From Kondoa subrosea (Eukaryota), in assembly GCA_039545335.1 (NCBI GenBank), contig BCIN01000003.1, positions 1,623,941-1,687,940 of the forward strand: a DNA stretch of 64,000 nt, in the 5' to 3' direction. A program made the translations under genes and the position numbers. Shown piece by piece: positions 1 through 64,000 of this stretch. The stretch's first letter is position 1, and each line of letters begins with the position of its first letter. Below the pieces are notes generated by a model, which saw nothing but the letters and a program-made list of their open reading frames with translations, did not search any database and was not told the origin of the DNA.

Positions 1-1242
1 GAATGCTCAAAGAATCCATTGCAAGAACGAGATCTGCTTAAAAGAGCAGAACAGGTTTGTCCCAGATCAACAAATTTTGAGACTGTTTCTCATCCTATCG
101 TATTCGGGTCCAAACAGGTCCTTCAAAACGCTGATAGAATAGGCTGTCGCAAGTATTTGACACCAACAGCTATGGTTGCTGGAAATCCGAAATTGAACTT
201 GGCTTTCGTTGCGCATTTGTTCAACACTTGGCCCGGACTAGAGGTGCGCACTCGAATCTCTTCACGGTCCTTCTATACCTTTAGGCTGATTTGTATATGC
301 ACAGGCATTGGAAGAAAGCGAGAAACCAGTCATCGAGGAATTCGACGCGGAAGGAGAAAGAGAAGCTCGTGTCTTTACACTTTGGCTCAACAGCTTGAAC
401 GTCGAACCTGCTGTATATGATCTTTTTGAGAATTTGAAGGTCAGGACCACTACAATTCTGTGCCTTTGGGGACTGAATGTTCTGTGGAATTGACAGGACG
501 GAACAATCCTGCTGCAAGCTTTCGATAAAGTTATTCCTGGAACAGTGGCCTGGAGGAGGACAACCAAACGCAAACCACAAACTGATCCAGATGAACCTGC
601 ACCGGAACTTTCTCGATTCAAAGCAGTAGAAAACACGAACTATTCAGTCGAATTGGCTAAAGCGAATCATATGTCCATGGTTGGGATTCAAGGAGCTGAT
701 ATAGTGGACGGATCAAAGACTTTGACTCTTGGTCTGGTTTGGCAATTGATGAGAAAGAATGTGGTTGCTACTTTGGCTAGTCTATCTAAAGGTGGAAAAG
801 AAGTAACCGACTCTGATATCGTCAAGTGGGCAAACGAGAAAGTCAAGTCTGCTGGAAAGAAATCGAGCATGCGCAGCTTCAAAGATCCTGCAATCAAGGA
901 CGCTGTATTTTGGTTGGATCTGCTTGATGCGATGAAACCTGGCTATGTCGACTATGATCTGATTCAGTCCGGTAATACTGAAGAGGGATGCAAGAACAAT
1001 GGTGAGCGAGGCGAAAGATTTTTCAGTCAAAAGCTGATTATATTCTTGCTTTGTTTTACAGCTCGTCTCGCTATCTCAATTGCTAGAAAGATTGGCACTA
1101 CTATTTTTGTGGTACCCGAAGATCTGATCGAGTTGCGAACAAAGTTGATCATGACATTTGCTGGGTGAGCAGAGGAATACTTAGGAATCGATCGCGGCTG
1201 AATGCTACTCTTCACAGTGCGCTCATGGCAGTCCAGAGCTAG
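1..1242 (+). CDS. SAC6: Fimbrin (actin-bundling CH-domain protein), 3' part; 5' end lies outside the window
   Basis: Spliced ORFs give GNPKLNLAFVAHLFN, EGEREARVFTLWLNSL, LVWQLMR and AISIARKIG; last exon ...ALMAVQS* with TAG at 1240-1242. Confidence 0.95.
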
Positions 1243-1391
1243 TCAGAATAGAGGGTAAAGAACAGGCTGTAATTAACATTTGTACCAAAACAGAAAGAAT
1301 GAACTTGAAAGGACAATCAAAATGCTTGGAATGCAATGCGTTTACAAGTACATAATACAAATGTCGAGAATCAGTACAGGTTACTTCAGTG

Positions 1392-2742
1392 TTACTTCGA
1401 CTGCGAATTTGCGAGCTTAATACCCAGACTTGACTTCGAGCTTGAGGCAGTAGGGTTGAGGAACGGATCACGAGCGTAGCTAGCTGATAGCAGTAATCTA
1501 TTGCTCAAGGAGTCGACTGCAGTCTTACGTTTCTTTTCAGGCGGAGCTTCTAACAGCTTGACTCTGGACTTCTTGTTCAGTGAAGGTGTTGCCGAGCCCG
1601 AAGGCAAACCCATCTCAGCTTCTATTCGTCTTCTCTTCCGCTTTTCGTCTGAGTCAGCTCCAACGATCTTGCGCTGCTCTTGCTTCCAAATGGCTGCCGC
1701 TTTATCCCGCTCTTCTACTGTATCATCTTCCAGTAGGAGATTACTCGGCAACCCAAATCTCCCTCGAACTGCATCATCATCCGCATCCCGGATGTTTCTC
1801 TCTTTCTTATCCGCTCGGAAGGTGGTTCTTAGCTTTTTTGAAAGTTCGTAAGGATCAGCCCATCTTTCTTGCTGAAGTGCTTGCATCTGTTCCAGTCGGA
1901 CAGCGGCAGTAGCAGCATTCTGTTTGTCTGTTACAGCCTTCTCGACACTTGCTAAAGGATCTGGTGGTGCATTACTGTCCTTTTGATCTGTTTGCGAGAT
2001 TATCTGATGAACAACAGAACAGTCGATCACAACAACTTCACAAACCTAGCACAAATTGACCAGCTTCAGCAGGATCCCATTCTTCGTACTTCTGTCTAGC
2101 TCCTTCAGTGACGACATATCGAGTGTTCTAGTTTTACAGTGAGTTAGATCTTTCACTTGTAGATTTGGCTCACCTTTGGATCCGTTTCGATCGTAAACCA
2201 CTGCTTAGCACAAACATGACATTTGCAGCGAAAGGAATAGATAGGTGTCGAGTAATAATTTCCGATCTTCTTCTTTTCCGCATTGAAACGTACTCCTTGT
2301 CCTATATGAGCATTACAACCGCCGCACCATATGTTGAAGGGCTAAGATCATAGTTTAAGCAATCCTTTCGAGAAACAATTGAACGGGAAAATACCATTTC
2401 GAAGCGGCTATCGAAACCACTTCAACACATTGTAATAGCAGAACGCAAAGACCTTACGTGATGAGAATACCCTGATCAATCTTGCGAGCTCTATCTCCCA
2501 GTGCATGCTTGCCATGAACAGCATTGAGCGTCGCATGTTTGTTCGGATCACTTGCGCTCAGTATCAGTATTCACCGACAGTAGGCTTAATAGATTATCTC
2601 ACTAATCGGGCGGATAGTATCTGACCAGAAAGACTCAGGTTGGACAAAGTTAGGAAGCCGAGAATTACGAACCTGTTGAATCCTGAGATAACGAGCAGTC
2701 AGTCTGGTTTACAGCTTTGGAGGGCACAAGCAGACCTTGCAT
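1392..2742 (-). CDS. CCDC130/Saf4 (Yju2/CWC16 family) splicing-associated protein
   Basis: Micro-exons assemble MQGFNRYYPPDY; later segments include CGGCNAHIGQG, YVFNAEKKKIGNYYST and RYDP-like RYVVTEGAR; coiled C-terminal ORF at 1392-2030. Confidence 0.85.
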
Positions 2743-3284
2743 GCTGAATTGAGTCTACGCTGGTAAGGTACTGCCGCGCAATGCTTGAACAAAGCGAGAT
2801 CGATGACAAGTCTAATGTCTTCTTGTATAGGCCAAACTTAGGTGTACGGAATTGCTAGAGCAATTGATCTATCGCCGCGCTTCCAATACTGCAAAAGACT
2901 GTGCTAAAGAACAAGACGATATTGGGTTGTGATTGAATGCAGACAAGCAGCTCGAGTATTTCTCAATGAATAGGGTCAAATAGCTATGTAGCGTTTGGAA
3001 GGCTAGAATTCGTTGCCGATAGCAGAGAGAATCCCTGCCCTGCGTGTGCAGCTGAAGCGCAATGCCTGCTTCCCTCACTTTCTGCTCCACTCTGACTGTA
3101 AGGCTAGACTTCAGTCGCCGCTTCCTATGAACGTCCTGAGGTCAGATCTGCAGCCAGAAGTGCAACCGATCGTACCTTGTTCTGGTCCCGTGATCATAGA
3201 GCAGTGAACACCTCGAGGTACACTTCACGAAGATTGGCCGCGAGACATAATGTGGTGAGGAAAGAGAAATGACCAAGCTCTTGC

Positions 3285-4739
3285 TTATACATAGCCATAG
3301 GTACTGTATGTCTCAAGGGTTTTTGCCGAGATGATGTCTGACTTTTGTGGATTCCAGAACTGAACCATCTTCCCTTGATGAACCAAAGCAGCTACTTTTG
3401 AATTGACCTTAGCTACCCGTTGCCTGCGACCTTCATCCTCCTTTATGAGCAACTTCGACCGCTCTATAGTCATCACATGCCCATCATACCGCAGACTGAC
3501 TAAACCGGGTACATTGATATATCGAAAGTGAAATATTGGCTGCCACGGAAATTCGAGTGATAGAGCTTGAATATAGGTGTAAAGACGTCCAATGGTCGGA
3601 TCTGCAGTTTGTCGTACCGTTGACCAATTAGAGCACTGTACAGTTCGAAGACATGGAAAGGCCTGAGGGTGTCGAGAAAAGAATTTCAATATAGTTTGAT
3701 CGATGTGTGCAGTGTTGGGGTCATTTGGATACTCGGTGAATGAGCGAACAAGCGAGTCCGCCAGGAAGTTGAAATGTTCCAATCTTGTACATGCAGGGTA
3801 TAATTGTTGTGCCGAAGCAGTTGGTACTTCGAGCAGACCTTCTAGCACCTGGAGGAGCGATCCAGATGAAAGCACATCTGTGTATGATAGCGGCCAAGTG
3901 TAGCGAATGGATATCGTAGTACAGTTTGGAAAGATAGCCAAGAAATCTGTCCATTCTTCATCGCCCTCCCAGAAAAAATTGACCAGCTCTAGGGACTTGA
4001 TGTTATCGCCTTTCATGCCAACTCCATGTGTGACCAAGTCCGAGACGAATAGCCGATTGTTTTCTGAATATTGGTAATATTCAAAGCTGATGGACAGCTT
4101 CCGCAATCCGACAGAGCTTGCATATGCCAGACTTTGCACGAGACCTATTGCTTCTAAGCTGCTCTTCCTGTGCCCTGAGTACGATGGCAGACTGATTCGG
4201 AGCGATTCAATCTTTGTACATGAGGATATAGGCGAGAGCAAAGGACAGTCGGCCAGTAAGAAGCTCAGATTCTCGGCTTGTTTCTTCCGTACCATGTCCA
4301 GCAGCTCTTCTCCATTCGCTCTTCGGGTGAGACAGACCGCTGGCGGAACAAGCAGTGCTAGTTGCAGTATAATGTCGCGGTCAGCTGCATCCAGTTCAAT
4401 AGTGATTTCTCGAACGAGATCAGCCAGAGTAGAGTTCTGTACTAGTGTCTGGCCAAGGTCTCGTTGCGCTGAGTGACGAAAATACACTTTGCTGAGATCA
4501 AGAGATTCGTAGATTTTGGGCGCTCCAACATCGTAAAAGACTTCTGTAATGCGTCACGTGCAGTGATGAGTACAAGCTATCTGTCGCGGTAATTGGGACT
4601 GCTCACTGGACACAGCGCAGAAAGAGAGGAATTCCTTCTTCAAGTCAAACTTCTCGGCCGCTTTGTCGCTTGAGTTCTCGCACAGCTTCTGCAGCTCTTC
4701 AGCTATCTTGTAGACCACATCGTAAGGTATAGTAAGCAT
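3285..4739 (-). CDS. Putative F-box-like/LRR-like hypothetical protein
   Basis: N-terminal MLTIPYDVVYKIAEEL...FLSFCAVS resembles a degenerate F-box; one intron is followed by a 400-aa ORF with LxxLxI repeats. Confidence 0.55.
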
Positions 4740-4843
4740 TGGGGTATACAGTCGTGAAACTCTTCGTGGTGTTCGGAAGAGCACGATATGAAAGCGGTGC
4801 AAAGGGCAATCCTTTACATATTCATTCACTATGCGGGCGCTAG

Positions 4844-6634
4844 CTACTCTTCAACAGAATCTCCCTCGTTCATCTGGTCCATTTGTGCATTATATCTTCC
4901 GCCAACAATATCGGCAGCATCAACCATCTTGCGCAACTCAGCCAATTCATCTTTCGATAGTTTGACCTTGAGTGCACCAAGAGCTTCTTCAACACCTGCC
5001 TTGCGGGTAGAACCAGGAATAGGCAGTACACCTTGAGCGAGTAGCCAGGCAAGGGACAGCTGAGCGACTGTGCAATCTTTCTTGGAAGCGAATGCAGTCA
5101 ATTGATCGACCAGCTGTCATTATCTGATCGGCAAGCGGAAAAGTAATGTATCGCGACAAATACCTTCATGTTCTTATCGAAGTTTTCGGGCTGTAGACAA
5201 TCATTAATGCGTATCCTGAACAAGCTGGCTAGTACAACTAACCTGGAAGCGATCAAAGTGGTGTCGCTGGTCGTCCTTGGGAATATCGGACAACTTCTTG
5301 ACAGAGCCAGTCAAGATACTGCGCGGCCCAGATGTTTAGGTTCGTTTGCAAGTAGACGATAGCCACATACCCTCTGGCTAAAGGCTGTTCCGCATGTCAG
5401 GATCACAAGTCATTCAAGCGAAAGCGTAAGATCACTGACAGAATAGGCAATGACGGGAATGTTGAGCTATCACGGAATCAGCGATGCATCAACTGGATAT
5501 GGTTATTAAATTTCACCTCTTTGCAAGCCTCCAAGACACCATTCCGTTCAATATCAAGACTGAAAGGTCTGCCACGGGATCATTGTTAGCAACTGATCAG
5601 GCGATGGATTGTAAATTTACGAATACTCGACTTCTACGCCGCTGATTGTAGCTACTTTTGCAGCTCGCCGGATTGTCTTTGCGCTACATCTGAAATTGCA
5701 TATGAGCTGATCTCGAACTCGCAAGCGAGGAAGCGAGAGACATACTCCGATAGTGAAATATACTTAAAGTGACCTTCTTCGATCAAGGCTTTCAGATCAC
5801 GCATAACCTGTGAAGAAAGTGTTCAGAACTCGGAAGATTGTGCTAATTATAAGCAACTGACTTGCTCAATAGGTACTTTTGGATCAACACGAGCGCATTC
5901 GAACATGTCCATTTTCTTGTAGCCGCCGAGTTCTTTATTACTGTATCATCCCGTTCATGTTCAAGCAGAAACACATCTCGTAAAGGATGGAATACTTACA
6001 TCGCTTCCACAGATCGACGCAAACCTTCGGTACTAGCATCTGGACCACCAGAGAGAGGAATCTTCATACCGCCTTTAACGGAAAGGAATGTTTTCCTACC
6101 ACATAGTCGGCTCCACTGAAAAAGTAGAGGACAAGCGACTCACTCAACGTAATCAGGATTCGCTTTGTAGAATCTAGCCAAAAGTCGCAAATTCGCTTGA
6201 GGTGGGTCAACACCATAGAATTCACCTTGTTGCTAGGTGTATCAGCACTCAAGCATAGAAGTAAAAGAAGGACCGGAAACTGACCGGAATTGAGCATGTT
6301 TGAACCAGCATCTACAGCAGTTTTGATTGCTTCAAAGGCTTGATCATCTGCTGTTGAAGTGGGCTTCCAAGTGAAGTTCATCAGACCACTATACGGGCAA
6401 GGGCATCAAAACAATGTTCATGGGTTATAGAACGGAATGAGAGACAGCTTCGTAGGATGCAAACTCGCGTAAGAAGCGCATAAGAAGATAGACGAGGGGA
6501 AAGGTAGAGACGACAGCAGGATACTCGCTACTGCGAGGAAGACCTGCTGAAGCCGAAGACGCAGAGTACCAAACCAGACTGAGGTGAACGTGCATCACTT
6601 ACTAGCCTAGGTTGCTTTTGAGTTGGGACTGCAT
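4844..6634 (-). CDS. Aldo-keto reductase (pyridoxal reductase-like)
   Basis: GLMNFTW...AFEAIKTAVDAG, DMFECARVD, AQLSLAWLLAQG and PIPGSTR motifs across many exons. Confidence 0.9.
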
Positions 6635-7061
6635 GTTGTCTGATGTGGTAATAGATGGCGGATGAGAGAAGAGGACCAGCTGAGGCTATCACAAGGTGCT
6701 TGCGAGGGACGCCGCTTTTAATTGTTGATTACGAAAGTGATCGGCTTCCGTAGGCTAGGTAGCAGAGCCTCTTCTAAGCTGACTCTCGCAATTGAAGGTA
6801 TAACCAATTGGCAGTATGGCTCTGAACGTTGAACGTATGTGACGTGACTGCGAAAACCAACACAAGGGATGCATCTATTCTGCTGAAGCTACAAATTCGG
6901 TCTCGAGCGGTGTTGCAGGAGCAGTCTCAGCCTGACAGAGTCTCAGTGCATGTCATTTGTAAACATTAGCTGATTCTACGAGGCCGTGGCTAGAAGAGCC
7001 TTCCAAGGATTTTCGTTGATTTCTCGCTAAGACAACTTCAACCACATACCAACACTTCAAA

Positions 7062-9247
7062 ATGGCTCTCATAGATTACGACTCTGACGAGGCCCTCGTA
7101 GAGAATGTATCGCCTCACGAGGAAGAGCAAGATGAAGCGCCTGATGCAACAAATCCCTTCAATCTGAATTCCACAAGTTCTGCCAGCTCTGTCATCGCTA
7201 AAGGCAATGCTTCGTCTGTTCAAGCAGCTAATGCAGCTCCCTTTGTACTGGACAAGGTAATGTCCCTACTTCTGCAGAGACCTGAGGCAGGAGCCTTACC
7301 TTTGTAATTCCTCTTTCACACAGGACATCATGAACACGAATCAAAACTCTATGATCTTAAGACCAACAGATACTCAAATGAACGTCAATGTAACATATCA
7401 AGACATGATGCAACCTACTCAAGGTCCTTCCAATCCATTCGAGAATCGAGTTTTAGAGAAACAAAACACTTTAACCGGTCATGTAGAAGATCATGCTATG
7501 TCAGGAGCTGATTTCAAGATGCAGCAAAGATCTTTTCATGTGAATGGTTATGCAAGAAACCCTTCTTTGCTTGTTGAGGGTGAATTTACTGGAGATATGA
7601 AAGCCGCTGCAAGTAACAATTGGCAAAGTATAGAGGATATGAGACCTACTATGGCTCAAGGTAGAGCTATGAAGCGCAAGAGGAAAGAGAAAGGAACTTT
7701 GGGAGTGTTTGATGCTGAAGCGCCTGAAGGTGAAGATGCGGAGGATTCGATGAGAGATCCAAACAGAAAGAAAGAGTACAAAGGGCCTTGGGCATCTTGG
7801 GAAGAAGAAAAGATCGATGATGGACCCGAATACGAAGAAGTTGAAGAAGAGCATGTTAAGCGAGCAAAGAAAGCTCCAATTATCGAAAGGTCGAAACGAG
7901 ATGTTGGCTTTGGAGAAGAGAAGAGTGTTTTCCATGGCTCCTCAATGCGCGATTATCAAGGTCGGACTTACATGTCAGTGCCAACGGATGCTGGAGTCGA
8001 TCTCTCGCCGGAAGATCCAGGTCAACAACAATGCTATATACCGAAAAAGTGCATTCATACATGGTCAGGCCATACCAAAGCTGTTTCTGCCATTCAACTT
8101 TTCCCCAAATCTGGTCATCTTATTCTTTCCGCTTCGATGGACACAAGAGTCAAGCTGTGGGATATCTATCACGAAGGCAAATGCTTACGAACGTTCATGG
8201 GTCATTCAGCTGCTGTTCGAGATATCGATTTCGCGCCTGATGGAAAAACTTTCCTTTCTGCTGGTTTCGATCGGCAGATGAAGCTTTGGGATACAGAAAC
8301 AGGTGCGCATTGATTTGACAACGCTATATCATAGCTCATTGTCTTATTGATTGTGTACAGGCGAATGCAAACAAGCTTTCACAAATGGCAAAATCCCTTA
8401 CTGCATTCGTTTCCAAGTGGATCCACAGAAACCAAATGTCTTCTTAGCTGGTATGTCGGATAAGAAGATTATTCAATACGATATTCGATCGGGAGAGATT
8501 GTGCAAGAGTATGATCAGCATTTGGGACCTGTGAACACTATTACCTTTACTGATGAGGGAAGAAGGTGCGTCGTTGGGAGCTGCTCAGACTTGTTCTGAT
8601 GCGTTGTTCTACTTGAGCACAGATTCGTCACTACTTCTGATGACAAGAGTATGCGGGCTTGGGATTTCGATATTCCTGTCGTCATCAAATACATTGCCGA
8701 ACCTACCATGCACAGTATGCCAGCGTGTGCTGTATCTCCAAATGGTGCGTTCAACTGGCTTACATTACACTTTACGTGGTCTGATATTAAGCGATGGTAA
8801 TATACAGCTAAATGGCTAGCTATGCAATCTCTCGATAATCAGATCCTCATTTACTCCTCCGACACCTTCAAGCAAAACAGGAAAAAGAGATTCGCAGGTC
8901 ATACCATAGCAGGTTACGCTTGCGTTCCCGATTTCTCACCAGATGGGAAATTCATTTCTTCTGGTGATGGAAGTGGGAACGTTCATTTCTGGGATTTCAA
9001 ATCGGGCAAGAAATACCCTAACAGGTTGCAAGCTCATAACAAAGTTGTCATTGCCCAGAAGTGGTTGCCTCATGAAACTGTAAGTGATTCCTTTCGATTA
9101 TTACAGTAATTTATGTTGATGCTGTTTCTGTATGTAGTCCAAATTGGTGACTGCTAGTTGGGACACGACTATAAAACTTTGGGCGCGTTCTTCTTCTTCT
9201 GCCTTGGGTATGTGGTCTTCAGCTGACAATAATCTTTGCAGGATTGA
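7062..9247 (+). CDS. CDC40: Pre-mRNA splicing factor Prp17/Cdc40 (WD40)
   Basis: [36 protein letters not shown] and [15 protein letters not shown]; final exon GAT TGA. Confidence 0.95.
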
Positions 9248-9574
9248 AGCAGCATCAAATCGCGTAGTTGTCAATGGAGGAGAGCAGACTTAGCGCATGA
9301 TCAAGCGGACATGGAAGCCTATGTATAGTGATCCCAAATGTGATGCCGAGCAGTGTTTTCAAAAGATCGCCCACTCTCGACCCCTCCAATCAATAATTCG
9401 ATTTTTCCCACCAAAGAGCGATTTCTTTCCTCTGCATCGACCTTCTATTTCTCTGTTCCTCAGCTTTGGTACTTGCACCCTCACACGGCTCTTCAGCCAC
9501 TCACAAGCTTCTTCAAGCACCTACATCCGTTTACCTAATCAACAAAACTCCATTTTGCGCGATCAAAACAAATA

Positions 9575-12500
9575 ATGCGCATTACTGCTCTTTGCCTGTT
9601 TCTTGGGCTGGGTCTCACTTCAACTCAAGCTAAATCTTCTCGCAGCAAGACTGGCCGCAAGGAGCAGCCAGCTAAACTAAAACTCCAAGATCCATTCTCC
9701 GAAACCAATTCACTGGTACCGAATGCTTGGATCGTGGAACTGGATGCAGCGGAAGATTTACCCCGAATAGCTCGGAGAGGCCATTCAGGACATATCAAGA
9801 GGGATCTGGAATCAATTGTTCATTCCCACACAGTTCCGTATTTATGCCAAGAACTGATTGAGAGATGTAGGCACATAATAAATTATACTCCTTCTTGGAT
9901 CACAAACATGCTCAGTATGATGTTCGACATGAATTCAATGAGAAGCCTTCGATCTTTTACGGCACTTCAATTACGCTGAATGATACAGCTCAACTGGATG
10001 CAATTCGAGCAATGCCTGTTGTCAAGGTTCGCTTGAGCGAATGGTTGCAGGTAATTCGTAAGCTGACGAAAAGTCTCACAGAATGTTTGGCCAGTCGAAC
10101 AATATATTCATCCTGAATATCAGATCTCAGAGCGCCAGCAAAAGCAAAAACGAAGCTTGGAGGAAAGAGCGACTCGCGAAGTCTATCGTGAGTGTTCCTC
10201 TGAACTCTTTACGGCCGCTGATTCTCTGGACGTATTAGCACCCCATGATCAGCTTGGCATCAACAAGGTGCGAAGGAGTGAGGCCGAATGTTGTTCAACT
10301 AATCCTGTTGTAGTTGCAAGCGCAAGGCCTTAAAGGTCAAGGAATCAAGATTGGTATCGTTGACTATGGTGTAGATTATTTACACCCGGCACTAGGTGGT
10401 TGCTACGGCGCAGGGTGTAAAGTTGCATTTGGTCAGTACTGCTTATTTGTTTTTCTGTTTGGCTCACCCGTCCGATTGCTCTGTTACCAGGCTACGATTT
10501 CGTAGACAACAGTATGCTAATCTGTTCGCTCACAAGTCTATAGCTAAGGAGGATGTCAATAGAAAATGATCCTTATCAAGATTGCCCTGCAGCTTCTCAC
10601 GGCACATTTGTTGCTGGCATTATAGGCGCAAATGCCAATGCGACAGGTATGATCGGTGTAGCGCCTGAGGTGCGTCTAAGAAGTAGCTATCCACGCCTCC
10701 AGCATTCATTGACACTTTGATCTAGGCAACTCTTGGCGGTAAATCAGATTCCACTCCGAGATTCGGCCACTGTCGCTGATACAAAGCCAGCGTATCGTAT
10801 ATTCGATTGTAACGGCAGAACAACGAACGTCCTTACTATCCAAGCTCTTTTGCGGGCTGCGGCAGATAATGTCGATGTCATCAACTACTCAGGCGGATCT
10901 TCGGCTGCTTGGACATCTACTGCTGTGTCTGTTGTCGTCGATCGGATTACAGCGCAAGGCACAGTTGTTGTCGTGAGTTCTCTTAAAAGCTAATTCATAG
11001 CTCTCATGCTGAACACGTCTCAGGTATCTGCGAGCGATTATGGGAATCAAGGTCTGTGTTTCATGAAGGGCGCGCCCAGTTGCTCAAGATATTCCAGGCC
11101 AGTTTTATAATGATCAGTAAGCAGCCGCTGAATGTGCGTCACTTTGAACTCACTGCTGCTTTCAGGCCAGCTGTATCCAAGACAGCTCTCTCGGTCGGAT
11201 CTGTCGGTCCGCAGTAAGGGTCTCCCTCCTCAGTAGCAAGTTTGGCCTAAGCTAGCATTTCAGGAAATTGGTCCAATTCACAGCCACAATTGTCCAGAAT
11301 GGCCGAGAACTCGTCAGTATTCAGCTCTCAGCCAATTCGCAATGTAATAGCTTTTTACAGCGTTTTTACGGTTCTCATGCCTTTGTTCCGCGGCGGCTGA
11401 ATCTGTTCGTGCTGACTCGGAACACGAAGTCTGAGAATGATGGCTGCGAACCTTTCCCTGCCACTACGCCGGATCTGAGTGGATCAGTCGCGATCATTCG
11501 GCGCGTAAGTGATATGTGTGACAGTCGCAATGCACGGCTTGATGAACCGTCGATAGGGTGGATGTGCCATTGCGGACAAGCTGCTCAATGCTGCTAAATT
11601 CAACGTGAGGACACGATCTTCTTCGTCTGTTCGTGATTTGATCCATTCTCTTTCCAGGCTGCCGGTGTTTTAAGTGAGTTATGCTGTTTTACCTGGATCG
11701 TCGACGCTGAACTGTGCAAAAGTCTACAACCAGCCCGGCGATTCCTTCTTATACGAAGATGGTACCTATGACGGCTTCACAAGCGGTGACGCTGGTCTGC
11801 TTTCAGCAGAAGATGGCGAATATGTTGGTGCCTCTTTATTTCCCGTGATGGCGCTGACCTTGCTTGACAGCTCGTGTTCCGTATAAATCAAGGCTGGGGA
11901 GGCACGCTAGTCTTCAACGATCCTTTGGTGACCACCCCAAATCCGACCTCAGCGGGTCAATTGAGGTACATTTCAAGTCACTTCGCGAACCCAACTGACA
12001 TCTGCGTACTTTACAGCGAGATTCTGGGCGTAGATTTCAGCTCCTACGGGCCTACTTATGATATGTATCCCGTGCCAAAGCTTCTAGCTCCTGGAGGTAA
12101 GATCTTTTTGCTTGTCCGCGCTCTGTTTGCTGCCTATCATCTAGAAAATATCTTGTCAACCTTCCCGCGCAACCTTGGTTACTATTCAGTTCTATCTGGC
12201 ACGTCTTTTGCAACTCCGTTTGTGACTGTCCGTTGGCTTCGCGTACTCCTTTCGTCAGGACTGAGTATTCTTGTAGGGGGCTGTGGCGCTTTATATACAG
12301 CAAGCTAGAGCTTCGCAAGCCAATATCACTCCCGCAGTCATCGGCAACGCCTTCACATCTACAGCCAAGCCTGTGGCTTCTGGCTCTGATCTTGTTACCG
12401 TTTCGCGTCAAGGCGGAGGAATCATGGACGCCTACACAGCTGTTACCGCTAAATCGACTGTGGATAGTTCATTCCTTCTGCTCAACGATACAAGATACTT

Positions 12501-13556
12501 TCAGAAGTCTCAAACCATAAGACGTGAGAGCTGATAGCAACATTAGTGCTTCTGTCTGAAGCATGATCTTTAGTGACGAATGGTGGTTCCAAGCTGGTCT
12601 CATATACAGTTTCTCATGTTCCTGCTTTGACCAGTCTTCCATTTCAAGCAGTGCGTTCTCGCTGTACTCCAAGCGGTAAAACTCTCATTTCTGCTTGCAG
12701 GGGTCTTTCTATCCCTTGGAAACCCCTGGTACATCGCAAAGTGCCGGACAAGCTAGTTTCAAGTATCCTTATCTACAACTGGGTGCTGGTCAAACGCTGG
12801 CTATCCCTCTTACCTTTTCGCCTCCAAGTGGTCTTCAAGCTTCGACTTTCCCAATTTACTCTGGATACATCCAGATTGACTCATCGGAGAATGTTACATT
12901 CACCGTTCCATATCTTGGAATGGCGGCGGCAATGTATGACATGCAAGTCATCGATACCGGTTCAGCTGTTGCGGGTGCGACTCTTCCGCTCATAGCAGAC
13001 AGCAATCTCAACATTCAGACTGGTCCTCATACATACACATTCACCGGATCTGACTATCCCAATATATTCTTGAGACTTGTTGGTAAGTTACAATTTTGGC
13101 GTCAGACGATCAAGACTGATCATTCCAAGCTGGCACACCTCAATTGCTGCTCGAAGTAATCAGTTTACCTCAAGGAGAAGCAGGCAGTCGCAATACACCT
13201 CCACCTGTCCTATTAGGCACTTATGTTACAGCGGTTTATGTGGCCCGGAATCCTTCCAGTCGACCGGCTTTCCCAACTGATGTCATAACACAACAACTCA
13301 GATGGGACGGCACTGTCAATAACGGTTCTAGCACGATCAAATTAGCTAACGGTTCTTATCAATTGCGTTTGCGGTAGGTTGCTTTCGCTGTACTTCATCG
13401 ACATTCTCAATATGCTCTTTCTAGTGCTCTCAAAATGACTGGCGATCCTGCTAACGCTTCTGACTATGAGTGAGTGCAAGTGAGCACTCTCCTATTCTAG
13501 ACTGATGCGCATTTCGCAGATCATGGACATCCCCCATCATCACAATATCTCGCTAG
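9575..13556 (+). CDS. Secreted subtilisin-like S8 peptidase (signal peptide, I9-like prodomain, PA insert, Fn3-like C-terminus)
   Basis: Signal MRITALCLFLGLGLTSTQA; triad motifs IGIVDYGVDYLHPALGG, SHGTFVAG and SGTSFATP; QGGGIMD; more than 20 short introns. Confidence 0.9.
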
Positions 13557-14318
13557 ACCAAATTGTTACGTAGGGGCATTGTGCAGAGGTCATTCGAGAT
13601 TCTTGTATACATTTAGCATTGCTGTGATAGGTTTATGGGATTTTCATGTGCCTTGGCCTGGCGGATCGAGGAACAGCATTTTCCCCTCATCCCGACTCAC
13701 GTCTTCGCATCATAGCAGGGTTATGATTGTTGGATCTGGTGTACACCGAGGCAGTGAGGAACCCAGAGAGAGTTAAGTCCAGATTTTGACAGCTTTTAAC
13801 AATGTGCTCAAATTTGCTCGCCCGATCCGACTCGGTCCTTTGACTCCTTTGGCTTGTCTCCGTGTCTTCTTTTCCTCTCACCTATATCCTTGCCTACTTG
13901 ACTGCCCTTTGCATCGTCATTTGCTTGTCTCTCCAAAGCTGTTTCTCGGATAATATCTCGCTTGAACCTACCTTTTGGGGCTTGAGTTGTACCTCGCCTC
14001 TTGCTCTTCCGCATCTTGAGCGCTCACGTCTGATTTGCGCACAACTGCTCGTACTTGCAGCAGTCACTCATATAAACCGTTACAAACTCGCGACTCTGGT
14101 TAGTGATTTTCTACGCCATGAAATCTCAGAACGCCCGGAGCGGCAATAGCTGACGCGATGACGCCTGCTTGAATGTTAATAGGGTTGGCGTTGACGGCAG
14201 CCTCTATCCCGGATCAGAATCTCTTCCGCCAACACCTTCGAACTTCATCTCTTCTTCTTTTCCACCAACTTATCACGACATCACGAGCCACTCCTTTACG
14301 AACTTTTAACGAACAGCT

Positions 14319-14935
14319 ATGAAGTTCTTCACCATCTTCGCCGTTATGGCCGTTGCCTCAGTTTCCGCCATGCCTGCACCAAATGCTGAAAACGCTTTGG
14401 CTGAGCGTCAGTTTGGCGGTGGTGACGGAGGGGACCAAGCTACTGCTACCGCAAACGGAGCCCGCCCATGGAGAGCGTGGAAGAAAGACGTGAGTTTAAC
14501 TGATTCTCTTGCTCANNNNNNNNNNNNNNNNNNNNNNNNNNNNNNNNNNNNNNNNNNNNNNNNNNNNNNNNNNNNNNNNNNNNNNNNNNNNNNNNNNNNN
14601 NNNNNNNNNNNNNNNGGTGACGGAGGGGACCAAGCTACTGCTACCGCAAACGGAGCCCGCCCATGGAGAGCGTGGAAGAAAGACGTGAGTTTAACTGATT
14701 CTCTTGCTCAACCTGTGTTAATCTTCGCCCACAGGTCGAAGAGCGTCAATTTGGTGGAGGAGATGGTGGAAGCTCAGCTACCGCTACTGCCAACGGAGCT
14801 CGTCCCTGGAGGGCGTGGAAGAAAGATGTTCGTTTCATCCATTACATCAGGCCAAAGCTAATATCATTCAATCTTAAGGACATTGAAGGCCGTGCCGTAG
14901 AAGCACAGAACATGAGACCTGACAGGCCTTGGTAG
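14319..14935 (+). CDS. Secreted repeat-peptide precursor (KEX2-processed-repeat-protein-like / RiPP-precursor-like)
   Basis: Signal MKFFTIFAVMAVASVSA; spliced product ...LAER-QFGGGDGGDQATATANGARPWRAW-KKD|VEER-QFGGGDGGSSATATANGARPWRAW-KKD|DIEGR-AVEAQNMRPDRPW*; phase-0 introns at 14685-14734 and 14828-14878. Confidence 0.85.
14421..14827 (+). repeat. Tandem exon+intron repeat units of the peptide precursor
   Basis: 14421-14515 is identical to 14616-14710; a synonymously diverged copy lies at 14735-14827. Confidence 0.85.
14516..14615. other. Assembly gap (100 N)
   Basis: Run of N flanked by duplicated sequence. Confidence 1.
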
Positions 14936-15222
14936 ATTATACAGTCAGTCGATCTGCTTCTTGCGTTTCGACCAATTCTCATATTTTCTCAGGCAGTCTC
15001 TGCCTCTGATCAGTTGTCTCGAAACAAGGATAGAAGGGGTCAACGGTGTTCAGGGTGTGTTTATGTCTGTACTCTACGTTCAATTCCTATATAAGAAAAA
15101 AGCACTATCGTTCCTCAGCTATATATATAATGAAATCTCTCTTGTTGTCTTGTTGTACTTCATCGTGTGCCAGTACTTTCTCTTTTATACATCCCTCGAC
15201 CTCTTCTTCCATTTGTCGCTTC

Positions 15223-16159
15223 TTATCTGCTCGGTCTTCTTCGATTGCAGAACCAAGTCCGAACTTGTTTCTCCGTCTAGTCAGAATGCATGAGCGACAT
15301 CTTATCTAGAAGAAGAAGGACTAACCAGACCAGTAGTATTAGCTACCTCTTCTATTTCCTCATAGCTAGGATATTGAACTTTCGCCCACAACTGTTCCAA
15401 TCTCGAGACTTGGAAGCTTGAGAAATTACTCCTGCTTCTACCCCAAGTTACGTTTCTTCTCTGTTGATCTGCATTATTGTTACCAGTCAATTGTTCTTCC
15501 GATGCTCTTTTACTTAATCTTGAAGAATAAGAAGAAGAATCTGGTTCTTGATGAATTGGAGAAAGAGTTGATTCGATAGGTGATTTAAGTGATGGCGGGT
15601 ATGAAGAGTAAGGTGAATAAAGAGGTGAACCATTATCGTATTGATCGAAACTGCTTCTACCAGTTGTAGAACGAGTATTTGCGGAAGAAGCAATCGAGTA
15701 AGCTGAGGGAGAAGGAGGAGGATAGTTGCTATAGGCTGACGAAAGATTGTTGTAAGATGATTGACGAGAGAGCAAAGCGTTTTGAGGGTCCGTTAATGAG
15801 ATCGATCGAGAATAAAGATTATCTTGCATGCTTGATCTGGTCACAGATTGACGCGATTGTGCTTCAAAGGGATAAGATGATATTGGCTCTTCTGCATTTC
15901 CATCAGCTGTTGACCACCTGCGAGAACGAGAAGAAGGATAAGGTGAACTTGACGCGCTTTGGTTGATATAGGCTTGTTCACGTTCGCTTGTCGGAAAGCT
16001 TTGCATAGGAGGTAAAGTAAACTCATCTTTGGATGGAGTATAATCCAGCAGAGATAGCGTACGGAGCGGAGGTAGCTGCATGCGGGGAGGTGCAACAAGT
16101 CTACCGTTGTTTGGAAGAGTCCCGCCGCGCAAGTTGTTTGCAGGAAATGAGTAATTCAT
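15223..16159 (-). CDS. Homeodomain transcription factor (C-terminal non-TALE homeodomain)
   Basis: S/P-rich N-terminus, then RSRSNFSSFQVSRLEQLWAKVQYPSYEEIEEVANTTGL|TEKQVRTWFCNRRRPSR*; intron at 15277-15325. Confidence 0.85.
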
Positions 16160-16805
16160 CGAGGAATAATTTTGGCAAGATTGATGAGGACGAGGTAGTT
16201 TAAAAACAAAAATCAGAGATTAGTTGAGCGCAATGCACAGAGCTGCTACCATGCAATTAACGGGAACGAGGCCTATGTGAGTAGAATAATATGAACTTTT
16301 GGCTACCACGGTAACGATCGAATGCATGAGAAGAGGGTCCAATAAAGTTCATGAATGACAGTGAATGTCACTTTTGGAAGCAGACTAGAAGGGTCTTGTC
16401 TTGCCAAGTGGTGCATGGCCCTTGTATCGATGCACCTTCCTGCATGGAAACTGTAATAGAAAGCGCCTATAGCAATCATCCGTTGACTAATTACAGCAAG
16501 ACAGTAGCGGAAGCTGTCAGTCAGCTGCCCGAGGAGGTGTTACCACGGAGTCAGGGTAAATTAAGAGAAGGCAAGACATTTGTCGAATGCACGGTGCAAG
16601 ACGTCGAAGGAATGTGTCCTGCCATAGACTAGCAGGTGGACATATCTTGCAACGGCCACATGCAATTGTCCACAGTCGATTACCTTACAGGGCACATCGT
16701 AGGCACAGGTCAAGAAAAATGTTAGGAAGCTATTTTGGAGAGCATCAGTCGACCAAAGCAACCTGCAAGACCTGCACTTCATAAGACTACTGCAAGGGAA
16801 TCAGT

Positions 16806-18064
16806 ATGGCCAGACGATTGTCGCGAGTGTACAGCAAGAATTTTGAACAGTGAGCAAGAAGTATGCAAGAGGGACGGCGAACTGGCTGAATGCGATGGTA
16901 TAGGCGTCCAGTAATCACATTAACAATCACCAACGCATGTCTTAACGGAATAGGCGACTCCTGCGCGCAAATTATCCCAATGCTGGTGAGTTCTGTACTA
17001 TGTCATTCTGGTTTACGAGCTGAAAACGGGTTTCACAGACTGCTGCTGATCCTATGCTTCATATTGGATGGGATCTAGCTCGTTCGCTGAGATTTGTAGC
17101 CTTCGGAGCTGCAATGGGTCCAGTAAGCCAAATTTACATGGCGAGACACTGCCAACTGAATGCCTATGATCAGGTAGCGGCGAAATGGAACTACTTCATT
17201 GAGCATGCTTTTCCTTTACGACCAGGAGCTGTAATATCGCATCCGCAAAAGCTGAATAAAGTCAAGATCGACGAGAAAGAAGTACCGCTCACACCTACTT
17301 CGCAGCGAAATACAACACCAGCTGGTTCTCCCTTTTTGGCATCAGACGAACTTAAAGCTCGACAAAGACCTTCTTCTCCTAACAATTTATCTTCTTCTTC
17401 ACCTCATATGGCACCTGATTCTTTTGGTCCATCTGCTCTTTCGCTCAACGAGAAGGAAAGCTTTACTACTTTAGACAAGGGAAGGGAAAAGACAGGGTAT
17501 CAACAGACTTTAGGGCCTGCTGTGGTTGCTGGCGCGCCTGCTCAAGCTAGTGTCAGTCTGGTTCAGCTATTCAAAAGATTAGCTGCAGATCAGCTCTTCA
17601 TGTACGTGATGATGGGATGCATTCGTTTCGCTCAGACTGATTGAGATATAGGGCTCCTCTGGGCTTGATTGTCTTCATTCTCGCGATGTGTTTGATGGAA
17701 GGATTCAACTGGGATCAAACGAAAGCGAAAATCGCTACAATGTATTGGCCTGTACTGAAAGCGAATTGGCAAATATGGCCTTTCCGTGAGTCGTGCTGAC
17801 TCTTCACTGAAACGCAAAACTGAATCACCCTTCGCAAGTCCAACTGTTCAGCTTCAGGTTCTTGCCTCTCAAATGTAGGCTTCTTCTGATGTTCCTTGTT
17901 GCTCTACTGATCAGCCCCCACTAGATCGAGTACCTTTCTCAGCCAGTTGCGGTATCTTGTGAGTCAAATTATCTTTCTATATACCGTTCCAAGCTGAATG
18001 ATACTGTAGATGGACGGTCTTCATATCAACCAAATCTGCAAAGTCTTCAGCTAAAGTCGCGTAA
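16806..18064 (+). CDS. Mpv17/PMP22 family membrane protein (Sym1-like)
   Basis: RPVITLTITNACLNGIGD..AQ, WDLARSLRF, KRLAADQLF and LKANWQIWP motifs. Confidence 0.9.
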
Positions 18065-18203
18065 TTATGGGTGTCTTGTATCGTTTAGAATAGCTTCATG
18101 CCATAATGTCATGTTCAGATTGTAAGACATTGTTTCTAATTGCTTGTTCCAAACCAAGTTCTCGCACATCCTGTGGCCTATTCGCTGGAACATACCTGTA
18201 GCT

Positions 18204-21172
<2,969 letters not shown>

Positions 21173-21219
21173 TATGTTGTGTATTTCACATTTGGTTATT
21201 ATTTGGTAAACCTTCATAG

Positions 21220-23594
21220 CTATACCACTCTATTACGAACTAGCAATGCATGAAATCGTTCAAGTAGACTCGTAGTGCCCTTCACCTGAGGCCGTCCTTC
21301 TTTGCTTGGTAAAACCGCCATCTTATGCTCGCTTCCGCTGATGTTAGAGGAGCCCTCTGCCTCTTCGCTGTTCTGACTTGCTTGAGTAACTGATGCCTCG
21401 GCGCCGAGTCTGCACGGTCCGTTAAGCGTTGCTGGCCTGACAGCAAACCTGGCTACAACATCATCCAAAATCTGAATTGCGACCCCGGGTCCAACGTCGA
21501 TTCGTTGACCTTGCAGCAAGGCTTGAAAACGCTGGTCTGACAGTTGGTTTGCCGCTTGAGTAAAGGTAGCATAGCGATCCGCTTCTTGCAATACAGTTTG
21601 TTGATCTTGTGCGTTCATTTGAGAGAGCAATTCATCAATTACTTTAGTGAAAGAGCCCAGCGGTGCGGCTTGATCGCGCCTGTAAAGATCACAGGAAGAT
21701 GTATACCAAGCTGAATAAGCTTTCACGAGTTCGGGCGAGTTTGCGCAGAGATCGTGCAGAAAGACGTGTAGATCGGCTTGATGGTGGAGGCATAGCTCGA
21801 AGAAACCCTGAGGAGATGGATCTGACTTGGCTGTCTTCAGCATATCTTCGATGAAGCCTTGAAGATTCGACACAGCATCGGGAAGATCGCTAGCTTTGTG
21901 TGTTTCGCGAATGATTCCTAAGAACGGTGAAATCCCTTAGTCCAGCTGTCGTCTAAACAATACTGTCTCGACTGACCTTTGAAGGAGTCGAGTAGCGATG
22001 TTAGAGCAGATGTAAGCGAGTCGTTTGGGTCGTCACAGAAAGACTTCTCCATCAGCTCGCGACTGATGCAACAAGTCAGCGCTCTCCGACATCTGTCTGA
22101 TCACGGAGCTTACTCCCGACTGGATAAACAAAAAGTCAAATACTGCAACAAATCTTGATGTACTTCCTCGCTTGCAGGAGCTGAAGCATTGCATTGCTCT
22201 AGTATAATCAGTATGATAGAGCGATTCTGGGCCACTGGTGTATCTGATTCAGCCGACGGCTCAGCGCTGGTAAGCGGACTTACAGCTAGCATCCCTGATA
22301 GCTTGGTGTTGTTCCCTGGGGAAATCATACACATAGCGTCGAATTGAGTCTCGCTGATCTGATTGCATGGAGCTGCGTTTGTCCATGGAGGCGATTTTGC
22401 CATCGAGCACTTCTTTGTCTTTGAGCATCACACCCGATATAATCCTGATAGATGCAATGAGCCAGTGCAAATCAGGACTTACAAATTCTACTTACCGGAG
22501 CATAAGATTGCGCTTGGAGCTACCAAGGAATTTAGAATTCGAGAAGAGGACTAGCAAGAAGGTTCAGCTGCATATAGATGAAGCTAAAGAGCAGTGAGAC
22601 CTTTCCCAACTGCTGAAGCACCGCTAGAAGCATTGATGACTTTAAGAGCCGATCCTACATAAATACTAGATTAGCCAATAAAGCTTGGAATGCGCAGATT
22701 GACTTACGCAAAGAGCCGTAAGGCAATTGTTTGTGCACTCGCTCAACTTGACAAACGGATCATCAGCGTACATCGGTTGCGTCGAAGACCGCAGACGAAC
22801 TAAGGGTGACAATGCCAGGGCCAGCAGCAGAAACACAAAGCAAATAATGCAGAAACGAAGCAAATCTGACGCGGGCATCAGATCAAAACCACCTGAAACA
22901 GCCATTCCGTACATTACTGTAGCATATTGATGAGCAGCCTGAAGGTACTCGGGTAGATTTTTCAGTTCAGAAGTATCCGTCGCAATCTTGATGATTGTAT
23001 CGGATCCTCTCTCGTAGACCAGCTCCTGTATGAAGACGTTCCAACCTTCTTTCACATCTTGTGCGCTTCTCAAGTCATAATGCTCTTTCTTGGCTATGTT
23101 CAGACGAGGAACACCAGCTGTTATTCCACGGAAAGCTTTCTCGGCGATCACGCAGATTCCAGCACCCAAGATCTTACGTCTTGAAAGTGAACCTGCAAAA
23201 GTACATTAGGTCTGAAGTGTGGGTCTTCAACCGCGCAGCACACCTTTGTCGAAGGAGTCGGACAGATCGTTGGCTGCTAAACTCTCCAGTAGCGATGCAC
23301 CATTTGCATGCATCTGCTTCATCTGTACATCTGTGGTGTGGAAGCCAGGGCATCGGAGTAAAATAGCAAAGAGCTGGCTCAGAATTGGCGAAGGAGGTTG
23401 AGCAGGAACGCCAGCTATCGGTTCGAAAGGGGGTCCAGAAGAAGACACACGGCCAGGAATCCTAGAATAGCGGTGAGCGGCTTCCTGTAAAGGCTGCAAA
23501 GGACAGTTTACTTTAAAGATTGGAACTCGTGCAGCGTTTCCGCAGACGTGAGAATCTCATAAAGCGACGTGTACTGTTCTACAGACACAGCCAT
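21220..23594 (-). CDS. PX-associated (PXB) / DUF3818-like protein
   Basis: LYEILT..E..EF..IPG..SGPPF; SLLESLAANDLSDSFDKG; PTQPMYADDP; HHQADLHVFLHD, recognised from memory of this fungal family. Confidence 0.6.
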
Positions 23595-23788
23595 GGTGGT
23601 ATATTATGTGTCCGGATATCGATGTGTGTGAGGTATATATGGCTACTGCGTAAGGAACAGCGTAGTACATACGTAATTAGAAGAAGATCACGTAATCAGG
23701 TGATCGACCTTCACAAGACAAACACACAGGAGCTAATGGCAGGCGACAAAACATGCACATTTGTTATTATACTACACTCGCTGGCAAA

Positions 23789-25026
23789 CTATTCACCAGT
23801 TTTCAAATTGGTCAAACACCCGACATCTTTCCCCTTGAAACACATACTGAACCTCGAACTCACGCAACGAGTATCAAATGGTTGACCCTGTTTCCTCCAG
23901 GGCAGGAGCATCGATTGGCTGGGCTTCCTCTGATTGCTTTGCCTTTTTGTCCGCTTTCTTCTGCATAGCCGTTCGTCGGGAATAACACTTTCCCTTATGC
24001 CCAGCTTCCCAGTCCGCTTGAGCACACGATTTAGAGCAGTACATGGCGATAGAACAGCTGTCAAATCATTTCAAATCTCATATCAGTGCGCTACAAATGC
24101 AGGGACTTACCCTCCGCAAAATTTAAATCGTCGACTAATTTCCGAAGGCCTGCCTCTTTCAAGATCGGAAGATGATAGCGGCTACAACAGATGCAAACAA
24201 GAAATGGGCAGGTACGTAAAGAAAGAAAATGGTGATGCTGCCGAAGGTGATCGAGTCGTTCCTTTGTAGTTTGTGCGACGCTAAACATGTCTGGATCTAC
24301 CAAACAGACAGCTGGTGCTCTGGTAGTCTGCAAGAAGGGGAGGTCGAAGAGAAAGCTGAAGGCATAAAGAAGTATTTCGAGAAGGTCTTCTGGATCATCT
24401 TTTGTCTGTTGTAAGAGTACATTATGGTACATCCGCACGCTCATAGAGCATACGCGTTGAAGACCTGGATCCTTGAAAGTTTCGAGAGCTAGAAGCGTAT
24501 CACAAGCCAGCGTATTCTTGCTGATTGACCGAAGGAACCCTGCCAAAACTCGCGTCGCGTACTCGTACAATGTTTGGCCCTCGTCAACCAGTACAGTGAG
24601 GTACCAAACTGTATAATTGAGTGCCACAGCCAGCAGTCTTGCAGCCTGGCCAACTGGTAGACGCTTGAAGCAGTTTGTAAGGTATAGAGTCTGTTGGCAG
24701 GAACTGGCGATAGCCAGTACCTCAGAAGCTGATTTCCCTTCCATTGCTGCTATCGTAAGGCAATAATTAAGAATAACTTCGGTTCGTTCGCTGCAAATTC
24801 TTCGGTACACTATTTTGTAGAGTGCTGCCTGCTCGTCAAAAGTGAGTGCGAGTTGTTGCAATATGGCCGGCGGCAGATCTAAGCTGTGCGCGCCCAACGA
24901 TTGGTGATCTTGCGCTTCAATCTTTGCAACCTGCTGCTCGACCAAAAGTGTAACAAGATCGAGGACTTCGCTTGGAAGCTGCTGTACAGATAATGCGCAG
25001 GTCGGAGCACTGTCAGAGGCAGGCAT
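23789..25026 (-). CDS. Hypothetical helical protein
   Basis: 311-aa ORF with a GTAAGT donor near 24109 that can splice in frame to the ORF ending at 23789. Confidence 0.5.
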
Positions 25027-25158
25027 CGCAATAGACTATGGGTCGTTTCAAGAAGAGATCAGCAAACGAGAATTGTGCATTCTCAAGGCAAAAGTACAAA
25101 AAGCTAATGAATATTTACATGCGAAAAGGTAACAAGCCCAATAACCGACAGACGCCGC

Positions 25159-25773
<615 letters not shown>

Positions 25774-26102
25774 TGTGGAATAGAGTGGGTGTTGTTTGGG
25801 TTGGTGAAGTTTGAAGAATATGGATGAGGAAAAGGATGATGAACCTGTGCAGAGCCGTTATAAATGCCGTCTGACGAAATCAAAACAACGGCCATTGATC
25901 CGGGGGCTGGAATTAAGATCGCACGTGACGGGTCTTTTCTCTCACTTGAACAGTCGAATCAGCCCGGTGTTGTTTGTTTTCCGTTGAGTACTTAAACCGA
26001 CTCTTCCATCTTTCAATCTTCTTCTCATCACATCAACAGCTCTTCAGCTAACCAACACAACTCTTCACCCACTCTTCACCCTTTACTTAAACTTATAACA
26101 AC
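25774..26102. promoter_or_regulatory. Bidirectional H3/H4 promoter
   Basis: 329-bp spacer between divergent histone ATGs; TATA-like TTATAAA near 25858; central CACGTGAC at 25922. Confidence 0.7.
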
Positions 26103-26574
<472 letters not shown>

Positions 26575-27494
26575 GTGGGACGGAGCTTGTATTCTTTATG
26601 TTCTTGTAGATATTTGCATTGGAGCTTGTCTCATTGTACCACTTTCATCTTGCCTGACTAGGCTTTCTGAGCTTTCCATTGCTTTGCTTGCATCGGAAAG
26701 CATATCATCAGCAGGCAGAACTTGACTCGTATTGCGAACAGAGGCTCGAATGACTGGCGAGAAGTTATAGCAGCTACATTACAGTACAGACGGACCAAGG
26801 TGTTCACAGCTCTACGCATGGAACTTCTACAGCAATCAGGGACATCGATCCTGACATACGAGCTGGACCTTTAATGGTGCTATGATGATGCGATGGGCTG
26901 AAGAAGCAGAGGTAGACTTGATGAAGATTCGTTCCCTGCTGCGCCCTGCTGCGAATATCATGTATCGGCCCATACGAAACAAAGCTACTGGTTGAGATGG
27001 GCTTGGAAGCAGGAGAAGCAAATCGCGTCGGTACAGCAAGGTAAATGATGAAAGAGCTCGAAGACGTCGCGCAGTTCCGACGCAACGGGCTCGAACGCGA
27101 AAACATGCAATGCAAGGACAATCTTCTTGCATCTTCTCTTCTCATATCAGCGGAGCTTCTTGCTGAGGATTTGATGCGTCAAAGATTGGCAGAGGTAGCA
27201 AAGCGGAACAAGATAGGAAGAAGAAAAGGAGGACAAAGAGGGAGCAAGATGATGTTCGTTGTTGGGGAACAAGCAGCAGTAAATGAGTGTTATGTAATTT
27301 GGACAACGCCTCGGCTTCATAGGTCAGTGCGCTTTGTTTTGTTGAAGATTTGGTAAGGACGCGTTGAACAGCGTATTCTAAGCTGTAATACAGTTGCATT
27401 GCCGTATTGGATATGCAGCCAAGTGTATCTACTACAATGCGACGTGTTTGAGCTTCTGCTGCGATAACATTTGAGCGATTTCACTCACCAGTAG

Positions 27495-28094
27495 CTAAGC
27501 TTGCTCCTCCCTCCGTCTCTCCTGCCAGAATCCTCTCCCATACGAAAGCAGTAGTTCCTCGCCTTTCTTGATTTCCCTCAGAGTGTAGATACCCATTCTT
27601 GTCCTCTCAATCCCATCCACCTTCACACTTCTCATCCGAAATTCCACATTCGCTCTCACTGCATTTGGAACTCCTCTAAAATCATTGCAGAACCTCGCTT
27701 CACTCCCACTTGAAGCAGCATCTATTGATAAACCTTGTTCTCGATCAAGTGAAAGATCATAATCTGATTTGGGATCTGATTCTGCTTCTGTATGCACATG
27801 TCCGGTATAATCGACTAGCCAGGTATTAGCTGAGAGTTTGACTTTAGCGAAGAGCCCAGATTGACCGAAAGCAGGATGAGAAGAATCAGAAATAGGTAGG
27901 ATCTTGATGTTTCTGCTTGAGGGCAATGAATTGGCAGGAGGAGGAGGAGGGATAGAAGAGCAGTACTGAGCTTTCTGAGCAGCTGTCAGGGAGCGAGAAG
28001 ATGTCGGTATGGCCAGAAATTTGACATTTGAGGGCCAATTGGACACTTTGCTGGATTTTGACTCATTGTGCGGCTTGAGCTGATCTTTTGTCAT
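27495..28094 (-). CDS. Small SET-domain protein (putative lysine methyltransferase)
   Basis: GQSGLFA, DYTGHV, ARFCNDFRG and IKKGEELLLSYG; intronless, 199 aa. Confidence 0.85.
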   Translation of the reverse strand: MTKDQLKPHNESKSSKVSNWPSNVKFLAIPTSSRSLTAAQKAQYCSSIPPPPPANSLPSSRNIKILPISDSSHPAFGQSGLFAKVKLSANTWLVDYTGHVHTEAESDPKSDYDLSLDREQGLSIDAASSGSEARFCNDFRGVPNAVRANVEFRMRSVKVDGIERTRMGIYTLREIKKGEELLLSYGRGFWQERRREEQA

Positions 28095-28171
28095 CCTCCC
28101 TATTCTTCGGATGAGTCCAAAGTGTTCAGTTCATCGTCGACACTTGATTCACCTTCGGTTCGCAACCCTGT

Positions 28172-28423
28172 TCAAACGCCTATCCTTTGCTCTCGAGACC
28201 TAGCTTCCCTGTCTCCCGCTGTAGAAGTAGCAGCCAATCTACCCAACAAGCTAGGATTCGTGTTGATTTCTGCAGCTGTAGGAGCTTTCGAAGTATCTTT
28301 GGTTGGCGTGCTGCCGTTCCCTCCCTGCTCTGTCTCGTTGCTTCCTTTCTTTGCAAGCAACTCTTTCAATTCGCTCAGATCATTCTGCTTCAGCGTAATC
28401 AGAGTTGGCGGTCGTCGAATCAT
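28172..28423 (-). CDS. CDC26: Anaphase-promoting complex subunit Cdc26/Apc12
   Basis: Internal ATG of the listed ORF gives MIRRPPTLITLKQNDLSEL, the Cdc26 N-terminal signature (MLRRxPTxIxL). Confidence 0.8.
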   Translation of the reverse strand: MIRRPPTLITLKQNDLSELKELLAKKGSNETEQGGNGSTPTKDTSKAPTAAEINTNPSLLGRLAATSTAGDREARSREQRIGV

Positions 28424-28542
28424 GCTTAGATGTGCTTTGCTCAAAATCTTGCTTTGTTTGACTGCAGGAGATAGTTTTGGCTCGTCACAAATAGCAATGA
28501 ATGACCTCTTATGTTGCGAGATTCTTTGCGAAAGCGAATGCA

Positions 28543-30199
28543 TTACGATGGCATTGAGCTAATTAGGACCTTTTCCTTATGTACTTTCGCAGTCTCCAGC
28601 ATTAGATCCCATCTCTCAACAGCTTCTTCAGGTCCACAGCGTATGAAATGACCTTGCAAGGCTGCCATGCTGACTCGTTGACCACTCTCCCTCGCTTGTC
28701 CTACTAAATCTTCTAGCTTACTCTGTAACTCCGCTAGCTGATCTGGTGATACAGACGTAGAACCAGAATAAAAGCGCTGGAACATTTGACCTGATTGATA
28801 TGGTGTAGCATCATCGATCAGTTCTTGTAAATCCACTCGACCTGGTCTGATTAATGCTGGATCCAGTTTATGAGCATGATTTGTAGTCATGAAGAGTATT
28901 CGTTGTGAAGTTGACGAAGCTACGCCATCCAATGCATTGAGCAGACCAGAGAAAGTGACCATTCCGCGAAATCTGCAACGGAGCATAAGTATTCTCTTCG
29001 TTTGAGTAGACGGATGATATAAACTAACCCTTGCTCATCTGATTGCTCCCTACCCGTGAAAGCTGCATCTACATCTTCTAATAGCATAATACTTCGATCC
29101 GGAGCATTCGCGAGTAGATGATTCAGCTTGTCGTCCGTTAGACCACGTTCTGATAGATTCAAGATAGAAATGTCGTATTCCAGAGAACCAGCCAGAGCTT
29201 GGATGAAGGAAGATTTGCCTGAACCTGGCGGACCATAAAGCAAATAACCTCTTCTATATGGAATGCCTGTGGGTGTACAGAAGGAACAACTGAGCACTAA
29301 AGAGTGCACAGTAGTCCCTTAACCCACCTCTTTCAGCATACCAACTCCCTCGAGCCATGAAAGCTTGAACATCATCCACTATCCTTTCTTTCACTTCTTT
29401 GTCTAGCACAACGCTCTCCAATAGCCGCCTAGATCTTGGTTGACCAAAAGGCCGCCATTCTGCTCCCCAAGCAGTATAGATAACCGTCTTGCCAACTTTC
29501 GCTTTCTGCGCCAGTTCTTTCGCTTCTCTCAGCAAATCGGGAAACAACGTTCTATCTCTACTCAGAGCAGTAAGAGTAACAGTTTCCCAAGGTGTTCCAC
29601 TGGTTAAATCAATCATCTTGGAATCTCTTTCTCTTTTAACTTGAAACCAAGCTGATTGATATTTGAAGAAATGCGTTCCAGGACCAGGTACAAGTGAAAA
29701 AGAAGTATCGCTCCCACCATCCGTTCTAGTATTCACAGTAGTTTCTACTGCTAGTTCATGGGATTTGATACGAGATGCCCAGCCTGATGTACTTGTTTGT
29801 TTTCCATGAGCTGACATCCATTGCAAGAACCAGAGGTAAGAAGGATCTTTGGAAGGGATTTCTAAAGTGACGAGTAATCGACGTTTAGCTAGAGCTGAAG
29901 CTTGTACGAGCGATCTTCGACCAATTGTTAAAACCGCTCCGACTCCCTTGCTTCGCTAAGCTACCATTTTATTGTATTGTATAGGAGATGCAGCTCACCA
30001 TGAGTCCGAAACCAGCAGAGAAATAAGGACTAGAGAGCGACAGATTGGCACAAAACATTACAGCTTGGAAAGTGATGAATTACTTCGAGTCCAGTAAATC
30101 AGACAGCATGCCTCTCAATCCGCCAGGTGAGGAATCAGACTTGAGAATATCAACCATCGGATTGGAACTAGATCCTGCAACAGGTGTCTGAGGTATCAT
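28543..30199 (-). CDS. BCS1: Mitochondrial AAA chaperone Bcs1
   Basis: [50 protein letters not shown] and [12 protein letters not shown]. Confidence 0.95.
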
Positions 30200-30385
30200 G
30201 GTGTTCGCTTAAGAAGAGACTCAAAAGTCAAATTTCATTCATGCAGTCGGACTATAAGAATCACTGCGTACTAGAGGTATCATACGTGTAAGCAAGGAGT
30301 TCAGGACATGGACACGTGTATAATCACATTTGGTTTCTGAGAGTCGTGCATAGGCTATTTACATTTCCGATTATTCAGCATCAAA

Positions 30386-33374
30386 TCAAAGATCGAAAGC
30401 TTTGGATTTCCATCCATTGTTCTGCCTCTCAAGACGTTCCTTCTTTTTAGCTTCAGTGCTCAGAGCGCCAACTTGATCTTTAGCTTGGCCAATAGCTCTC
30501 TCAGCTTGACCTGGTGCAGTGCGGCTGTTCAATCCTGATGCTTTGGCCTTGGCTTGAGCTTGTTCAATCGCAGACTTGCGCTTGTTGTAAGATGCCTGGA
30601 GTCTATATTTCAGCAAAAAAAAACATATCTAGGATAAATCTGACTTACACTTGGACCAGCTCTACCTGGAAGCAATTGTTCATCGGCTCCGACTGCCATC
30701 TTGTATTCACCTAGATACAAAGATGAGCTCCGATCACGCATAAAGCCAAACGAAATATACCATGAGCACCAGTGACAATCACGCCAGTGCTAGTAGTCTT
30801 GGCACTAGGGGATGGGCTGAAAGCTTGCGAAGGGTGGAATCCGATGTTGAAGATTGCTCGGAGGTAGTTGGCGGGCGAAGGTTGAGCGCGAGTAGCGGCC
30901 AAAGTGCGTTGCTGGATACCATAGAGCTGCTTGTCAGCTTCTTCGAGAGATGACTTGATCTGAGCTTCGAGAGCTTTATCAATGGCCATGTTGATGAATG
31001 GGCGAGCGAAAGGCTTGAGCAGTGAGTTCAGAATCCAGTGATCGGATTGTGAGATGGAGTAGTTCAAGCTGGACAGATCAACATTGACTTTCTGTATGCA
31101 GAGTACAATTGAATCAGCAAGGGCTGAAACGTGTCTACGCTCTGGCGTACCTTAACCTTAAAGAAGGTCTCTCTGTCATCGCCGGTGGCATTCTCGAGTT
31201 CAACATCGAACGAAAGACCTCTGTTGACCAGATCGATGTCAAGAAGACCAGAGTCTTCATATCCATAGCCCTTCTTGCTGCAAATGTAGTAAGCGATGTT
31301 TTTTGCGCTGAATCTCAATCCCGTCACGCGAAGTCGAGCAGTGGTGTCGAAGTTGGAAGCGAAAGCGGCGTAGCCTTGCTCCAGAAGGATGTCATTGCGG
31401 TTGATGAACTCGATCTTGTCCTGTCATAGCAGATAAAGTCCCATCAGCAACGTTCTGACGCTGTCGGGAGCTCCGCTGACAGGAATGAATGAAGCAGACT
31501 TGAGCAAGAAATCATCAATAGCCAACTGGTAAGAAAAGTTAGCCGAAAGGTAATAGATATTCACGAAGATACGTACATCGAAGTCAGCAGAGATGTATTC
31601 GAGTCTTGGCAGAGGAATCTCCTTGACGGAACTGATCAAGCGAGGCAAGATGACATTCCAGAAATCGCGGTAGAAGCCTTTAGCTTGAGCGCTGAAGATG
31701 TTAAGAGTAGCAGCAGACATGTCGGCGACGTCTTCAGAGAGGTTTTGCAAGTTTTGGAAGAGCTCTTTGGTGTCCTTTTCAGCTTCGAAGGCTTTCTGGT
31801 AACCCTTGAGTTCTGTAGGGAGAACACCCAGTACATCAGATCAATCTGAGACACCGTGAACACCACTGACCTTGGGTCAAAGCCTTAACATCAGCCTTGA
31901 TCTGATCGTTTGACTGAATAAGTTCTTGAGCCCGGTCGACGAAGCTTTCAGCCTTGCGCGAAGCCTTCTGGGACAAGACATAGCCTTCATCGTGAAGTAG
32001 ACGGTTGCCGAACTTCTGGAGCTGTAGGATTCAAAAGATGTATAATCAGATATGGACTGATTGAACAACATGGAGACACCTACATCATCGAAGTAGCTTG
32101 AAAGACGTTCATCATTCTTGACATCCTCAACAACCTTGTCGAAAGTGCGGAAAGCATCATCGAGACTCTTTCCACCTGCGAAATCTTCGATGATTCCGCG
32201 AAGGAGAGTCATGGCCTCTTGAGCGTTCTCATCAGTTTGAACATCAGTGCTGCGCAAATTTTTCGGTCAGGGACTTGGAAACACGAGGCAAACTCACTTT
32301 TCGGCAGCTTGGTGAGCAGCTTCTTGAGCCTTGGAACCGTACTTCTTGAGAAGATTGAGTAAAGTATCGATAGAGCTGACTACAGCGTAAGTGAGTGCAG
32401 ATGACGGATTAATGGACTCACGAGTGATAGCTGTCATTCTCTTGAACGGAAACGACCAATTTCTTGAGCCTTTCGATGACTTCGTCCTTGGCTTGGGTAG
32501 CTTTATCTTGAGGATCTTGGTCTTCAGCCCATTCTCTAGCTTTGACTTTCTGTTCTTCAACGGTCAAGTTCAGCCTTCCAGTCCTGTAGTCTTTCTGAAC
32601 TTGTTTGGCTTTTCGCTTGAGAGATTGAGGATCGGTATCGATACCTTGTTGGCGTTCGGATTCAGAAGGACGAGCTTTCTCAGCTGCATCGGAAGCCAGG
32701 TTGGCAGCCTGTTCCGCAGCATCGGCAAACAAGTCTCGGACGAGGAAGGTAGAGTCAGAAATGATTTTTCTGAATTCGGGCGAGCTGATGAAGAGTTGAC
32801 CGAGAGTTCTGACAGAGTTCATTGCCTTTTGACGATCAGCCTCCAGTTCTTTGCGGTTTGGAGCATCTATGCCTTCAGTTGAAGCGTTCAAATCGAGATC
32901 AGCTTGAGTGGTAGCATAGATGAAGCGCTGGAATCGGTCTTCTTTGTTCTTGTTTGAGCCGACAGTCTGAAGAGACTCGAGTACGGCGCGAAGATCTTCG
33001 ACAACCAGAGCACCTTCTTTGCTGAATCGAGAAGTACGACCTTTGGCTGAAGAGTTCAAGACATCACTGTTTGAGAGAGTCTGCAGAGCATTGTTGAGCT
33101 GCTCCTGTGTTGGAAGGTGACCTGAACAAGGGAGTTGAGTTCGACAGTCGTCACATGCAAATTGCGACACTCACCAGTCTTTAGAGCAGCGAAGACATCA
33201 GTGAGCTTAGAGATGGTAGCCTTGGATGGTGCGTATTGTTGAGCCTGGTTCTGCAGATCCCTCGTGTTTTGAGGAAGCAGAGGCTGTCATGCAAAATATC
33301 AGTGGAAGCTTAGCAATGTCAGGGCCAGGACTTACCTGGCGTTCAGACGACGATCTAGTAGAGCTGGAATTCAT
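30386..33374 (-). CDS. HAM1-like / DUF4449 (BPI-like fold) conserved fungal protein
   Basis: G.LPTQEQL, SSPEFRKIISD, IPLPRLEYIS and C-terminal GWKSKAFDL, typical of this family; multi-exon. Confidence 0.7.
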
Positions 33375-33612
33375 ATTGAGTACTTTTGACTTTAGCAAGA
33401 GTACTGTTACGGAAGGAAAGAGTCAGGTTGAAATTTCAGATGTCACCTTCAAAACACGTCATGGCGAAGTTGCGAAAATGTCGCGACGATCACGACCACT
33501 CCTGAGGTTCTAGATGTGGCAGCGTGGCAGCAATGTAGCAGCGCGTGAGATTATACGTGTATCCAATGAGGGTATGAATGCAAACAAGATCAACTTGTCA
33601 TCTCCTCCCTGT

Positions 33613-35399
33613 TTACAGCTCCAAACCTTTCTGCTTGGCCAAAGTATGCCATCTTGACGTACATGAGTACCAGTGGTCCTGCGCAAACATAAGATCAGAG
33701 TAAGAGTAACCCTTTTGGACATACCTCGAAACTGTCTGTTGGGTCACACGCGCAACCTTGCTGAGATGCTCCTTTTGGGCAATGTTGAAAAGGCTCTGCA
33801 GAAGTGATTCAGTGACACAAAAGCAGACGTGATCGATTGACTGACCATGACGATATCCGATATCACTGAAGAAATGTACTTTGTAGAAAAACAGTCAGCT
33901 GCAGTCGACGGATAGTCAGATGAGCTCACTTTCTTCCGTTTTCATCATCAGTGCAGCAGCAATCGAATGAACTGGAGCATCTCCCCATCTTGCATGAACA
34001 TTAGTTACACGTCCAAGCAAGACCATGGAACCCTCACCTCTCGTAGCTGAAACCTCCTAGCTTGTCTAGATGCTCGAAGTAATCCATGTAAGCTTGAGAG
34101 CGCAAAAATTTCAGACTCCCTTTCATCACAAATGAGTGCTCTTCAAGTTCTCCATAATTCTACTAACCGATTTCGAAGCTGCGCCGTGGTCAGTATGGCG
34201 CTCCGAGATGATTTTCATGGATGCGGACTCACTTGGACCAGAAATGACATCGATTGTACGTTTCACCCTTGTCATCTGATAGAAAATACATTGAGTTGTC
34301 TCTGTAGAAATGGATCAGCGTCATACAACCTAGCCATTATTTGAGCCTCTGACTTTGATATATGCTCCGGATGTGCTCTACCGGAAGATCAGCAACCCTG
34401 TCTAGAGATACATATTTTACGCACTTCATGAAGCTCTTCGTTGCATCCCACAGAGTTGGTATAGTCTCTGCATATTCGTATATAGAAATAGTGAATCTGA
34501 CCTACGTGTTTCAGCTTTCGTGGCGTAAGGATATGGAAGGCGAACTCACCCATATTTCTTGTTATTGCTGCGCCAGATGTAAGTCATAAGCAAGACCTCA
34601 TCAAATGAAGACTGACTCTTCCATGAACTTGAACGGATCATACGGTATATCACAGAAGAGCTTGATATTCGGGTCAAGCCGCCAATCTATTCAGCAGAAT
34701 CAGGACTTGAGAGAACATGAAACTTATTTGACTCACAATAATCGTAATCGTTCAATAGCTCATGTCTAAAGAAGAATCCGCTTTCATAGCGACACATTCG
34801 CCTATACGATACACTGTCTGCATACAGCACTTGCTTTTGAACGAGTTCTTCCCGACTGGCTGCTGCTTTCTCTTCATCAATCCACGGTGGTTCAACCCAA
34901 TGCTCTTTCGGGACCAGACCGAAGGAAACATTCCCCGAGATAAGCGCGGAAGTACTTTCGATGAATTGTTTGCTGAAGGGCTCATCGTTTAGGAAAACAA
35001 AAGGATAGTGATAACCGTGCTTATTGAAGCGATCTTCCGCTGCCTAGATGACGGAGGCTTTTAGTTTCATTGCACAGCATGTCATTGACTCTATATGCAC
35101 CTGCACTGAGGTCAAAATCTGTCCCACTATCGAATTGACTGCGCATGAGCAGGGATGTGAAACAAGGTATAAGCAAAAAGAAACGGACAATCCGAATTGC
35201 GAGCAAGTATTACAAAAGCAGCCTTGACATTGTCTTGACCTGGCGTTGCCTGCTGACTGCTTGCTAGGCCATGAGATAGGTAATGCGAATTCGAGTTTCG
35301 CGAAGCTGGAAGTCTATAGTAATCGCCTGCCAGGAAGTAGATGAACACAAGACCACTGAGGACAGCTGCTGCATAGGCCAATATTCGGTTGCGCTGCAT
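33613..35399 (-). CDS. Alpha-1,2-mannosyltransferase, GT15 (Kre2/Ktr family)
   Basis: Type II TM N-terminus; AAFVILARNSD, YPFVFLNDEPF, SYRRMCRYESGFFFRH and RWGDAPVHSIAAA. Confidence 0.9.
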
Positions 35400-35431
35400 G
35401 AGTGGCCGACTGAGTTCAACGAGACAAACGC

Positions 35432-38400
35432 ATGTCGCTTTCAAACGAGCGTAAAGAGGTTGCGTCGCCAATCAAGCTCAAGGACTGGATCACAGCAAGA
35501 GCATGCCTGTTTGAGGGTCAGCAAGCGATGCAGGATAGATTGGAGGCCGCCTACTTAGCCAGAAACGAGTCGAAAGGTTCGAAGCCTGGTTATTCCAATG
35601 GCTTGAATGGCGGAATACTAGCACAACATCACCGATCTCAGTCGTCCTCAATCTCTTCTCTGAATTCCATCGCAAGCACCGAAAGCGATTCGGATTCCTT
35701 CGACTTTGATGCTCAGCTGAATGAGCTAAGCAACGGAGGGCTGCATCATGCAACTTCTGCTGCACACAATGGACGTGGACTTCGACAATTCGACAGTTCA
35801 ATGTCTCCCTTTGATTTCATGACTTCCTCGAATAGCTTATCCTCATCTTCTACCGCTCCTGCCCAAGCTCAGATCCCTCGCTCGCAAGCTACTCATCTGC
35901 CACCTCGTTCTGGTTCGCCATTTCCTAGTTCATCAAACGCATGGTCTCCAAGTTCCTCTGTTGAAGCTGCTCCAGTGCCGCATTTACCAGTTGGCGCGCC
36001 AAATCAAGACTCTGCTCCAGCTACTACCGATTCCCTGATGAGCTATATCACTTCTCTCAAGAGATCGCCCGCAGCTCCTTTGGCACCCCGTCAACCTCTT
36101 CTTCGCTCTCAATCCGATTTCACAACTCCAGCTACCGGTTCTGCTACATTGAATTCATCCCAGAACGGAAGTCTTTATCGCACAACTCTGAGCAGGCAAC
36201 ATGGAAGAAGCGATTCCAATATTTCCAATGGTTCGGATGATTATTCCACTCAACAAGAAGTCTCAAACCATAAATCAAAGAAAGCTATTACTGGTTTAGA
36301 AACGGTCGATCTGACACACAAGAGAGCGCATGAGTTGCCTGTATCAGTGATCAAGGAACTTGCTGGTATTGTACAAAGACGTCGGTCATCCCTTTGTCCA
36401 ACAACCGACTAAATATTGATACTGCGAAATACAGTGGCACTCAGCTATAATCGGATACAGAAATTACCTGCTGAATTCAATATGCTCGGAAGCACGCTCA
36501 AGTATCTGAACCTGAGAGGCAATCATATGACGGTCTTTCCAAGCGTTGTAAGCATTCATGTCAAGACAGTCCGCTTCACTGGCTTATCTCGATTTCTCTT
36601 TCACAGATTTGCGAGATGCCATCTTTAGAGATCTTGGATGTGTCGAAGAACAAGATTGAGAAGATGCCGAAGAGCTGCGGAACGCTCAAGAACCTGAAAG
36701 TCCTGTCAATAAAGGAGAATGCGATACGAAAGCTGCCTCCCTACTTTGCACACAGTTAGTCATCTGCCTCTCTACGGAAAATGAAGCTGACAAATCTACA
36801 GTGGGAGAATTGCGGGTGCTGAAGATTGATCATAACCCGATTGAATGGCCTCCTCGAGCTATAGCTACATTTCAAGACACTCGACCAGCCTATAGCAGCT
36901 TGATGGAACGCGCCAACAGCAGCGAAAGCGCGCTCTCGTCAATAAGTAATGGTGCGAATAAGGAAGAAGAAGCACTGGCCATGCAAAGATGGCTCGGTAA
37001 TCTGCAAGCTTGGATGTTGGCGAATCCTCAGCCTGAAAGAAGGAATGCTTCCAACTCTAGCACTAGAACAGTTCGAGCTGAACCCTCTCATACCCTTTCG
37101 AGCGAAGAAGAGCAACCCAGGCAGCATCATTCGAGCGCTCCAGTATCTCGTTCAGACGATCGTCGACGTGTACAGAAACGTCCGAGCAACATGAAACTCT
37201 CCGCCAGCGCTAGTCGACTAAACAGCATTCCTTCTCCCTTGCCTTCACCTTCTCTCGCTGCAGCCAGTGGAAATCTGCTTGCACCCAATCCTGCTGTTCA
37301 GCTCACAAAATCTGAAGGGAGACAGCCATTCGCTCATGCACGCAACTCTTCTGCTACAACAACCAATGCTATTCAAAGGACTTTACCGACTTCAACCGCT
37401 CCACTTATGCGAACAAAGAAAAGCTTACCAGACCTAAGGCTGGGTCAGAGCTCCATCTCACCACCTCCATCTGCTGGTCTTACTCCCTCTTCAGCTACCC
37501 TATCAGATGCGCCTTCTGCCTCGCCTCGCAATGTCAGCTTCAATGCATCTTTTGACCGACCAAGACCTTCTCTTATTAGTACATCTGGAACTGAAGGCAA
37601 AAGCGGCAATAGAGACAGTCGAGCCTACTTCGCTCGACTTTCTATGTTACCGCCATCTACCAGTTCCAAAGCTGTTCCGCTCGCTTTACTGGAATTTATC
37701 GATGCGATTCGTGGTATTCTTTTTGCTCTCAGTCAAATTTATTCTGGTCTTCGACAATTCGCAGAACATGACCATCTGCCCGCAGCTTTAACGAAAATGA
37801 TGAGCACAGCGGATTTGTCAATGGGCAGAATGATTAACTCCCTGGACCGCTTCGATTCTACTTCTCGCAAGTGGACGCAATTCCCAGAAACAGCTACTAT
37901 ACGAGAAGTTTTTGAGTCATGCAGAGAAAATGTGGCTATCTTTGGCAAATTGGTCAGCGTGTTATCAATACAACTCAAGTCTTTGATTGGTCAAGCGGAC
38001 GTGCGATACACTCGAACACTGTTATTGATGCTGTATGGGAGTTTGGGGGAAGTAGGAATGGCATGGAAGATGATGGCACCGAAAGCTGCTGAAGTCGCTG
38101 CTATGGTAGCGGAAAGGGATGCAAGCCCGTCTGCTTTTGCCTTACATCCACCTACTCCTTCACCTGGTACAGAAGCTGTAGATTCTTTCATACCTACCTC
38201 CGTCTCACCACGAACTGTTACAACTCCTCTTGCATCAAATATCGACCCGAAGAGCGGCAGATTGCGAAGACATGCTGGATCATTCAGCGTAGAAGACGTT
38301 AATCTGGGTGCCACGATCCCGCCTTCTTCGACTTCGCCAATCAGCGAATCAGCTTTATCAGATTCACCAAGTAGTGCTCTTCCGCCTTTAGCTACCTCCT

Positions 38401-39157
38401 CATCTGGCACACGTACCGGTAGTAGTGGCGGAAGATCTCGTCCTGCCTTGAATGGTCTATCAGCTGGCAGCCATCTGCCTTACATGGATGTGTTGGCTAC
38501 TTTGGAAGGACAACCTGCAACTCCAATGTCAGCTACACCGCCTCTATCGCTCGCTGGTCCTCGAGGTCATCGCTCGAAACCATCAATAGAGGGTCCAGCT
38601 CGTGTTCTCCCTTCATCCAATTTAGCACCTCAAGGTATACCTCGAAGTCGTCAGGGCAGCACTTCACGTTCGATTTCGTCACAAGCTGCTACTATTCGAG
38701 GCGTAGACAATGACTACTTGGAAATGGCGGACTCAACCACAACGAAGGCGTTCAGCGTCTGTCATATGCTGCTTGAGACATTGACCGATTACGCTCAGCA
38801 ACCGTCAATCGCTGGAAGAAAGCATTTAGATCTGACTGATCTCTGTGATGTCACCTCGGAAGCAGCTAGGAAACTTAAAAGCTCGATTGATGCTGTGAAG
38901 GACGAAGTTGGCGATCCCGCGATTGCAGGTCATAAGCTGAATGAGGACTCGCACGCTTTCGCTCAGGTGAGCTTTCTTATGACGTGCAACTACATATGAG
39001 ACTTATCTCTGTGCAGTCCGTTATCCAATTCGCATTGTTGGCAAGAGAATTGTCCCAAGACTTGCAATTTTCCCGACCCGTTCGAGAAGGCCTTTCTCAA
39101 TTGGCGAAGATGACCAATTCGTTGTTGGCGATGTTGAGTGTGACGACATTTAGATAG
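35432..39157 (+). CDS. SOG2: RAM-network LRR protein Sog2 (true start possibly 35528)
   Basis: LRR exons (LSYNRIQKLP, LNLRGNHM, IDHNPIEWPP) plus Sog2-domain motifs YFARLS, RGILFALSQI and DVRYTRTLLLMLYGS. Confidence 0.88.
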
Positions 39158-39651
39158 AGAGGGGGAAGAGAGGCTGCTATCTAAGAGCCGAGATGTACAT
39201 GTAATTTTGAGCATTTTGCATACAGCATGGTATTTCTTGATCAATCATGCAGCAACAGTCATCTGCATCAACGGTTGTCGCAACGCATCTTTCTGTGTCC
39301 CCTGCACATAGAGCCGCAGACCTTTCCTGCACAGCGTTGCAGTCTCAAATGCATCTGTTCAAGTCGTTGGTACAGCAGCCGTGCTCTCGCGAGCGTCTCG
39401 CTTGCTTTCTCTAGACCTCACCAAGCTTCTTTTACATGAAGGGCTGCAAAAAGACGCGTCTTACTTGTTTTCACCCCTATTCATATCCAGTCTTACTCGA
39501 AATGTCTTCGGCTTGTGCTCTTCCTTCTCGAGCATCACAACACCCAAGCGAATCTATCCACGAGTGCTCAGAGTATACCACAATCGCTTGGGATACTACC
39601 TGGAAGCCTTATCAAGCGAAAGTTTCATTGGCCAGAGCGTGAAGTGCAGGA

Positions 39652-42600
39652 ATGCAGACTAGTAAACAGGATGGCTACCAGGACGATCAATCTATGGTAG
39701 GCAGCACTTGCGGAAACTACAGTGCTTGAGCTGACACGGGCAGTAGTCCAGCAATGGCACAAAAGGTCGAGCATCAGGCAGACGCACACGTCAATCTTCA
39801 AGTCGCGGCAAGGCTTTACCTACTACTCCGCCTGCACAATCTAGACCTTCGTCACCTCAGAGAACGATTGCTGCAAGCGAGCCTGAATTGCATGCCTTCC
39901 CCTCGGATTCTCGTTTTGAAGCATTTGCAGCTCGCATCACCAGCGAGAAAGAAGTTCGCAAAAGGCGCTCACGAACTTTCTCCAATGCCCCTCTACCAAC
40001 AGCCTTAGCAACAGCGAAAGCTAGAGCTGCAAACGAGCAACATGTCGAAGACTTGAAACCAGCTATTGTCATCGAAGCGGCTGCCAAACCACCTCCTCGT
40101 CCGCCACGGAATGCCCGTCGTCTCTCTATTCAGATATCGGATTCAGCTGGCTCTTTCATTGATCAAGCTTTCACCACAATGGACAATGTTGGACAGTCAA
40201 ATCTCGCTTTGTCCTCGCCAGGAGGTCGCAATCGTTCGCAAAAGCAGTCTCCATTGGCATCACCGATCAATATCGCTGCCCCAAGAGAGCAATACGCTAG
40301 TCATCTTGCACCTGACCGTCACAGTCCGGGAAACTCTTCCGCCGCTTCTCCCAGCACAGTAATCAACAGAAGCTCGCCTCCGCCTATAGAGGAAGACTGG
40401 GAAAGGAACAGACGATTATCGAGCTTGTTTAGCGGACTTGGGTTTTCAGGAGCAATCAGTGACCTGTCTTTATCTGCTTCAAGGGAACGCGCAGAAATGG
40501 AAGTTCACGGCCAATCAACTGAAGGCGAGTCAGATCTGTTTGAGAGTGCGGAAGAAGGATTGGAAGACGCGCTGCTGAAGCGAAGCGCAACATTTGCAAG
40601 TCTTGCTCGTTCAGCTTCTGGTCAACGTTCGCTGGCTTCTTCCAACAAAGCCTTGCCTGCTGTCCCTATACTGCCGGAGCGATCTCCTCCGCGAAGTATA
40701 GCAGAATTAAATCGCCAATCTGCTCAATCTGCAGCACTTCGTCACTCACAAGAATACTCTTGGGTTCTGTCTTCTCTTGCTCAACAGCCACAGTACTCTG
40801 ACGATTCAATCGAAGAGCAATCGCATCGTGGGGAAGTGTTAGAAGCCATGGACTGGACCAGAGGAGATCGTTCGGCTCGCAATTCGACAGCAGGTATGGC
40901 GCATTCCGCTTCCGAAAAGAACATTAGGGCTTGGCTACCGACCATCGCTACAGCAGGTTCTCCGCCAGGTGAAAGTCCAGATCTTGCCTACACCGAGCCT
41001 TCCACACCAACCAGCTCATCGCACGAAATTTCTACGAGTCAAGACGAGTCTGAAAGTCCCGATACATCATGGCATGCATCTTCCAAAGCTAAATCACCAA
41101 ACAGGAAAGCGACTCGCGTAACCTCCTCGCCCGAACAGAAACTCAACCGCCGAGTATCAAGCGAGCTGGCGAAGCGAGGTTCGCCGAATGCTCCATCGAT
41201 ACACAAGACTCCTCGTCAGCGTTCGAAGACAGTCGAGAAGATTGGCAACTTCTTTACAGCTAATCCTCCTCGCGCAAGATCTACCACTTCATCTCATGAA
41301 CAATTTAAGAAAGAGATCAACAAGAAGGAAATCCGACGTCGCTCGCAATCAGTTTCACTACCTAGGCCAACATCTCGATCACCTCTTCAACCGTCATCTC
41401 CTTTGCGTAAGCCGAAAACTGCTGCATCTCCTGGTGCTGCTTCGCTATGCGACACCCCGTTGGGTCATACAACCTTCCGATCCTCTATTTCTGATCAGGA
41501 TTACCAATTGCTTCGCGAAAGATACGGTAAAGCAGAACTGAAAAGGCAAGAAATCATTTGGGAATTATGCGACACAGAAGAATCTTTCGTTGCTGGATTG
41601 CGTGGCGTGATTCGTGTCTTCATGCAACCTTTAAGAACGCCAACGGGTCGTTGGATCGAGGGCATTCCTACAGCTGTCTCGCGCCTATTCGACTGGCTTG
41701 ACGATATACTGCATCTACATACGCAGATCTCTTCAGTCCTGCGGTCCGCTCAAGCGGCTCAATCCCTTCTGACGCTGCGAATAGCGGATGCTTTTCTCCC
41801 TTTCGTCGCTCGACTGGAAGTACATCAGCCCTACATTGTTCGCTTCGCACATGTCACCCAAATCATCGATGCCATGTCAAGCGATATCAATTCCGATTTT
41901 GGCGAGTTCGTCAGAATGCAGCAAGCTTTGCCAGATTGCGGTTCTATGACGCTTTCAAGCTTCTTGCTAAAACCCGTTCAGCGTTTGATGAAGTATCCTC
42001 TGTTCTTCAAGGTGAGTTAGCCCTGCTTGATGCATAGTACGATAGGTCTGACTGAATCTGTAGCAACTACTGGAAGTAACGCCGGCTGCACATCCAGATC
42101 ATCTTGCCAGTCTCTCATTATTACACTCAACGGACGTAACAATCCGCGTAATGCAAGAGGTTAAAGCAAGAGAAGAGGAATATGAGCGGATCAAGGTTCT
42201 GCAGAATCAGATGCGAGGCTTACCTCAGGGCTTTCAGCTCGCCCGAAGAGATCGTAAGCTTCTTGCTGAGGGGGTGCTTCGCCGAGTCCACATCTCCGAC
42301 CGCGACCAGCTTCGCCTGGGCGTTGAGAACCTCTCATCGATGCAACGACAACAAAGTCAGCTTTCAGTCAGCTCTTTTAATTCTGGTCGCCCGACTTCCC
42401 ATCGCTCAAGCTCAGACTACTCTGGCTCCTCGCATCAACCTTCTTCTCAACCTTCTTCAGCTCGATCCTCTCCTTACCTCAACTCGCCTGACCTGTCGTC
42501 AACTTTCAGTCTGACCAGCAAAAGCTCTTCAGCCAGTCTTCAAGCGGATGCTAGCAGATATCTTTCGCTCAATCCTACACAAGACCAGTCGAATGTACTT

Positions 42601-43599
42601 CGCACAAAAGCGAAAGAAACGCCGCTGCAAGTTTTTGTCTTTAGCGATGTGGTCGTTCTCTCTACCAAGCACAATGATGGGTTGAGATTGATGCGCGGAG
42701 GGAAATCGTCCTCAAAGAAAGACACAAAGGAGACTTATAAAGTGATTGAGGGCATTGGTCTTTCTCGGATTTTGGGTGTTGAAGATATCAGTGGCCGAAC
42801 AGGTAAGCTGATTGCAGCTAATGGTTACGCTTCTAGACTAACACTGTCCACTACAGAGCACGAGCATCTGCTTGATATTGACCTTCTCCCGATAAGCAGC
42901 GAAGCGGAATTGACAACCATCAGTCTCTGCGATGCGTCTTTGGCTTCGTCAATTTATCTCGCTATCCCTTCCGCTATAACATCGGCATCGAGAACAAGAA
43001 CCGCTCATGCAGGACTGCGCCCGAGCGAAGCCAATGCAAAAGAATGCGATCGATGGGCAACAGCATTCGAACGGTCTTTCTTTTCTGCTCTACGCTCCTT
43101 ATCTTTCCCTACCGACCTTGGAACCAATCCGACTTGGCCTTCAAGTAGTCCTATCACACCAAGTTTTGTTACTAACGAAGATCGCTACAATCCCAACGAT
43201 CGAAACTCTTTCGCTTCTATCTTGGATGCTGGTCTTCCGTATCCTAAAAGCCCTTCGCAACAAGATCTTCAGCGCGAACAGCGACATATTCACTCTCCTC
43301 AACTCGATGATGTTCAATATGAAGTAGAGGAAGAACGTCAGGAGAGAGGTTGGTGGGCAGCTCGGTTAAAGAAAGTCAAGAAAGAATGGCAAGCCGAAGA
43401 AGCTGCCATGCTTCAAGCGAGAATGCTATCGGCAGTCGGATCAACTCGAGGTGGTAGTGGAAGACCAGCTTTGGACGCGTCAACTTTGTCAGCTTCTGCC
43501 TTGAGAAGAGGTCCTAGAAGCCATCCTGTCAATGGAAGAGTAGCTGAAGAGATGAGTAGGACAGCTCTAGCTTCGAGACAGGCTCAATCAAGGCGATGA
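39652..43599 (+). CDS. RhoGEF (DH-PH) domain protein
   Basis: RQEIIWELCDTEESFV, LSSFLLKPVQRLMKYPLFFK and VFVFSDVVVL; upstream exon MQTSKQDGYQDDQSM splices in frame. Confidence 0.88.
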
Positions 43600-44109
43600 C
43601 CTGGAGGCGGATGGCTATAATAATAAAGAGAGTGGAACATTTCTAGTTTTCTGGGTTCGGGATGACAATAATGGACTCTAATGTATGCTGTATGATAGTT
43701 CTTGTGCTTTACATCGTATCATAACCCTGCCTGACTAAATTGTCTCTCCAAATTATCCGGCAAAAGCAAAGAGCGGACATCTTCTTTCGCGCGACGATAG
43801 CTGTCAAAGCCATCCTGTCAGCAGCCCATCGACTTCTCTATACACGATACAGAGCTATACACGTGGCTCGACTCTGGGCGTTCTAATTTCACATATTTGC
43901 TATTCTTCCTAGTGGTCTACGGTCCCCTTTCCCAGCTGGACTGTGTGCTACCTGTCGACCCCTGAATTCCGCTTGATCGGAGGAGCAGACCATCAATAAA
44001 CAACGGTCTAGGCAGTCCATTTCGAGATTTTGTGGCTTCGTGCGCGATAATCCAGAGTAAGCTTTCTTTTCCTCACCCCTCTTCACACTATACTACACTA
44101 CAGATCATC

Positions 44110-47100
44110 ATGACTGATGAATTGAGTGATTTCCAGATCTACTTGAACTCGCATGCGATGCCCCTAGAAGAAAGCAGACGACCTTCAATACAATCAGCCT
44201 TTAGCGGAGACAGCGTCTTCTCATACAACAGCTCTATATCTACTCCTGCTACTTCTGTAGCCAGTAATCTCAATTCACCCCTCTCTCCTTGCTTTCCAAT
44301 GGATTCTATTCATGGCAATATGAACAGGACATTCCCAACTCACATCCTTGGTCTCCTAACTGCTCTCGAGTCTGATCCAACCTCTGCAGCTTCGGCGTTT
44401 CGGTCTCAAGACGTGTCTTCAATGTTTACAACTTCAGCAGGCAAATCTGACCGACCGGTAGAAACAGAAGCCATTCACGCAGCATTGGCTCGAATTGCTG
44501 ATCGTTTAGCAAGAGCTGAAGCTATTCCTGTTCAACGACCTTCCGCTGCAAGAAGAAGTTCTTCAAGTTCTTCTCAAGTCTCGCAACCTTCTCAAAGCTA
44601 CATTTCTCCCAGCCCCGTTCTCAGCTCTCGCGCCTTCAGTGGTCTTGTTGGTATCAATGATTCTTCATCATCACCTCCACAAGCAGCTACTATTACTGAA
44701 GATGCGGACGCGGAAGAAGCTGCTGATCGTCCTTCAGCTGAAGAAGAATTAGGTCAACTAAGAGCGCAGGTGCAGGATTTCGCCAGAGTTTGCAAGGTGA
44801 TTCCTTCATCATGCGTCCCCTGAAGCAATGTGTCTGACTTGTTCTTGACCAGGCCGTCGCTTTGGGTGATTTGACTCAAAGAGTTGAAGTTACCGTACAA
44901 AGTCAAGATTTGGTTGAACTCAAGGACGTCATCAACGGAATGGTCACTAATCTTCGAGTCTTTGCTTATGAAGTGTCTAAGATCAGTCGAGAAGTCGGAA
45001 CGGAAGGGTGAGTGGAAGTGGCATTCAGCAAGTTTTCATGTTAAACATGCCCTTGCAACTGCAGCGTACTTGGCGGCCAAGCAATCGTCGAAGGCGTCGA
45101 AGGAACTTGGAGAACATTGACTGCTGATGTGAACAAGCTCGCAGGCAATCTCACTACTCAAGTACGATCTATCGCTGCTGTTACCAAAGCAGGTATGTTG
45201 CAGTAGTACGGGCACTGATTGACAAGCGCTAATCATGTTTTCAGTCGCTGCTGGTGATCTCTCGCGCAAGATTGAAGTTGAAGCAGAAGGTGAAATCAAA
45301 GAACTCAAAGTCACAATCAATACTATGGTGGATCAACTTCGTACATTTGCTGAAGAAGTCACTCGCGTTGCTTTGGCTGTAGGTACTGAAGGTATTCTTG
45401 GTGGTCAAGCTCGCGTTCCCGGAGTCAGCGGAACTTGGAAGACTTTAACAGACACGGTCAATCAGGTCAGTGCTAGGTGCTCTACAGTCTCCTCAAGATG
45501 ACTTACGTGTAGTTTTTACGGACTGACAGATGGCTTCCAACTTGACAACACAAGTTAGAGGTATTGCAACTGTTACTCGAGCGATTTCAAGAGGAGACTT
45601 GATGCAGGTCATCGATGTCGACGCGAAAGGTGAAATCTTAGGCCTAAAGACTACTGTCAACAGCATGTGAGCTTCCTTTCCTTGTTCTGTACGAGCAAAG
45701 CTGAACGAGACTTAGGGTGGAACAACTTCGAATTTTCGCAGCTGAAGTAACGAGAGTAGCGAACGAAGTCGGAACAGAAGGTCAACTTGGTGGACAAGCT
45801 TGCGTACCTCAAGTCGAAGGAACTTGGGCCGTGCTTACCGATACTGCAAGTCTAATATCCCCTTTGCGTGATTCTATTGCTAATGAGGCTTTGTAGGTCA
45901 ACGCTATGGCTCAGAACTTGACAGTATGTAATCTCTCACCTTGTGGCAACACTTTGCTCATCTTTGTTGGTAGAATCAAGTTCGATCTATTGCAGCTGTC
46001 ACTACCGCTGTAGCCGAGGGCGATTTGTCACAAAAGATTGAAGTCGCCGCAAAGGGAGAAATCTATCAACTCAAGACCACAGTCAATGGAATGGTCGACT
46101 TCTTGCGCCAATTCTCTGGCGAAGTTACTCGAGTCGCTGTCGCTACTGGTACAAATGGTATTCTCGGTCAAGTCGCCAACGTCGATGGGGTCAAAGGCGA
46201 ATGGAGGAATCTCACTGATAGCGTCAATACCATGTCTAGTCAAATCACATTGCAAGTTCGAAGCATCGCAATCGCAACTGTATGTCCATTATTCATTCGC
46301 TCTCAAAGCAATACTGACGTTTATTGCAGACTGCTGTAGCGAAAGGTGACCTTACGCAAAAGGTGCAAATCGAAGCTGCTGGAGAAATGCGTCAACTCTC
46401 GACTACCATTAATGATATGATTGATAGAGTCAGTTTACCTTTGCTAATCTTTCTCATGTTATTCATCTATCCAACAGTTGAGCTTGTTCGCCGCTGAAGT
46501 CACCAATGTTGCACGAGAAGTCGGAACCAGAGGCAATCTGGGTGTCGTCGCCAAGGTCGATGATATCGATGGAACTTGGCAAGAGATCACCAACAATGTC
46601 AACACCATGGTTAGTGCGATCAGGCAGAAGTGGTGCATACACTGACTTGTCTATCAGGCTCTCAATCTGACATCTCAAGTCAGAGCTTTCGCTCAAATTT
46701 CAGCAGCAGCAACTGCTGGTGATTTCAGTTCTTTTGTCACTGTCGAAGCCAGTGGTGAGATGAACTCACTCAAGACCAAGGTATGGTATACCGTGAAAAT
46801 TTCAACCTAGTGCTGATTCTGTATCTCAGATCAATGACATGGTCTATTCGCTCAGAGGTTTGTCTTTTGCCTCAACTATTGCCAACTTATACTCAACTTG
46901 TGCGACAGAATCACTACAGAAGAATACTGCAGCACGAGAGGCTGCTGAAATGGCTAATAGAAGTAAGAGCGAGTTCTTAGCAAACATGTCCCACGAGATC
47001 CGGTAAATTCGATCGCCTGCATCTACAAGTTCTGTTTACTAATAATGACCACGACAGAACACCTATGAACGGTATCATCGGCATGACAGCTGTTACTCTT

Positions 47101-48922
47101 GAAACTGAATTAACTCGAGCTCAACGCGAAAACTTAATGATCGTCTCAACTTTAGCTAATTCGCTGCTGCTCATCATCGACGATATTCTCGATATCTCCA
47201 AGAGTAGGTCTGCCGTCAAGTGCTTTACTTTCGCAGCTAAGGGCACTTTACAGTCGAGGCTGGTCGCATGAATATGGAAGAAATCCCCTTCTCTATGCGC
47301 TCAACTGTATTCGGTGTTCTCAAGACGCTGGCTGTCAAAGCTTCACAAAGCAAACTTGACTTGCTTTATCGAATGGATGATTCCGTGGTCGACTTCCTCA
47401 TTGGTGATCCTTATCGCCTTCGTCAAGTCATTACAAATCTGGTCGGTAATGCCATCAAATTCACTCAACATGGATGTGTCGCTCTCTCTTGCAGACTAGC
47501 CGAATACGATGAGGAAACGGAAATTAGCACTCTCGAATTCTGTGTGGCAGACACTGGTATCGGTATCAAGCCAGACAAGCTCAACCTCATCTTCGATACC
47601 TTCTGTCAAGCAGATGGCTCAACCACGAGGGTAAGTGCTAGCTTTCTCATAGATGAATTTCGCTGACATACATGGCAGAAATATGGTGGAACTGGTCTTG
47701 GACTGACGATCTCTAAGCGACTGGTTGGCTTGATGGGCGGTGATCTGTGGGTTAAGAGTGAATACGGTCAAGGTTCTCAATTCTACTTTACAACTCGAAC
47801 CAAAGCAGCGCCCTGGACCGTCGAACATGTTCGAGCCAAGATGAATGCAGCTCATCTGGGTCGTCGCATTTTGATCATCGATACTCAAGGAGCGGCAGAA
47901 GAGACAGCGCCAGCCGTCAAAGATGTTGGTCTAGATGTTACTGTCGTCAAATCGATCGAAGAAGCATGCCAGCAGCAAGCTCTCGGCGCCCTCTTCAACA
48001 CAGTCCTGGTCGACCAGCTATCTGTCGTCGAAGCTATGCGTGATGTCGACTACCTTCGATATATTCCCTTGGTTCTTGTTGCGCATAATATTCCTCAACT
48101 TAACCTCAAATACTGTTTGGACTTTGGTATCGCCAATTGTGTTGAACCTCCTTCGAATGCTCAAGACATGTGCAATGCTTTGATTCCTGCTCTTGAAACA
48201 AGCAATCGAAATGCATCGGACAATAACGGCGAGGTTGCGTTCAAGGTCTTGGTTGCGGAAGATAGTAAGTCTCTTATTCATCAACCCCAGCTCAAGCTTA
48301 TCGCTTCGCACAGATGTGGTCAATCAAAAAGTCGCTCTGAAGTTCTTGGAAAGCTGTGGGCATAGAGTTGAAATCGTCGAGAACGGTGCCTTGGCGATAG
48401 AAGCATTCAAGACCAAATCATACGATGTTATTCTTATGGATGTGGTACGTTCCTTTGTTCCATTTGTCTGCCTCGACTAATGTGCTTCTTAGTCTATGCC
48501 TGTCATGTCAGGAATAGAAGCTACAGCTCGCATCAGAGAGTATGAACATGAAGGCTCATGGCAGCCAATTCCTATCATCGCCCTGACCGCTCATGGTGTG
48601 TTGAAAGCTTCAATGTTGTCATCTCTGCTGATGAGGGATTGCAGCCATGCTTGGCGACAGAGAAAGGTGTTTACAAGCTGGCATGACTGACTATGTAAGT
48701 AATCTTCAAAGGAACGGGCTAGATACTAAGACTCTTTATTTTCAGCTTGTCAAACCACTACGCAAAGCAGATCTGGCAGCAATGTTGAAAGGTATTTCTG
48801 CTATCCGGGAACGCCTTATGAGTGCTAATCATATCATATCCATAGATGTGGTCACGGGAAGACGAAGCATCGCTCTCAAACCACGCAATCCACAAGAGTC
48901 TGGTGCTGGCTCAGGTGAGTGA
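44110..48922 (+). CDS. NIK1: Group III hybrid histidine kinase (Nik1/Os-1 type; poly-HAMP, HisKA, HATPase, REC)
   Basis: About six HAMP units (GDLxxKIEV...EVTRVA.EVGTEG); [32 protein letters not shown] and DVILMDV-MPVMSG. Confidence 0.95.
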
Positions 48923-49250
48923 TCTATCTTCATTGTAGATTTGCGCGCTGAATCTTTGTGACCATGACAGAGAACTGGAAGTAAACCTCTAACTCCGGCA
49001 GCGGGTTTACGTATATCATTATTCTTCTGCATTTGGGACTTGCATGCTATTCCAAGCATTGTATACAGTGTTATATTTACGCATCTGTTCGTTCATTGAT
49101 ACTTTATGACTCTTGTGACATCTATCAGACCACGTTCTTGTCCATATGTTACAATATAGCTGAGGAGAACCTGACGAGACATTTAACTTACATAAGCAGA
49201 GGAGCAGAAAACATTGAAAATGCTGTCTTGACCTGAAACAGCGAATCAGC

Positions 49251-50563
49251 ATGGCTTCTTCATCGAGTTTCTGCGCAATATGCAAAACAGCAAGCGCGAA
49301 ATACACCTGCCCTCGCTGCAGGCTGAAATCCTGTTCGGTTCAATGCACGCAAAAGCACAAACTTGCTGCTTCCTGTTCTGGCCAAAGGGACAAAGCGGCC
49401 TTTATCAAGCCAAATGAATATGGATACGGTCAATTGATGGATGATTACAAGTTTTTGGAAGAGATCGGTCGTTTTGTAGCTGATAAAGGGAAGCTGCTGA
49501 ATGAAAATGTGAAAGGCAGGGGAAAAGCTGTGGCTCGCAGTGTTGGATCGCACAAGGAGCCCGAATGGGTTAGAATGGCTAGACAAGCTGGAATTGAGGT
49601 TGTATTGCTGCGAGAAGGCATGGAAAGGCGAACACAAAACTCAACGAGATACACTAAAGCGTTTGTCTTCTGCTGTTATTGCGATTTGCACGCTCAATAC
49701 ACATGTACAGGACTAAAGTCTTCCATTTTACACTCACGTTTTCCGTCAAGTTGAATGCCGATCAAGCGGCTCTCACAACACACAACAACGCTGCTTCTTC
49801 ATCTCTGCTTGAGCTACTCAAGAAGCCTTTGACTGATGGAAGAGCAGCAAGAGCCATGTCAGCAACTCAAGCGACGACTCTTCGTCAAGCAGTTGCAAAT
49901 CCAGAATCAATCGTTTTCCTCTTACCTGTTCTTGCGAATCCACTTGAAGGTCACGCATACGAAATACCTAGAGAACCAACGCCTCCGCCTATTTCTGAAC
50001 CTGAACCAGAACAACCGGCTCAACCAGTAATGAATCATTCCTTACCAGCTCGACCTGATTTCGTTTTCGGTTTCGCAGCACCACCTCTGATGGCTGTAGC
50101 GCCCATAATACAACGGCCTATCCAGCAAGGACCAGTAAAGATGACTTCTGGACTGATTAAGCGGCCTATTTCCAATGTGCTTCCACCTGCAGCCGTAGTG
50201 GAAGAGCCTGCACTCAAGCGTCAGAAAATCGTATCGCCTTCTCCTCTTATTCCTATCTCTGTACCCGCAGAGGAAGCAGTACAGAAAGCACTACCTCGGT
50301 ATATCAGGCTAGACCCAACTTCAGAACTACTCCCACAATTAGCGAATCAAACTATTATCGAATGGCCTATCATTGAATTATGGACTTCTTCAACCTATAC
50401 TGGGCAGATAATCAGTAGAGAGATGGAAGTTGTAAAGGATTGGACGAATAAGCAGCAGAAAGCTTCTTTGCCGGAAGTGGAAGTCAAGAACGTTTCGCTT
50501 ATTGATTATGGAAGTGATTCAGAGGATGAAGCAGAGATTGTAGCAATGGGCTTACTGTCATGA
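49251..50563 (+). CDS. BCD1: Box C/D snoRNA protein Bcd1 / ZNHIT6 (zf-HIT)
   Basis: CAICK..AKYTCPRC..SCSVQC..HK...CSGQRD, DDYKFLEE and TIIEWPIIEL. Confidence 0.85.
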
Positions 50564-50698
50564 AATCCACTGTCGCTATTTGAATGCAGATGATCTGGCG
50601 GCTTACATAAAAATCCGCTCCTTGGCTTTATGCGACGATCCGCGACATTACTTTGAAATTAATACCCTGCCGCCCCTAGTCTACTCTGGTGACTAGCC

Positions 50699-52708
50699 AT
50701 GAAATACGGTGCGTCTTGAGTCTGCTTAGTTCCTGCGACCCATCTCTAATGTGCGAAACGTTTCTTTCAGGCAAAGCATTTGACGATTTACTAGCTCTGC
50801 CAAACTATGATGGCTGGCGAGAGAGCTCCATACAGTACAAGTCGGTATGTCCTCTGCTCTCAGACTTACTACACTCGCTTACCACATCAATTGGGCAGCT
50901 CAAGAAGATCATTTCAAGAATAACAGATGAGCTGGAATCGCTTGGTCTGAATGCGGATGTGCTCAAAGAAATACTGGATACATCTGCAAGTGATCACAAA
51001 GGGAAAGGGAAAGCTACAACATCGAGATTCAAAGGTCGAGCAGAGTACAATTTGGGTGGAACTCAAGATCAACCTTTGCCAAAGATCAAGCTAGTTTTCT
51101 CATCAGAATCAGAATCAGCTTCTTCTGCTATCGAAGACGAAACGGATGCTGAGTTTCTTAAACGAGTCTGGTCGAATCAGCCAGCTAGAAGTGGTTCTTC
51201 CGCTTCATCTTCGAATCAGATCTCAGAAATATCAGACGATGCATCTGAAGGTGAAGGAAATATGTCAGATTCAGGTCTAGGGCAAACATCCAAATCCAAT
51301 TCACCTAAATCTATTTTGGGCGAAGACGATGAAACTCCATCAAGTCTGGTTGATCTCATGTATATTCGTTCTCCTCCTACTTCTCAACCTAGCCCTCCAG
51401 GCACGCCTCGAGCTATACGTCACAATTCTTCCCGGTCGACCGTAACGGAACTCACACCGCTGGTTTTACCAAATACTTTCATCCCCTTACCTGAAGAAGA
51501 GACAGAAGATGCAGATGACGAAGGCCTTCCTTCCACACCTAGACATCTTAAACCTCCAACCTTACAACGGCGTAAAAGAAGAAGAAGAGCGAAAAGAGAA
51601 ATCGATATCCCTTTAGCAAACGATTCAGAGTTCTTTACTTTACTTGGATCAGCTATTTCTTCTTTACAAGAATTAGAAACGGCGGAAAAGACTTCTTTTG
51701 CAAATCAAGTTCAACAACTCGCTAGCCAGATTGCTAAAGTCGCTAGTCCTACAGCATCCAAATCCGATATGTATGCGTGAGTATATTCACTTCCGAATGT
51801 ATTACTATCAAACATACTGATGTTGATTTGAAATAGATGGAGAGAAATCTTTTCCACTTGGGTTGAAGCTCAAATCTTTGAATCGGAAAGAGAAAGAGAT
51901 CGAGGTGAAAGATCAGTAGAGGAAGCGGAAGATCGATTGCATTGGTTTGTTGAACAAGTAGGAAGAAACCAGCAAGCCAACAAAATGCGCAACAAGAGAT
52001 CTAAAGCTGAATTAGCTAAATTTGTTGAACTGAATGAAACTTTGCTCAACCTCAAGAAATTCTCTAAAGCGAATGAGGAAGCGGCAAGGAAGATCTTAAA
52101 GGTTAGTTGTGGTTTCAATTATCGCAAAGGTCGGTATCTGATGCTAGCCTCTAACAGAAACATGACAAACGAACAGCTCTCACAGCATCTGAGGGTTTCC
52201 CTATCTTCATCTCCCGCTTCTATGCGGATCTACCAGAAGGTTCAACAACGCAGCATCTCATCTTACCTGGTCTTCCTTCTTTACCTCATATCCTCTTAAC
52301 CACCTTTACTACCACTCTACTCCCCATTTTACCACAATTAGAAGACTACACTTGCATGATCTGTTCGGATATAGCATTCCGACCTATTCGACTAGAATGC
52401 AATCATAGGTTTTGTATACGTTGTTTAGTCAAGATGCAGAAAAGAGGTCAAGATTGTTGTCCTTGCTGTAGAGCTCCTGTAGTGAATAAAGCTAACGGAG
52501 GTAAATTCTGTTGTGTCCATACATAGCAAGCTTATACTAAGATATTAACTTCTGCACAGCCAACTTGGATCGGAATATGGAACAGTTCTTACAACTATAT
52601 TTCCCGAAAGAAGTCAAGGAGAAGCGCAAGTCGAACGCTAAAGAAGCTACAAGGGAAGAATTAGTCGAAATTGGTGTTGATCCCGACGCAAAGTGTATTG
52701 TTTCTTGA
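50699..52708 (+). CDS. SPX + RING-finger E3 ubiquitin ligase (Pqr1/Spx1-like)
   Basis: MKYGK...IQYK.LKKII, KILKKHDKRT and RING CMIC..IAFRPIRLEC.HRFCIRC..CPCCR. Confidence 0.88.
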
Positions 52709-52925
52709 TTGCATCCGAGCAGTAGAAGCAAAGGAGGTCGTGTCTTATTTCAAGAGAGCAATGGGGTGTTGAGCTGGGAGCTGGGAAAAGGTGTACAAGT
52801 GTTGTGAATTAGGATGTATTGCTATTAGTATAAGGGTTATTACTGTACTAAATGTTTTATCTACAACCCTGTCGGAACACACATCCTCCAATGACCAGCA
52901 GAAGAGATGCATAAAGACAATGCTC

Positions 52926-53896
52926 TTATTGATGTATCACTTGCTGATTTTGCTGATATGTGTTTGGCGGGAATCTGCAGACGAAATGTAAGCAAAGTCA
53001 AATAAGCAAGGCAGAAGCAGACTCACGCAGGCATAGCCGGTAAAGGCGGAGCAGCAGACCAGTTGTTGTAGTAGTAAGGAGTACCTCCAACAGGAATGGT
53101 ATTGGTTGTGTAAGTTGAGCGCATCGATTCCCTCTTTGACAACCTCTTCGATTCCCTTCGATTAATTTCGACAACTTCTTTTGCATCCTTTTCATCATCA
53201 AACTTCTCCCAAGTATCCCATGAACCGGTAGCAGTAGATTTCCGATGATTCCAACCAAGACCAGGTAAAGGCGCTTTGGGATGACTTGCTGAAAGACGAT
53301 CTTTTCTACGGAAATACTTGCTGGGCTTGAAGCAGGAGAGAACCATTAAGAGAAGGAAGAAGACTCCAATGACCACTCCGGTTATCCGAACACTCATATT
53401 TGACCGATCTGCATCATTGTCTGCAGCTGCTGTGCGACTTGGTGAAGCTGAGTGTGCAACAGAATGAGAGACTTGAAGCCAAGATGTTGAATTGATGATT
53501 GAAGCAGGGATAGACTGGATCATTGGCGCTGTTGGAAGACCAGATTGATGAGAGTGGAAGTCGGAGACAGAAGAAGCCAATACTGGAAGAAGTGGTGTCG
53601 CGGTGTTCTGTGAGTGTAAGCTTGATGAAGCGGTTGCTGAGGAGCGAACAAAACTAAGGGTGGTCGGTGATGCTTGCACAGTTCGAGATGTGTCTGCAGG
53701 TGTTGTGGCTTGATCTGAAGAAGAGGAAGATCGAACTTCTGATGGCAAGCGAGATGGACCCGAAGCAGCGGATCTTGACATAGTGCTTATTGGCTGAATA
53801 GATTGAGAGGAGTGAGCAGAACTTGCAGACATATGACCTTGTAGGAACAATCGCGTGGATGAAGAAGAAGAAAAGCAGCTCAGAAGCGATGCCCAT
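52926..53896 (-). CDS. Ser/Thr-rich single-pass membrane protein (Mid2/Wsc-like architecture)
   Basis: Hydrophobic N-terminal exon MGIASELLFFFFIHAI, S/T-rich ectodomain, TM ITGVVIGVFFLLLMVLSCF, basic juxtamembrane tail; last intron GTGAGT..CAG. Confidence 0.65.
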
Positions 53897-54321
53897 TGTA
53901 TACATGCTAGCTGGACGAATCTGACAGCGCTTCAAAACAAAAACTTGGAGTAGCTTATTGCTCGGCGAACCGCAGTTGAAATTGATAGAAGTCAACGCGA
54001 AGAGCCATACGCGTGCAATTTGAAGAGCCGTGATACAGCGTCAGCGAATCCGGTCTAGCGAGCAATGTCTTAATAATTCCGCGAGCAGATCCAAGTTGAA
54101 GACATGGAAAGAAAGTCAAGCAAAAGCACATCAGATGGGCGCGCAGTATGACATATGAACAGCATGGTGAAGACACCAGTCTGTGGCCTCAGATTCTACT
54201 GCATAAGATCTCTTGCACTTCAGTCTTCCAGTTTCACCAAATCAGCCATGGATCGAATGCCACTTGCTTGAATCTCGACGGGAAGAGAATCCTTGACTAT
54301 ATGCTGTACTACCAGCCAAAA

Positions 54322-55449
54322 ATGGCACAGGCATTCAGCAAAGTCGACGTCGCGATCAAAGGACATTCGCTTGTGAGCTCATCTCAAACGTATAAAGAGA
54401 CTATGCCAAAGCAGAGGCGCCGGCAAAGGCAGCCTGCTCTTTGTCGCGACTGCATCTCTGTCTGGTTCTATACTCTGTGATTGGCATGATCGATTTTTGT
54501 GTGAGGAAACATTCTTATCGCAAGACAAGCGCTATACTCTATTGTGTTTTATCGTGCTCGCTTCGTATCTCTTGTAATTCATCGCCAGGCTTGCGCCGCC
54601 GGAAATCGTCCTTTGTCGAATGAACAGCTGCAGAGCCCATTTCAGCGGCCGCTAGCTCTGCTCTGTTCTTCACTTCTTCTCCTGTCTCGTCAGCTTCCAG
54701 TAACAAGAGTTATATCATGCCAGGAAGAATCTTGCCAGTCAGTCTTGTCTGCTTTCGCGTGCTAACAGCTCTGACCTTTCTTTGTTGCAGACCGGCGCCG
54801 AAACTTTTCAGGCTGTCCAAGCCCAGAAACAAGCTTTCTCAATCTCTTCACAGCCAATGCAAGCCAAGAAGACCGAGCTGCATAGTCTCGAGCATCTGAA
54901 AGAACAGCTTTTCATATATCACAGAGCGCTCGAAGAACTGTCCTGCCTTGGAGCTCAGGAACGCAGACGATATTGCCATCGTCACCAGACATATCAAGAG
55001 CGATACGATCACACAATGCGATGCAACTTTGTCTGAAGTCTACCAAGCATGGGCGTTCTTGCAAGTTGCCATTGGCTCGGTCTCATGTCTGCTCGAACTA
55101 GTGCGCAAGGCTGAAGCAGGAAACATCGATGCTTATCAAGCTGTGATATACTTCTATGCAAGTTTGTCCTGCTAGCGAAGTGACTCCTTTCTGTTCTTTT
55201 CTGCAGATGCAGAATCTAATTTAGATTCTCAATACGACTCTCGGCCGCTCTCAGGTTCTGAGATCAGCGCAGATATTGACTCAGCTGAACAGGTCAATAG
55301 CTCATCAATCATTTGAGGGCTCAAGCAGAAGTATCATCAGTGAGCAAGAATATCTAGCTAATCTCAGCTGGACTAACTCCCTCTATTTCTAGCTCAGGGA
55401 GCATCTCAAGGCTTACCTGAAGGCGCACGGTTTCAGACCTTTCGGCTAG
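54322..55449 (+). CDS. Hypothetical multi-exon protein (boundaries uncertain)
   Basis: Chain of short ORFs separated by intron-like segments; helical segments such as VYQAWAFLQVAIG. Confidence 0.4.
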
Positions 55450-55577
55450 CTTTTGCTCAGTAAGAAGCAATTCCTATATATACCCTTTGTTCTTTTGACA
55501 GCAATTCCGTTTTCTCTTTGTCTGCTCGTCTGTCGGAGTCCACTCCGTCTATACTCTCTATCACTCCTTGGGTCATC

Positions 55578-56588
55578 ATGACGTTTGTGTCTCATAGCAC
55601 CGGTTTTACGGATTCAAAAATTGCCTCTCGTGACTTATATCCGTATTTCCCTTCTCTTCCGTACTATCACACGATCAGCAGGGTTGCTACAGCTTGATTA
55701 TCTCTCTCTTCCTGTGCGTCCGTTGAACCCTCTCTATACAAACACTAAACTTTGTGTACATGAATCTCCAAGGCAATTTCATTCAGGTTAGGCCCCTTTG
55801 ATAGCTCTGGGTGAAAAACTCAAGGTGATACTCTCAGTTGCCATCTATCGTACCTGCGGGTCCAACAATTCTCAGAAGACAAGATCGATCTATGCATGAA
55901 GTTGTTGAACTACTAGAACGACAAAAGCGGTCAACCGGTCCTCTAGCTCGAGCCTTACTTTATCATCATGATCAATTAGATGCTATAGGTCAACAAGTTG
56001 GTATGTTCATGCCTACTCTACCTTGATGTTGATGTTGCATCTTACCAACCCTTCGTAGGACGTTTACTTGATCCTCGAACTTCTGATCTGAGATTATGGC
56101 GTCTTTGGTCTTTCCACCAAGTATTGTGCACCATGTTGAATGGATTTATCAACCTTTTGGGTGTAATGGCTATAGCTAGAGAGGATGAAGAATTGTTCAA
56201 GTCGCTAGTGAAGGACAATGTGAGTGGCCTACTTTGGTTGAAAGTTGTCAAATTCAGTGCTGATTTGCGTATATTCTCAGATAGCAATGACCAGACGATA
56301 TCTGACAAAGCAATTATCGACGGGTAAAGAATATCTTCAGGTACGTTCTCGATAGTCTACCCACTTACGATTGGAGTAGCTTATCGAGCTCATAGATTCC
56401 CGACTTATCGAGACTGAACACAGAAGCTGCAAGTCTAATGTACAAAGCGCAATTAGCTGTAAGTGCAGCCAATGGCTTTGATTTTCCGCTCATATGCTGT
56501 CTAGCTTTCGCAATCGTTTGACGACAATACAGAGCTCATAGAGACTGGGCAAGAGAGGCTGAAAGGCAAAGCTACATCTGATCGTTAA
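55578..56588 (+). CDS. Hypothetical multi-exon protein (boundaries uncertain)
   Basis: Short ORFs with canonical splice signals; LWRLWSFHQVL segment. Confidence 0.45.
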
Positions 56589-56869
56589 AGGTGTTGAACT
56601 ATATGTGAGGAGCTTTCGGCATTCATAATGGTCAATCCATACACAGACCATCTTCTAAGGCTCTGCGGCCTGTATTCTCGTGCTTCTTTTCCTCATCCTC
56701 CCTTTTTCTCGACAATAGATGTTCATCGTATGGACGGTTCAAAGCTTTCATTTCTTTTTCCACAAACCACGAATAGATACTATACAACCAGCTACTAAAG
56801 CAGAATTGATACCCCTGCCTCTGACAGCAAGGCAGTGTTAGCCTCCTCTCGAAAGAAAGGGCCGACATC

Positions 56870-58658
56870 ATGCAAACTATCGAACTTGCCAGCCCCTCAA
56901 ACAGCAAAGACTTGCAGCCTGTACTCAAAGCTATAGCAGCAGCTAGACGTATAGTCTTCGTTACTGGAGCAGGCACTTCTGTACAGAGTGGAATCCCAGA
57001 TTTCAGATCTGCTTCAGGCCTCTTTGCTACCTTGAAAGAACGTAATCCTAAAGCTGGCTTGACATCAGGGAAAGATCTCTTCTCTGCTACTCTCTTTCAA
57101 GTCAGTACTTGTGCATCAAGATCTATCAAAGGGGAATGCTAATCAAAGTACTAGAATGAGGCCAACACCGCTCTGTTCTACAACATGATCGCAGAGTTAT
57201 CTCAGCTATCGAATCAAGCTCCACCTTCCGACTTTCATCATTTTATGAAGAAGCTAGACGATCAGGGGAAGCTTCATCGGGTTTATACTCAGGTCAGTGC
57301 GGAAGTGCTCTTTCAGCCTCAAGCTGACAAGATAACACGTTTCACCTGACAGAATATTGACGCGCTGGAAGAGAAGGCTGGACTGACTTACGGTCTTGGT
57401 TTGCCGGAAGAAAGTACTCCTCGAGCGAACAAGAAACGCAAATTATCCACCAGTCTCACCTCTTCACCCTCTGAACCTACTCCTTCCTGCTCTGCTTCTT
57501 CATCAAGATCAGCTACACCGCCAATCCATATCTTTCCTCCCTTTTCGCAACCCAAAACACCGACTAAGAAACGTCCAACGATTCCGAAAGCTGTCCCTCT
57601 ACATGGTCATCTACAAACCCTTACCTGCCTCAAATGTTCTCACTCCGAACCTTTCTCTTCCAATCCTTTACATCTAGAAGCCTACGCCCAAGGCAAAGGA
57701 ATCCCATGTCCTTCTTGTCTGTCAATCGAAGCAGAAAGACAAATCACTGGCGATCGATCTCGAGGTGTTGGGATAATGAAAGTCTCTGTCGTACTCTATG
57801 GAGATATTGATTTATCGCATACCGGAACTGGAAATACTGTTGGAGAGATTACGAGTAAAGATTTGATGGGTAATCCAAGACCGGATTTACTTATTGTGGC
57901 TGGTACTTCTCTCAAAGTCCCTGGAACCAAAAGATTGGTTAAAGAATTGGCTAAAGTGATTTCTGTTGGTACATCAAGTACGAAAATTAAAACTGTTTTC
58001 GTCAATTTGGATTTCCCTGTTCAAGGAATTGGGAAGGAATGGCAAGGTGTTTTTGATGTTTGGTTAAAAGGAGATGTACAACTTTTACCTGGTTTAGTGG
58101 AATCGGAGTTGGTCAAAGTAGTTGAGCAGGATAAAGTGAGGGAAGAGAGGAGAATAGCTGCGGCGAAGAAGAAGAAAGCTAGCCAGCCACCTGCACAAAT
58201 CAAAGCGAAGAAGATTATCAACAAACAATCTGCTATTTCCTTACCTGTCACCAAAGTCAAAGTGGAACCTAAGCCTAGAGTGAAACCTAGTAAGTCATAG
58301 CGCTTCTTTTGCTATATATGATCTCTGATACGCATCTCAATTAGGCTACGAAGTTGTCGAAACTCCATCATACAATTGTTTCAGAGATGAACCTCTGGTC
58401 GTGGAAGGAAAGAGGAAAAGAAAACCTTCTACTCGGTTCACTCAAGATGAATTCTCAGCCGCAATACCTCTCCCTATCATTCGCAACTTCACTCAACCAA
58501 CTTATAGTCCACCTTCGGAAGGTCAAGAAAACGCAGCTATACCGTTGCCAGCTATCACTCGACCGGCATACAATTACTCCGCCCCAGCGGCACAACAAAA
58601 GTCATTAATGAGCTTCATGTCAACGGGCAAGGGTATCAGTGGCGTCGCTAGCAAGTAG
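56870..58658 (+). CDS. NAD-dependent deacetylase, sirtuin of the Hst3/Hst4 type
   Basis: VTGAGTSVQSGIPDFRS, YTQ|NIDALE, VPLHG, CLKC...CPSC and GTSLKVPG. Confidence 0.92.
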
Positions 58659-58829
58659 AAATCCGTATTAGCTTTTGTTCTATTCAGTTTAGCATCAAGG
58701 TGTATTATTTCGCAAGTGCATTTACAAAGTCGCCTGTTTTCTAAAGGAATTATGCTGCTCATGGTTATTAAGACATTACAATTACTCTTTGATTCGTTTC
58801 CCTTCCAATACCACTAACAAAAAAGATTA

Positions 58830-60247
58830 CTACCGTGTAAAACTCCTACCAATTGATTGCCCCTCTGTAACTTTTTGTGAAAACGGAAAGGTCATGCCTT
58901 CTTCATGAGCAGTAATCGGTTCTTCTTCTTCCAACTCATCGATCGAATCCCTAATCCCATTTGCCAACCCAGATCCACCAATAGAAGATTGTCTTTTCCC
59001 TAACCTAGGTCTAGAAGGTGTATCTTTTTCTACATCTTCTGATCCACCAAATTTGTAAGTTGATCCACTTGTTTGAGCTGGTGCCATGTTGCGCATTGTA
59101 TCGTCCATACCGAAATAAAAGCACGCAACAGCCAATGATCCACCAGCGGTTACATCAATCAAGTAATCTAAGACAAGCAATCAGTTCTAATGTCTTGAAT
59201 AAATGCGAAGGAAGCAAAGAAAAACTCACGATGTGTTAAATACATTGTACTCCAATACAGTACCAAAGCGTAACACCAATAGAACACTCTTCCTTTAGGG
59301 AAGAAATGGCTCATGAACAAAGCTTCCATTGTACTTGTTCCAGCATGCAAAGAAGGGAAAGCACCAAAAGGAATAGGTGCGTTTGTGAAAGTTGAAGAAT
59401 AACCATGAGTACCGAAAAATTGATCGATTCGAGCTAAACCACCTGCTGATCCTCCCATATGGTAATTTGCTGGTGTGAGTCCATAAAGAAGTTCATACCC
59501 TGAATATCAGAATTTGTGAGTTGGAGGAAACCAGTTGGCGAGTAAGGAGAGAAGACTAACAAGGTGGACAACAAGGTAAGAAGAGTTGAATGAGGACCCC
59601 GATAATGTTCATATAGCCAAAGATCTTGCCAAAATACTTGACTGCACCGGGTCTGTCAGTCAAATCAACAAGTTACGAATCAGCACAAAGCGAAACTTCA
59701 AACTGTGATGAACTGACGGGCCAAAAATAAAGATACAGGCAGCCACTATGAAAGGTAAGGCGAAATGTAGGATTCCATAAGGCAGCCAAGCCAGAATATC
59801 CAAAGCAGGATGAGTGAATCTTGTCAACAAATCGCTAATGTTTGCACCATAAAGCACACTTTCCAATGTTGGCAAGAGTGTGACCCAAATATGAGGTCGA
59901 ATGGATATCGGGATATGACCTGCTGAGAAGAAGAGGAGTAGCCATGAAAAGATGGGTGTTGCTGGAATGACGAATTGCGAAGTGAGTGGAATGAGAACTG
60001 CTGAAGTGTAAGCGATTGTGATGAGAAGACAGAGCGCTTTGGATGGGATGTAGGTGAAGTTGGTGAGAGCCAATAAGAGCAAGAAGAGGTAATGTCCATC
60101 ATGTCGCCAGGTAAAACGATGCCTCTTGAGCCGTTGGATAGAAAGAGAAGGCGATAGAGAGAGATCCAATCGAGAGACGGAAGGTCGTAAGATATCGATG
60201 ACAGGATTAAGCCAGCGAGGGATGGACAAATTGAGAGGTGCAGCCAT
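58830..60247 (-). CDS. AUR1: Inositol phosphorylceramide synthase
   Basis: LPTLESVLYGANISD, AWLPYGILHF, PPWYE, FGAFPSLHAG and TMYLTH|HYLID. Confidence 0.95.
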
Positions 60248-60554
60248 TGCTTGGCCTTATTGAAAGTGAGAAAAGCCTTCGTGTTTCCGCAATATCATGG
60301 GTGTGCCCTTTCTCCCTGACGACGCTTGCAGTTGCTTAGCAATGAACTGAAATATACACCAGCAGGCCGAGATAATGCGAATCACGAAAAACTTCAAAGT
60401 CCTCGATCAATATCGCCTGTGGTATCTCTCAAACAGGCCTTGGTATCACTGCAAAGAGCCTGCTGAAGCTCGAAAGATATCTGGATTTTGTCAGCCAGTG
60501 AGTGTTTCGGTCGAAGCGCTGTTTCACTGTTTTGACCCAAAGCAGCCAAGAGTC

Positions 60555-61518
60555 ATGAGCAAGCAAGAGCAAGAGTGGTGGAGATACGATAAGACTGCTG
60601 CCTTCAGGTAATACTCGCTTCTCTGGCTGTACTTCGCTCTCCCTTGTGTTCCGCAGGCTGTTTGTGTCTTCGAGTAATGCGCCGAGGCTTCTTCGTCTGT
60701 CATCTGTCCCTTGATATGTCACTCTGCTTTCGTCTATCTGTATGGCCATGTATAATGGAGAACTTATGCTCCTTCTTGTGGACAGCAAACCTTCGGCATC
60801 CATTCCAAACCCTCCAAATTATACCGCACCTCTACCGCTAGCCTCTACTTCGACGAGCAGCAAAAAGAACAAAGTGAAAGCCGTTGCACCGAGTGAAGCA
60901 GATGCAGATAAAGCGGTAGCGTTGAATTCTTTGCGATCGAGAAGAGCTTGGGAATTAGCTACGGGACCTGCTAAGCAAATACCAATGCAGGTAAAGTCCG
61001 AAATCTCCCTTTGATCTATGATCATGGTGAAGACGTACGCATTTTACAGGGGTTCATGATGTGGATGTCTGGTTCGACAGCACAGATTTTCAGTATGATG
61101 ACTACTGGAATGTTGGTCAAATCATCTATACAAGGAGCATTAGGCGTGAACAAAGGTTCCGTCTATCCCCACCCACTTCTTCATCTTCTCGCTAAACGGA
61201 AATTCGAACAGCTTTCCTTCCCATAGCAGCAGCTGGACCGCCTTCAACTTCTTCTTCTTCCGCTTTAGATCCAGAAACGCCTAATGAAGAAGATGCGTTT
61301 ATTGTGCAGAAATTAGTCTACATTGGGTGTCAGATCCTATTGCTCGCTTTGGCTATCTATAAAGTCAATTCTATGGGATTGTTACCGAACCATGCAAGTG
61401 ATTGGTTAGCTTTCTTACCCGACAAGATGGTATGTCTCTCTTCCTATTTAGCTTCCACGTTGGAATCAGCTGAATCGATGAACAGCCCCTCGAGATGTCT
61501 TCTGTGTCTGTTGGGTGA
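60555..61518 (+). CDS. EMC4: ER membrane protein complex subunit 4
   Basis: [31 protein letters not shown] and [16 protein letters not shown]. Confidence 0.92.
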
Positions 61519-61682
61519 TTCTTCGTTATGCACAGGATCAATGCAGTAGCTCCCATATTATATGTAGATAGTATCTCTCCATCCATTCTCATAGCGCATG
61601 AGCGTCTGAGAGTACATTTGCCTCATTCACTTGCATTCGTAAACCTCGTCAGCGCGCTCCCTCGCTTGACCTATCTCGACCA

Positions 61683-62161
61683 ATGTCTACAAACGCAAGT
61701 ACTAGCAAAGACACACAAGTCAAGGACGCTCAGCCTGCTGCTCCTGCCTCTGCTGCATCCGCTTTGCCTCAGTTGAATGCTCTGGAGGTCCGTTTGCAAG
61801 CGTTTACTTCCTCTTATGCTGAGATCTGATGCTGCTTTACAGGACGATGATGAATTCGAAGAGTTTGCAGCTGAAGGTCAGCTTCTGCACACTTCAACTG
61901 CTGGCTCACAGCTCAGAAAGTGGTTAATTGACAGACTGGAAAGATGAGGAAACGGATATGGGTGGTCAGCAAGCTAAAGAACAACTCTGGGAAGATAATT
62001 GGGATCAAGATGACGATGATTCGACATTTGGTCAGCAATTGAGGTATGGCTCGTTCAATGTTGATACGAAATTATGAGAATACTGATGAATTTATAGAGC
62101 GGCGTTGGCTAACCCTAATGGACCTACTACTGGAGGAGCAGCACCTATGCAGACATCTTAA
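61683..62161 (+). CDS. SEM1: 26S proteasome lid subunit Sem1/Dss1 (absent from the ORF track)
   Basis: Spliced LE|DDDEFEEFAAE|DW...LWEDNWDQDDDDSTFGQQL|RAAL. Confidence 0.92.
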
Positions 62162-62471
62162 TCTGCGAGAGAAGTAGGAGTGGTGTATCTGCATTTCATT
62201 GCATAACTTGATTGAACGCATGCTTTCGACCTTCGTAAGGGTTGATATTGCTAGACTAAGACGTTCTCTCCTTTATCTGTCTCTCTCTTTCTCTGAGTAT
62301 TTCATGCGCGCGGATGAGGTCTACGCCATCTGTCTAATTTGCCTTTGTATGAGAGTTGAATGATCTTGCTCAACGAATCTTTCTGTCTATCACCAAGAAT
62401 TCGATTAGTATCACAAAGGTGCGCAGTAACATGAAAAAGGGCATGAGTATTGCCTCGATTGAATATTAATC

Positions 62472-63978
62472 TCATGCTCGATAATACTTTGCATCAACAA
62501 ACGGCATTCGAGTTACAACTCCTGCTCTGAGCTTCTTGCGTACTTCCACTCGAACCTGAGTATCTTTCTTGTGGTGACCAGTCTTGATATATCCCATTGC
62601 AATATTCTGACCAGTAGTCGGTGAAGGTATACCTGATGTGATCACGCCTGAATACTGGTCAGCTGGCTTGATCTTTCTAGATCGAGAAACGCACCAATCT
62701 CCTCTTGCCCTTCAGCATCAAAGACCTTTGCTCCTTCTCTAGCTGGACTTCCTTGCACCGTGAAGCCTACTCTCCTCTTCAACGGTCCTTTGCCCTTCTC
62801 CAATTGTTCCAACACTTTTTCAGACCCAATAAAGCTACCCTGTGTTCTCCTATCTTTGCCTATGACCCAACTCAATCCAGCTTCTACAGGTGTAGTATCT
62901 TCTGAGATATCATGACCGTAAAGACATAAACCCGCTTCGATTCTTAAAGAGTCTCTCGCAGCTAGACCAGCCAATTGGACATCCTTGTTATGCGATAGTA
63001 GTTTTTCCGCAAAGTTGATGGAAGAAGAAGCAGGTACAGCTATTTCCATCCCATCTTCTCCTGTATAACCTGATCGAGCTACATGGAGTGATTGATTATC
63101 GATGGAAAGGAAAGCGGATTGACCGAAATAGAGTTTAGATAGATCGCTTTGAGTGAATTCTTGTAGTATTGAAGCGGATTTAGGACCTTGTAATGCTAGA
63201 AGAGCGTGTTCTGAATCTACGGTAAATGTTACGGATAGTCCATGGGCTGAATTCCAGTCTGATAATTGTCGCTCGATCCAAGGTAAGTCTGCATCTCGCC
63301 TTCCAGCGTTAGTTACGAGATAGTATCTACATAATGTCAGCCTGCAGTACAAAATGAAAGACATTTAGCTCACTTATCAGCTTCTTGCCGAGTAATCATA
63401 AGATCGTCAATGATTCCACCGTGTTCATTCAATAACACGCTGAGGGTGGAAGAGAATTGATTGTCAGAGTATTGAAGACCGGAGACAGAAGAAGGTGTAA
63501 GCCAAGCGAGGAAATCCGTAGCTCCTTTGCCCTCAATTCTTGAAATAGCAGAACGAATTAGAATATCAAAAGGTCATAGCACTAAGTGAGCCTACCGACT
63601 TTGCACCATATGAGAAACATCAAATATAGATGCAGAGGTTCTCGTATGCTTATGCTCTTCAGCTGGTCGACCCAATTCCTATCAGCGTTTTGTTTTCGCA
63701 CATGCTGAAGACTCGCATACCTCCGCCTGATTGATAGTACAATGGCATCTCGTAACCTGCAAAGGGAGCGAACTAAGGCAAGCCGCAGAGCACTTCAGAC
63801 GAGTGGAACAAGAGTTGCTGATAGAGCGGCTCTAGCACACCTTGGCTCCTTGAGCTGCATGAAGCCTGTACAGCGGAGTCCGCGACAGGGAAGCAGAAGC
63901 ATAGTTTCGATATAGCAAGCTTGGAGACGAAGCGCGACCGAATGCGATATTGGCGCGGCAGCGCTGGAGAGATAGCAT
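62472..63978 (-). CDS. GCV1: Glycine cleavage system T protein (aminomethyltransferase), mitochondrial
   Basis: Arg/Ser-rich presequence; RTPLY, FAGYEMPLYY, FDVSHM, GGIIDD, RSGYTGEDG and GLAARDSLRIEAGLCLYG. Confidence 0.95.
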
Positions 63979-64000
63979 CTTGTTCGCTATGGATCACCTC

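Follow-up and report, generated by a model that had tools for sequence, protein, structure and literature searches.

A gene for a secreted, multi-copy peptide precursor was recognized at positions 14319–14935 of a 64,000-nucleotide stretch of Kondoa subrosea DNA (contig BCIN01000003.1; hereafter the window), and by its predicted layout the product is a Kex2-processed repeat protein (KEP) with tryptophan-ended cores, most likely four long cores and one terminal core. The precursor class is known, and these particular peptides appear to be new. The best reading, to which we give about an even chance, is that the precursor would be cut by a Kex2-type protease into linear secreted signal peptides. 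Judged from its sequence, the locus is a genuine fungal gene that is split by introns, and its secreted product would be short and disordered. An earlier note on this DNA had described a spliced gene with a signal peptide and a pro-region, and the ATG, the stop codon, the GT–AG introns and the hydrophobic leader were all confirmed.

The gene was read from an ATG at 14319 to a TAG stop at 14933–14935, and all of its parts given below lie on the forward strand. A conserved upstream block (14075–14098), probably part of the 5′ untranslated leader, aligns to bases 32–56 of a homologue from another species (L001, described below). It is followed by a candidate leader intron (14099–14182), recognized from its GT...AG ends and a branch-like GCTGAC at 14149–14154, which is mostly absent from L001; its acceptor is uncertain, the final TTAATAG being retained in L001. 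The first coding exon (14319–14489) holds the hydrophobic leader, a pro-region with LAER at its end, core A and KKD. The putative signal peptide occupies 17 codons (14319–14369), with a predicted cut after VSA placed by eye, and was assigned from hydropathy and conservation in L001; the 9-residue Kyte–Doolittle mean reached 2.5, and by hydropathy only the hydrophobic stretch covers residues 3–17 in both proteins. Over the first 20 codons, the comparison with L001 gave a pN/pS of 0.25. The pro-region (14370–14408) ends in LAER, an aliphatic-x-x-Arg site, and the run AENALAERQFG recurs unchanged in L001, where 5 of the 11 codons differ silently. Long core A (24 residues, from Gln to Trp) and its KKD, conserved in L001, close the exon (14409–14489). 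The sequence then enters a first copy of intron A (14490–14515), which reaches an assembly gap. Beyond the gap, core A recurs in a second copy, of which the 3′ portion and the KKD are present (14616–14684); this stretch is identical to 14421–14489 and has doubled depth.

Two GT–AG introns, both of phase 0 and both after KKD, are complete in the window. Removal of intron A (50 nt, 14685–14734, GTGAGT...CAG) restores the reading frame, and in L001 the KKD joins the xxER spacer directly. The following exon (14735–14827) holds VEER, long core B (14747–14818) and KKD, and leads into intron B (51 nt, 14828–14878, GTTCGT...AAG, with a branch-like GCTAAT); an AAG acceptor seems, by eye, to serve the upstream subtilase gene as well, near 13125–13130. 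The last exon (14879–14935), whose DNA can be aligned with the final spacer and the terminal core of L001, contains DIEGR, the terminal core (AVEA, then QNMRPDRPW from 14906) and the stop codon (AVEAQNMRPDRPW). The probable 3′ untranslated region covers 14936–15080, the end of L001 aligning loosely to about 15080. In line with the earlier description, LAER, VEER and IEGR stand before the cores and KKD after the long cores. Intron B is in frame and free of stop codons; a transcript that retained it would have a longer spacer but an unchanged terminal peptide. A phase-0 intron after every KKD gives one exon per core, and exon skipping could change the peptide dose.

Two complete long cores of 24 residues each and one terminal core are visible in the window. 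The two core sequences of the earlier note stood as written, but its count was too low: a 100-N gap (14516–14615) had been missed, and four long cores are implied. The same 95 nt stand on both flanks of the gap (14421–14515 = 14616–14710), and the visible two-core model is therefore incomplete. Read-derived contigs were available from two of two runs (X1 and X2) of a single sample; the assembly itself may derive from that sample, and the contigs are hence not independent of it. The piece 14616–14805 (190 nt) had a depth of 124.9 in X1, against 53.8 and 55.1 for its flanks (ratio 2.3), and of 326.8 in X2, against 143 and 168.3 (ratio 2.1). Additionally, a 158-nt loop contig of single-copy depth (ratios 1.2 and 1.0) joined 14826 back to 14403, with 59 inner letters of deduced sequence between the joins. 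Both branch points of the loop fall on third codon positions, and it carries 58 nt beyond the completed Asp codon, which is 1 modulo 3, so that a further intron is required in the hidden part if the frame is to be maintained. The length of this hidden intron is itself expected to be 1 modulo 3, at 49 or 52 nt. The simplest path would pass the 190-nt piece twice and add 288 nt (two more long cores and two introns), and contig depth and the loop together suggest that the gap stands in place of this further 288-nt unit. The cores would then follow in the order A, B′, A′, B and terminal, with about 168 residues in all. A plain overlap of a single copy at the gap was rejected by the depth and the loop contig. 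Two repeat layers are seen at 14421–14805: the A and B copies are old, with silent sites close to saturation, and the 190-nt stretch was doubled recently and exactly, intron included.

The two visible copies were compared over 29 codons, of which 12 were identical, 15 differed synonymously and 2 non-synonymously (pS 0.74, pN 0.06, pN/pS 0.08, Fisher p 1.7e-9); the earlier statement that the copies differ mostly at synonymous positions was thus borne out. Introns A and B were no more alike than shuffled sequences (348 of 1000 shuffles reached their score). The pattern is one of selection on the peptide rather than of recent DNA duplication. Similarly, the long copies of L001 differ among themselves by 4–11 silent and 0–1 replacement changes, and the last 11 residues of the long core in the window equal those of all four long cores of L001, with 3–5 silent changes per copy. 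These comparisons point to strong purifying selection, both between copies and between species. That no functional gene exists here, and that an assembly artefact or a chance repeat had been read as one, is barely credible: the assembly is indeed broken inside the gene, but the copies have diverged at silent sites, the homologue is intact in another species and the gap is explained by the read-derived contigs.

The homologue was obtained from a metagenome scan of 598 candidate stretches, which gave two loci among the matches listed. One of these (L001, Ga0314768_1096092, 1028 nt), from another species, was real and 72% identical to the first exon (tblastn); the other (L002), which lay in an NRPS-like frame, matched by chance and was discarded. 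L001 has a single uninterrupted frame of 236 codons, in the order signal peptide, four 22-residue long cores, four cores of QRSHPW and, just before the stop, a terminal QGNDRSHPW. Its long cores start with QFG and end with GARPWRAW followed by KKD; all nine cores start with Gln directly after aliphatic-x-x-Arg, all eight internal cores end in Trp-KKD and the last in Trp-stop. Sequence is missing from L001 exactly at the introns of the window gene, as is most of the candidate 5′ leader intron, and L001 ends close to the likely 3′ end of the window gene. It looks like a whole spliced transcript, although an intron-free gene is possible instead. The splice model and the cut sites are supported in either case, because L001 joins KKD directly to the next spacer, and splicing in Kondoa subrosea is predicted on this basis. 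Between the two species the head is invariant and the Gly/Ala/Thr linker is conserved in part. The terminal 13-mer that had been described as keeping RPW was confirmed in sequence, but not in register: in the C-terminal alignment, RPDRPW would be placed with RPWRAW and with RSHPW, and the terminal product may be a 9-mer starting from Gln. The four short cores of L001 (bases 610–900), with doubled xxEER spacers, are without counterpart in the window gene; core number and type thus vary between the species while the long head does not. Residues 146–201 of the L001 protein (P0004), which hold the short QRSHPW units, resembled the thyrotropin-releasing hormone precursor family (PF05438, E 0.016, below the cut-off), a likeness that is probably a convergence of layout.

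Further relatives were sought widely, and L001 remained the only homologue among the matches listed. The first exon matched none of 357 longer candidate proteins at E up to 10, proteins of near length gave no candidates, and the L001 protein matched none of 2251 at E up to 1, an exact look-up also finding it absent. A library of 1.84 billion representative proteins gave three matches, all to unrelated repeat proteins, and the gene was not found in a set of 5.8 billion proteins. No match was obtained in the PDB or among viral contigs (0 of 1), and a Pfam hit to PF10917 (E 0.0017) fell below the cut-off. The best ESM Atlas scores, 0.81 and 0.88, are leads only. Among prokaryote genomes, one match of 65 covered the signal peptide only and was dropped. 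Four core motifs were not found in print by full-text search, which led only to a paper listed as dealing with plant readthrough; a search by topic gave nothing on the family, and no such core was found in the supplements of the KEP catalogues, a weak test since the Umemura table gives accessions without sequences and the Le Marquer peptide table was not covered as text. The earlier remark that the core was not recognized from any named peptide agrees with the databases and literature searched, and the peptide family appears to be undescribed.

By layout, the precursor falls among the KEPs, which share with it a signal peptide, at least three near-identical short cores and basic cut sites (PMC6339444, PMC7329392); at least three repeated cores are counted in both species, with four long cores implied plus the terminal one in the window and nine in L001. 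Two core types per precursor and the lack of any tailoring enzyme found nearby are further common features. In contrast to those KEPs, the window gene has KK on the 3′ side and aliphatic-x-x-Arg on the 5′ side of its cores, zero KR or RR, and one intron after each KKD. KK follows both complete internal cores in the window and 8 of 8 in L001, and in all cores of both proteins the C-terminal Trp stands directly before the dibasic site or the stop. When the aliphatic-x-x-Arg and KK rule was applied computationally, cuts fell in the spacers only of both proteins, with zero inside the cores. Since the terminal core ends in Trp-stop in both species, Trp would be the mature C-terminus and the lysines would be removed from the internal cores. 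The view of a secreted multi-copy KEP-type precursor under protein-level selection, already put forward in the earlier note, is supported by this layout, by the silent divergence and by L001.

The following processing may be proposed. A prepropeptide of about 168 residues would go into the secretory pathway, where a Kex2-type Golgi protease would cleave after every aliphatic-x-x-Arg and at every Lys-Lys, a Kex1-type carboxypeptidase would remove the lysines and each exposed N-terminal Gln would cyclize to pyroglutamate. The predicted output is four linear 24-residue peptides with GARPWRAW ends and one shorter peptide with an RPDRPW end, of 13 residues or of 9 if trimmed to Gln. For the pyroglutamyl forms, the calculated monoisotopic masses are 2429.09 (core A), 2360.07 (core B) and 1181.54 (terminal 9-mer); the untrimmed 13-mer would have 1568.75. 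The invariant Trp-ended head would be the part read by a receptor or importer, and the peptides would act as secreted non-mating signals of cell density or of interaction with other organisms. A ligand for a receptor or importer fits because the head is invariant while the linker is tolerant. We infer every cleavage step and the signalling role. Processing at ER and KK rather than at canonical KR sites had been proposed, and these sites are not new: an expanded Kex2 motif, LxxR, has already been published (PMC8528282), single-Arg cleavage is on record (PMC9769878), and KK is described as a minor Kex2 site (PMC6339444), its minor standing counting against the processing model. For mushroom KEPs, mass spectrometry demonstrated single-Arg cleavage, pyroglutamate and linear Trp-ended cores, and the Coprinopsis cinerea precursors in the supplement carry acidic spacers ending in L/V-x-x-R before the cores (PMC9769878); an N-terminal pyroglutamate, which the earlier note had considered, is likely for the present cores. 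Six KEP gene knockouts in C. cinerea were reported to be without visible phenotype (PMC9769878), so that for KEPs as a class signalling is still to be proven.

The nearest likeness in core ends was seen in the C. cinerea KEPs 490115 (QMRPPSW, QYKAPSW) and 405832 and in the Pleurotus and Lentinula proteins with -AADW (PMC9769878). Like the window cores, these are Trp-ended, with Gln starts (pyroglutamate by mass spectrometry in 490115), Trp before the dibasic site, a last core that ends in Trp-stop and a first core after a single Arg. Unlike them, the long cores described here have 22–24 residues, and Ste13 dipeptides, present in 490115 and in the Pleurotus proteins, are absent from the window gene. 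No significant likeness was obtained with five mushroom KEP peptides in a shuffle test, or between the terminal 9-mer and QMRPPSW (756 and 1196 of 5000 shuffles reached the score). The Ste13 XA/XP signature is absent after the cut sites, where KK is followed by an acidic spacer and Arg by QF, QR or QG; a single EA occurs in the terminal unit of the window only, out of dipeptide register at its start. Ste13 trimming at an internal site, the TATA run, was considered and rejected, the dipeptide register not being kept in L001. An alpha-factor-like mating pheromone, a reading suggested by the Trp that precedes the dibasic site and by the MF_alpha cluster, which ranked fourth by language-model features (0.82; a lead only), is highly improbable: besides the absence of the Ste13 signature, zero Pfam matches to MF_alpha or MF_alpha_N were obtained with the window exons and the L001 protein, and basidiomycetes are described as using prenylated a-type pheromones (PMC9769878, PMC6339444).

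Arg/Trp pairs of the kind found in the head are a pattern of short cationic antimicrobial peptides. With two Arg and two Trp, and with many copies that would give a high output, the head could act on membranes as an antimicrobial or antagonistic peptide, perhaps after trimming of the linker. The side-chain net charge, however, is 0 and +1 for the whole long cores and 0 or +1 for the short cores, near-neutral values that are untypical of cationic antimicrobials. The cationic head of the earlier note holds for the last eight residues, which alone are cationic, but not for the whole long cores. Strict invariance of the head across species fits a specific receptor better than membrane lysis, and synthetic C. 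cinerea KEP peptides of other sequences were inactive on five bacterial strains (PMC9769878). The antimicrobial reading, which the earlier note had raised, is consequently weak in view of the near-neutral cores, and we regard it as unlikely. Less probable still is a role as surface or matrix components, comparable to the Rep1 repellents of Ustilago, rather than as signals. Rep1 is likewise a basidiomycete KEP without the Ste13 signature (PMC6339444), and the partial conservation of the Gly/Ala/Thr linker would agree with such a role, but the cores are short and polar, and the 6-residue cores of L001 could hardly assemble.

A RiPP precursor with oxidatively cross-linked Trp, similar to the dikaritins, was also weighed. 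The layout of dikaritin precursors (ustiloxin, phomopsin, asperipin-2a) is shared with the KEPs and with the window gene (PMC9769878), but the cores lack Tyr, the neighbours are housekeeping genes and zero matches to DUF3328/UstYa or other tailoring enzymes were obtained in the long reading frames scanned in the window. This Pfam scan covered 128 of the 176 stop-free stretches of at least 85 residues, those left out being mainly overlapping alternative frames. A DUF3328 neighbour is itself reported for only 6.1% of basidiomycete KEPs (PMC7329392). For want of DUF3328/UstYa in those frames and of Tyr in the cores, the cross-linked product considered in the earlier note is weakly founded and very unlikely.

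The neighbourhood of the gene bears on a further explanation. Directly upstream, on the same strand, lies an intron-rich gene for a secreted S8 subtilase (9539–13500), recognized by Pfam and by catalytic Asp/His/Ser motifs, which ends about 800 nt before the ATG and encodes a candidate maturing protease. Its S8 and Fn3-like domain set is one that we take to be of pyrolysin type; a PDB search with one of its exons gave no match. Downstream, a homeodomain gene on the reverse strand (15302–16219, Pfam E 3.8e-6) is convergent with the peptide gene and has a long Ser/Pro-rich N-terminal part, its homeodomain being encoded last in the open frame. A multi-HAMP histidine kinase (45223–48362, forward strand; HAMP, HisKA and HATPase matches) is an ordinary fungal sensor kinase, and the genes further out are housekeeping genes.

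With a subtilase next door, the long cores could be multi-copy relatives of Qsp1, pro-peptides that would be trimmed outside the cell by the neighbouring enzyme and re-imported by an oligopeptide transporter for action within the cell. The Cryptococcus neoformans Qsp1/Pqp1/Opt1 system, whose pathway is described in PMC7537855 and PMC6571750, resembles the present one in that a pro-peptide is secreted and the peptide starts with [N/Q]FG and carries a GAxPW motif; Qsp1 is matured by an S8 protease, Pqp1 (PMC10040410), of the pyrolysin subfamily (PMC5371821). When the Qsp1 sequence printed in PMC3884061 was aligned with the L001 long core, 8 of 11 residues were identical (NFG with QFG; APGGAYPW with APDGARPW). 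This score was reached by none of 52550 background 11-mers and by none of the 717 that end in Trp, and by 13 (global) or 25 (local) of 20000 Qsp1 shuffles with Trp fixed. The window cores compared weakly with Qsp1 (837–1413 of 20000 shuffles reached the score), the composition is Gly/Ala/Pro-rich on both sides, and the comparison was chosen after the core had been seen. Moreover, Qsp1 is an 11-mer that ends at PW and is matured extracellularly by Pqp1, whereas the window gene has many longer cores of 22–24 residues between Kex2-type sites, with an 8–10 residue insert and three residues (RAW) past PW, and the short cores end in PW but lack the FG start. Zero oligopeptide transporter matches were found in the 128 of 176 frames scanned. 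That Qsp1 has a multi-copy, Kex2-processed relative here, in a yeast lineage far from Cryptococcus and beside its own maturing subtilase, is thus a doubtful proposition, about on a level with the antimicrobial one.

Linear secreted signal peptides from a Kex2-type precursor remain the preferred reading, and the significance of the finding depends in part on the Qsp1 question. The KEP class is large (7878 KEPs in PMC7329392), no function is known for most of the peptides derived from it, and what Trp-ended, alpha-factor-like precursors do in basidiomycetes is treated as an open question in PMC6339444 and PMC9769878. The gene offers a handy test case: it is represented in two species, its head does not vary, the masses of its products are exactly predicted, and the peptides are short enough to be synthesized. 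It is also an example of a gene type missed by protein catalogues. Without a link to Qsp1, it would be one more among thousands of KEPs. To our knowledge, the Qsp1 system of Cryptococcus is the only described fungal peptide quorum-sensing system. If the kinship were true, unexplained basidiomycete Trp-ended KEPs would be quorum-sensing ligands, one precursor would supply ligands of two classes (GARPWRAW for the long, HPW/RPW for the short), and fungal peptide quorum sensing would reach beyond Cryptococcus, as an old and wider trait of basidiomycete yeasts.
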